Shown here piece after piece: positions 1 through 45,144 of a stretch of 45,144 nucleotides of DNA. Every line of letters begins with the position of its first letter. Position 1 is the first letter of the stretch. The DNA comes from a virus (taxonomy: Duplodnaviria > Caudoviricetes): the IMG/VR virus record IMGVR_UViG_3300032253_000005, positions 1 through 45,144 of that record. One strand, 5' to 3'. A program made the position numbers and the translations under genes. The notes beneath the pieces were generated by a model. It made no database searches and was not told the DNA's origin. It saw nothing but the letters and a program-made list of their open reading frames with translations.

Positions 1-562
1 GGTCCGCTCATGCAGACGAACGACGACGGCGTGAACACGCTGACGCGCAGGAACCACATCCAGGGTTGTCGCGTGCGGAGCAATGGCGGTGACGGAGTGC
101 GTTGCACCGGCGAGCGCTACCTGTCGATCGACGAACTCTACACGGACAACAACACCGGCGTCGGCCTGGTGATCGAGGGCTTCGCCGAGGACACCGTTCC
201 GCCGGCTTACGCTGGGACGTCGGTGGTCCAACTCGGTCGCATCGTCAGCGCCTCGAACTCGGGCGGCGGCTACCTGTTCGACCGCTACGCTGTCCTCTCT
301 GCCGAGTCCCTGGTTTCCGAGACGAACACCGGGTGGGGCATCGAGTTGGACTCGAGCAACCAGACGGCAACGTCCGGCGAGTCGAACGACGGCTACATCG
401 CGAACTACGAGTGCATCGGCGACAGCTCTGGTGGGATCAACGTCCGCGAGGAAGCCGACGTCCAGGGCATGAAGTGGGGCCGCGTTCACATCCACGAAAG
501 CGCCGGCACTACGTTCGACCAGGACACGGTCGGCATGTTCATCCGCGGTGCGCTCGACTGGC
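1..562 (+). repeat. Terminal overlap copy 1 (imperfect repeat of 44583-45144)
   Basis: Manual alignment: about 20 mismatches in 562 bp, no indels; 436-562 identical to 45018-45144. Confidence 0.95.
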
Positions 563-1233
563 ACATGGAGTCGCTGACCGTGTCGGGCATCCGAGGCACG
601 CCGGTGCGGATCACCGACGGCGACCCGCTTGGAGCCGGGGCCAGGCAGTCCGACAACATCACGTTCGGCGAGCTGATCCTGTCCGGCAACGGCGACGGCG
701 CGGCCGCCCTGAACCACGGCCTGTCCATCGAGGACTCGACGGCGAACGTCACGGTCGGCTGCGCGAAGCTGAAGAACGGCCAGACCGCGACGTCCTTCTA
801 CGAGGTCAACGTCTCGACCACGGCGACCGGCGTCAGGATCGAGTCCGGTTCGATCGAGTCGGCGACCGCGGCGTTCGAGTTCAACGTCCCTGCCGCTGCA
901 CTGAACGAGGTCTACGTCTCGCCGTCGGTGCGCGTCGGTGCGTCGTGGGCGAACCCGACAGTCGCCTCGGCCGCCACGCTGACGATCCCGCCGTGGGGCA
1001 ACGAGGTCGAGGTCACCGGAACGACCGGGCCGATCACCGCCATGTCACCCGCTTGGCCTGGGCGCCAGGTGGTCCTGCGATTCACGGCCGGCGCTGGCTG
1101 GCCCACGCTGAACGACAGCGTCACGGCGCAGTTGGCTGGCGCGGCTGCGTTCACGTCCGTGAGCGACGACGACACCATCTCCCTGTCCTGTGACGGCACG
1201 ACCTGGCGAGAGACCTCTCGGAGCGCGAACTGA
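1..1233 (+). CDS. Tailspike, right-handed beta-helix (pectate-lyase-like); C-terminal part of the gene starting at 44007
   Basis: Beta-helix repeats (N.G.G-hydrophobic ladders: NNTGVGLVI, SNSGGGYLF, TNTGWGIEL); in frame from base 1; continues the ORF at the right end. Confidence 0.85.
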   Translation, partial: GPLMQTNDDGVNTLTRRNHIQGCRVRSNGGDGVRCTGERYLSIDELYTDNNTGVGLVIEGFAEDTVPPAYAGTSVVQLGRIVSASNSGGGYLFDRYAVLSAESLVSETNTGWGIELDSSNQTATSGESNDGYIANYECIGDSSGGINVREEADVQGMKWGRVHIHESAGTTFDQDTVGMFIRGALDWHMESLTVSGIRGTPVRITDGDPLGAGARQSDNITFGELILSGNGDGAAALNHGLSIEDSTANVTVGCAKLKNGQTATSFYEVNVSTTATGVRIESGSIESATAAFEFNVPAAALNEVYVSPSVRVGASWANPTVASAATLTIPPWGNEVEVTGTTGPITAMSPAWPGRQVVLRFTAGAGWPTLNDSVTAQLAGAAAFTSVSDDDTISLSCDGTTWRETSRSAN

Positions 1234-2165
1234 TGGCCTACGCACTGATCGGAGCGCTCGTCGGTGGCGCGGCGCAGTATTCGTCCGCGAGCAAGAGCAG
1301 CAAGGGCATCAAGTCTCCACGCGGGTTCAATCCCATCCGCTTCGCTGCGTCCTCGCGCATCAACGTGCTGTCGACGTTCTTCCCGGAGGAGTTGGGGAAG
1401 TACGAGATCAGCCAGGCGGAGTTCCGCCGACTGCACCGCGAGAACCCAGGGTCTGTCCTGCGCATCGGCCAGCCGCCGAAGAAGCGCAAGAAGGACAAGG
1501 GGCGTCGCGGGCTTGAGGCATTCTCTCGCTCCGTCGGAGACCCTGCTGGCGCCGCCATCGCGAAATCGCGCCGCGGCGGCCGGGGCGGCAAGGGAGACAC
1601 GCGACGCTACTTCCGCGTGCCGACCAGCCAGGAGTTCAGCCAGTTGGCGAACAAGGCGTTCTCTCAGCGCATCAAGGAGAGCGACATCAACGCCAAGCGG
1701 CTGCGCTCGAGCCCGCTCTACAAGGACATCTTCGCCGCGGCCGAGGGGCGCCTGGGTGCCTTCGGGGCAGAGTTGGACTCAAGCGTCGAGGCTCTCAGTG
1801 ACCGGGCCCTGGGCGCTGCCTCGACACGGGGCACCCTGTCCAACCCGGCTGTGTCCGCCCGTGCCGTCGCCCCGATCGCCATGGCACGGGCTCAGGCGCG
1901 TCACTCGGCCATCGAGTCGGCCCGGGCGAACATCCGATCGTTGTCCGCCGGCGGCGGCTTGCGCGGGGACTTCGCCTTCAGCCAGAACCAGCTCGCGTCG
2001 GTGCGCGGACAGAACCTGTCGGCCTTCTCTGCCGGGCTCGGCGCGCAAGCGAGCGCCCAGCAGTTCCGAGCCGGCATCCAGTCCGACGCCTATGGACAGG
2101 TCGGCTCCGCCTTCGCCAGCTTCCTTGAGCCGCCGCCGAAGCAAACCAAGAGCGTATACGCATAG
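1233..2165 (+). CDS. Probable internal virion/ejection (pilot) protein
   Basis: N-terminal hydrophobic Gly/Ala segment (ALIGALVGGAA), Ala/Gln-rich helical C-terminus; TGATG coupling; position after tail genes as in podoviruses. Confidence 0.6.
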   Translation: MAYALIGALVGGAAQYSSASKSSKGIKSPRGFNPIRFAASSRINVLSTFFPEELGKYEISQAEFRRLHRENPGSVLRIGQPPKKRKKDKGRRGLEAFSRSVGDPAGAAIAKSRRGGRGGKGDTRRYFRVPTSQEFSQLANKAFSQRIKESDINAKRLRSSPLYKDIFAAAEGRLGAFGAELDSSVEALSDRALGAASTRGTLSNPAVSARAVAPIAMARAQARHSAIESARANIRSLSAGGGLRGDFAFSQNQLASVRGQNLSAFSAGLGAQASAQQFRAGIQSDAYGQVGSAFASFLEPPPKQTKSVYA

Positions 2166-2168
2166 CCC

Positions 2169-3455
2169 ATGAGCATCATCTCTGACTTCATCGCGTTGCG
2201 CGACTCCAAGAACCGACGCGCTCTCACTGAGACGCAACTCGGCAGGGAGCCGTTGCAGCGTGAGGCGCTACGCCTCGGCAACCGGCATCAGGCTGCGGCG
2301 CTCGCTCAGATGCAGCAGTTGTTCCCGAACCAGATGACGCAGTCGAATCTCCAGACGAACGAGATGCAGGCCGAGGCTGAGTTCAGCGAGAAGGTCAGGG
2401 ACTTCATGGGCCCGTTGTTCGAGGCCGCGGGACGCAAGGACGCCGAGGAGCTGCGGGGCGACAGCGATGCCCGCGAGGCGTTCGACTACATCGACGCCCA
2501 GATGGACGGCGTGATGACCGCCCGCGAGCGTCAAGCTGCGTTCGCTGAGTTCAAGTCGCTGGCAGCCCGCGGCGCCGATGGCGTCATGGCGTACCAGCAG
2601 GCCGTGCAGTTGTCCGCCGGAGGAGGCCAGGAGGGCCCTGGCGCTCAGGTTCCTGGCGCAATCGACGGCGGCGTGCTTCAAGCTCTCCGCGACCAAGAGG
2701 GCGAGCGCTTGCTCGCCGAGAAGTCGGCTGCCGAGGCGCAGAGGAGCCAGGCCGAGTCCGCCTTGGCCGATGCTATCGGAGAGATGGCGTCCGACCCTGC
2801 CGGCGGCATCTTCGCGCAGAGGCTCCTGGAATCAGCTGGCGTTGACGTTCGCGAGACCGGCAGCCTGAGTGACATCGACGACGAGACCCTCGCCGGGCTC
2901 ATGGTCTCGTTCGGCACCAAGCCCGTTCGCGACCGTGGCCCTGCCCGCGGGCGCGGGTACACCTCCGGGCTTGGCCCAGTGGCAGACACGGGCCCGGGCC
3001 TGCTCGGACCCGTCGACTCGCTGACGAAGTTCGGCCTGACGGACGCAGCCACTGGCGCCGCGTCATTGCTCGGGCTAGGCGCACCGGCGGCAGAGCGAGG
3101 CGTCTTTGCAGGTCACCAGCGGAACGTTGGCGAGGCGCTAGGTGGCTTCGCTTCGTCGAACGTCTTGGCTGACAGCCCCGGCCTCTCGATGCTGGCCAGG
3201 CTCACTGACATCCCGCCAGTTGCCAGGCATGACCCGTCGCGGACGTTGCGTGCCTTGGTGGGTAGCTCAAGGGACACAGACACGAGCCCAGCAGAGATCA
3301 GTGAAGCAGTCCACTTGTATCTGAGGGGCCAGAAGTCACCGCTGTACGAGTTGGCGAAGTCGATGAACCCAGGGCTCACTGACCTTGAGGTCGACAGGCT
3401 GCTCGAGTCCGGTGGCGTCGAGGCTCTGTTCAACGGCATTGGCGGCGGCCAGTGA
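2169..3455 (+). CDS. Probable internal virion/ejection protein
   Basis: 428-aa helical Ala/Gln/Gly-rich ORF in the ejection-protein position. Confidence 0.55.
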   Translation: MSIISDFIALRDSKNRRALTETQLGREPLQREALRLGNRHQAAALAQMQQLFPNQMTQSNLQTNEMQAEAEFSEKVRDFMGPLFEAAGRKDAEELRGDSDAREAFDYIDAQMDGVMTARERQAAFAEFKSLAARGADGVMAYQQAVQLSAGGGQEGPGAQVPGAIDGGVLQALRDQEGERLLAEKSAAEAQRSQAESALADAIGEMASDPAGGIFAQRLLESAGVDVRETGSLSDIDDETLAGLMVSFGTKPVRDRGPARGRGYTSGLGPVADTGPGLLGPVDSLTKFGLTDAATGAASLLGLGAPAAERGVFAGHQRNVGEALGGFASSNVLADSPGLSMLARLTDIPPVARHDPSRTLRALVGSSRDTDTSPAEISEAVHLYLRGQKSPLYELAKSMNPGLTDLEVDRLLESGGVEALFNGIGGGQ

Positions 3456-4552
3456 GCGCTCAGGACGCACTGATCCGTCTCGCCGAGTCCGGCACGACCG
3501 CCAGGCGGCGCGCGACGGTGACAGCGAACCGCGAGCTGGCCGACCCGTCTGCGTCTCCGCAGATCCAGACCAGCGGTGGAGCGATCGACCGTTCGATCGG
3601 CGGGCTCATCGACGACATCGAGGCCGGGGGCGACGCACTCCAGATCAGCCTGCGCCGCTCGCTCATCGAGTCGCGCCTCGGCCAGTCGCTGCGCATCCCG
3701 GGGTTCCGGCTGCCGACCAGGCAGCAACTGGAGCTGCAGGACATCCAGGGCCAGACCCTGCTGATGAAGCGCCGCAAGGAGCTGGACGGCCTCATCGTCG
3801 AGGACACGTTCGGCCGCCTCATGGACGCGAAGGAGGCGCTGGGCATCGACGCCTCCATCCGTGACGACCCGGACAACTTCGTGGCCGCGGTGCAACGTGG
3901 CATCCAGGCCGGCGTGTTGCCCGAGGGACTACAGATCTCGCACTCGACGTTGGCGAATGCCGGCCTGGAGTCGGCGCTGATGTCACCGCAGGCACGCACT
4001 GGCAAGCTGCTGGGCACGACGGTGTCGAACATCGAGCGGGCAGGGGAGGTGCGCGAGACGATCGGCGCCGCGGCCGGCGGAGAGGGTGCGCTGGGCCAGG
4101 CGCTCGACGCTCAGATCCAGGCTGGCGAGGAGATCAGCGGGCGCAACCTCGGCACCGGCGTCGCCACGGATGTCGACGAGCGGCTCGGAGCAAAGGAGCT
4201 GCTGAACACCTACCTCCGGTTCCGCGAGGAGCAGAAGGCACTGGTGGGCCCGCGTGTGCTCGGCGGCGCCGTGCTCGACCGCTACGCCGACGTCATCAAG
4301 GACCAACTCGAGGGGCTCCAGAAGGACGGCGAGGGCAAGCTGCTGTTCGGCAAGGGCTCGGGCGACGCAGGCGTGGACGACGAGGCTGTCCTCTTCCTCT
4401 CGACGCTGCTCGGCTTCATCGGCGCAGACACCGGCCAGGAGATCGGCGACGTGATGCAGTCGATCGGGCTGGACTACACGGGCATCAACGACGAGACCTT
4501 CCGGGCAGCTCAGGCTGCGGCGCAGGCAGATTTGGCGGCCGACAGTGGCTAG
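3452..4552 (+). CDS. Probable internal virion/ejection protein
   Basis: 366-aa helical ORF, GTGA overlap, same operon. Confidence 0.55.
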   Translation: MSAQDALIRLAESGTTARRRATVTANRELADPSASPQIQTSGGAIDRSIGGLIDDIEAGGDALQISLRRSLIESRLGQSLRIPGFRLPTRQQLELQDIQGQTLLMKRRKELDGLIVEDTFGRLMDAKEALGIDASIRDDPDNFVAAVQRGIQAGVLPEGLQISHSTLANAGLESALMSPQARTGKLLGTTVSNIERAGEVRETIGAAAGGEGALGQALDAQIQAGEEISGRNLGTGVATDVDERLGAKELLNTYLRFREEQKALVGPRVLGGAVLDRYADVIKDQLEGLQKDGEGKLLFGKGSGDAGVDDEAVLFLSTLLGFIGADTGQEIGDVMQSIGLDYTGINDETFRAAQAAAQADLAADSG

Positions 4553-7500
4553 CATCGAGTCACTCGCCAAGGGCATCGGCGACGAGGTTCTGGGTGACGT
4601 CGCTGTGCGCCTGGCGCAGCGTGCGACGAAGGCCGCCGGGTCGGTCGAGAACATCGGCCGCGGGCAGGAGGCGATCTCCGCCATCGACGTGACGGGCGCG
4701 TTCAACCCGGACGCCCAGGGCTACCGCGCTACGCTCCTTGCGCCGGACAACTACGCCAACGATCCCGAGTTGTTCTACGGTCCGTTCGCCCAGGTCGGCA
4801 GCTACTTCAAGATCGGCCCAGCGTGGACGCAGTTCGCCCTGGACATGGTGCTCGACCCGCTCAACTTCGTCATCCCGGGCACCGGCGGGCTGCTATCAAA
4901 GACTGGCATCAAGGGTACCCGCGGGCTCACCGCCGCCGGCCGCCAGGCGGAACTGATGTCGACTCTTGGCAAGGTGGCTCAGGCGAAGAAGGCCGAGAGC
5001 GGTGGCAAGGTCACTGGCGCCATGGTCGTAGACGAGGCCGTCGAGGCGCTGGAGACGGCAGGCAGGCTCCTCAATGTCGGGCCGGACGAGCTGATCGCGG
5101 CGGCCAAGGGAGGTGACGAGAGCCTGAAGGCGTCGCTCAAGGCTGCGTCGAAGCTGGCGCCGGACAAGGAGACAGGTCGGATCATCGACGCACTGCGCCG
5201 TGACCGTGACGTGCTCGGACGGATCCTCGACAAGTCCGATGACCTCGTTGCCGTCGGTGACCTGCCGCCCGGCGCGTTCCTTCAGGAGACACTCCGCGGT
5301 CGACTGAGCGCAGGCCAGTCTCGGTTCCCTGGGCTGAACGTCATCCGGCCAGCGAACCCGGTCAAGGACCCGCTCAAGTTCGCCCGCCAACTCGTCGGGT
5401 TCAGTGTCGCCGACGACGACCTCATCGTCCCTGGCTCGCGGCTGTTCAGCGAGGGGCTCGACAAGGCGTTCTCCAAGCTGCCCGGCGAGGCGCTGCCCGA
5501 AGGTGTGCAGGATCTGGGGCGGGCCGAGTCGATCCTGTTCGAGTCTCGGGCATTCCGCACCGGCGACACGACCGCCGCCCACGCTGGCTTCGCGGTGCAG
5601 GCCCTGACATCCGTGCTCGCTGCACCCGGCGCACCGCAGATCAAGCTGCTGGGTGACGGAGCAGTGGACGAGGATTCGCTCAAGACCGCCTACAACTACC
5701 TGCGCGGGGCGGCGGAAGACACGGAGATCGACCCAGCCAAGTTCGCCGACTTCTCCGAGCGCTTCGTGCGTAACCAACTGGCCCTCTCGCGGTCCGTCAG
5801 CAGTCGCGCCAACGCCCTGCGCAACAAGGCGATCGAGCGCGAGATCGAGGTCATGCGTGCCTTCGCCGACGGGTCCACCACGAACATCGACGCTGCTCTG
5901 GTCGACGGATGGGAGGCGTCGATCCGCACGTTCGCCGACGCCTTCTCGCCTGACGCCCTGCGGTACGCTTCGATCTCTCCAGGCAACGCCATCGCGGCTC
6001 GGGCTACGTTCGGCACGCTCATGGCGCACACTGCCACGACGAACATGCGCGACGTGATGCGTCGGATCTACCCGCCTCGCCGCATCCTCGGCATCATCCC
6101 GGACCGGACCACCGAGAAGGCCATGGCCGAGGTGCTCCCGAGGCTGATCGACCACGTCGACCTCTGGACTGTCGATGCTCTGACGGGCAAGCCGAGTCTC
6201 ACGAAGGAGACCCTCGAGGCAGTGATGACCGACGACATCGCCGAGTCGCTCTCACCGCTGCTGCGCCGCACGCTCGACAACCACGGTGGCTCCAATGGTG
6301 CGGTCGCCAAGCATCTCCTGGAAGGCATCCACCCGGAGATGGTCGACCTGGCTGCGGTGATGAAGTCCAGCCTGGACGCGATCGGCGAGAACCTGTTCGT
6401 GAACGAGGGCATCACGACACGGTTCATCGAGGACTACTTCACTCGGCTGTTCAAGGCGAACGACAAGTTCTTCGCGCAGTACGGCGGAGGCGACAACCTG
6501 TCTGGATCGCAGTTCGCCCAGCGTCTCTTCGCCGGAGACACGGACGACCACCTCCTCGGCCAGTTGATGAAGGCCGACATCGGCACGGAGGAGATGGTCA
6601 AGGCGGCAAAGGAAGGCAAGCTCGGCGCGGCAGAGATGCGTCGCTGGTCTGAGGCCGCCGCTGTCATCGCCGAGAAGCGCGGGCTCGGCGAGTTGCAGGG
6701 CGACGGCATCACGGCGTTCGCTGGCTACTTGGACTCAGTGAACAAGGCGCTGCTGTTCAACAAGCTCCGCAGCGACATGGCCCGCGTGTCCCCGAAGATC
6801 ACACGCGAGTTGATCCGCTCGTTCTTCGGCGACAAGATCGCGGACGAGTTGCCCGAGTCGGCGCTCGACTTCAACCGCATCGTCGAGGGCACGCTGCCGG
6901 CCGCGCTTCGCACTGGCAACAAGCCCCTGTTCCGCGAGATCATCGACCGCGGTGGCAGCAGTGTCGTCGCGGACCTGGACCGCAAGGTGGGGCTCGAGGC
7001 ACTGCGCCGCACGCTCATCGGCACGACCCGCATCGACGGTGAGGTGCTTGCGGCCGAGCGTGTCGCGAATCGCCTGGCGGGTGTCAGCGAGATCGACGGG
7101 TTCAAGCTCGTCGACAGCGCGGGCGGCCCCGTCGAGATCACGGCTGACTGGGTGCGCAACGGCGTGCCCGACAGCGTGACCGGCAAGAAGACCGTCGAAG
7201 CCCTGATCGCGCACGACATCAAGGCCGCCGAGATCGAGCAGGAGATCGTCGATGCGACGGTCGAAGCGTGGCTCGCTCGCGATCACAAGCTCGGATCAGC
7301 GGCCAACGCGAAGCGAGCACTGGCCGGGACGCAGCGCAAGTTTGCCTTGGCTGACGCTCGCACGTCGGTGGCGAAGAAGCTGCACGGCAAGGCGTCGGTC
7401 GGCGGCGTGCGCGTGTTCGACATCGAGGGCACGCCGACAACGATCGACGCTTCGTGGGTGCTCGACAACCAGGTGCCGGCCGACGTGTTCGGGCTGACCG

Positions 7501-9779
7501 GGCGGGGCTCCGGGGCACCCAAGTCGAAGCTGTCCGCGGCTCAGTTGCGCCAGCGCATCAAGAAGATGGTCGACGCCGAGGCAGTGAGCGAGAAGATCCG
7601 GGCGTCCGTCGATGCCAAGGTGGCCAAGATCCAGGCGTCTGCCAGCGTGAAGGAGGGCCAGGCTGCGGCGATGGATCTGCTCCGCGAGTCCGCCGAGGCA
7701 GATGCGGCGAAGGACGTAGCCAAGCGGTTCAACAAGACGAAGTTCAACGGCAGGCCGATCATGGACTCGGCCACCGGCAAGGCTGCGCGCCTCAAGGAGT
7801 CGTGGATCAGAGACCCTTCGACCATGCCCCGGACGATCGTCGCCCGCGCCAAGATCAAGAAGGTCATCGAGCGGGAGATCAGCGCGGCCGGTGCGACCCG
7901 CTTGCTGAACAAGCAGAGGCGCATTTCCAAGCAGGCCCTGCGCCATGCCGCTCAGACGATGCCTCTCGACGGAGGCAAGGCAGTCGACCGCAAGAAGCTC
8001 TGGGCCTTCGCCCCGGACTTCGGCCAGTTGCAAGACGTGTTCCGCCTGTACGAGTCAGGCGCCACAACGGGCAGGATCGCACGCGCATACGACAAGGTGA
8101 ACCACGCGCTCAAGGGCACGCTGCTGCTCGGCGATGTCTTCCACTACAACGTGCTGGCCACTTCGCAGTTCATCGCCGGTGCGACGCGCAACCCGGCCGA
8201 CATCCTGAACATGCTGCGGAACGAAGCCGGCGAGTTGCTGCCCGGCGTGAAGGCCGCTGCGTTCCGCAGCCTGGCTGGCGGAGTGGCCGGTGGTGTCGCA
8301 GGGTCCGGGCTGTCCGAGGACGAGGGCGACATCGCCACGTTCTCTCTGGCCGGCGCGTTCTACGGCGCGCTCATCGGTGGCACGACAGCGAACGCGAAGT
8401 ACGCCCGCAACCTGGCCCTGAACCCAGAGCACCTGGACACGATCAGGTGGATGGGGCTCGGCGGGTGGCGCGGGCGACCGGATGACCGTGCGATCGGCGT
8501 GGCGCAGCGCGGTCTACAGGCTGCGGTCAAGTCGTTGCAGGGATCGAACGTCGAGTTCCTGACGCACCCGGTCACTGGCGCCAAGCACATCCTTGATGCG
8601 TGGGATCACCAGCTCTGGGGCGTGATGCACAACGGCTCCAAGCACTTCTACTTCGATCAGATCTGGCGCCGTGAGATCCAGACCCTTGAGGCCAGCAAGG
8701 AGTTCACCGAGACGTTCATCCGCGGGCAGCAGAAGGCGCTCAAGGATGGTGCCAAGGTGGTCGTGCCTGCTGTCGCCGAGGACATCGAGTTGTCTGGACT
8801 GCAGTTCGTCGCAGCCGTGCGAGACCGCTTGCGCCAGGGGCTGGCCCGCGAGGTGATGCAGACCACGAACAACACGTTCGGCGGCCAGGCGATGAGCAAC
8901 CTGCTCGAGAACCCGGAGATGCAGCGCGGCCTGCGGCGCATCCTGCTCGCCCCGGACTGGACGCTCTCCCAGCTGGCGATGACCGGCAACATCTTCCTGA
9001 ACCTCGACCTCCCGCAGCGTGCGGCCGTCGGCGCAGTCGTCGGCTCCGCTGTCGAGATGGCCGAGATGGGATTCAACCCGGAGGAGAGCGGCCTGCCGTA
9101 CCGTGGCATGGCGTTCGGCGCAGCGCTCGGCGGCGTGCTCGGCCACTGGACGCAGAACATCAACAAGCGGATGTTCACGCCCGGCGACGTGATGGCCAAG
9201 GAAGCCAGGCGCATGACGGCTGCCGCGCTGGTCGGCGGCTACGTCTTCGTCAACGTGATGAACAAGGGCTTCACCGGACACTACGCATTCGAGAACGAGG
9301 AGGGCCAGCGCCTCGGCGTGCAGCTCCCAGGCATGAGCGACCAGGGGCGGAAGCGCTATCTCAAGTTGGGCAAGCCGTGGCTGGAGGCGTGGGAGTTCGC
9401 CGGCGTCGCGCACGCTGACCGCTACCCCCTGCCGGGCCTCGGCCGCACGCGATCCAAGCTGGCCGTGCTGCCGTCGGGTGTGCTGTCGTTCCTCGACAAC
9501 AAGACGATCTTCGGCCCGATCGCCGAGGGCAAGGACGGCCCGCTCGAGACCGCCATCGCTGCAACGCGCTTCGCCGTTGGGTCTATCGCCCCCATCGGGC
9601 TCCAGGGTCCGCTCCGTGCCGCAACGTCCGGCTTCGAGGGCGGCGAGACGAGCGCCGGTGCTATCAGGGCTGCGGGCTTCCAGGTTTCTACTGGGCGAGA
9701 GGTCGCGCCCCTCACTACACTGGGCCCGGCGCTGCAAGTGCCTCGCCTGTTCGACACCCCTTTCCTGAGTGAGCCATGA
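4545..9779 (+). CDS. Large internal virion/DNA ejection protein (1744 aa)
   Basis: Largest ORF, mostly helical, glycine-zipper hydrophobic segments near the C-terminus, last of the ejection cluster. Confidence 0.65.
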   Translation: MASIESLAKGIGDEVLGDVAVRLAQRATKAAGSVENIGRGQEAISAIDVTGAFNPDAQGYRATLLAPDNYANDPELFYGPFAQVGSYFKIGPAWTQFALDMVLDPLNFVIPGTGGLLSKTGIKGTRGLTAAGRQAELMSTLGKVAQAKKAESGGKVTGAMVVDEAVEALETAGRLLNVGPDELIAAAKGGDESLKASLKAASKLAPDKETGRIIDALRRDRDVLGRILDKSDDLVAVGDLPPGAFLQETLRGRLSAGQSRFPGLNVIRPANPVKDPLKFARQLVGFSVADDDLIVPGSRLFSEGLDKAFSKLPGEALPEGVQDLGRAESILFESRAFRTGDTTAAHAGFAVQALTSVLAAPGAPQIKLLGDGAVDEDSLKTAYNYLRGAAEDTEIDPAKFADFSERFVRNQLALSRSVSSRANALRNKAIEREIEVMRAFADGSTTNIDAALVDGWEASIRTFADAFSPDALRYASISPGNAIAARATFGTLMAHTATTNMRDVMRRIYPPRRILGIIPDRTTEKAMAEVLPRLIDHVDLWTVDALTGKPSLTKETLEAVMTDDIAESLSPLLRRTLDNHGGSNGAVAKHLLEGIHPEMVDLAAVMKSSLDAIGENLFVNEGITTRFIEDYFTRLFKANDKFFAQYGGGDNLSGSQFAQRLFAGDTDDHLLGQLMKADIGTEEMVKAAKEGKLGAAEMRRWSEAAAVIAEKRGLGELQGDGITAFAGYLDSVNKALLFNKLRSDMARVSPKITRELIRSFFGDKIADELPESALDFNRIVEGTLPAALRTGNKPLFREIIDRGGSSVVADLDRKVGLEALRRTLIGTTRIDGEVLAAERVANRLAGVSEIDGFKLVDSAGGPVEITADWVRNGVPDSVTGKKTVEALIAHDIKAAEIEQEIVDATVEAWLARDHKLGSAANAKRALAGTQRKFALADARTSVAKKLHGKASVGGVRVFDIEGTPTTIDASWVLDNQVPADVFGLTGRGSGAPKSKLSAAQLRQRIKKMVDAEAVSEKIRASVDAKVAKIQASASVKEGQAAAMDLLRESAEADAAKDVAKRFNKTKFNGRPIMDSATGKAARLKESWIRDPSTMPRTIVARAKIKKVIEREISAAGATRLLNKQRRISKQALRHAAQTMPLDGGKAVDRKKLWAFAPDFGQLQDVFRLYESGATTGRIARAYDKVNHALKGTLLLGDVFHYNVLATSQFIAGATRNPADILNMLRNEAGELLPGVKAAAFRSLAGGVAGGVAGSGLSEDEGDIATFSLAGAFYGALIGGTTANAKYARNLALNPEHLDTIRWMGLGGWRGRPDDRAIGVAQRGLQAAVKSLQGSNVEFLTHPVTGAKHILDAWDHQLWGVMHNGSKHFYFDQIWRREIQTLEASKEFTETFIRGQQKALKDGAKVVVPAVAEDIELSGLQFVAAVRDRLRQGLAREVMQTTNNTFGGQAMSNLLENPEMQRGLRRILLAPDWTLSQLAMTGNIFLNLDLPQRAAVGAVVGSAVEMAEMGFNPEESGLPYRGMAFGAALGGVLGHWTQNINKRMFTPGDVMAKEARRMTAAALVGGYVFVNVMNKGFTGHYAFENEEGQRLGVQLPGMSDQGRKRYLKLGKPWLEAWEFAGVAHADRYPLPGLGRTRSKLAVLPSGVLSFLDNKTIFGPIAEGKDGPLETAIAATRFAVGSIAPIGLQGPLRAATSGFEGGETSAGAIRAAGFQVSTGREVAPLTTLGPALQVPRLFDTPFLSEP

Positions 9780-10027
9780 AGAACGCCAAGAGCATCAAGC
9801 TGTCGCAGCAGGGCGCTCCCCCAGTGGAGCCCGCGAGCCACAGCGTCAACGTCACCAGCCCATCCAAGACCGACACGCGCCAGGCGCACGAGGGCATCAT
9901 GCGTCCCTCGCTCGCCGGCTCCCGACCCACTCGCCACGACGGCGCGGTCGGCTCGGTCGGCAAGAAGGGCAGCATCACGAAGTTGGGTGGCGGGGGTCGC
10001 GGCGATGGCTTCAAGTTCAGCTACTGA
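9776..10027 (+). CDS. Small basic hypothetical protein
   Basis: ATGA overlap with upstream gene, 83 aa Lys/Gly/Ser-rich. Confidence 0.6.
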   Translation: MKNAKSIKLSQQGAPPVEPASHSVNVTSPSKTDTRQAHEGIMRPSLAGSRPTRHDGAVGSVGKKGSITKLGGGGRGDGFKFSY

Positions 10028-10049
10028 GCCACAGCCAGGCGACCACTCG

Positions 10050-10322
10050 GTGAAGCTGACGTGGCGGCTGGTTGCCAGTGGCGCTGTCTTCGTGGCCGTC
10101 AGCCTCGTGAGTTTCCTCTCTCTCCGCATCGGCTTGCCGGCGCTGGAGAAGGTGACCGAGACGCTGGCCAGGGTCGTGACGACGCAGGAGCGGGCAGAGA
10201 TGCGCGACGAGATCTTCCAGCAGGAACTGCTGCGGCTGCGAAGTGACGTGGACGGTCACGAGGTGAGGCTCGACGACCACCACGACGCCCTCCTCACGAA
10301 CGGCATCAAGTTGGGAGGCTGA
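10050..10322 (+). CDS. Membrane protein with N-terminal TM and coiled coil (possible lysis/holin-like)
   Basis: GAVFVAVSLVSFLSLRIGL TM segment followed by heptad-rich helix; GTG start inferred. Confidence 0.5.
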   Translation: MKLTWRLVASGAVFVAVSLVSFLSLRIGLPALEKVTETLARVVTTQERAEMRDEIFQQELLRLRSDVDGHEVRLDDHHDALLTNGIKLGG

Positions 10323-10341
10323 ACTGTGTTCGCTTGGCAGC

Positions 10342-10671
10342 GTGGATCGCGCTTCGGTGTCAGGGCCGATGCCCTGGCTCATGCGATCCCTTGCCGCAGC
10401 TGCTACGATCACGACACTCGCCCTCGCTATCGCGATGGTCGCGCTGGCGATGTGGGCAAGTTCGATCTCTCAATCAGCCCAGGCCCTTGATGTGGTCGTC
10501 GGGCGACAGGAGCTGACCATGGCAGAGTGGGACTGGACAGACCCGGACGATCCGGTGGGTGGCGCGATTCACATCGTCATCACGCTCGAGCAGTACAACA
10601 TGGACGTGGGCCTCTGGGCCGCTGCGGTGCGCCTGGCCAAGATCCAGTTCCCGCCTGACCCGCCGGACTGA
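10342..10671 (+). CDS. Membrane protein (single TM)
   Basis: AAAATITTLALAIAMVALAMWA hydrophobic stretch; start could be ATG 10369 or 10381. Confidence 0.55.
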   Translation: MDRASVSGPMPWLMRSLAAAATITTLALAIAMVALAMWASSISQSAQALDVVVGRQELTMAEWDWTDPDDPVGGAIHIVITLEQYNMDVGLWAAAVRLAKIQFPPDPPD

Positions 10672-10673
10672 CG

Positions 10674-11309
10674 ATGGGGCACGTCGTCATCTGTTCGTGC
10701 GAGCGGTCCGGCACCTACGCCACCTGGCTCATCGTCCGCGAGCTTCAGCGCAGCCGAGGCGACTGGATCGAGTACCAGACCCCGGTGCAGTGGCCGAAGG
10801 ACTACTCCTCGCTCCCCGACATGGACGAGCAGGCCCGCTTCGGCGCCCTGCCCACGGGCGCGGTCGTGGAGGTCGATGGACAGGGGCCTGGCGAGCGGAC
10901 GACGTGGCAGTCCCTGGCGGACGTGGCGTCGTGCTGGTGGACGCACAGCCCGCCTGCGTGGGTGCTGGGGGCGACGCCGTCGGACGTGACGATGCTCTAC
11001 TTGCACCGCGAACTGGTGTCCTGGGCCGAGTCGTTCTCTCGCTACGCCGATTACGAGGCGCCGGTCGCCCGGTGGCGCATGTTCGCGGGGCAACGCGAGG
11101 TCGTGTCGGACACAGCGGGGGCGCACGAGATGTTGTTCGAGGTTCTCGGCCGGTCGCTGGAGCGCTACGCGAACGACGTGTGCCAAGCCATCTACGGCGA
11201 CTCGCCGAACGCGGCGGAGATGGAGGCCATCGTCGAGGTGGCGTCGCTCGAGGCTGTCCGGGCGCGGGCTCCGAAGCACATCACGACAGAGCCCGCGCCC
11301 AGAGGCTGA
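10674..11309 (+). CDS. Sulfotransferase-like protein
   Basis: VICSCERSGT resembles the 5'-PSB loop, LYLHRELVSWAES the 3'-PB motif, IVEVASLEAVR the C-terminal SF-x-x-M helix. Confidence 0.6.
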   Translation: MGHVVICSCERSGTYATWLIVRELQRSRGDWIEYQTPVQWPKDYSSLPDMDEQARFGALPTGAVVEVDGQGPGERTTWQSLADVASCWWTHSPPAWVLGATPSDVTMLYLHRELVSWAESFSRYADYEAPVARWRMFAGQREVVSDTAGAHEMLFEVLGRSLERYANDVCQAIYGDSPNAAEMEAIVEVASLEAVRARAPKHITTEPAPRG

Positions 11310-11318
11310 CTCAGCGCC

Positions 11319-12284
11319 TCAGTTGATGGTGCCACGGATGAAGTCGGCCGCACGGGTGAGGATCGTGCGCACGGCATCCGCGCCATCGAACTCGGGGACG
11401 TTGTCGAGCAGATCCTCGACCGCGTGAGCCAGCGCCAGCAGCTTTTGGCTCGTCGGTCGCCTGGCCTCCTGTTGGGCAGCAGCCTCCCGCGCCTTGGCAG
11501 CGGACTCCTCGGCCTCCCACCTGACCCTCTCCTCGGTGGCCTTGGCGTCGGCCAGGCGCTGCTGCTCGAGCCGCTCGGCGTCCAGAGCAGCTCGCTCTGC
11601 CGCCATGGCGTCGGCGATGGCCTTCTGCTTGGCGCGCTCCTCGGCTCGCTCTGCCTCGAGAGCGTCGGCCGCAGCCTTCCGCCTGGCTGCGTCCTCTGCG
11701 CGTTGGCGATCCAGCTCAACGCGTTCAGCGGCGAGCTGCTGAGCCTCTCGCTCCCGCTCCGCCGCAGCGGCTGCCTCGGCTGCGATGCGGTCGTCGTGCG
11801 CCTGCTGCGCGACAGCCAGGGCCGCCAGGAACGCCTCCTCGTCCATCTCCCGCACGTCCTCCGGGATCATGTGGCTACCGATCGCGGCGAGCGCATCCAT
11901 GCGTCGGCGCAGTTCCTCGGCCGCAGCCACGGCGGCAGCCTGCCTCTTGCGCTCGGCGGCCTTGGCGACGATGTCCTCTTGTCCCTGGAGGCGCTTTTCG
12001 ATCGGCGTCAGCAGGGCTGTCAGTCGGCGGGCCTCGCCATCGACGGCCTGCGAGTAGCGCAGCGCGTCGGCCTTGAGTTCCTTGCGTGTCTTCTCTACCT
12101 CGATGCGCATCGAGCGAATGTCGAGGCGAGCGCGACGCACGACAGAACACCCCTCGGCGTCATCCTCACCAGACACCTTCAACTCGTTGTAGATCGCAGC
12201 AAGTTCAGCGATCTTCGCGTCGTTGGGCTGGTAGCGCGCAAGCGCCTCCAGCGTCATGCCTCGAGCCGTCACGGCGTCGGTCAT
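11319..12284 (-). CDS. Coiled-coil phage protein (DUF1351-like)
   Basis: VEKTRKELKADAL...VDGEA..L...L.PIE motif then long EAR-rich coiled coil; GGAGG RBS before ATG 12284. Confidence 0.7.
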   Translation of the reverse strand: MTDAVTARGMTLEALARYQPNDAKIAELAAIYNELKVSGEDDAEGCSVVRRARLDIRSMRIEVEKTRKELKADALRYSQAVDGEARRLTALLTPIEKRLQGQEDIVAKAAERKRQAAAVAAAEELRRRMDALAAIGSHMIPEDVREMDEEAFLAALAVAQQAHDDRIAAEAAAAAEREREAQQLAAERVELDRQRAEDAARRKAAADALEAERAEERAKQKAIADAMAAERAALDAERLEQQRLADAKATEERVRWEAEESAAKAREAAAQQEARRPTSQKLLALAHAVEDLLDNVPEFDGADAVRTILTRAADFIRGTIN

Positions 12285-12433
12285 TCCTCTTCCTCCATTT
12301 TGATCGCGACTCTCTCGTCGCAGTTGTAGCAGCCGACTACGTCGCCGTGCTGCTCGATGAGCCCACCGCAGTACTGGCACAGAGCCGTGACCGGGCTCCC
12401 GTTCGCATCCCACCGCGGACCTGGGTCGCTCAC
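12281..12433 (-). CDS. Small zinc-ribbon protein (50 aa, not in ORF track)
   Basis: MSDPGPRWDANGSPVTALCQYCGGLIEQHGDVVGCYNCDERVAIKMEEEE; GTGA/ATGA overlaps at both ends. Confidence 0.65.
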   Translation of the reverse strand: MSDPGPRWDANGSPVTALCQYCGGLIEQHGDVVGCYNCDERVAIKMEEEE

Positions 12434-12690
12434 TTGCCCGCCCCCGTCTCGGCGGCTGCAAGCGCAGCCTCCACGGCCATGTTCACAGAGATCTTGCTCG
12501 GGGTGGTGTCAAACGCCCATAGCAACAGCTTCGCGCTGTGCCGCGGCCCTGGCGCGCGCCCAGAGCGCTCCATCTTGCAGAGCACAGGTTGACTGATGCC
12601 GATTCGCTCGGCCAACTCGAACTGAGTCAAGCAGGCAGATGCCCGGTACAGGCGCAGCATCACAGCAATAGGCGATTCAGCTCTGCTCAT
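12430..12690 (-). CDS. XRE/Cro-C1 family helix-turn-helix regulator
   Basis: LRLYR...LTQFELAERIGISQPVLCKMERSGRAP HTH signature; GGAGG RBS. Confidence 0.85.
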   Translation of the reverse strand: MSRAESPIAVMLRLYRASACLTQFELAERIGISQPVLCKMERSGRAPGPRHSAKLLLWAFDTTPSKISVNMAVEAALAAAETGAGK

Positions 12691-12945
12691 CTTACATCCT
12701 CCGATGCAGCCGACTCGCGACACTGGCGTACATCCGCCGCGCCGCCTCGCGATTCGCGATAGTCGGCGCCGAACGTGTTGGCCCAAAGCTCGCGCTGGCT
12801 CTTGGCCAGGAAGTACGCCAGTGTCGCGACAGCGATGACAATGGCGATCCTGCTGGCGACGCTCTTGATCGATCGCCTCGTCCGCCAGCTCATCCTTCAT
12901 CCTCCGATGCGGCAGCTGACTCGCTGCGCCTACGCACGTCCGCCG
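12685..12945. repeat. Imperfect gene-junction direct repeat (12685-12739 vs 12888-12945)
   Basis: Shared GCTCATC..CATCCTCCGATGC..AGCYGACTCGC...CGYACRTCCGCCG containing RBS, stop and start. Confidence 0.75.
12687..12893 (-). CDS. Small membrane protein
   Basis: IAIVIAVATLAYFLA TM; ATGA overlaps. Confidence 0.65.
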   Translation of the reverse strand: MSWRTRRSIKSVASRIAIVIAVATLAYFLAKSQRELWANTFGADYRESRGGAADVRQCRESAASEDVR

Positions 12946-13174
12946 TCTGGTAGCGCTTCACGCACGTCGAGCAGAGAGACTTCCAGTAGACCGGCCTCCA
13001 GTCACGCGGACTGCGGACAGTGGGCGTCATGGTCATGCTCTCCGTCGACCCGAACAGGCTCATCTGGCCTCGCATGATTGTGCAACGCCCTGCGTGGGTG
13101 TCGCACTGGCCGGTGCATTCGCACCTGTCGCCGGCCCTCTTCTCGGCGGCCTTCCTGGCTTCGCTCCGCTTCAT
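12890..13174 (-). CDS. Degenerate HNH-like zinc-binding protein
   Basis: RAGDRCECTGQCDTH..RC and LCSTC pattern of phage HNH proteins, catalytic H/N not evident. Confidence 0.6.
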   Translation of the reverse strand: MKRSEARKAAEKRAGDRCECTGQCDTHAGRCTIMRGQMSLFGSTESMTMTPTVRSPRDWRPVYWKSLCSTCVKRYQTADVRRRSESAAASEDEG

Positions 13175-13353
13175 CTCGCATCCCTCGCCGGCGCGCCCGT
13201 GGCGCTGCACCCCATGCACTTGCCGCACCCAGGACAGTCGATGTGCTTTCCCTCGCCGGGGAGAGCGATGCCTCCGACCGTGGCCTCTTCGCGCTCTGGC
13301 TCGCTTCGCACATCGTATGTCCTTCCGCAGTTCCAGCAGTCCCAGCGCTTCAT
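13171..13353 (-). CDS. Small zinc-finger protein
   Basis: CWNC...CPGC motifs; GGAGG RBS. Confidence 0.65.
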   Translation of the reverse strand: MKRWDCWNCGRTYDVRSEPEREEATVGGIALPGEGKHIDCPGCGKCMGCSATGAPARDAR

Positions 13354-13377
13354 CTCGCGTCGCCCTCCGTGGCAGCG

Positions 13378-13743
13378 TCAGCTTGCGCCCTTCAGCGCCT
13401 CGACCACGGGCGGGCGGGGCACCGGGGCCTTGTAGCCCGGCAGCTTGGAGATCCCGACCGTGCCTTCCGGGCTCGAGCTGATCTTCAGGTGGACGTCGTC
13501 GCTCTGGCGCACGCCCTCGGGGTAGCCCGACTTGAGCGCCGAGTAGACGCCGGACCGGAAGCGAGCGACCGCCTTGGTCAGCTCCTCGCCGGCCAGGCCG
13601 GTGCTCTTGGCGATGTTGACCACCAGGGTCCGCCCCTCGCGGGCCTCGCCCTCACCCGGCAGGGCCATCGCCAACACGCGGCCCACCACCTCCTCGTACT
13701 TGCTCGGCGTCACCGCCGCCACTTCCTCCATGACCAGACCCAT
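13378..13743 (-). CDS. Hypothetical protein
   Basis: AGGAG RBS 6 nt before ATG 13743; good codon usage. Confidence 0.65.
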   Translation of the reverse strand: MGLVMEEVAAVTPSKYEEVVGRVLAMALPGEGEAREGRTLVVNIAKSTGLAGEELTKAVARFRSGVYSALKSGYPEGVRQSDDVHLKISSSPEGTVGISKLPGYKAPVPRPPVVEALKGAS

Positions 13744-14323
13744 CGCCATCTCCTGTTCCGTTGCGTAGCAGCCCGGCGACACGCGCCACCGGCAACTGCG
13801 GTGCTGATAGTAACTCCTTGCTCGCCGCTGAATCAAGTGCGTCCTGCGCCATCCTGTTCCACATGGCGACGAACGTGCGGCGAACAGACGCCAGTCGCTG
13901 CGGGCTTGCGCTCATGTCCCACGGTGCGTAGTCCATGGCCTCGATGACGTAGAGCACCTCGCCCGTGACGAGACCGGATCTCTCGCCTGGCTTCCCGGCC
14001 CTTGCCATCTCAGCGGAGGCCCACGCCTCGTCGGCTGTCAGCAGTTGACCGCCCATCACCCGCGTGACGATCGCGGCGAACTCCGGGACGGATGGGAAGA
14101 ACCTGGAGCCGCTGCGGTACGCGATCCTCGCCGACTTGACGATCGCCTCTTCCGGTATGTGGCTGAACTCCGAGCGCCACAGCGCGGCCGTCGCCTCGCT
14201 GATCTCAGCGTTGGGATACGCTCCCGCCAGGATCATCATGGCCTGTTGCAGCGCCGAAGGCCCTGGCGATGGAGGCTGCGCTCCTGTCTGTCCGTGTGTC
14301 TCGTGCCCTGTCTCGTGGCTCAT
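13652..14323 (-). CDS. Replicative helicase loader/inhibitor-like protein (G39P-like)
   Basis: LAGAYP...LW...F......FFPSVPEF and TADEAW motifs; follows initiator-like gene; start uncertain. Confidence 0.65.
   Translation of the reverse strand: MSHETGHETHGQTGAQPPSPGPSALQQAMMILAGAYPNAEISEATAALWRSEFSHIPEEAIVKSARIAYRSGSRFFPSVPEFAAIVTRVMGGQLLTADEAWASAEMARAGKPGERSGLVTGEVLYVIEAMDYAPWDMSASPQRLASVRRTFVAMWNRMAQDALDSAASKELLSAPQLPVARVAGLLRNGTGDGDGSGHGGSGGGDAEQVRGGGGPRVGDGPAG
13807..13836 (-). promoter_or_regulatory. Putative sigma70-type promoter TTGATT-N18-TACTAT embedded in upstream gene
   Basis: AT-rich rare-codon patch about 65 bp upstream of the 13743 start; overlaps a degenerate 29-bp palindrome. 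Confidence 0.45.
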
Positions 14324-15008
14324 GGTCTCCGATCACGCATGGCTTGTTGATGTTGGCGGCGAGCTGCCTGACCGAGCGCCCGACTTGAGCGATCCAGTGG
14401 TCATCGCAGTGCAGGAACCGCTCGACCCTGCCGGCCAGGTCTCGAGACTCCAGGGCCCCGAGCAGCTTCCTGGCGACAGCGACGTCGGCCTGCCTGTCTG
14501 GGACGTAGACCGATCCGGTTGCCAGTTGGTAGCGCTGCGCGAAGAAAGCGAGGAAGGCCTCGACCCTCTCCTTGGCGATGCCACCTGTCCTCCGCTGTAC
14601 CGGGGACACCTTACCCGAGGCTGCTCGAGCTGCCTGCCTGGTCTCCTTCTTCCTCTCGCGCTGGAGGAAGCGCTCCGAGTTCGTGCGGCCGAGGCCCGGG
14701 AAGACGTAGGCCCCTGCGGATGTCTGCACCGCGCCGGCAGTGACGACCTCCGTCCACCCGGCGGCGCACTCCTCTTCGCTGATCGTCCGCGGCAGCCTGC
14801 CCCAGATGATCTCGGGTGTCAGGTTTCCGGCGGCGATGATGACGTCGATCGGCCTGCTGTGATCCCCGTCCCAGATCACGTCGCCGTCGTCGAGCGCGAT
14901 CGAACACGCCATGAGGAAGACGTGGCCAGCGATCGGTGACAGCTTGGCGAGTGATGGGGATGAGGACCACAGCAGGCCCGACACGCGCTGGTATGTTTCA
15001 GCGGGCAT
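14205..15008 (-). CDS. Putative replication initiator/replisome organiser
   Basis: N-terminal LS..A..VF....DDG pattern, basic linker, position upstream of helicase loader. Confidence 0.45.
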   Translation of the reverse strand: MPAETYQRVSGLLWSSSPSLAKLSPIAGHVFLMACSIALDDGDVIWDGDHSRPIDVIIAAGNLTPEIIWGRLPRTISEEECAAGWTEVVTAGAVQTSAGAYVFPGLGRTNSERFLQRERKKETRQAARAASGKVSPVQRRTGGIAKERVEAFLAFFAQRYQLATGSVYVPDRQADVAVARKLLGALESRDLAGRVERFLHCDDHWIAQVGRSVRQLAANINKPCVIGDHEPRDRARDTRTDRSAASIARAFGAATGHDDPGGSVSQR

Positions 15009-15016
15009 CGGTCACG

Positions 15017-16144
15017 TCAAAACGGGACTTCGTCGTAGTCCGCCAGCGGGTCAGGCGCAGCCGGGGCGCCGCCAGTCGCCTCGTGGACTTCGGCCACCCG
15101 CTCCTGCCACTGGTTGGTCCACCAGATGGACGGCGTCTCCTTGCCGTTGTTGCTCTGCTCGCACTCCTTGCTGCGACACTTGAAGTCGGGCGCCTTCGGG
15201 TTCTTCTTGCCGAACTTGCCCTTGCCGCCACGCTCGGGCTCGCGGTTGTCCCAGGTCGCACCACCGCAGTTGGCGCAGCGAGGGTGATCGACGCAGGGCC
15301 AGGCGCTGCCGCACTCCCCGCAGGCTGACCCGATGGGCAGACCCAGCATCTGACCGCCGGCCGGCTGGCCCGGCTTGACCGGAGGTGGCTCGGACGAATC
15401 GAACACCTCGACCACCTCGCCGGGCTGCATGGGCGGGAGTCCCGTCGGCGGAGGAGCCTCGGCCCGGTCCTCGTGTACCGTGGCCGCCTCGCCGCTCGAT
15501 GCCCAGCCCGCCGACCTGATCTTCTGCGCCGCGGCATCCATGTCCCCGGCGCACGCCTCCAGGGCCCCCTTGCAGTGCATCAGCGACGCCCCGGTCAGCT
15601 CACGCAAGGCCGTCACCGCCAAGGCGTCGATGGTCCTGGTCAGCGAGCGATCGAACTCCTGCTCCACTGCGCCCAGCTTCGGGGCGATCCAGTGCGTCCA
15701 CTTGCCGGTCTGCTTGTGCTTGTGGGCCTTGGCGCCACTGCCGTCCGGCGGCCAGCCTGGTCGCAGCTGGACCTTCGTCTCGCCCAGGGAGTACAGCTCA
15801 CGCCCCACGCCCCAGAGCACACCGGCACGCTTCAGTGCCCCGGACCAGGCGCCCTTCATGGCCTCGATGTCAGTCGCCGGGCAGACGTCGTACTTCCAGA
15901 GCCATGTGCGTCCGTCGTCACCGAGCACCCCGATGCCGACCTTGAAGCCCGCCTCCTGCCCGCACGTCACCTGCTCGCCGGAGACCTGCCACCCGAACAG
16001 CCCGAAGGCTTCGTCGAACCTGTCTTGTACGGCGCGGCTTGTGACGTAGGCCAGGATGCGGACCCACTCTCCGACCTGGCTCTGCACCCGCCACTCCAAC
16101 TCCTCGTCGGTCATCGGCGCCGTCAGTATGTCGAAGCTGCTCAC
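15017..16144 (-). CDS. Rad52/Rad22-family single-strand annealing protein with EF-Ts-like insert, Zn ribbon and acidic tail
   Basis: EWRVQ..LAYVTSRAVQDRFDEAFG..W and KGAWSGALKRAGVLWGVGRELY Rad52 motifs; CANCGG.WDNR...KAPDFKC; ends DYDEVPF; GTG start with GGAGG RBS. Confidence 0.9.
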   Translation of the reverse strand: MSSFDILTAPMTDEELEWRVQSQVGEWVRILAYVTSRAVQDRFDEAFGLFGWQVSGEQVTCGQEAGFKVGIGVLGDDGRTWLWKYDVCPATDIEAMKGAWSGALKRAGVLWGVGRELYSLGETKVQLRPGWPPDGSGAKAHKHKQTGKWTHWIAPKLGAVEQEFDRSLTRTIDALAVTALRELTGASLMHCKGALEACAGDMDAAAQKIRSAGWASSGEAATVHEDRAEAPPPTGLPPMQPGEVVEVFDSSEPPPVKPGQPAGGQMLGLPIGSACGECGSAWPCVDHPRCANCGGATWDNREPERGGKGKFGKKNPKAPDFKCRSKECEQSNNGKETPSIWWTNQWQERVAEVHEATGGAPAAPDPLADYDEVPF

Positions 16145-17016
16145 TTGTCCTCCTCCTTGGGCTTGATCTCTTGCCAGTAGGAGCAGAACTCCGAGACGGA
16201 GCACCAGTCCTGACAGCGCCGGCTCGTGCCGGGGCGCTCGATGATGGCGTAGTCGCTGGGCCGCTTCTGCTCGATCACCCAGTCCTCGGCCTCGTCCATG
16301 CTCGTGCAGACCTTCGACGCCCGCTTGTTGGCCGGCTTCTGCACAGCCCAGGTGTCCTCGGTCTGCCAGCGTTCCTCGGCAGTGCAAGGCTCGGGCGTGG
16401 ACGTGGACTGGGCAGCGATGCGCCGCTCGATCAGGCCCGTGGCCGCCACGGGCGAGAGCAACTCGACCTGATGCACGGTGATCGGGGCCTGCGGGTAGGC
16501 TGAGTCACGGGCAGCCTCGGCCTTCGACCAGTCCAGGCAGATGAACACGACGCGGAGACCGAAGACCTCGACGCCGTTGCGCCTGGCCAACTCGGCGTAG
16601 ATGTTCTCCTGCTCGACCCAGTCATCGGGCACGCCGCCCTTGATCTTGTACGCCTTGCCGGTCTTGTAGTCGTCGATGATGGTGCCGTGCTCGATGGCAG
16701 TCATCACGTCGACCTGGCCGGAGACCATCACGCCGTTGAAGTCGGCGAACAGGCGCTCCTCGACAGTGACGCTGGGCATCCCGGCGGCGGCCTCGAGGAT
16801 CGCGTGGACCGCCGACCCGAAGAGGCTCGACACGCCGTCGCTGGCGTCCACGACGATGTCGCTGGCGTGCTGGATCTGGAGTCGCCGCTGCCAGGCCGGC
16901 TTGAGCAGCTCGGTGGCCGAGAAGTCGGCGCTGCCCTTGCTGTAGCTGGCGTTGAATGCCTTGATCGCCTCGACTACGGGCGCGGGCAGGTCGTGCTTGT
17001 TCGTCATCGTGCTCAT
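16141..17016 (-). CDS. PD-(D/E)xK (Cas4/RecB-like) exonuclease
   Basis: SATEL, GSAVHAILE, EERL, SGQVD, DYKT, Q..IY motifs and C-terminal C...C.....C; adjacent to annealase. Confidence 0.85.
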   Translation of the reverse strand: MSTMTNKHDLPAPVVEAIKAFNASYSKGSADFSATELLKPAWQRRLQIQHASDIVVDASDGVSSLFGSAVHAILEAAAGMPSVTVEERLFADFNGVMVSGQVDVMTAIEHGTIIDDYKTGKAYKIKGGVPDDWVEQENIYAELARRNGVEVFGLRVVFICLDWSKAEAARDSAYPQAPITVHQVELLSPVAATGLIERRIAAQSTSTPEPCTAEERWQTEDTWAVQKPANKRASKVCTSMDEAEDWVIEQKRPSDYAIIERPGTSRRCQDWCSVSEFCSYWQEIKPKEEDK

Positions 17017-17017
17017 G

Positions 17018-17260
17018 TCAGCCCTCCACGGGTGATAGGTAGCGCATACCGCGCCGGTGCTTGGCGCCGAGGATCGACCTGATGGTCATCTCCATGTCGC
17101 CGGATGTGTCTCGCACGATAGCAGGATACCATCCCTCCTTCGCGCAGCGTAGTGCGACCTTCTCGGCGACGTACTCGGACGTCCAGCCTGGGATGAGTCG
17201 CGTTGTTTTGCCGCTCTCTCCGTTCACCAGGAGCGGAGCGTACCTCTCGTCTTTCGTCAC
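17018..17260 (-). CDS. Hypothetical protein
   Basis: 80-aa ORF filling the gap, GTGA overlap. Confidence 0.55.
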   Translation of the reverse strand: MTKDERYAPLLVNGESGKTTRLIPGWTSEYVAEKVALRCAKEGWYPAIVRDTSGDMEMTIRSILGAKHRRGMRYLSPVEG

Positions 17261-17622
17261 AGCATCTCCATCGCCAGCATCCTCACGAGCGTCTCCATCC
17301 GCATCGAGACGACCTGGTCCAAGAAGGCCGGCTGACCGCGCAGCTTGTAGACGACGACCGGCAGCGGTGCGCCAGGGACTCTAGCAGCCTGCTCCCCCGC
17401 CTCACGCAGCCACTGCCCTACGTTGTGCTGCTTGCGGTTCTTGGCCTGGATCACGATGGTGCCGAAGCCGGAGCGCAGGTGGATGTCGCCGACGTCCTCG
17501 TTGCCGTGGTCCTTGCCGTAGTTGCCCATGCGCTCGGCGTTGAGACCGAGAGCTACGAGCCCGTCGTGGATCAGCTTCTCGTAGGCCGTGCCCTTGGCCT
17601 TGTGCTTGTTTCCAGCGCTCAC
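17257..17622 (-). CDS. Holliday junction resolvase (Hjc-like)
   Basis: KAKGTAYEK...GDI...IQAKN...W..EA pattern. Confidence 0.8.
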   Translation of the reverse strand: MSAGNKHKAKGTAYEKLIHDGLVALGLNAERMGNYGKDHGNEDVGDIHLRSGFGTIVIQAKNRKQHNVGQWLREAGEQAARVPGAPLPVVVYKLRGQPAFLDQVVSMRMETLVRMLAMEML

Positions 17623-17858
17623 TCCTGCTCCTCCAGCGCCGCAAGTAGCGACGTGATGCGATCGCGGGCCTTGCCCAGCAGCAGGATCTCGTCTCCGTCT
17701 GGGCGGTAGCCATCTTCGTCAGTGGCCGTGCTCAGGTACAAGCTGCCGCCGTCCGGCCAGAAGCACTCGATCGCGTAGCGGATTCTGAGCTGTCCGTCGG
17801 ACGATGCCTTCCCGCGCAGTGACTCCGCACTCGGCTGGTACAAGAATGGGTCTTTCAT
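17619..17858 (-). CDS. Hypothetical protein
   Basis: GGAGG RBS before ATG 17858. Confidence 0.6.
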   Translation of the reverse strand: MKDPFLYQPSAESLRGKASSDGQLRIRYAIECFWPDGGSLYLSTATDEDGYRPDGDEILLLGKARDRITSLLAALEEQE

Positions 17859-17880
17859 GTCGCCCTCCAGGGCCTTGCGC

Positions 17881-17976
17881 TTACGCGCAGATGATGATGA
17901 GCGCCAGCAGCCCGATGCCGCTGACGAAGAGAAGTGGCACGACGCCTGGCCGTGCAACGTACAGCGGCTCACTCAT
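17881..17976 (-). CDS. 31-aa hydrophobic membrane peptide
   Basis: MSEPLYVARPGVVPLLFVSGIGLLALIIICA with GGGAGG RBS; in-frame upstream GTG at 18126. Confidence 0.55.
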   Translation of the reverse strand: MSEPLYVARPGVVPLLFVSGIGLLALIIICA

Positions 17977-17997
17977 GCTGCCCGCCTCCCGGTAAGT

Positions 17998-18126
17998 GTG
18001 AGCGTGTCGGCATTGCGCGGAGGACACTGGCGCACTCGCTGGTCGTCGCAGGTAGGCGCCCCATGCCAGGACACCGTGCCACGCCGGGCCATCCAGCGAG
18101 CGAGGCGCTGCCGCCGACACGCTCAC
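17998..18126 (-). ncRNA. Candidate structured RNA/leader closed by a 14-bp perfect inverted repeat
   Basis: GTGAGCGTGTCGGC (17998-18011) / GCCGACACGCTCAC (18113-18126) with nested stems. Confidence 0.4.
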
Positions 18127-18695
18127 GTTTCGTTGCTGCCCTCACGTCCGCCATCGTCCGCGAGAGCTTGTCGTTTCAGGTTCGGGATGTGGATCTTCTC
18201 GCGCCAGGTGTCCCGGCAGAGCGTGGACCACGTCCCCCATGCTGCCCAGTACGGGATGGCGTGGTCGACCGAGAAGCGCTCCAGCTCCTCGACGCTGCAC
18301 CGCAGCCCGTCCCGTGTGTTCGTCACGTCCCAGCGCAGAGGGTAGTCGGGCACGGTCTCACCCAGGTGCCGCATGGCATCGCGCATCGCTCGAGCCGAGG
18401 CCCTGGACAGCTTCAGCCGGTCGGCCAGGCGCACGGGCGAGCGGGCCACGGCGTGGTGCGGGGAGACGCAGAGGGAGGTGCCTCGCTTCCCTGCTGCCCG
18501 TGCGCAGATCGCCTCGACGTGGACCTGGGGCAGCCCGTGCCGGTGCCACCGCTCGGCCATCCAGCGTCGTGCCTGGATCGGCTTGCGGTTGAGCCAGACG
18601 ATGCAGGAGTTCTTGCTGACCGGCCCCAACCAGAGCAGGCAGCCCGTGGCTGGGTCGATCCGCGTCTCTCTGCTGCCGGTGTCCGGTGCTGGCAT
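18123..18695 (-). CDS. Degenerate HNH (homing-endonuclease-type) protein
   Basis: GCLLWLG...ARR...C...CVSPHH matches GCWxWxG..AHR..HxC..CVNPxHL with active-site substitutions. Confidence 0.6.
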   Translation of the reverse strand: MPAPDTGSRETRIDPATGCLLWLGPVSKNSCIVWLNRKPIQARRWMAERWHRHGLPQVHVEAICARAAGKRGTSLCVSPHHAVARSPVRLADRLKLSRASARAMRDAMRHLGETVPDYPLRWDVTNTRDGLRCSVEELERFSVDHAIPYWAAWGTWSTLCRDTWREKIHIPNLKRQALADDGGREGSNET

Positions 18696-18701
18696 GGCCC
18701 G

Positions 18702-18730
18702 ACCGTACCACGCTGGCCGTGCAATGGAAA
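18702..18730 (-). promoter_or_regulatory. Putative leaderless promoter TTTCCA-N17-(TG)TACGGT, 6 nt before ATG 18695
   Basis: Extended -10, no SD before the start codon. Confidence 0.45.
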
Positions 18731-18782
18731 GCCTCACGCGCAGGCGCAGGCACGCACCCAAGTGTCCCTCCGCTGCCTCTCG

Positions 18783-18908
18783 TCAACTGTGCTCCCAGGG
18801 TGCTCCGGTGTACGGCTCTGGCTTCGGCTGCCAGTCAGGGCGGCACTCTTGGCAGCCGTCGAGCCGGTCGCCACAGTTCGGGCAGCTGTCGTCGTGGTCG
18901 GTGTTCAT
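18783..18908 (-). CDS. Small Cys-rich protein (41 aa)
   Basis: MNTDHDDSCPNCGDRLDGCQECRPDW...; ATGA overlap. Confidence 0.55.
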   Translation of the reverse strand: MNTDHDDSCPNCGDRLDGCQECRPDWQPKPEPYTGAPWEHS

Positions 18909-19405
18909 GCCAGCAACCAGCCGGCGGCGGCATCCGCCAGGACCGAGCGCTGGTCCGGGGCGATGGATGTCAGCGCGATGCGGGCGGACCCGTGGTGTGC
19001 GATGTCACCGCGATCAACGAACATGAGCCACTCCATGGCGACTCCGCGACGGCCGGCGCTGGAGAAGAGAGTGGCTGGCTCGAGCTGCACCCTGGCCGGC
19101 GTACCGCAGCGGTCGAGTAGAGCCTGGAGGCTGGAAGCCGAGGCCAGGCACAGGTCCGATGAGTCGTGGAAGCGTGCCACGCCCAGCTCCTCGATCAGCG
19201 TCGGCAGGATCCCAGCGGTAATGAGCGCCAGCTCCCTGCCTCGACCCGCGCCATGGTGGGAGTCGAAGCCGTGCGCTGCCAGTACCTTGCCGGTCAGCCT
19301 GTCCCAGCTCCCCAGCATGGCGTCGCTCGCCAACTCCACGGCTGGGCTCCTGCGCCAGTCGATGAGCGCGGACAGGAACGGGGCCTCGCTCTTAGAACGC
19401 GACAT
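18905..19405 (-). CDS. Hypothetical protein
   Basis: GGGAGG RBS, 166 aa. Confidence 0.6.
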   Translation of the reverse strand: MSRSKSEAPFLSALIDWRRSPAVELASDAMLGSWDRLTGKVLAAHGFDSHHGAGRGRELALITAGILPTLIEELGVARFHDSSDLCLASASSLQALLDRCGTPARVQLEPATLFSSAGRRGVAMEWLMFVDRGDIAHHGSARIALTSIAPDQRSVLADAAAGWLLA

Positions 19406-19817
19406 CGGCGCCTCCCTTCGCGCACTCTTGGCACTCTGCGGTCTCGTCCCCGGACCCGTGACAGGCCAGGCAGATACCGCGCAGCTTGGCGATGTCCTCG
19501 ATGCGATCGCGCACCGTGGCTGGTATGCGCGAGTCAGCCAGGAACGTCGGCCAGGCCAGCAGTCGCAGCATGTCCTCGCCGAAGTCTCTCATCATGTCAG
19601 GCATTGCGTCTTCCTCCACTTGTCTCGTTGGCGCTACGATTCCGATCACGGTGTAGCCCGCGCATCGTGACCCGACGGCAGCGCCACTGTCGGGTTCTAC
19701 CAGGAAGCCAGGGCCTAGTAGGTGATCGTCGTCCGGCATGAGGATGGCATGGGGCTTGCCGGTGGTGTCGGCCATGCTATGGGCTCGCGCCCACAGTGCC
19801 TCGCTCTTTTCGGTCAT
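19392..19817 (-). CDS. Hypothetical protein with C-terminal CxxC-CxxC (possibly two fused genes)
   Basis: GGAGG RBS; internal GGAGG+ATG near 19606. Confidence 0.55.
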   Translation of the reverse strand: MTEKSEALWARAHSMADTTGKPHAILMPDDDHLLGPGFLVEPDSGAAVGSRCAGYTVIGIVAPTRQVEEDAMPDMMRDFGEDMLRLLAWPTFLADSRIPATVRDRIEDIAKLRGICLACHGSGDETAECQECAKGGADVAF

Positions 19818-20062
19818 CGGTCGTGGTCCTCCGCGTCGGGGTGGTCGGGCCAGTTGCTAGGGTCGTTGCAGCCGTCGAGCAAGCAGGCGCACGACTGAAA
19901 CACCTGCCCGGACGGCAATGGCTCCGGCAACAGCTGGACAGCGACACCGCACCCCTGGCATACAGCCGGCGTCGCTTCGATCTCTCGGCGGTGGCGATCT
20001 TCGCCAGCATCACGCCTGGCCCGCACTGCCCGCCACTCTCTCTCACTCATGCGTCTGGTCAT
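19814..20062 (-). CDS. Small Cys-rich hypothetical protein
   Basis: CQGC...CAC...C; AGGAGG RBS, ATGA overlaps. Confidence 0.6.
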   Translation of the reverse strand: MTRRMSEREWRAVRARRDAGEDRHRREIEATPAVCQGCGVAVQLLPEPLPSGQVFQSCACLLDGCNDPSNWPDHPDAEDHDR

Positions 20063-20631
20063 CGGCGCTCCCTCCTTGCGATTGATAGTAGCACGTCACG
20101 AAACTCTGATGGCGTAGCGGCTCGCTGGTTCTTACTGAGTCTCTCCAGCATCCCGCGCCGTGGTGAGTCGCCAGGCCTGCGCGGTGGGGCGCTCGGACCC
20201 ATGGCCAGGTCTTCGGGTCGAGGGCCGGAGCAGTAGAGCCAAGTCGGCTTGCGGGCCATGTGCCCGTAGTGCCCCTGCTCGACGCAGCATGTCCAGCCGC
20301 CGGGGGCCTCGATCCAGCCGCCTCCGAACGGTGGGGCCGGGATGCCGTGATGGGCCCATGCCTTGCTGTTGGCTGGGTGCTCCAGCACTCCGCCCCACTG
20401 GCGGACAGCGGACAGCGCAGCGGAGAAGCAGCCGCCGTCATCGCCCAGCTGGTAGCGCTTCGTGCCGGACGGTGAACCGAACCAGTAGTTCCCCCAGCGT
20501 GCGCAGGGCGGGTGGGCGACCACGGGATGCGGTCCAGCGTACTGTCTCGCGTCCCGTCGCTCGTCCCACGGGTCGACTCCATCGACCCCTTGGTAGCAGC
20601 CTCGCGGCTGCACATAGAGCGCGGCGATCAT
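20059..20631 (-). CDS. C5-cytosine DNA methyltransferase-like protein (short form)
   Basis: AHPPC (motif IV), VLEHP (motif VI-like), Q..YGH...K.TWL (motif VIII-like); no FxGxG motif I. Confidence 0.7.
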   Translation of the reverse strand: MIAALYVQPRGCYQGVDGVDPWDERRDARQYAGPHPVVAHPPCARWGNYWFGSPSGTKRYQLGDDGGCFSAALSAVRQWGGVLEHPANSKAWAHHGIPAPPFGGGWIEAPGGWTCCVEQGHYGHMARKPTWLYCSGPRPEDLAMGPSAPPRRPGDSPRRGMLERLSKNQRAATPSEFRDVLLSIARRERR

Positions 20632-20634
20632 CGG

Positions 20635-20826
20635 TCACGCTCCGGGCAGGGACTTGCGCACCTCGGCCACCAGCTTTCGCCGGACCTCGGCCCGCATGGA
20701 TTCGACGTCACTGCGGTGGACGTGGTCCGCGCAGTAGGCGTCATCACTCAGCACGTCGCGGATGTCCCGCAGCGCTTGGCAGTATTCGTGCCGCGCCCAC
20801 TGGGACGGGGTCGGCTGGCTGATCAT
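20635..20826 (-). CDS. Hypothetical protein
   Basis: AGAGGA RBS before ATG 20826. Confidence 0.55.
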   Translation of the reverse strand: MISQPTPSQWARHEYCQALRDIRDVLSDDAYCADHVHRSDVESMRAEVRRKLVAEVRKSLPGA

Positions 20827-20857
20827 AGTGTCCTCTTTCTGCCGGATGGCCTCCGGC

Positions 20858-21520
20858 TCAGTGATGTTCGATGACGATCGAGGCCCGGCGGCTGCCGGAC
20901 TCCGCTCCGTTGCAGGCGAGACAGTCGGAGCATTGCCGGTCGCTGACCGACGCTGGGCAGACGATCTCACCCGGCATGGGCTCGGCCCGGCCCTTGGGAG
21001 CGACCCGGAAGGTGCGCCAGCCCTTGGACTGCGCTTCTGCAGCGTCGGCTCGGCTGTTGCAGCTGGCCATCACCAGCGGCCGGAGAGCCGACCGGAAGCG
21101 GCGCCACTGGTGAGTGTACCCCGTGCGCCCAGCGGCACGGCTCGACAGCGCTCTCCAGATGCGTGGTGGCACCGCTGCTGGGTCACCGTAGGATCCGATC
21201 CGCACGAGCCGACCGGCGCCCACTGCAGCTGGCGAGCGATCGTGATAGACGCCACGGTGGTAGGCTCGCCAGACGCTCAGCGGGGCCTGGAACGTGGCAA
21301 CGTAGCAGCCCCCGCCCTTACTGGGTCGCATGGGACACGAGCCGCACACGGCTTCATCGGCTCCCGTGCGCTGCGCTTCGTGCGGCGCTTCGTCCTCGGC
21401 GAGAATCCAGGTCTGGATCATGTCGCCCGTCTTGCGGTTCTGCGTGCCGTCGGTGGCGATGACGACGATGGGACGGCTGTTGATCCGCGACGGACCACGG
21501 TAGATCACCGAGCCGCTCAT
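20858..21520 (-). CDS. Cys-rich conserved phage protein (gp88/DUF7227-like, possible Fe-S enzyme)
   Basis: NRKTG, CGSCP..GGCY, RIGSYGDP, GYTH, CPA..C..C..C motifs. Confidence 0.65.
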   Translation of the reverse strand: MSGSVIYRGPSRINSRPIVVIATDGTQNRKTGDMIQTWILAEDEAPHEAQRTGADEAVCGSCPMRPSKGGGCYVATFQAPLSVWRAYHRGVYHDRSPAAVGAGRLVRIGSYGDPAAVPPRIWRALSSRAAGRTGYTHQWRRFRSALRPLVMASCNSRADAAEAQSKGWRTFRVAPKGRAEPMPGEIVCPASVSDRQCSDCLACNGAESGSRRASIVIEHH

Positions 21521-21954
21521 TGGTCCATCCCAAGTGCGCTGCGCCAGCGGCCGACCGCACTAGTGGGACCGCGCTTGAGGAGCGCGGACCGAACCTGAGC
21601 GTAGGAATCAGCGGAGTCTGAAAACTCCCGATCCTCCATGCTCCACATCATGGGGCCCTGTAGGTGCCCGCTACCGCGGTGCCATTCCAGCCAGTTGCGA
21701 AGGATGCAGCCGTCGTCACTCCGCGGCTTGCGGATCGCCTTGACCTCGCCACGCTTCATCGCAGCGAGCGACAGTCCATCCTCGACCGCGTCCACGATCC
21801 GCTGCGGGAGGACGCTCAGGAGCCCCATTGAATCCGTGAACTCGGCAATCGCCCGGACTGCAGCGAGGTACAGCTCCAGCGTAGGCTCGCGATTGGATGC
21901 CGCGATGGCCTCCAGCGCGACCACGGCTGGCTCTCTCTTGCTGTTGTCTTTCAT
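21517..21954 (-). CDS. Hypothetical protein
   Basis: AGGAG RBS, 145 aa. Confidence 0.65.
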   Translation of the reverse strand: MKDNSKREPAVVALEAIAASNREPTLELYLAAVRAIAEFTDSMGLLSVLPQRIVDAVEDGLSLAAMKRGEVKAIRKPRSDDGCILRNWLEWHRGSGHLQGPMMWSMEDREFSDSADSYAQVRSALLKRGPTSAVGRWRSALGMDQ

Positions 21955-22027
21955 TGTCTTTCTCCTAGTGGCATGGCGCGCCGCCCTCACCGTGGCCACG
22001 ATGGGGGCGGCTGGTCACGTCACTGTC

Positions 22028-22051
22028 GTCCTGCTGTCCTGCTGTCCTGCT
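22028..22051. repeat. Tandem 8-bp repeat GTCCTGCT x3 (related copies at 22512-22530)
   Basis: Read directly. Confidence 0.8.
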
Positions 22052-22271
22052 ACTCGGCAGGGAACCTCGCCAAGAGGTCGTCGGACCAGACGATGCGGAT
22101 CGTCTTGTCCCCGAAGGTCCAGAAGGTCCGTGGCGTGCCCTCGCGGACACTGGCTGCCGGCCCGATGGCGCCGCACTCTGCGCGAGCCACGGATACTGCG
22201 TGGTCCACGTCATCCGCCAAGACGACCTCGGCCGGGAACTCGGGGAATCTCACTTTGTACTGCGTCGCCAT
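22050..22271 (-). CDS. Hypothetical protein, first gene of the putative early operon
   Basis: GGAG RBS before ATG 22271. Confidence 0.65.
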   Translation of the reverse strand: MATQYKVRFPEFPAEVVLADDVDHAVSVARAECGAIGPAASVREGTPRTFWTFGDKTIRIVWSDDLLARFPAE

Positions 22272-22307
22272 CTGTCGTGTCTCCAAGGCATGGGAAAGGC
22301 AAGGCGC

Positions 22308-22348
22308 CCGGCTCACCGCGACACCTGCGAAGGCATCCGGTGAGCCGG
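22308..22348. promoter_or_regulatory. 11-bp perfect hairpin CCGGCTCACCG/CGGTGAGCCGG in the early leader
   Basis: Inverted repeat, 19-nt loop. Confidence 0.55.
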
Positions 22349-22855
22349 TGGTCTAGTCTCTCGTTGACGCGGGATACTGCGATCCTTCCCGATCGCCGGC
22401 TCAAGTCTGGCCATACCGCGTGGTACCGTTCCTCGCCGAACCCTCGCAAGGGTCGACGGTTTCCGGCCTAGGTTGTCAAAGGTCGCCACTGCTCTGCGCT
22501 TCCTACTGCGCCCTGCTGTCCTGCTCCTGCGTGCCTCGCGTCTGCCGCCCGGCCCATCGGGGCTCGTGGCTCGCAAGGGATATCAGCCATCCGGCTGGGT
22601 CCACTCCGCGCTGCACAAGGGGAAGCGAGATCCCGTAGCAGACCGAAGGAGCGAAATAGCAGTGCCACACATTCGCCATGTACTAGCTACAGGCGTGGCT
22701 GCGCTGGGCGCGCGATGAGGCCCTGCCAGCTGCGACCCCGGTGGGCGCGATGGCCACGGGATGCGATGACCACCAGCTCGGCGACGGGCGCGGGACGACC
22801 GAGGAGGCTGGGGGCTTGACGGGTCCCACTCACCCCTCATCCGCTGCGACACCGA

Positions 22856-22892
22856 GGGGGCCCCGGGGTGGCCGGGGGGTTCTGGGCAGGGG
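22856..22892 (+). other. G-quadruplex-type motif in the long non-coding region
   Basis: G5-N4-G4-N5-G6-N4-G3-N2-G4. Confidence 0.6.
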
Positions 22893-23184
22893 TCAAGGAG
22901 AAATCCCCCTACTCACGGTTCCTTCGCCGAGGCGCTGCAAGGATTCTTGCGCTGGCGTCGGCGGTGACCAGGCTCGCAAGCTCGCCCCTGTCCTCGCTTC
23001 GCTGCGGCAGGTTCATTGCCATCGCAGATCGAGGGAAGGATGCGCTAGCACCGACCGATGTAAGGCAGTGCTGTTCCGGCTCCGTGTGCTAGGGCACACT
23101 CCGCCGGGTGCGCGATTGTGACAGCGCGATTGTCGGGCGTTTTGCAGCGCTCGTCAAGCGTCGAGTGAAGGCGTCACACACTGA

Positions 23185-23213
23185 CGCAAGTCGTGGTTCT
23201 TCAGTGACTTACG
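23185..23213. promoter_or_regulatory. 29-bp palindromic site S1 CGCAAGTC-N13-GACTTACG
   Basis: Intergenic; same geometry as S2-S6. Confidence 0.7.
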
Positions 23214-23219
23214 GCGCTG

Positions 23220-23624
23220 CTACGCTCGTGGCGGTCTCAGAAACTTGTCACGCATGATGGCTGGGACGTCGATCACGGTGACTCCTTTGGCCTTGGCCTG
23301 TCGGACCATGTTCGCCGTTCCACGGCCCCCTGGAAAGGCGACGACGGCGATGGGCCCTGGCATTGGAAGGAGCCTGTCGAGCATCTCGCGGTTGCGGATA
23401 GGGCCGGCCGCCTTGCCGTGGACCTTCCAGTTGGCCTCGATCTCCAGGACCTGCGTGTCGCGCCCGCTGGCCCACTTCCTGGCCAGCTCGTCGGCGCCCC
23501 GCGCACCGCCCTCGATGATCGTGTCTGGAGCGATCGAGTCGAGAACGCGGCTGACGCACATAGCATCTTTGTAGTCCCTGCCGCCGCAGACGATGATGGA
23601 CCGCGGACTGCCTGGGTTGCTCAC
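23220..23624 (-). CDS. SLOG-family protein (DUF2493/YspA-like)
   Basis: [42 protein letters not shown] motifs. Confidence 0.9.
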
Positions 23625-24064
23625 GGCGCCAGGCTCGGGACGAGGACGCTGTCTACGTCTCCGCCGCACGTCGTCACGAGACGGCACGCGATCTCGCACG
23701 CCTCCTCTGCCGATGCCCCGGCCGCCATCGCCCCAAGCGCAACCTCGGCACCAGATCCCCAGGCCCACACGCCAGGGTACTCGGTGGGCTCTGCGTACCT
23801 CGAGTAGTAGCTCGCCATGTTTGGCGTTGAGCTGCAAACTACGATGATCCCGGAAGGGTCTGCCCATTCACGCGGAACAGGGAACTCGAGTGTCCTCTCC
23901 CGGTACCATCGGTGCAGGGCGTCGCACTCATCCAGGTCACCCATGCCCGCCGCTGCGTAGCCATCTCCGGTCACGAGCTTCATCGCCTCCCTGGCCAGGT
24001 CGTGGCCGTTGACGTGCAACCGATCGCACGCTAGAACCCCGTCCTTCAGCGCTATGACTGTCAT
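23621..24064 (-). CDS. Ntn-hydrolase peptidase (HslV/proteasome-beta-like)
   Basis: N-terminal MT-VIA...LACD, AWGSG...ALGAM..GASAEEA..IA......GG. Confidence 0.8.
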
Positions 24065-24186
24065 CCTTGGTCCTCCTTGAGCGGTGTGTCTCTGGCTGGC
24101 TCCAGGGCGGCCTTGGCCCAGGCAATGAAGGCCCGGTTGCTGCGAATGACGGCTCGCCACGAACGTCCGCGAAAGTTGTACTTCAT
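24061..24186 (-). CDS. Small hypothetical protein (41 aa)
   Basis: AGGAGG RBS, ATGA overlaps. Confidence 0.55.
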   Translation of the reverse strand: MKYNFRGRSWRAVIRSNRAFIAWAKAALEPARDTPLKEDQG

Positions 24187-24473
24187 GGGTCGCCCTCCTG
24201 GGGCGGTGGTGCTTTCTGGGAGGCCCATGCCTTGATGAAGGCGACCTCGAGCCAGCCTGGGTCGCCGCAGTCGTCGGCCTCGCCGTCCCACTCGAAGACC
24301 GTGGCCTGCTCGATGCGCCACCCGTCGCGGTCGAAGTCGTAGCTGATGCGGATGTCGTCAGCAGCACGGACGTCTATGAGGCCGACGAGTATGTAGCTGG
24401 GGCTCTCGGGGAGCCGTGGATACCAGAGGTCCGCAAGGGTGTGAGTCCCGTCACGGCTTACGCCAAGAGTCAT
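24183..24473 (-). CDS. Hypothetical protein
   Basis: GGAG RBS; DVRAADDIRISYDFDRDGW. Confidence 0.65.
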   Translation of the reverse strand: MTLGVSRDGTHTLADLWYPRLPESPSYILVGLIDVRAADDIRISYDFDRDGWRIEQATVFEWDGEADDCGDPGWLEVAFIKAWASQKAPPPQEGDP

Positions 24474-24655
24474 CCTGGATCTCCCTTGATCTCGACATGG
24501 GACTGCTCGCCGTTCCAGAAAAGATGGCCTATGAGTCCGAGCAGGGCCTCCTTCGGCCATGTGCTATCAACGGACTGGCCGAGGAAGGTGTAGTCGTGCC
24601 AGTCTCCGGCGTGGCCGGCAACGGCAGCTTCGATCGCTTCTTCGCGTGTCGTCAT
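24470..24655 (-). CDS. Hypothetical protein
   Basis: 61 aa, ATGA overlap. Confidence 0.55.
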   Translation of the reverse strand: MTTREEAIEAAVAGHAGDWHDYTFLGQSVDSTWPKEALLGLIGHLFWNGEQSHVEIKGDPG

Positions 24656-24680
24656 CCTTCGTCGATCTCCCGCTCGGTCT

Positions 24681-24941
24681 TCATGGCCCTGGAATCTCGT
24701 GGCGCAGGATCGGCTTGGCGGAGTACACCTCTTTCATTGCAGCCAGCGAGTCCTGGAACCACGCGGGGTTGTCCTTGTAGAGCGTCCGCCACTTCACCGC
24801 CCTTGGGTCGCCAAAGGGGTTCCCTCGAGAGATCGCCTGGTTGGCGTCGAGTTCTCCCTGGCTGATCGTCAGAGAGTCGACGGCCCTGGCCTTGCGGAGC
24901 CTGACCAGGCGGAGGATGCGCCGATGTGCGTAGGTCGTCAT
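24681..24941 (-). CDS. Hypothetical protein
   Basis: GGAG RBS before ATG 24941. Confidence 0.55.
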   Translation of the reverse strand: MTTYAHRRILRLVRLRKARAVDSLTISQGELDANQAISRGNPFGDPRAVKWRTLYKDNPAWFQDSLAAMKEVYSAKPILRHEIPGP

Positions 24942-25036
24942 TTCGTCAGTCTCCGATAGAGCCGGTTCGCCTGCCGCCTGGCCGGTAGGTCGTCGAGCCA
25001 CCAGAGGGCGACGGCGAGGGCGAGCCAGAAGGTCAC
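24938..25036 (-). CDS. 32-aa membrane peptide
   Basis: MTFWLALAVALWWLDD...; GTGA/ATGA overlaps. Confidence 0.45.
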   Translation of the reverse strand: MTFWLALAVALWWLDDLPARRQANRLYRRLTK

Positions 25037-25140
25037 GTGAGCAGCTCCCGGATGAGCCAAAGCACGAAGGCCCAGCCGAGCACTCCGATCAGGACCAGGA
25101 GGCCGAACCCGAGGGCCTTGAGGGCTTGCTTGGTGGTCAT
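25033..25140 (-). CDS. Small membrane peptide
   Basis: LGFGLLVLIGVLGWAFVLWLI TM; alternative GTG start at 25194. Confidence 0.55.
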   Translation of the reverse strand: MTTKQALKALGFGLLVLIGVLGWAFVLWLIRELLT

Positions 25141-25190
25141 GACGCTGCGTCGATGCGTCGATGACGGCTGCGCTCTCTTGTCGTGGCCCG

Positions 25191-25511
25191 TCACTCCCCC
25201 TCCGGCAGCAGCCCAGCCCCGTCGAGGGCGCGGAGGATGGCGAGGAGCGGGGACGGTTCCTCGCGCCACTCCAGCTCTTGGCTGCCCACGTAGACATACG
25301 CCGAGTAGTAGCCGCCCACCGTGTCAATGGATGCGGTCACGTCTGGCAGCGCTACGCACTTCGCCAGCAGCGCGACGAGGAGGTCCGCACCGAGCCTGCC
25401 GCGCCCCATGAGCAACAGTTGCCCAGCCTGTCCAGGCGGGAGCCCGCAGACGCCCATCCCGCACCACATCGCCCCGCGCACTGCGAGGGCTGTTTCGTTG
25501 TCGTCAGTCAT
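25191..25511 (-). CDS. Hypothetical protein
   Basis: ATGA overlap; C-terminal SPLLAILRAL helix. Confidence 0.6.
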   Translation of the reverse strand: MTDDNETALAVRGAMWCGMGVCGLPPGQAGQLLLMGRGRLGADLLVALLAKCVALPDVTASIDTVGGYYSAYVYVGSQELEWREEPSPLLAILRALDGAGLLPEGE

Positions 25512-25840
25512 GCTCGCTTCCCATGCATACGCGCTCGGTCTCGGTTCTTGGCCATCTTGTCTACGATCGCCTGCTCCAAGTTGATCCCGAGAGCCTCGGC
25601 TGTGTCGAACACTCGGATGCAGATGTCGGCCAGCTCCTCGCGGAAGTTGTCGGGGTCGTCCTTTCGCACGGCCTCGGCAGCCTCGGCGACCTCTGTAGAG
25701 ATGAGCATGAGCCAAGACAGGACGTGCCGAGGCTCCGCCCATGCGTCAGGCAATGGCATGTCGTCGTGGAAGCCGTGCTCCCTCGCTGTGCGGTGCGCTT
25801 CTTCGGCGTACTCATTGAGCTTCCCAAATCCGTAGCTCAC
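25508..25840 (-). CDS. mazG: MazG-like nucleoside triphosphate pyrophosphohydrolase
   Basis: TEVAEAAEA.RK...EELAD..IR..D and KMAKN..R...HGK motifs. Confidence 0.85.
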   Translation of the reverse strand: MSYGFGKLNEYAEEAHRTAREHGFHDDMPLPDAWAEPRHVLSWLMLISTEVAEAAEAVRKDDPDNFREELADICIRVFDTAEALGINLEQAIVDKMAKNRDRARMHGKRA

Positions 25841-26244
25841 CCCAGCCCCCTAACCGCCCGCAGCGCGAGCAGGCAGGCGTCGGTGGTGGCGTGGGGCTGG
25901 GTGGGGCGATCAAGGTCGCGGACTGCAACCAGCGGGCCCGTGATGGATCCGTTCCCTGCCCTGGCGGTGCCGTCTGGGAGCGTCGCGACCCATTGATTCT
26001 CGCCCGTCTCCCGCGCCGTGAACCCAGCCAGCTCGGCGGCCTGGGCGTGGTCGGTGCGGTAGTTTGGGATGGGGAACAGGTTGCCCTGGCCAGGAGGCTT
26101 GCCGTCGTCCTCGACGAGCATCCCCTCCAGGATGATGAGCCCCATCGCCAGCGCAGCCTCCACCGCAGCGGCTGCGTCGTCCATGATGGACACGTCTGGA
26201 TGGGCCGCGACGTGGGCGCGGTACTCGGGGGTCGGGGTGGTCAT
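25837..26244 (-). CDS. Hypothetical phage protein (ABA-sandwich-like)
   Basis: IPNYRTD..QA motif and C-terminal AC..AL helix. Confidence 0.55.
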   Translation of the reverse strand: MTTPTPEYRAHVAAHPDVSIMDDAAAAVEAALAMGLIILEGMLVEDDGKPPGQGNLFPIPNYRTDHAQAAELAGFTARETGENQWVATLPDGTARAGNGSITGPLVAVRDLDRPTQPHATTDACLLALRAVRGLG

Positions 26245-26507
26245 GCGTCGGCCTCCGGATCAAACGCAGAGCACACGGGCCTGCCGCGCTCGTCGTGTGT
26301 CCACTCTGCGGGATAGTCGGCAGAGTCCACGTCATGGGCCAGGGCCAGGGCCAGGGCGATCAATCGGCACCCGTCCTCCGGCCTGCCTTCGCGGGCTGCC
26401 CAATCCTGCGTGCAGCGGTCGCACCATACGTGCTGGAACATCCCTCCCTCGGTGCCATTGCTGGGTCGGTAAGGCTTGCCAGACAACGCTAGAATCTCGT
26501 AAGGCAT
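26241..26507 (-). CDS. Conserved Cys-containing phage protein
   Basis: YRPSNGTEG..F...WC..C...C...YP.EW...P.C..F. Confidence 0.65.
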   Translation of the reverse strand: MPYEILALSGKPYRPSNGTEGGMFQHVWCDRCTQDWAAREGRPEDGCRLIALALALAHDVDSADYPAEWTHDERGRPVCSAFDPEADA

Positions 26508-26659
26508 CACCCCTCCTCCGCGACGGTCTCGCCGCAGCGCGAGCAGGTAAGAGCGGCCCGCTCGGAAGCAGCTCTGCGCTCGGCGTACCAGCCGAGCAGC
26601 GCGACCACGATGCCGAGCAAGAAGCCGGCCAGCAATGCTCTGTCGCTGTCGGGGTTCAT
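26507..26659 (-). CDS. Small membrane protein (50 aa, not in ORF track)
   Basis: MNPDSDRALLAGFLLGIVVALLGWYAERR...CSRCGETVAEEG; overlaps both neighbours. Confidence 0.6.
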   Translation of the reverse strand: MNPDSDRALLAGFLLGIVVALLGWYAERRAASERAALTCSRCGETVAEEG

Positions 26660-27087
26660 GGCTCAGAGTCCGCGACGGTCTCGCCGCAGTCGTCCATCAT
26701 GTTGCGGAGCTGCTCCTTGATCCCCGCGATTAGGTCCATATCAGGCCCTCCTATCGTTGCGTCGAACACCTCTCTCGGCGTGCAGTTGGGGGCGTACCTG
26801 CCTCGCACCTCCCAGCCGCCCACGCCGATGAAGCGGTTTCTGGTGTTCTTGGAAAGGGCCATCGGATCAATGCTCGCCCACTGCTCTTTCGTGATGGTGT
26901 AAACATCTTTGTAGACCGCGCAGCGCCCCGCGTCGTCGATCAGATCGGGGTCTATGCTGTCGACAACAGCGATCCGAAATGCCTCGTCAAATAGCACTGA
27001 GAGCATTGCCTTCATGCTCACTCTCGGGTCGTCAGCATCTATGTCGTTGCTGAATACGTCGCCGATCCAGTTCCTGGCATTTTCCAT
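26656..27087 (-). CDS. Hypothetical protein, lower GC (moron-like)
   Basis: GAGGAG RBS; many A/T-ending codons. Confidence 0.7.
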   Translation of the reverse strand: MENARNWIGDVFSNDIDADDPRVSMKAMLSVLFDEAFRIAVVDSIDPDLIDDAGRCAVYKDVYTITKEQWASIDPMALSKNTRNRFIGVGGWEVRGRYAPNCTPREVFDATIGGPDMDLIAGIKEQLRNMMDDCGETVADSEP

Positions 27088-27500
27088 CACTCCTCCTCAG
27101 CGACGGTCTCGCCCTGGGCGTGGCGGTCGAGGATGGCGAGCACTTCGTCCGTGGTCTGTGATGAGCACGTCTCTTCCGCGCTGTCCTCGCACCATCTTCG
27201 CAGCCGCCGCTCCAGCTCGTCGCGCTGGGCCATCTGCCGGTCAGCGATGCGGATCAGGTCGTCGACCTGGGCCTTGAGCTGCTCCACCTCGGCCACCGCC
27301 CGCAGCATCTCCGGCACGCGCCGAGGGTCGATGGGGTGCGGGTGGTAGGTGTCGGGGTCGACCTCGCCGCACTCGTCGTACCACATGGCTCGGCTCCGCC
27401 ACGCGAGAGCGTAGTGTGGGCCGGTGACGTTGCCGTCGTACCGCACCGCATACCACCTCTCGGCCTCTGGCGGCGTGCCGGCGTCGATGTAATCGGTCAC
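27087..27500 (-). CDS. Hypothetical protein with coiled coil
   Basis: GTGA overlap, GTG start 27500. Confidence 0.6.
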   Translation of the reverse strand: MTDYIDAGTPPEAERWYAVRYDGNVTGPHYALAWRSRAMWYDECGEVDPDTYHPHPIDPRRVPEMLRAVAEVEQLKAQVDDLIRIADRQMAQRDELERRLRRWCEDSAEETCSSQTTDEVLAILDRHAQGETVAEEE

Positions 27501-27871
27501 TGCGGGCCACCCGTCGGCATCTTCGCCAGCGCGAACTCGTCCGGCCCCCGCGTGCCCCACACGAAGTCCGACTCGTCCCGCACCTCGACCACGCCCGCCG
27601 GCCACACGATCGCCTCCGGCAGCCCTGGCGCCTGGGCGACATCGACAGCCACGAAGCTCGACCCCGCGATGCTGACGTAGGCCAGGTCACCGACACGAGC
27701 CAGCACGGCCGGCAGGATGCGGTCGCCGATCTGGAGCGAGAGCCTGCTGGTGTGCCAACCGGTCGGGACGCCGGTCGGTGGCGCGGTGCGCTCGATGCCG
27801 CCGACTCCATCGGCGCCTGTGAGCAGGGGGACGGCCAGGGCCAGGGCCAGGGCGATGGTGAGGGTGTTCAT
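27497..27871 (-). CDS. Exported protein with signal peptide
   Basis: MNTLTIALALALAVPLLTGA hydrophobic leader. Confidence 0.6.
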   Translation of the reverse strand: MNTLTIALALALAVPLLTGADGVGGIERTAPPTGVPTGWHTSRLSLQIGDRILPAVLARVGDLAYVSIAGSSFVAVDVAQAPGLPEAIVWPAGVVEVRDESDFVWGTRGPDEFALAKMPTGGPQ

Positions 27872-28428
27872 CGTTCGTCTTCTCCGGTGGGTCCGCACTG
27901 GTATGCGATCAGCAGCAGTCCTGCCGCATCGCGGTAGCACTCTTCTCGGTCGTCGCCGGCACGCAGCCGCACCAGCTTCTGGAGCAACTCGATTGTGGCC
28001 ATGCGCTCGCCTGGGCACCACGGCACGCCAGCTCCAGCCATGGAGTCGAGCACGCCCACCATCGCCTCGGCCTTGGCCTTGTTCCTGGGGCCTGACCCAC
28101 GCCTGGCCGCCCGGTCGCCAGTCACGTCGTCATGGGCTTCGGTGAGAATCGAGACCGCGGTGAGGATCGGTGGCGTGGTCTCGCCGTCCTTCGCCTGGTC
28201 CTCGAGGTCTGCGACGACGTAGCTCTGCACGATGACCTTGGCCGCTTCGGCGGAGTCGTACACCACGGGCTCTCTCATGCAGTAGCTGCTGCCGATCCAG
28301 GCGTCGAAGCCATCGACGCGGCTGAGAGCCACACTTCCGAGGATCGCTCCGTCTGGACCGACAAGGCGCCAACTCCCCCGCGGCTCCCTGTGCCACTCAA
28401 GGGTGTTCGGATCAATGCTTGCTGCCAT
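27868..28428 (-). CDS. DUF6378-like domain protein
   Basis: SILTEA...VTGDR...G, K..R.......Y.DAAG pattern; GGAGG RBS. Confidence 0.6.
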   Translation of the reverse strand: MAASIDPNTLEWHREPRGSWRLVGPDGAILGSVALSRVDGFDAWIGSSYCMREPVVYDSAEAAKVIVQSYVVADLEDQAKDGETTPPILTAVSILTEAHDDVTGDRAARRGSGPRNKAKAEAMVGVLDSMAGAGVPWCPGERMATIELLQKLVRLRAGDDREECYRDAAGLLLIAYQCGPTGEDER

Positions 28429-28461
28429 CTCGCCCTCCAAGGCTGGTGTCGCTGGCCGTTG

Positions 28462-28506
28462 TTGACCAGCCACGGGAACTGTCGCATGATCGCCGGCACA
28501 GTGCAA
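28462..28506. promoter_or_regulatory. Overlapping divergent sigma70-type promoters
   Basis: + TTGACC-N17-CATGAT (28462-28490); - TTGCAC-N17-GACAGT (28506-28478). Confidence 0.55.
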
Positions 28507-28524
28507 GGAAAACAAGGAGACGCC

Positions 28525-28740
28525 ATGAAGATGCAGCACCCGCCTCCAGTCGCGCTCGCTTTCGCTTCCGCGTTCGCCTGGTTCCCGGAAGTCACGCGCC
28601 CTGCCTGCCTCGGCTACGCCGGCACCGAGGTCCTGGCCTGGGTGGTCCACTGGGCTCGCCATCGCCCCAAGCGCAAGGCCATCTCCGAGGCTCGCGCAGG
28701 CTCCTACTGGGAGTCGGCCAGCATCTACCAGGAGATGTAA
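28525..28740 (+). CDS. Hypothetical protein (71 aa), opposite to neighbours
   Basis: AAGGAG RBS and upstream promoter. Confidence 0.5.
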   Translation: MKMQHPPPVALAFASAFAWFPEVTRPACLGYAGTEVLAWVVHWARHRPKRKAISEARAGSYWESASIYQEM

Positions 28741-28764
28741 GTCCAGCGCCAGGGCGGACTTACG
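28736..28764. promoter_or_regulatory. 29-bp palindromic site S2 TGTAAGTC-N13-GACTTACG
   Basis: Perfect GTAAGTCC/GGACTTAC arms. Confidence 0.7.
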
Positions 28765-28879
28765 GCAGATCGCCGACTCCGCCAAGGCACAAGGGCCACG
28801 ATGAAGGAGGCCCACTCCTGTTGACTCTTGGCGGGGGACAGCAGGAGCGGGCCGAGGTGGGCCTTAACATCGCCTCCGT

Positions 28880-28927
28880 AAAAAAAAGCCCCGCCAGGAG
28901 AACTTGCGAGTGGACGCCTGGCAGGGC
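28880..28927 (-). terminator. Rho-independent terminator
   Basis: GCCCTGCCAGG-18 nt-CCTGGCGGGGC followed by T8 on the minus strand. Confidence 0.75.
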
Positions 28928-28986
28928 AACGCGATGCGTGGAGGGCGACGCGAGTGGCCAGACCGTAGCCCGGCGCCTGGTGGCGG

Positions 28987-29184
28987 TCAACTCCCGCGGC
29001 CGAAGCCGCCCTGGTTTTCCTTGCTGGGGGCCCCGCCAGCTGAGGCCGGCAACTCGCTCCACGCACGCTTGGCTCGCCGCCACTCGCCTCGAGACAGCGG
29101 TGCCGTGGTCTCGTCTGGGCTGAGTGACCTCTTCGCTCGATCGCGGATGAGTCTCCTGAGCGCCTTCGCCCTGCGTCCGTTCAT
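28987..29184 (-). CDS. Small basic protein
   Basis: MNGRRAKALRR; AGGAG RBS; terminator downstream. Confidence 0.65.
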   Translation of the reverse strand: MNGRRAKALRRLIRDRAKRSLSPDETTAPLSRGEWRRAKRAWSELPASAGGAPSKENQGGFGRGS

Positions 29185-29187
29185 CGG

Positions 29188-29216
29188 CGTAACTCCTGTC
29201 TGCTGCTTGACTTCCG
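29188..29216. promoter_or_regulatory. 29-bp palindromic site S3 CGTAACTC-N13-GACTTCCG
   Basis: Divergent intergenic region, overlaps RBS of the 29184 gene. Confidence 0.65.
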
Positions 29217-29292
29217 GCTATGCCCGGCGGAGGATGCCACCAGGCCGCCGGGGTGGCGGCGACGCTACCAAGGACCCAACGAGAACTCAATC

Positions 29293-29709
29293 ATGGCAGG
29301 CGAAGCCCCCTTCCGGTACGCCGCGCTCTCCGGCACGGTGCCCTCGATCACTGCGGCCGGCACGTTCTACGCCGTCGGCAACGCGACGACCGGGGTCAAG
29401 CTCCCCGGCGGCCAGGGCGGCCGGCTCGCGGAGTTGTCGTGCTTCAGCACGACCACGGTCGACACCTCCGGCACGTCGATCACCGTCACGGCGTACAAGA
29501 ACTCCGTGAACGCCGCGAACCAGTGCTTCCAGGTCACCCTCGACATCGACGGTGTCTCCGACGAGTCCGGCACGACCACGACCGTGGTCGACTCCGGCAT
29601 GGACAGCCTCGGCGCCAGCGACACGCTGTTCCTGGAGTACGTCGTGGCCGGGACCACCTTCACGGTCCTCGACTTCAACTGGACCCTGTCCTACGCGGTC
29701 GACTACTGA
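29293..29709 (+). CDS. Thr/Ser-rich beta-strand protein, possibly virion decoration
   Basis: Strong codon bias; composition resembles structural beta-sandwich proteins. Confidence 0.6.
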   Translation: MAGEAPFRYAALSGTVPSITAAGTFYAVGNATTGVKLPGGQGGRLAELSCFSTTTVDTSGTSITVTAYKNSVNAANQCFQVTLDIDGVSDESGTTTTVVDSGMDSLGASDTLFLEYVVAGTTFTVLDFNWTLSYAVDY

Positions 29710-29999
29710 TCCACGGCCTGGCCGATCTTGTGCGGCGCGATCAGTTCTTCGCTGTCGTCGAGGTCGTCCAGGTCGGGCTCGTTGGTCAGCACGGAGACAC
29801 GCGGCTGCGTAGCGCCCTTGGCGCCAAGGGCGCGATGCGGCCTTGCGGTCAGTATCAGCTGCGTCTTGACGCCGCCTGACTGAGTCGGGAAGTCGAACGG
29901 CAACAGGCACTCAGCGCAGCGGAGAGCCAGATGGACCTTGTACGCTCCGCCCTCCTTGAAGGCATCGGCGATCAGACGCAAGTCGTTGTGCTGGCACAT
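29703..29999 (-). CDS. Hypothetical Zn-binding protein
   Basis: MCQH...CAEC..PF.F. Confidence 0.55.
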   Translation of the reverse strand: MCQHNDLRLIADAFKEGGAYKVHLALRCAECLLPFDFPTQSGGVKTQLILTARPHRALGAKGATQPRVSVLTNEPDLDDLDDSEELIAPHKIGQAVDQ

Positions 30000-30007
30000 G
30001 TTACGGT
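29977..30007 (+). promoter_or_regulatory. Site S4 (CGCAAGTC-N13-ATGTTACG) overlapping an extended -10 TGnTACGGT 6 nt before terS start
   Basis: Read directly; only 14 bp between divergent starts. Confidence 0.55.
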
Positions 30008-30013
30008 AGCTCC

Positions 30014-30721
30014 GTGAGTCACGTTCCGTCAGTCATCCACAGCGATCCGACGCAGGCGCTCAAGGCGTTGCAGGATGAGTTGCGGCGGACAGACGACATC
30101 GGGGACATCATCCCCGAGGAGTCGCGTCAGGTCCAGGACGGCCGTGTTCTGTCCTCCTACGACGAGGAGTTCATGGAGAGCGTGGCCTACGCGCTCGTCC
30201 AGGCCGACCTTGTCGCCGAGCCCGACGCCACGGACGGCGAGCGCTTCCGCTCGACAGAGCAGGCCCTGGAGTCTGCCGGCATCGCGCAACCGCAGTTCTT
30301 GCAGATGTCACAGACACAGCGGTTCAAGGAGATCTACCGGCGCGTGGCCGGGGTGTTCTTCCGAGACCTACGCTACGGCAGGATTCTGAAGGCGGCCTCC
30401 GCTGCGGCAATGAACGGCAACGTCACCGCGATGAAGATGGTGATGACCGACGAGAGCGGCGAGTCAGACGCCGTAGCCGCGAAGCTCGAGGAGATCGAGG
30501 CCGGCGGATCTGTCGCGTTCACTCGGGCGATCTCTGATCTGATGGAGCGCCTTCGCCGACTGACCGACAGGTCCGAGGTTCGAGTCGGCACAGAGGAGCA
30601 ACTCGCCTCCGCCCAGGGCAGGGCCGCGGAGCGGGACTCCAACGAGCAGCAGTCGGTGGCCGTCGATCACCGCGAGTTGTTCCGCGGGACCATGGCGCCC
30701 AAGCCGGACGGCGAGGGATGA
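30014..30721 (+). CDS. Probable terminase small subunit
   Basis: Directly upstream of and coupled to terL; helical; AMNGNVTAMK motif. Confidence 0.55.
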   Translation: MSHVPSVIHSDPTQALKALQDELRRTDDIGDIIPEESRQVQDGRVLSSYDEEFMESVAYALVQADLVAEPDATDGERFRSTEQALESAGIAQPQFLQMSQTQRFKEIYRRVAGVFFRDLRYGRILKAASAAAMNGNVTAMKMVMTDESGESDAVAAKLEEIEAGGSVAFTRAISDLMERLRRLTDRSEVRVGTEEQLASAQGRAAERDSNEQQSVAVDHRELFRGTMAPKPDGEG

Positions 30722-32457
30722 CAACGGTCCAGGAGGTCAGGCAGCTCGTGGACGTCGAGAGCCTGGTCGCTGGCATGGAGTCGATGGCGGCCAAGGACTA
30801 CATGCGCCTCGACTACTCGCGCTACCTCTACGGCGGATGGAAGCACCCCGACGGGCGGTGGATCGAGCGAGGCCATGTCCCGGCTCAAGCGTTCCACGAA
30901 GCGAACAAGCTGCTGTTCTGCCCGAAGTGCTGGTTCGCCATCGGCTTCGTTGGCAGCGACATCGACGAGCGCTTCAGCTGCCATGCCTGCGGCGGCGAGT
31001 TCGGCATCACCGGCAAGCCCGACGAGACGTGCGGGCACTACGATCTCCTGTTCATCTCGGGCGGCAACCAGTCGTCCAAGAGCTTCACCGGCATCACTGA
31101 GTTCTGCTCCTGGATCGCCGGCAGCCGTGCATGGGATGGGTCGCTGACTTGCGTTGACGAGGAGCCCGGGCTCTGGCTGCTCTGCGGCCCGACGCACACG
31201 ACGCACTTCCCCGACACGCTGTGTCCGTACTTCGAGGAGCGCCTCGGCCACCTCATCACGCGCCGGCACAAGGACGCCAACGGCTCGGTCAAGCGGTACG
31301 ATCTGAAGACCGGCGACCAGGTCGTGTGCGTGTCCTACGAGCAAGTGCTCCGCGCAGGCAAGCAGTCGACCGCCGCCGTCGAGGGCCCGCGCTACAAGGG
31401 CGCGTTCTGCGACGAGCCGCCGCCGCACCAGATGTTCCCGGGCATCATGCGCGGCTTGATGAAGTGGCAGTCTCGCGGTTGGGGCAAGATCATCATCGCC
31501 GCGACAGCGCTGCACCACGAGTACCTGTTCAACCAGGTGAAGGGCCGCTCGTGGAACATGGGCGGGGACGTCAAGACGTTCTACTCGATCGAGTTCACGT
31601 TCGAGGACAACCCGGCCCTGACGCAGCGGGCCCGCGACAACATGGAGGCGGCGTGCTCTCCCGAGGAGCGCGAGGCCAGGCTCTACGGTCGGAGCCGCAC
31701 GATGTCCGGGCGCGTCTACCCGATGTTCTACCCGGAGACGCACGTCTACCCGTCGGCGACCTTCGACCCGCTGGTCAACGAGGACGGCAGCCCGAGCGAC
31801 TGGCCGATCATCCAGGCGTGCGACCCTCACGACGTGCGCCCGTTCGCGATCACATGGGCAGCTCTCGCGCCGAACGGCGACAGGTACTACGTCGCCAACT
31901 GGCCCGAGGAGCCGTACCACGAGATGCGCAAGTGCGCGATGTCGTTCACCGACTACACCAACATCTTCGCCGAGGTAGAAAACCAGTTCCCCGGCGGCCC
32001 CGAGCGAGTGACGCAGCGCATCCTCGACCCGAAGTTCGGCCCGACCAAGAAGGCCGGCATGGTCGAGGGCTCCGTGCAGGATGCCTTCTACGAGTTGGGC
32101 TACGACTTCGACACGTCGTTCACCGCGGACGTTGCCTACGGGCACGGGGTCGTGCGCGAGGCGCTGCGCTACGACACCGACAGAGAGATCGACCCGATCA
32201 ACAGGCCCAAGGCGTGGGTCAGCGACAAGTGCAGGAACATCATCTGGGCCATGATGAACTACACCCGCAAGCCCGACGCGGACCCATCGAAGGCGCCTTC
32301 CGAGCAAGTGCGGGACGCAGGCAAGGACTTCGCCGACTGCGTGCGCTTCACTGAAGTCGCGAAGGAAGGCTATCGCCCGTGGATGCGGAAGTCCCGCGAC
32401 CCGGCTCGAATGGCAGCCGCAGGCAAGGGCTGGGACAACTACTGGGGGAACCGATAG
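30718..32457 (+). CDS. terL: Terminase large subunit
   Basis: Q..FH, Walker A GGNQSSKS, Walker B AFCDEPP, DNP, AR..G, nuclease ACDPH and KDFADCVRF. Confidence 0.95.
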   Translation: MTTVQEVRQLVDVESLVAGMESMAAKDYMRLDYSRYLYGGWKHPDGRWIERGHVPAQAFHEANKLLFCPKCWFAIGFVGSDIDERFSCHACGGEFGITGKPDETCGHYDLLFISGGNQSSKSFTGITEFCSWIAGSRAWDGSLTCVDEEPGLWLLCGPTHTTHFPDTLCPYFEERLGHLITRRHKDANGSVKRYDLKTGDQVVCVSYEQVLRAGKQSTAAVEGPRYKGAFCDEPPPHQMFPGIMRGLMKWQSRGWGKIIIAATALHHEYLFNQVKGRSWNMGGDVKTFYSIEFTFEDNPALTQRARDNMEAACSPEEREARLYGRSRTMSGRVYPMFYPETHVYPSATFDPLVNEDGSPSDWPIIQACDPHDVRPFAITWAALAPNGDRYYVANWPEEPYHEMRKCAMSFTDYTNIFAEVENQFPGGPERVTQRILDPKFGPTKKAGMVEGSVQDAFYELGYDFDTSFTADVAYGHGVVREALRYDTDREIDPINRPKAWVSDKCRNIIWAMMNYTRKPDADPSKAPSEQVRDAGKDFADCVRFTEVAKEGYRPWMRKSRDPARMAAAGKGWDNYWGNR

Positions 32458-34718
32458 TGGTTGCCACGAATCCCGTTGCGAACGATCAGTTCGATCTCCC
32501 GCCGAGCAGCGCGAAGGCTCTCGTCAAGACCATCGCGGACGCCGGTCAGCAGGACTGGGACGCACTGAGCGACCTGCGCATCAAGTTGGCGCACTTCTAC
32601 AAGCAGACTCACTTGATGAACAAGGGCCCGGTGTCGCAGCCATGGGTCGGCGCGTGCGACATCCAGCTACCTGTCGAGGACAAGTACAAGGCCAGGATGC
32701 GCGGCGGCCTCCGCTCGCTCATGGGCTTCGGCGGGCAGCAGCACGTCAACGTGCGGCCTGGCGACGCGGACTCCATCGAGCGCAGCGCGAACCTCGAGTC
32801 CTACCTGAACTCGGTCCTGCGCGGCGACTTCCACGTCCACTCGCAACAGGACTTCTCTCGCGTCGGGAACCTGCTCGTCGAGTCCGTGCTGCAACACGGC
32901 TTCGGCTTCCTGCGGCCGGACTACTTCTACCGCACCGAGGTTGGCTTCCGCGAGATCCGAAAGTCCGACCTCCCAGGGCTCTTGCCGTTCGTCCACTTCC
33001 AGCCGGACCTGACGGACATCGAGCGCGAGCGGCAGCAGCAGGCCGACCAGCAGCGCGGCATCGACAGCAACCCGCCGCAGCTGGTCGCCATGTTCGGCGG
33101 GGAGGCGATCAACCCGGTCAACCGAGAGATCTTCGACCGGCACAAGGACGTCTTCAAGGCGCTGGTGGCAAACGGCTTCGACCTCGACATCGACGACAAG
33201 ATCGAGTTGGAGGCGTGCGACGCTGTGATGAAGTGGATGCGCGACGGGGCGAAGGAATCGCTCGTGGTGTTCATGCGCTTCGTGACCCAGGACCACCCGG
33301 GCTTGGCCTTCGTGCAGCCGCACCGACTGCTGTGCCCGCCGCGGGCGACGTCGTCGAAGGATCTCGCCTCGGCCTACCGTGTCAGCGAGATCATGCCTCT
33401 GACGGAGGACGGCCTGCGAGCCTTCGGGCGCGACATGGGCTGGGCGGACAGCGCGGTGTCGAAGGCCGCCGGGTCGATCGGATCGGGCAGCGCCTTCTCG
33501 AACGCCGACGACGACATCCAGCGCGTGCTCGAGGAGCGCAGCGGCGAGGACCGGATTCTCCAGGACGACCACCCCGAAGGTGACCACGTCGACATCGTCC
33601 GCTCCCTGTTCATGGCGAAGCACCACTCCGCGCACGTTCGCGTGGAGGCGTACATCGAACCCGAGTCTGGCACCCTTCTCTCCTACCGCAGCCTGCCGTA
33701 CAACCTGAAGTCGTGGAACTACGTCGCGTTCGGGTTCGAGGAGAACGAGGAGGGCGTCTACACGGCCCGCGGCCTGCCTGAGACGATCGAGGAGCAGAGC
33801 AAGTACATCACCGCGACGCACCGTGCGGCACAGAACGCCCGCGTGGTCTCGACGTCACGGGGCTACTTCCTCGACGAGTCGCTCGGGATCTCTGAGGACG
33901 ACCCGTTCTGGTCGCCGTCGATGGTGAAGAACGTGAAGAGGCCGAACCGGTTGGCTGACCTGAGATCGGGCATCGTCGAGATCGCACCGCAGCCAGGCGC
34001 TGCCCAGGAGTGGCAGGGTGAGCAGTTCTTCCACACGGCCTTCGTCGATGACCACCTCGGCGAGTCCGGCACGCTGGTCCGTGACGCCCGGCTGCTCGAG
34101 CCCATCACCGCGACCGAGTCGAACGCACGGGAGAGCCAGTCGGCCAGGGTGGCCTCGGTCCGCGGCGGAATCTTCGTGGACGCCTTCAGCCGCGCCGTCT
34201 CGATGATGGCCTCCTACGCCCAGCAGTTCATGTCGGCCGAGGCGCCAGCGACAGCCGGCGGAGCAGTGAAGTGGCTGTCACGAGATGACATCCGCGGCAC
34301 TCACATGGTCCGCGCCGCGGCTGCCGTGGGTGACATGAGCCCCGACTTCAGGGCAGATCGAGCGCTACGGCGCCTGTCGACGATCGTCCAGATGAGAGCG
34401 TCTGCCCCGGAGATCTCCAGCGATCCAGGGTTCCGCGTCTCGCTGATGAACGCCTTTCGCGACTGGATCTACGAGGACGACCCGGAGGCCGCGGCCCGCA
34501 TCGTGGAGGCCCGCCCGGCAGAAGAGACGCAGCAGATCATCGAGCAGAGTCAGCAGCAGCAGCAGCAGGCCGCGGCGGCCGAGGCGCTGGGGCAGGAGCG
34601 CGAGGAGAGCGAGATCGAGAAGATCGACGCCGAAGCGGCCAAGCTGCGGGCTCAGGCGGCGGCAGAGGGTGGCGACCCGCAGCAGGGTCTGGAGGAGGGT
34701 GCAGATGGGCTGGCGTGA
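32457..34718 (+). CDS. Portal protein
   Basis: Follows terL; PWVGA, G.G, TATES motif, Gln-rich C-terminal helix typical of podoviral portals. Confidence 0.85.
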   Translation: MVATNPVANDQFDLPPSSAKALVKTIADAGQQDWDALSDLRIKLAHFYKQTHLMNKGPVSQPWVGACDIQLPVEDKYKARMRGGLRSLMGFGGQQHVNVRPGDADSIERSANLESYLNSVLRGDFHVHSQQDFSRVGNLLVESVLQHGFGFLRPDYFYRTEVGFREIRKSDLPGLLPFVHFQPDLTDIERERQQQADQQRGIDSNPPQLVAMFGGEAINPVNREIFDRHKDVFKALVANGFDLDIDDKIELEACDAVMKWMRDGAKESLVVFMRFVTQDHPGLAFVQPHRLLCPPRATSSKDLASAYRVSEIMPLTEDGLRAFGRDMGWADSAVSKAAGSIGSGSAFSNADDDIQRVLEERSGEDRILQDDHPEGDHVDIVRSLFMAKHHSAHVRVEAYIEPESGTLLSYRSLPYNLKSWNYVAFGFEENEEGVYTARGLPETIEEQSKYITATHRAAQNARVVSTSRGYFLDESLGISEDDPFWSPSMVKNVKRPNRLADLRSGIVEIAPQPGAAQEWQGEQFFHTAFVDDHLGESGTLVRDARLLEPITATESNARESQSARVASVRGGIFVDAFSRAVSMMASYAQQFMSAEAPATAGGAVKWLSRDDIRGTHMVRAAAAVGDMSPDFRADRALRRLSTIVQMRASAPEISSDPGFRVSLMNAFRDWIYEDDPEAAARIVEARPAEETQQIIEQSQQQQQQAAAAEALGQEREESEIEKIDAEAAKLRAQAAAEGGDPQQGLEEGADGLA

Positions 34719-35151
34719 CAGAGCACGGGCGGCATGGGACGCGATCCGCGGCAAGGAGTCGCCGCGCTGGACGCCACGACGGGACCGCGTCGACAGCGGC
34801 GCGATGTTCTCGACGCTCCCAGCGCCTGCTGGCTGGGATGACATCGAGGATCAGATCCAGAGGGAGATCGACCACGGGCGCGGCACTCCACTGGCGAATG
34901 CGCTCCTGGATGTGATCGAAGCAGCCGCCCTGTCGGCGCACGAGGCCGCGATGACGGCCCCGACGGACGAAGAGGCCCTGCGTCTCCGCGAGCTGTACCG
35001 ATGCTGGGACGCCGTGCGAGAGAAGATGATCGGCACGCTGTCGTGGGCAGAGCGTCGTCGGGATGACGACAGGAAGAGGGCCCGGCAGGCCCATCAGGCC
35101 GACCGCCTGACTGCCCTGAAGGCCGCTGGTCGGCCCCCCATTTTCTCTTGA
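34705..35151 (+). CDS. Hypothetical protein after portal
   Basis: GGAGG RBS before ATG 34705. Confidence 0.7.
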   Translation: MGWRDRARAAWDAIRGKESPRWTPRRDRVDSGAMFSTLPAPAGWDDIEDQIQREIDHGRGTPLANALLDVIEAAALSAHEAAMTAPTDEEALRLRELYRCWDAVREKMIGTLSWAERRRDDDRKRARQAHQADRLTALKAAGRPPIFS

Positions 35152-35187
35152 CTGTCGACGTAAGTCGGCGTAGACAAAGGACATGAG
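35148..35187 (+). promoter_or_regulatory. Promoter TTGACT-N17-TAGACA overlapped by site S5 (35159-35187)
   Basis: -10 ends 6 nt before the scaffold ATG; S5 = CGTAAGTC-N13-GACATGAG. Confidence 0.65.
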
Positions 35188-35986
35188 CGAATCGAACAGC
35201 GGCAACCCCGGCGAGATGCCGGGCGTGGACATGGGCGAGAGGCCCTCTTCACTCAGCCACGTTCCAGATGCAATGTGGGACACGCTTCCGACTGACGTCA
35301 GGCAGGCGCTCCGAGACGGAGCGGAACGCCAGGCGCAGAACCACAGCGAACAGGTCAGCCGGTACAAGGCTGCCCTGGACGAGCGAGCGCAGGCAGCGCC
35401 GCAGGAGCCGGAGAAGCCACGCACCCTCGCGGACCTGGACGACGATCGTCTGTCTCAGGTCGGCATCGGTGCGCTGGACAAGTTCTTCGGAGCTGCGACG
35501 GCGAACTTGGACGAGGAGCAGGCAGCCGAGTTCAAGGGCGTCAACGGCGCGGCGCTCTACGGACTCTTCGAAGCCATCGCTGAGAAGACAGCCCGCAGAG
35601 TCGCCGACAGCGCAGTGGTGGGAGTGACGTCGGAGCAGGCGCGCGAGACCATCCTGGCGGAGATCGACGAGATCGCCCCCGGGGCCATGGGCAACGCGGC
35701 TGATCCCATCCACATCCGAGCCGGCCAGCTGCTGAACGCGCAGATCGCCGAGCTGAACAGGATCGACCCGGTAGCTGCGCAGTCCGCGGCCGAAGACCCG
35801 GTGAGGATCCGAGAAGCGTTCCGCGTGGCGAAGCTGGAGACCGACCTGACCAGCAACCGCCGCCGGACTGCGCCCGCCCCGGATGCCAACAGCCACCAGG
35901 CTGTGTCCGAGCGAGCGCAGGCCCTCCGCCGGGATGGCAGACCGAGTGACGCCTTCGATGCTCTGATCCAGGCACACGTTCGATGA
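35183..35986 (+). CDS. Capsid scaffolding protein
   Basis: Acidic helical protein directly before the capsid gene. Confidence 0.7.
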   Translation: MSESNSGNPGEMPGVDMGERPSSLSHVPDAMWDTLPTDVRQALRDGAERQAQNHSEQVSRYKAALDERAQAAPQEPEKPRTLADLDDDRLSQVGIGALDKFFGAATANLDEEQAAEFKGVNGAALYGLFEAIAEKTARRVADSAVVGVTSEQARETILAEIDEIAPGAMGNAADPIHIRAGQLLNAQIAELNRIDPVAAQSAAEDPVRIREAFRVAKLETDLTSNRRRTAPAPDANSHQAVSERAQALRRDGRPSDAFDALIQAHVR

Positions 35987-36026
35987 CGTGACTGGCACCG
36001 AGCCTCGTTGAGCACGGAGTTCCACG

Positions 36027-36974
36027 ATGGCTGCCCCATACGGCACCTCTTTCGACTTCGGCGGGACCGTCAGCGGGAACGCCTCTGGCTTCGACACCGG
36101 CACGCGAGTGCTGGACATGCAGCCCGGCATCACCCTCCTGGCCCCGACGAAGACACCTCTTCTGTCGATGCTGAACAAGGACAACCCGCGGCTCGAGTCG
36201 TCCACGCCGAACTGGCTGAACGACGCGCTGGACGCGGTGAGCGACGACCCGATCGCCGAGGGCGCCGACTACGTCTTCACCGACCCGAGCGTCTCGACGC
36301 GCACGCAGAACGTCTGCCGCACGTTCGAGAAGACCGCGAAGGTCACCACCATCACGGAGGCCGAGGGCCACTACGACGGTGGCAGCAACAAGACCAGCGA
36401 GCGCTCGCACCAGCTGAAGCTCAAGTTCCTGGCGTACAAGCGGAACATCGAGTGGGCGCTGCTCAACTCGACGATCTCGCACACGTCCGAGGCCACCGCG
36501 TCCACGAACCGCGGCATCCTGGAGGCGATCTCTGACGCCGGCAACAGCACGACCGTCAGCGCCCCGCTCACCGAGACGAACTTCAAGGAGAACGGGCTCA
36601 AGCCGATCTACGACGCCGGCGTCGAACCGACAGACGTGTTCGCGACCTACGTTCAGCACGCGGTGATCGACGGCTTCACGGCCTCGGCGACGAAGTTCAT
36701 CGACGCCAACCAGAAGGAGGTCATCGACTACATCAACGTCTACGACAGCCTCCTGGGTCGCGTGAACCTCCACCTGGTGCGGGACCAGTACCTCGCCGAC
36801 GAGACGGTCTTCGCCTTCGACCGTTCGTTCTGGGAGTGGCGCTGGTTGATCCCGAGCCACTCGATGCCCGTGAACACGACCGGCCACTACTGGGCCAACG
36901 TCATCACCGGCACCGGCACGCTGATCCATCGCAACGGCAGCTCCGGCGCCTCGCTGCTCGACCTGGACACCTGA
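36027..36974 (+). CDS. Major capsid protein (DUF5309/SU10-like, HK97 fold)
   Basis: TPLLSM, W..D.L, EGAD, R..N....F.K...V..T..A, KR.IE.ALL motifs; strongest codon bias. Confidence 0.9.
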   Translation: MAAPYGTSFDFGGTVSGNASGFDTGTRVLDMQPGITLLAPTKTPLLSMLNKDNPRLESSTPNWLNDALDAVSDDPIAEGADYVFTDPSVSTRTQNVCRTFEKTAKVTTITEAEGHYDGGSNKTSERSHQLKLKFLAYKRNIEWALLNSTISHTSEATASTNRGILEAISDAGNSTTVSAPLTETNFKENGLKPIYDAGVEPTDVFATYVQHAVIDGFTASATKFIDANQKEVIDYINVYDSLLGRVNLHLVRDQYLADETVFAFDRSFWEWRWLIPSHSMPVNTTGHYWANVITGTGTLIHRNGSSGASLLDLDT

Positions 36975-36980
36975 GCGATC

Positions 36981-37361
36981 ATGGCTGACCTCATCATCAT
37001 CACCGACTCCTGGCTCCGTGAGCGCGTGAAGAACGCGATCAAAGCTTGGAAGGAGATGGACCCGAGTGGCCCGCGCAAGGCGCGCAAGGTCGCTGCGGGG
37101 AAGAGGTCTGCCCTGATGCGTCAGAACGGGATGTCGGACAGTGGCGATCTGTCGCTGTCCGGCATCCTGCCAGCGCAACTCGTCGAGATCCTGGCGATGG
37201 ACGAGACCGAGTCCGAGAGGATCTGGGGCTACAAGTGCGGTATGGGCTACCACAACTACTCGACCCAGGATCACCGCATCAACGACATCATCTTCCAGGA
37301 GCTGCCCGACCTGAAGGTGAGCAGCCTCTGGGGCGCTCCGGCAGGCAGGGGGCAGTCGTGA
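36981..37361 (+). CDS. Hypothetical protein (head region)
   Basis: 126 aa directly after MCP. Confidence 0.7.
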   Translation: MADLIIITDSWLRERVKNAIKAWKEMDPSGPRKARKVAAGKRSALMRQNGMSDSGDLSLSGILPAQLVEILAMDETESERIWGYKCGMGYHNYSTQDHRINDIIFQELPDLKVSSLWGAPAGRGQS

Positions 37362-37735
37362 CTGAGAACTACCTGGCTGGCCACTCGATCTTCGGACAGG
37401 CTGCTGCGCCCGAGACCGCTGCTGCGCTTGGCGACCTGGCTGCACCGGCGTCTGCGTCGAAGCCCCGCCTGGGCGCCGGTGACTTGGCCCCCGTGCTCTA
37501 CGAGGAGACCGACAAGCACGGCCTCGGGCAGAGTGGCGAAGAGGTCAGCGAAGAGGCCCGGTGGGTCATCGAGTACGCGCTCGGCAAGGTCGGCATCGAG
37601 AACGCCGGCGAGTTGCGCCAGTGGCTGTCTGCTGTCCTGGGTGCTGCCGCGAGCGGGCGTCCCTTGCGCGGCATGGGCCAGGTCGTGAACTACATCCAGC
37701 GGTCGGCGCGGGCCGTAGACAGCCGGGGGTTCTAG
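37358..37735 (+). CDS. Hypothetical protein
   Basis: GTGA overlap, GTG start 37358. Confidence 0.6.
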   Translation: MTENYLAGHSIFGQAAAPETAAALGDLAAPASASKPRLGAGDLAPVLYEETDKHGLGQSGEEVSEEARWVIEYALGKVGIENAGELRQWLSAVLGAAASGRPLRGMGQVVNYIQRSARAVDSRGF

Positions 37736-37917
37736 TGCCTGATCCCGTGCTTGAGCCAGTGTTCGCGGTGCTCGAGAGCGGCGAGGTCCGTCACTCGATG
37801 CCCGCCGCGGATGCCGCGCAGAAGATCGCCGACGCCATCGACAACGGGCTGACCGTTGATGCTGCCGTGGCGGTCGTGCTTCGTGAGATGAAGCGCCTGT
37901 CCAGGCTGGTTCGATGA
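37735..37917 (+). CDS. Hypothetical protein (60 aa)
   Basis: TAGTG and ATGA overlaps. Confidence 0.55.
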   Translation: MPDPVLEPVFAVLESGEVRHSMPAADAAQKIADAIDNGLTVDAAVAVVLREMKRLSRLVR

Positions 37918-38351
37918 CGAACATCGGCGAGAACCTCGCCGCCTGGATGACGCGCACCTTCCGCGTCGGGCCTCAGTCGCTGGGCGTGACACCGTCACTG
38001 AGCGATGGGTCGAACTACTACGACGAGGCAACGATCTACCAGGGGCACCCGGCACCGCAGAAGGCTTACGCAGTGATCGGCAACGGCTTCGTGACACAGA
38101 CAGGGGCTGCCTACGTCACGGTGGTCGAGGAGAACCTCGGCAGAATCGGCGGAGTGACAATCTGCAACCCGCTTTCCGTCGGAGGATGGGATGTGTTCCT
38201 GTCCTTCAACGACGAGTCACTGGGCGCGAACGGCCTGCTGCTCAAGAAGGGCACGGTGCGAGAGATACAAACGACCGCGAAGATCCGGGCCTACGTCCCG
38301 GCGAGCGCCGGGCCCATGAACATTTCCTACGTTGAACTCGGAGTCGAGTAG
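37914..38351 (+). CDS. Probable virion beta-sandwich protein
   Basis: I.N......VFLSF......NGLLL..G pattern of phage decoration-type domains. Confidence 0.55.
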   Translation: MTNIGENLAAWMTRTFRVGPQSLGVTPSLSDGSNYYDEATIYQGHPAPQKAYAVIGNGFVTQTGAAYVTVVEENLGRIGGVTICNPLSVGGWDVFLSFNDESLGANGLLLKKGTVREIQTTAKIRAYVPASAGPMNISYVELGVE

Positions 38352-39916
38352 TGGCCACGCGATACGAACCTACCTTCCTGCCCGAGACGACCGTCGGCGT
38401 TGGTACGCTCGACGAGTTGGACATCCCGTATGTCCCGAGCGACACGTCGGCCGGCACCGAGGCACAGAAGATCGACCGCTACCCGCCCTGGCACAGCAAG
38501 CCGCAGGCCGGGCACCCGACCCTGGTGCTGATCTCGTTCTCGAGCTTCACCTACAGTCACCGCGCCCCGAACGGAGTGTCCTTCCAGCTCGGGCCGGGGT
38601 CCGACAACGCGATGCTGCGCGTGGCCTATGAGGCCCAGCGCGAAGGCGTCCAGGTCATCATGGCCAGCGTGTCCGTGGCCCGCGGTGGCTCGACAGGAAA
38701 CAACACGAGCGACGCCTCCTACGATCCCCCGAACAGCCTGTACGACAGTGCGTACACCGAAGGCAACGGGACGTTCATCCCGCCCGGCGAAAACCCGCAG
38801 GGAAACGCGACCGCGCCGTTCGCTGACTTCGACTACCCGATGGCCATCAAGGACGTGGCCTGGATCGTCCAGAAGCTGAAGGAGGACGCAGTCGGCCTGG
38901 AGGTCGACCCCGACAACATCGTCCTCATGGGCTCGTCGGCCGCCGGGTTCACCTCGGCCTTTACGGCTTTGAGCGCTGACCTGAGCGCCCACTTCGCAGC
39001 CGGCAGCGACACCCAGAACGCCCAGTCGACGCGCATCAAGGGCTGGATTCCATGGAGCACGCCGACCTTCATGCCGGCGATGAAGCCATCGACCTCCATC
39101 GCCCACGCCTTCCCGACGATCGCTGACCAGGACATCCCTGCTGCACTGCTCAACGACGTCTACCCGTCCACGACGATCGACGACACGAACTACCAGTGGC
39201 GTCTGTCCCCGCTGCACTACGCCGACCCGGCAAACGGCGTGCAGACCTTGGCGATCTACGAGTCCCCGTCGGTCTCCAAGCAGATCAGCAAGAACAACGA
39301 CACGATCACGCTGGGCGAGGAGACCGACTTCCACGGCCTACGCCACGGCGCCGCGCTGCGCGACCGTCTTCCGTCGCACGTCAAGCTGATCTACTCACCG
39401 TCGGCCGAGAACTACGATGCCTACACCCAGGCACGCAACCTGTTCGGCATCGAGGACGAGATCCTCGTGCAAGAGAACGGGAACCAGGCCGATGAGTTGG
39501 TGACCTACGTCATCGACTGGCTGCTCACGCTGGTTGGCCTGAAGATCACCTTGCCGTCGAACGTGGCTCTGCCCTACGGAGCTGCGATCTGCAAGGAGCA
39601 CAACATCATCATCCCGACCGCCGGCAGCTACCATCGCGTCTTGCGGGCCAACCCTCGCCGCGCCGGCCCGGTGACGGTTCAGATCCAGTCCACGGACCCG
39701 GCGTACCCAGGGACAGAGTTCCAGGTTCGCTGGGCAACCAACCCAGTGACCCCGACGCTCGGCATCTTCCAGACGAACTACGGTGCGCTTGACACGGTCG
39801 CTGGCAGCAAGAGAGAGACCCTCCGGCTCGACATCGGCGGCGGCGAGTTATGGGTGACGCATCGAGTGGGGACTCCCGGCAACCACTTCGCCTCTGTCCT
39901 TGAGCCGACCTACTGA
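38351..39916 (+). CDS. Alpha/beta-hydrolase (esterase-like) virion-associated protein
   Basis: IKDVAWIVQKLK......VDPDNIVLMGSSAAG nucleophile elbow; candidate His in DFHG..HG; C-terminal beta domain. Confidence 0.7.
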   Translation: MATRYEPTFLPETTVGVGTLDELDIPYVPSDTSAGTEAQKIDRYPPWHSKPQAGHPTLVLISFSSFTYSHRAPNGVSFQLGPGSDNAMLRVAYEAQREGVQVIMASVSVARGGSTGNNTSDASYDPPNSLYDSAYTEGNGTFIPPGENPQGNATAPFADFDYPMAIKDVAWIVQKLKEDAVGLEVDPDNIVLMGSSAAGFTSAFTALSADLSAHFAAGSDTQNAQSTRIKGWIPWSTPTFMPAMKPSTSIAHAFPTIADQDIPAALLNDVYPSTTIDDTNYQWRLSPLHYADPANGVQTLAIYESPSVSKQISKNNDTITLGEETDFHGLRHGAALRDRLPSHVKLIYSPSAENYDAYTQARNLFGIEDEILVQENGNQADELVTYVIDWLLTLVGLKITLPSNVALPYGAAICKEHNIIIPTAGSYHRVLRANPRRAGPVTVQIQSTDPAYPGTEFQVRWATNPVTPTLGIFQTNYGALDTVAGSKRETLRLDIGGGELWVTHRVGTPGNHFASVLEPTY

Positions 39917-40962
39917 TGCCTGACATGGGCTACAAGTCGCTCGGTGGCATCCTCGCCGCCATCGCTGCGAACTTCCGGCAGGGGCTGAACACTCAGCCGG
40001 GCTTCAAGGCGCACGCCACCGAGGCCGTGAACCAGGCGCTCGAGATGGCGGCAGACGCGCAGGAGTGGCCGGAGCTGGGGAAGAACACCGACCTCCTGCT
40101 CACCGTGCAGGGCGACGCAGACACCGACACGATGAAGCTGGGCTCGACCTACTTTGTCGCGCCGTGGGATGCGGCCCGCGTCGACTCGATCGCGATGAAC
40201 ACGCCGACCCGGTACTCCATGTCGGAAGTCAGTCGCGAGCAGATGCTCCACATGATGACGGGCTTCTCTCCTGGCTCGACCGGGCAGCCCAAGTATTTCA
40301 CCCAGTGGGGGCGCACGGCACAGCACGTTGCTCTCGCCGCGGAAGGTGCGCTCACGGTCCTGAGCGACTCCACGCTGAACAGCAGCGACGAGTCGAACCT
40401 CCGCGTCGGGGTGACCTACAAGCAGGCCGGGCATCACCTGGGTGAGTCGCGCCTGGTCTACGTCGAGGGAGACTTCGACACGGGCGTTGCCCTGCCAGTT
40501 GACGCCGTGCTGGGCTGGCCGATCGAGAGCGTGGATCTTCCCAGCGGGTGGGCTGGGACGCTGACGATCCAGGACGCCTCGGCCAACGTCATCGTCGACC
40601 TACCGACAGCGCTGCTGCCCAACTCCGCGGCGACCACGTCGGCGTCCAGGTACGCACGGCAGTTGTACCGCACCGAAGTCTCAACGGACTCCGACCGCGG
40701 CGGCTACATGAGTTGGCGCACCTCACCTCGCCGCCTCTCCGCCGACAGTGACATCCCGGACATCCCGTGCGCCAAGTACCTGATCGACATGGCGACGGCG
40801 ATCCTCTGGGGATCACGCGGCGCCGTCGTGCAAGAGCGCCTCTTCGCCGCGAAGGCCGATGAGTACATCTCCCCGAAGGCCGGGTCGAAGAAGAAGAGGA
40901 ACAAGGTCGCAGCCCCGATGTTCGGCAACATCGTCGGCATGACCGGCACCGTGGAGCGGTAG
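39916..40962 (+). CDS. Probable head-tail adaptor (tail tubular protein A-like)
   Basis: VNQA......WP.L, TGQPKYF, L..DSDIPDIP....LI..A motifs; position before nozzle. Confidence 0.7.
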   Translation: MPDMGYKSLGGILAAIAANFRQGLNTQPGFKAHATEAVNQALEMAADAQEWPELGKNTDLLLTVQGDADTDTMKLGSTYFVAPWDAARVDSIAMNTPTRYSMSEVSREQMLHMMTGFSPGSTGQPKYFTQWGRTAQHVALAAEGALTVLSDSTLNSSDESNLRVGVTYKQAGHHLGESRLVYVEGDFDTGVALPVDAVLGWPIESVDLPSGWAGTLTIQDASANVIVDLPTALLPNSAATTSASRYARQLYRTEVSTDSDRGGYMSWRTSPRRLSADSDIPDIPCAKYLIDMATAILWGSRGAVVQERLFAAKADEYISPKAGSKKKRNKVAAPMFGNIVGMTGTVER

Positions 40963-40963
40963 G

Positions 40964-42730
40964 ATGCCAGCGCAGACGACACGGGACCCGCCGGAGAAGG
41001 TTGCGTTCATCTCCGACCCGCTGCTCGGTGGCATGAACTCCAGGATCTCGGCGCAGAACATCCGCGCTGACCAGGCCGCCGAACTCATCAACGTGAGCCT
41101 GGACGATCCGAGCGAGCCGCGGAAGCGCGAGGGCTTCGCCAAGGCGAACATCGGCTCGAGCGGGATGAGGAACATCGACCTCCGCATCGCCGCGCTCTAC
41201 GAGCTTGACCTCGGGCCAGGCTCGCGGCTGATGCTCGCTGCCGTGCCCGGCGACGAAGGCGGGGTCTACATGACCGTCAGCCCGTCGTCTTCGGCGTGGG
41301 TCGAGGCGAAGCTGCCCGACGGTCGCTCGCTGAACATCGGCGCCGACTCTGCCGTCATCGGCCGCGGTCACGATGCTGTCTGGGTGATGCCTCCGTCCGG
41401 GATCAACGCTCACGCGATCAAGACCGACGGCACGATCATCGACTGCGGCGACGAGAACGGTAGCCCGCCGCGAGAGGCCGTGGACGTGGTCTCCGGCATG
41501 GCTCGCAACTGGATCATCACGCGGGACGCGACCTACTTCAGCAAGCTCTACCCGAGCGCTGACGACCTGGAAGAGAAGACGGCTTTCGACCGCCAGGTCG
41601 ATTGGATCAAGACGGCCCCCGGGAGCGGATCGACCTACGTCGCCGGCAGGTTCTGGCGAGGACAGTCGTTGATGCTCTTTGGGGACCGGCAGATCGACCG
41701 CATCGCAGTGAACCCGGCAGACCCGCTGGACTCCTCGATCCACGTTGCTGAACCGCAGTACGGCTGCTCTGCTCGCAACAGCATCGTCTCAGTCGGCGAG
41801 TCGATGTTCTTCCTGGACCAGTTCTACGAGTTCCGCGAGCTGCGCCAGACGATCCAGGCGTCCATCTCGGGCGTCTCCGCGACTCCGGTCTCCGAGGCCA
41901 TCCGCACAGAGCTGTCGGTAGACGGAAGGATCAACAAGGAGAACGCGCACAAGTGCTGGTCTGCCCTGAGTGGGCCGCGTGTGCTGCTGTTCTACCCGCG
42001 TGACGCCAGCACCGAGCCAGACGCAGTCGCTGTCTACAACTCAGAGCTGCGGACGTGGGAGGGTATCTGGCTGCTGGGCAGGCCCATGTCGAGCGGACTC
42101 ATGTCGGACATCGACGGACCGATGCGGCTCTACTCGACCGACGGCGGAGTGGGCGATGACTCGACAGCCATGCTCTACCGATGGGGCGGCGTTCATTCCG
42201 ACGATGGCGCGTCGATCACCTACCGCGAGACCACGCGGGCGTTCACCGGCACGAACCCGCGTGACGTCTGGGTGCCGGAGGACGTGGCCTACACCGTGGA
42301 CGGCGACGTAGGGGCCCAGTGCGACGTGAGCCTGAGAACGGGCCACAACGACGCGCTGAAGCGGATCAGCACCGTGACGATCGCCGCGTCCCCAGCCTCG
42401 AGCTTCCCGCTGGTCGACCCCGTCGACTTCTCGGTCGTTGACCCGACCGACTTCCCGCTCATCGACGCCTCGCCCCAGGTCATGTCTCAGCGGACGATGA
42501 TCTATGCCGAGTACGAGGGTGACGGCCCGCTCTACAAGGGAATCTGGCCACTCTTCTCCATGGACGCCCCGATCTTCGACGCGGGCTACGGCGCCGAACC
42601 AGGCCAGTTCATGCAGATCAGGATCGAGGAGACCAGCCGTAAGTCGTTTGTACGAAAGAACTTCGCACTGTCTGCGTCCCCTGATAGGATCGTTGACGAG
42701 AGCGGCTACGCAGACCTGGACTTCGACTGA
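40964..42730 (+). CDS. Probable tail nozzle (tail tubular protein B-like)
   Basis: GGMN, N........KR.G, GC.A..SI beta-propeller pattern; 588 aa. Confidence 0.75.
   Translation: MPAQTTRDPPEKVAFISDPLLGGMNSRISAQNIRADQAAELINVSLDDPSEPRKREGFAKANIGSSGMRNIDLRIAALYELDLGPGSRLMLAAVPGDEGGVYMTVSPSSSAWVEAKLPDGRSLNIGADSAVIGRGHDAVWVMPPSGINAHAIKTDGTIIDCGDENGSPPREAVDVVSGMARNWIITRDATYFSKLYPSADDLEEKTAFDRQVDWIKTAPGSGSTYVAGRFWRGQSLMLFGDRQIDRIAVNPADPLDSSIHVAEPQYGCSARNSIVSVGESMFFLDQFYEFRELRQTIQASISGVSATPVSEAIRTELSVDGRINKENAHKCWSALSGPRVLLFYPRDASTEPDAVAVYNSELRTWEGIWLLGRPMSSGLMSDIDGPMRLYSTDGGVGDDSTAMLYRWGGVHSDDGASITYRETTRAFTGTNPRDVWVPEDVAYTVDGDVGAQCDVSLRTGHNDALKRISTVTIAASPASSFPLVDPVDFSVVDPTDFPLIDASPQVMSQRTMIYAEYEGDGPLYKGIWPLFSMDAPIFDAGYGAEPGQFMQIRIEETSRKSFVRKNFALSASPDRIVDESGYADLDFD
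42638..42666. promoter_or_regulatory. Site S6 CGTAAGTCGTTTGTACGAAAGAACTTCGC inside the nozzle 3' end
   Basis: Perfect left arm, ACTT in register, inner TTT/AAA symmetry, rare AT-rich codons. Confidence 0.55.
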
Positions 42731-44007
42731 TGGCCACCGCAAAACTGACCGTCACAGCGCCGATCGACCTCGTCACAGCGGGGCAGATCGACAGCATCGC
42801 GCAGCTGGTGTCGACGCTGCTCACCGACGCGAGCTACGGCGACGTTACTCAGTCGCACTTCAAGCAGTCGGTCTGCACTCCGATTGCCATCGGGCCCACC
42901 GCTCCGGCCAGCCCGTTCGTCGGGCTGCACTGGTGGGACACGTCGGGCACGAGGGCGGTGCTCAAGGCGTACACGGGCTCGACATGGCATCCGGTCAGCC
43001 ACTACCGGCAGGAGTTGGAGCCGGCCGCTGCTGTCGCTGGGGATCTCTGGTACGACGAGACCCTCAAGATGTTGCGGATCTACGAGACCGAGGACGAGAT
43101 CACGGGCTGGCACCCGGTGTCTCTGAGCTACCAGCTCATGGAGAACGAAGGGGCCCAGCCGATCGAGGCAGAGCACGTCGTCTCCCACATCGCACCGGTC
43201 GGGTCCAAGCGCCCCTGCTCGATCACCGGCGGCTCCGAGAAGCTGACCAACATCCGCGGCGTGGCGCTCGAGGACATCGCCGTCACGTCGCCGGCATCGC
43301 ACGGCGTTGTCGCGGTGGTCGGCGGCGGGGCCACGGTGACCGTCAAGGTCGACACGAACACGCACGCGCTGCTCGTCGGTGAGTGGCTCGTCTCCAGCAC
43401 GACTGCCGGCGTGTCGCGCTCCGCCGGCCAGGCCGTCATCAATCCCTACGTCTCCTCGACCGTGCGCCAGTGGGGCAAGCCGCTCGGCGCCTTCGCCCAG
43501 GCCATGGAGAGCAACTCGTCCGGCAGCACGGTGTCCATCGTCGTCCGCATCGCTGACGCGCTCGGCGAGGGCATGATGGTGAAGTTCACCGGCAAGCAGA
43601 TCATCGCGCTGGGCGACACGATCCCCGGCGGCTCGATCCTCGACGTGACCACGACCGTCGATGGCACCAGTCGCGACGTGGACCTGGAGGACACCCCGCG
43701 ATCCGGGACGTCGGTACTGGAGTCGGACAAGCACGGCCCCATCGCTGGCGCGTACATCTCAGCGCACATCTCCCTCGCGGGCAACGCGAATGAGATCGTC
43801 ACGATGTCGTTCGAGGATCACGAGCTGCACATCGGCGGGTACACGTCAGCTCCGGGCGCCGACATCCGCGGCTCGATGTCCGACGTGTTCGCGATCACCG
43901 ACGACGGGGCCGGAGCGATGGGTCAACTGCTCGCGGTCAGCGGGTCGACGACCACCGCCGCGGCACCGAACGGCTACGACATCTACTGCACGGGCTACCT
44001 CTGCTGA
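42730..44007 (+). CDS. Tail fibre-like protein
   Basis: Two P..P..G..W.D...L..Y....WHPVS repeats typical of phage fibres. Confidence 0.65.
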   Translation: MATAKLTVTAPIDLVTAGQIDSIAQLVSTLLTDASYGDVTQSHFKQSVCTPIAIGPTAPASPFVGLHWWDTSGTRAVLKAYTGSTWHPVSHYRQELEPAAAVAGDLWYDETLKMLRIYETEDEITGWHPVSLSYQLMENEGAQPIEAEHVVSHIAPVGSKRPCSITGGSEKLTNIRGVALEDIAVTSPASHGVVAVVGGGATVTVKVDTNTHALLVGEWLVSSTTAGVSRSAGQAVINPYVSSTVRQWGKPLGAFAQAMESNSSGSTVSIVVRIADALGEGMMVKFTGKQIIALGDTIPGGSILDVTTTVDGTSRDVDLEDTPRSGTSVLESDKHGPIAGAYISAHISLAGNANEIVTMSFEDHELHIGGYTSAPGADIRGSMSDVFAITDDGAGAMGQLLAVSGSTTTAAAPNGYDIYCTGYLC

Positions 44008-45144
44008 TGCCACTCGACACGAACAACTACCTCACCGGCAGGACGCCAGTCAGCATCGGCCCGAACAAGGACCCGGCCGCTGACCTGGAGGCATTCGTCG
44101 AGCAGGCCACGATCAGCCTGGTCAACGGCGAGGTCGACTCGACCTTCCTGGTCAACGTCGTGTCGCCGTGGATCAACGTGCTGTCCGAGCCCTTCTCCGC
44201 GCCTGTCGACGGGACAGATTGTTCCAGCGCAGTCGCCACCGCCATCGCCGTTGCCAAGGCGTTCACGCCGGCGGGCGCGGAGGTTTACTTCCCGCGGGCG
44301 CAGTACATCATCGACGCCAACCAGGTCGTGCTCGACGGCAACGGTGTCATTCTCCGTGGCGCCGGGCGACTGAACACCGTCATCCGAGCGAAGACCGGGA
44401 CGGCGCTCACGTCGATGATCCATGTTGGCGTCACCGACTCGTCGACCACGGTCACCAGTGGCTGCGGCATCATCGACATGACCATCGACGGGTTCTCGGA
44501 ACTCGCCACGGCTGCGGTCACGACCTGGAACGCGCAGGACTTCCTGATGCGCGACGTCGAGATCAAGTCCGCGACCGGTCACGGGCTGCTCATGCAGACG
44601 AACGACGACGGCGTGAACACGCTGACGCGCAGGAACCACATCCAGAACTGTCGCGTGCGGAGCAACGGCGGTGACGGGGTGCGTTGCACCGGCGAGCGCT
44701 ACCTGTCGATCGACGAACTCTACGCGGACAACAACGCCGGTGTCGGCCTGGTGATCGAGGGCTTCGCCGAGGACACCGCTCCGCCAGCTTACGCTGGGAC
44801 GTCGGTGGTCCAGCTCGGTCGCATCGTCAGCGCCTCGAACTCGGGCGGTGGCTACCTGTTCGACCGCTACGCTGTCCTCTCTGCCGAGTCCCTGGTGTCC
44901 GAGACGAACACCGGGTGGGGCATCGAGTTGGACTCGGGCAACCAGACGGCAACGTCCGGCGAGTCGAACGACGGCTACATCGCGAACTACGAGTGCATTG
45001 GCGACAGCTCCGGCGGAATCAACGTCCGCGAGGAAGCCGACGTCCAGGGCATGAAGTGGGGCCGCGTTCACATCCACGAAAGCGCCGGCACTACGTTCGA
45101 CCAGGACACGGTCGGCATGTTCATCCGCGGTGCGCTCGACTGGC
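44007..45144 (+). CDS. Tailspike N-terminal part (missing from ORF track, open at the window end; about 602 aa when joined to 563-1233)
   Basis: TGATG start; DGTD.S.A...AI...VYFP..QY...LRGAG pectate-lyase-3-like start of beta-helix; in frame with ATG 44592. Confidence 0.85.
   Translation, partial: MPLDTNNYLTGRTPVSIGPNKDPAADLEAFVEQATISLVNGEVDSTFLVNVVSPWINVLSEPFSAPVDGTDCSSAVATAIAVAKAFTPAGAEVYFPRAQYIIDANQVVLDGNGVILRGAGRLNTVIRAKTGTALTSMIHVGVTDSSTTVTSGCGIIDMTIDGFSELATAAVTTWNAQDFLMRDVEIKSATGHGLLMQTNDDGVNTLTRRNHIQNCRVRSNGGDGVRCTGERYLSIDELYADNNAGVGLVIEGFAEDTAPPAYAGTSVVQLGRIVSASNSGGGYLFDRYAVLSAESLVSETNTGWGIELDSGNQTATSGESNDGYIANYECIGDSSGGINVREEADVQGMKWGRVHIHESAGTTFDQDTVGMFIRGALDW
44583..45144 (+). repeat. 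Terminal overlap copy 2
   Basis: See copy 1. Confidence 0.95.

Follow-up and report, generated by a model that had tools for sequence, protein, structure and literature searches.

A putative phage Rad52/Sak-type annealase with an insert resembling the N-terminal domain of elongation factor Ts

The window, that is, the complete stretch of 45,144 bases analyzed here, is the whole of a virus record whose genome is estimated to be 94% complete. Capsid and terminase-like genes are carried on its plus strand, and a run of replication and recombination genes on its minus strand. In this run, an open reading frame of 375 amino acids (P0001; 15017..16144, minus strand), which the protein collection also contains under two sources, encodes a Rad52/Sak-like annealase with an inserted N-terminal domain of elongation factor Ts (EF-Ts). 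Its GTG start overlaps the stop codon of the upstream exonuclease gene, and an AGGAGG sequence located just upstream constitutes a strong ribosome-binding site. The upstream gene (16141..17016, minus strand) encodes a PD-(D/E)XK exonuclease (PF12705, E 1.3e-5; phrog_2139 exonuclease, E 1.1e-44) and, with their overlapping stop and start, the two genes form the usual exonuclease-annealase pair. A RusA-like Holliday junction resolvase (17257..17622, minus strand; phrog_244, E 9e-21) belongs to the same gene run. A search of the genome for an SSB gene gave no match.

The other genes of the record deserve a brief description. Directly downstream of the annealase, two genes on the minus strand (13652-15008) encode proteins of 267 and 223 amino acids without any Pfam match, the second of which matches phrog_9804; their position suggests, as a guess, a replication initiator and a helicase-loader-like protein. 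Accessory genes are found at 23220-28815 on the same strand, including a SLOG/YAcAr protein (23220-23867), an HslV-family peptidase (23621-24367), a MazG-like pyrophosphatase (25508-25840) and a weak phosphofructokinase-like match (27868-28815). On the plus strand, amid the structural genes, a protein of 521 amino acids (38351-39916) contains an alpha/beta-hydrolase domain of the BD-FAE esterase type (E 1.8e-8).

The annealing core occupies residues 1-157 of the protein (15674..16144, minus strand). It matches phrog_1097 (E 1.7e-33) and the Rad52_Rad22 family PF04098 (E 4.8e-11), the latter at residues 7-126 with 43.3 bits, well above the curated cut-off of 20.3 bits, and the Rad52 core claimed by the earlier note is thereby confirmed. 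In a whole-protein model built on 50 homologues, the core is predicted with confidence up to residue 157 (pLDDT mostly >90). The best solved matches of this predicted core in Foldseek are Mgm101 and RAD52 (E 3e-6 to 6e-4), and 12 matches are obtained at E<=0.001. Beyond the core, the model proposes helices at residues 157-185 and 188-211; residues 213-263 come out as disordered, and the confidence of the Cys region is moderate. On the basis of its sequence, its predicted fold and the adjoining exonuclease, the protein is assigned to the Rad52/Sak family. It has in common with the phage Rad52-like annealing proteins (Sak; PF04098) the core sequence, the predicted fold, the upstream exonuclease, the nearby resolvase and a variable C-terminal accessory region, but differs from them by the presence of an EF-Ts N-domain, two Cys clusters and an acidic tail of its own ending in Pro-Phe, in a genome where no SSB gene was found. 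According to the available text of two studies, the C-terminal regions of annealases serve partner interactions and not annealing (PMC11783212), and the 80alpha phage Sak protein, which assembles into large rings, cooperates with SSB via its C-terminal parts (PMC11846896).

The core is followed by a connecting stretch (residues 158-170; 15635..15673, minus strand), missing in the closest relatives and predicted as a helix that continues into the insert. The insert itself (residues 171-213; 15506..15634, minus strand), whose translation is identical to that quoted in the earlier note, is by sequence a module of the EF-Ts N-terminal type (TS-N, UBA fold) with three predicted helices. Residues 172-213 can be aligned without any gap to residues 3-44 of the E. 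coli EF-Ts (1efu_B), with 19 identities out of 42 as counted from the alignment, in good agreement with the earlier note, which had proposed an EF-Ts N-domain with roughly 19/43. The TIGR00116 model gives an E value of 5.1e-10 on the insert segment and of 1.4e-8 on the whole protein, where its score of 34.3 bits is below the cut-off of 104.05. In Pfam, the segment obtains E 0.0013 with EF-Ts_N and E 0.0071 with the best generic UBA model, UBA_4, both under their cut-offs. The mitochondrial EF-Ts N model PF25025 yields 19.1 bits for a cut-off of 33.2, which is not discriminating because a full-length phage EF-Ts also falls below it (21.4). Among PDB sequences, the segment matches EF-Ts at E 4e-5 and the best non-EF-Ts UBA at E 0.3. 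The first refuting condition of the earlier note, a segment matching EF-Ts no better than it matches generic UBA domains, is thus contradicted (TIGR00116 5e-10 versus 0.007).

Structural comparison is less selective. The insert, modeled with a 12-row alignment of EF-Ts N-domains, is predicted as a three-helix bundle (pLDDT 83), and its 17 best Foldseek rows are all EF-Ts chains, none with E<=0.001. In a fold comparison, 1efu_B (Z 7.6, rmsd 2.1, 49 aligned) ties with the UBA domain of the archaeal NAC, 1tr8_B (Z 7.6, rmsd 1.6, 42 aligned). Since shape alone does not separate EF-Ts from the NAC UBA domain, the EF-Ts origin rests on sequence. With the EF-Ts N-domains of PDB entries 1efu and 7vmx, the insert shares 45-48% identity without gaps, and its model superimposes at 0.5-1.1 A rmsd over ~40 residues, a value to be read in light of a model itself built on an alignment of EF-Ts N-domains. 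The insert is accordingly interpreted as an EF-Ts-derived N-domain, not a generic UBA. Its closest sequences are a cellular EF-Ts (22/41 identical) and a phage module (21/41), which are about equally close, so that neither lineage stands out as the donor. Atlas matches of the module, to viral clusters of 50-55 amino acids, are all under 0.9. An origin from L7/L12 was rejected, as the segment has no Ribosomal_L12 match.

A short segment, under Pfam cut-offs and occurring only once, could also be suspected of being a chance similarity or the product of a chimeric assembly. Next to no credence is given to this explanation. Using a profile from 11 other EF-Ts N-domains, the real protein scores 39.9 bits and the best of 2000 shuffles 7.9, in line with the TIGR00116 match (E 5e-10). 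Furthermore, a single contig of sequencing run X1, possibly the source of the record, spans the region 14000-17200 and shows 0 differences. Run X2, which bears another study code, provides a contig of 361 bases over 15529-15889, again with 0 differences, that bridges the core and the insert with an identical junction. Run X3 gave short partial matches only and was left out, and no RNA data set was listed as containing the sequence. The artefact is refuted by the junction found in the second run and by the shuffle control. The insert is also intact and in frame, devoid of gaps or stops, with a GC3 of 0.95 versus 0.89 in the core and a codon use similar to the rest of the gene.

Downstream of the insert, the earlier note had listed a Pro-rich linker, two Cys clusters and a DYDEVPF end, all of which are present in the sequence. 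The Pro/Glu-rich linker (residues 214-263; 15356..15505, minus strand) is predicted to be disordered (pLDDT <50 over 213-263). The first Cys cluster (C275, C278, C284, H287; 15284..15322, minus strand), a predicted metal site, is kept in the relatives P0002, P0003, P0203, P0204 and P0206, and with a longer spacing in P0242. The second one (C290, C293, C323, C328; 15161..15277, minus strand) surrounds a basic loop and is a predicted zinc ribbon without a Pfam family; it was detected above 35 bits in 17 of 222 annealase-like proteins, a set that includes the best 150 of 5845 matches, by means of a profile derived from nine of these proteins. The four Cys/His ligands of each site are conserved in relatives. 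The Cys region as a whole has no Pfam match, and its Atlas matches are all under 0.9. As for the end of the protein, the C-terminal tail of SSB proteins is acidic and terminates in Pro-Phe. The tail found here (15020..15040, minus strand) has acidic residues and a terminal Pro-Phe, lies in a stretch of low confidence (pLDDT <50 at 359-375) and has similar counterparts in subfamily relatives. Since no SSB gene was found in the genome, this tail may itself recruit host SSB partners.

The idea that the Cys clusters and the tail are special to this protein must be abandoned, as both also occur in the subfamily relatives. The second cluster is scattered over the tree and associated with other annealase-like N-domains (P0074, P0075, P0242). 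Accessory modules, including the Cys clusters, are shuffled among annealases, the clusters and the tail marking a small annealase subfamily. Another C-terminal helical domain is likewise described, in the available text of PMC8093625, as shuffled among many annealases. The segment 15077-15322, with its equivalents in P0074, P0075 and P0242, looks like an unnamed mobile accessory domain of annealases devoid of a Pfam family. An occurrence of this Cys module in Rad52 proteins of Gemmatimonadota was not confirmed (0/160 of the best bacterial and viral loci).

None of 80 homologues scores above noise with either TS-N profile, and the same result was obtained with 141 further proteins (best 150 of 5845 matches in a representative search) and with 160 Rad52 ORFs (best 80 of 571 bacterial loci and best 80 of 582 viral loci); these 221 homologous proteins and 160 locus ORFs are sets that may overlap. 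No close relatives sharing the insert were found in viral contigs, and the searches of metagenome contigs and with the segment returned only the record itself. When a profile of the phage module was run against longer proteins, no Rad52 fusion was present among the best 120 of 1119 matches, mostly cellular EF-Ts, which is weak evidence. The Rad52/EF-Ts-N fusion amounts to a single instance in all the sets searched. Five proteins (P0002, P0003, P0203, P0204 and P0206) are without the insert despite having the same core, a linker of low complexity, the two Cys clusters and an end of the PF/PI type. A quick tree built from 79 cores places one of them, P0002, as the sister of the annealase (SH-aLRT 92). 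The insert, missing in the relatives and even in this sister, is therefore a derived and dispensable feature. The proposal of the earlier note that annealing is linked to translation factors finds no support as a conserved feature, the insert being absent from every homologue examined (0/221 proteins, 0/160 locus ORFs). The check proposed there, conservation of the EF-Tu interface residues in homologues, already fails because the domain as a whole is missing.

This distribution is an argument for the module as a passenger, brought by illegitimate recombination into a linker that tolerates it and drifting away from EF-Ts as a harmless fold deprived of function. Indeed, the insert is a singleton among the 221 proteins and 160 ORFs, within the best matches specified above for each set, and is located where a linker begins that varies in all the relatives. 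A passenger is nevertheless regarded as somewhat unlikely, on account of the residues considered below. The position of the insert also evokes a bundle repurposed to bind another partner, such as the exonuclease, an SSB tail or some further host protein. The UBA fold serves as a generic adaptor, and the same place after the core is occupied by a domain working with the SSB tail in the 80alpha Sak (available text of PMC11846896) and by a shuffled helical domain in many annealases (PMC8093625, same restriction). Such repurposing is judged clearly unlikely: five relatives with the same other domains do without the bundle, so that this slot need not be filled, and it is the EF-Tu face whose residues the insert keeps.

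Two residues of helices 1 and 2 that contact EF-Tu, an Arg and a Lys (equivalents of R12 and K23 in E. coli), are kept in the insert as R181 and K192. In the alignment, R181, M189 and K192 correspond to R13, L21 and K24 of the M. tuberculosis EF-Ts, so that both residues with a known EF-Tu contact, R13 and K24, are preserved. In M. tuberculosis, R13 and K24 contact EF-Tu and the N-domain binds domain I of EF-Tu; the complex is disrupted by R13A, N82A and H149A, and K24A and L21A do not figure among the disrupting mutants in the available text of this study (PMC9529903). Two of these three essential residues, N82 and H149, belong together with the TDFV-type motif to the EF-Ts core, which is missing here, and this counts against a docking function. 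The core family PF00889 has no match in the protein or in the genome, in a search that was positive in 10 of 14 control genomes. Without this core the protein cannot act as an exchange factor, and mimicry of EF-Ts in this capacity, an earlier suggestion, is excluded. The protein is consequently not classified as an EF-Ts family member.

A reference set of 80 distinct EF-Ts N-domains was assembled from the best 120 of 1119 matches, after removal of one sequence without the anchoring motif and nine without the core motif. At the 16 positions that are at least 90% conserved in this set, nine of which are fixed by the anchoring pattern, 13 are retained by the insert and G18, K35 and L40 are lost. 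The equivalents of K9, G18, M19 and D21 are replaced by T, S, L and H (T178, S187 and L188 for the first three), residues that occur at these positions in only 0-1% of the 80 full EF-Ts N-domains; this again counts against a dock. In the E. coli EF-Ts, binding to EF-Tu involves K9, R12, M19, M20 and K23; a literature search on E. coli EF-Ts N-domain mutants returned nothing relevant. Compared with EF-Ts, the insert is without the core, carries changed equivalents of K9, G18, M19 and D21, and sits within a DNA-annealing protein. In a predicted complex between the module (12-row alignment) and the E. coli EF-Tu, a stand-in from another host, the scores were 0.10 and 0.05 for a mark of 0.32, controls not having been folded, a result that speaks neither for nor against binding. 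The loss of several conserved surface residues, many of them to Ala, would suit a passenger. At a divergence of ~50% (22/41 to the nearest EF-Ts), the hydrophobic core, R181, K192 and the distal Arg-x-x-Gly are nevertheless intact. A passenger is less likely since the preservation of the core, of R181 and K192, of the frame and of the codon use is more than drift would leave, even if fold stability could explain part of it.

The module was then surveyed in other phage proteins by pattern scans of viral contigs, one profile scan and two phage records. In this survey, 31 distinct motifs are followed by an EF-Ts core and 46 are devoid of it, the latter including a duplicate that is truncated, a motif that may be a fragment of tsf, and a few weak rows that may be generic UBA-like sequences. 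The core-less forms are found as stand-alone proteins of 50-60 amino acids, as the C-terminal domain of helical proteins of ~100 amino acids, as N-terminal or internal domains of proteins of 100-370 amino acids, and as a tail on a ParB-CE enzyme. A crude neighborhood check with an rpsB motif revealed a host rpsB-like neighbor in 4 of 31 loci, all with a full EF-Ts, and in no core-less locus. In one mini-protein available in nine copies, the variable codons are synonymous in 8 cases and non-synonymous in 6, none of them at the Arg or the Lys. Retention of these residues was scored by a scan in which neither was fixed (75 loci, from which two chance rows and a locus lacking an open frame were removed). 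The Arg is retained in 21/21 core-bearing and 22/35 core-less modules, and the Lys in 18/21 and 18/35, respectively. Both are present together in 18/21 core-bearing but only 12/35 core-less modules, the annealase insert being of this minority type. As at least one of the two residues is lost in 23 of the 35 core-less modules, the EF-Tu interface is not a constraint on the family in general, and this gradient of decay among phage modules is a further point in favor of a passenger. Since the closest relatives are devoid of the insert and numerous phage proteins unrelated to the annealase contain such a module, the insert is likely to be optional and mobile.

The interpretation tentatively favored is that of a mobile EF-Ts N-domain inserted in a Rad52/Sak-type annealase, where it could provide an optional and weak dock for the host EF-Tu without taking part in the annealing reaction. 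From family knowledge, the upstream exonuclease would resect DNA ends and the Rad52 core would oligomerize and anneal single strands. The Cys clusters and the acidic tail, carried by the flexible linker, may recruit DNA or partner proteins, and the insert may bind domain I of EF-Tu via R181 and K192. A lone domain would presumably bind weakly, with avidity being gained by its display on an oligomeric ring. In a bolder and very unlikely extension, the EF-Ts N-domain would be a widespread and hitherto undescribed phage 'EF-Tu hook', displayed in many copies by the annealase ring, which would compete with the host EF-Ts or blunt EF-Tu defenses and so couple recombination to translation control.

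Ring-displayed EF-Ts N-domains might otherwise act in counter-defense or translation interference, by sequestering or shielding EF-Tu, by blunting defenses or by masking the annealase from sensors. Several observations give substance to this proposal: EF-Tu is taken up by Avs7 in the open form of GDP type and is cut by Lit and by type IV Thoeris, while annealing proteins are sensed by an Avs family (bioRxiv 10.64898/2026.01.04.697583, in the text available); several defenses also target Sak proteins (PMC11846896, likewise). It is however considered highly improbable, and the decoy role envisaged in the earlier note is neither favored nor contradicted by the results. Avs7 binds domains II-III of EF-Tu (same bioRxiv source), whereas the EF-Ts N-domain binds domain I (PMC9529903), both as described in the portions available; EF-Tu is hard to titrate because it represents 6-10% of the proteome (bioRxiv 10.64898/2026.01.04.697583); and nothing at the annealase locus points to defense.

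The favored interpretation, a mobile EF-Ts N-domain, has a precedent in the bL12 (L7/L12) domains that are inserted in larger phage proteins, with homologues that are devoid of them (Mizuno et al. 2019, PMC6375957). In the accessible part of this work, a small translation-factor docking domain is likewise found at variable positions in phage proteins, but the donor protein is another one and the recipient is here an annealase. Partial EF-Ts proteins with a proposed effect on translation have been reported in Caulobacter phage Colossus (gp247, core subdomain N with an F81 equivalent; PMC3556154) and in Ceduovirus (gp21, resembling the C-terminal part; PMC7150918). As far as their descriptions in the available text go, neither corresponds to the N-terminal helical domain or to an annealase fusion. 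The Q-beta replicase, mentioned in bioRxiv 10.64898/2026.01.04.697583 and represented by solved chains, is likewise a phage nucleic-acid enzyme associated with EF-Tu and EF-Ts. The host factors are whole and required subunits there, as opposed to a fragment in an optional insert here. No Rad52/EF-Ts-N fusion or mobile N-domain is described in the literature searched, which consisted of main texts, mostly from outside the subscription journals, and the annealase literature searched contains no mention of 'elongation factor Ts'. The earlier note's statement that this architecture is not known from characterized Sak/Rad52 proteins is consistent with the lack of any describing paper in this search. 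The fusion alone changes little for annealases, as the relatives manage without the insert. Its value is that it clearly exemplifies how a domain that docks on a translation factor can move from one phage protein to another, in parallel to bL12, the core-less EF-Ts N-domain being found in dozens of phage contexts that include an unannotated ORF of a cultured phage. If phages do carry a portable EF-Tu-binding module, this would be relevant to the takeover of the host and to the defenses acting through EF-Tu, which are known in increasing number.

Several loci of the survey are worth describing individually. In the cultured Ralstonia phage RSP15 (L089:1947-2159, plus strand), an unannotated stand-alone EF-Ts N-domain of 70 amino acids keeps both the Arg and the Lys and ends in CxxC. 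Short-type EF-Ts genes of ~200 amino acids are present in viral contigs, several of which exceed 100 kb (L001, L003, L004, L008, L009, L012, L013, L015, L023 and others), and no rpsB-like neighbor was observed for the four genes of this type that were checked. A family of phage proteins of ~100 amino acids combines a helical N-terminal half with a C-terminal EF-Ts N-domain (L242, L209, L218, L246, L213, L176; P0086, P0089, P0113, P0132); His, Asn or Arg often takes the place of the contact Lys in this domain. Two adjoining genes (L183:519-824 and L183:908-1072, plus strand) contain an EF-Ts N-domain each, followed in one of them by a Cys-rich tail. The ParB-CE enzyme mentioned above (L101:1464-2498, minus strand) bears its EF-Ts N-domain at the C-terminus. 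Finally, an unrelated protein of 292 amino acids (L192:285-1160, minus strand) contains an internal copy with the same Gly-to-Ser change as the annealase insert.
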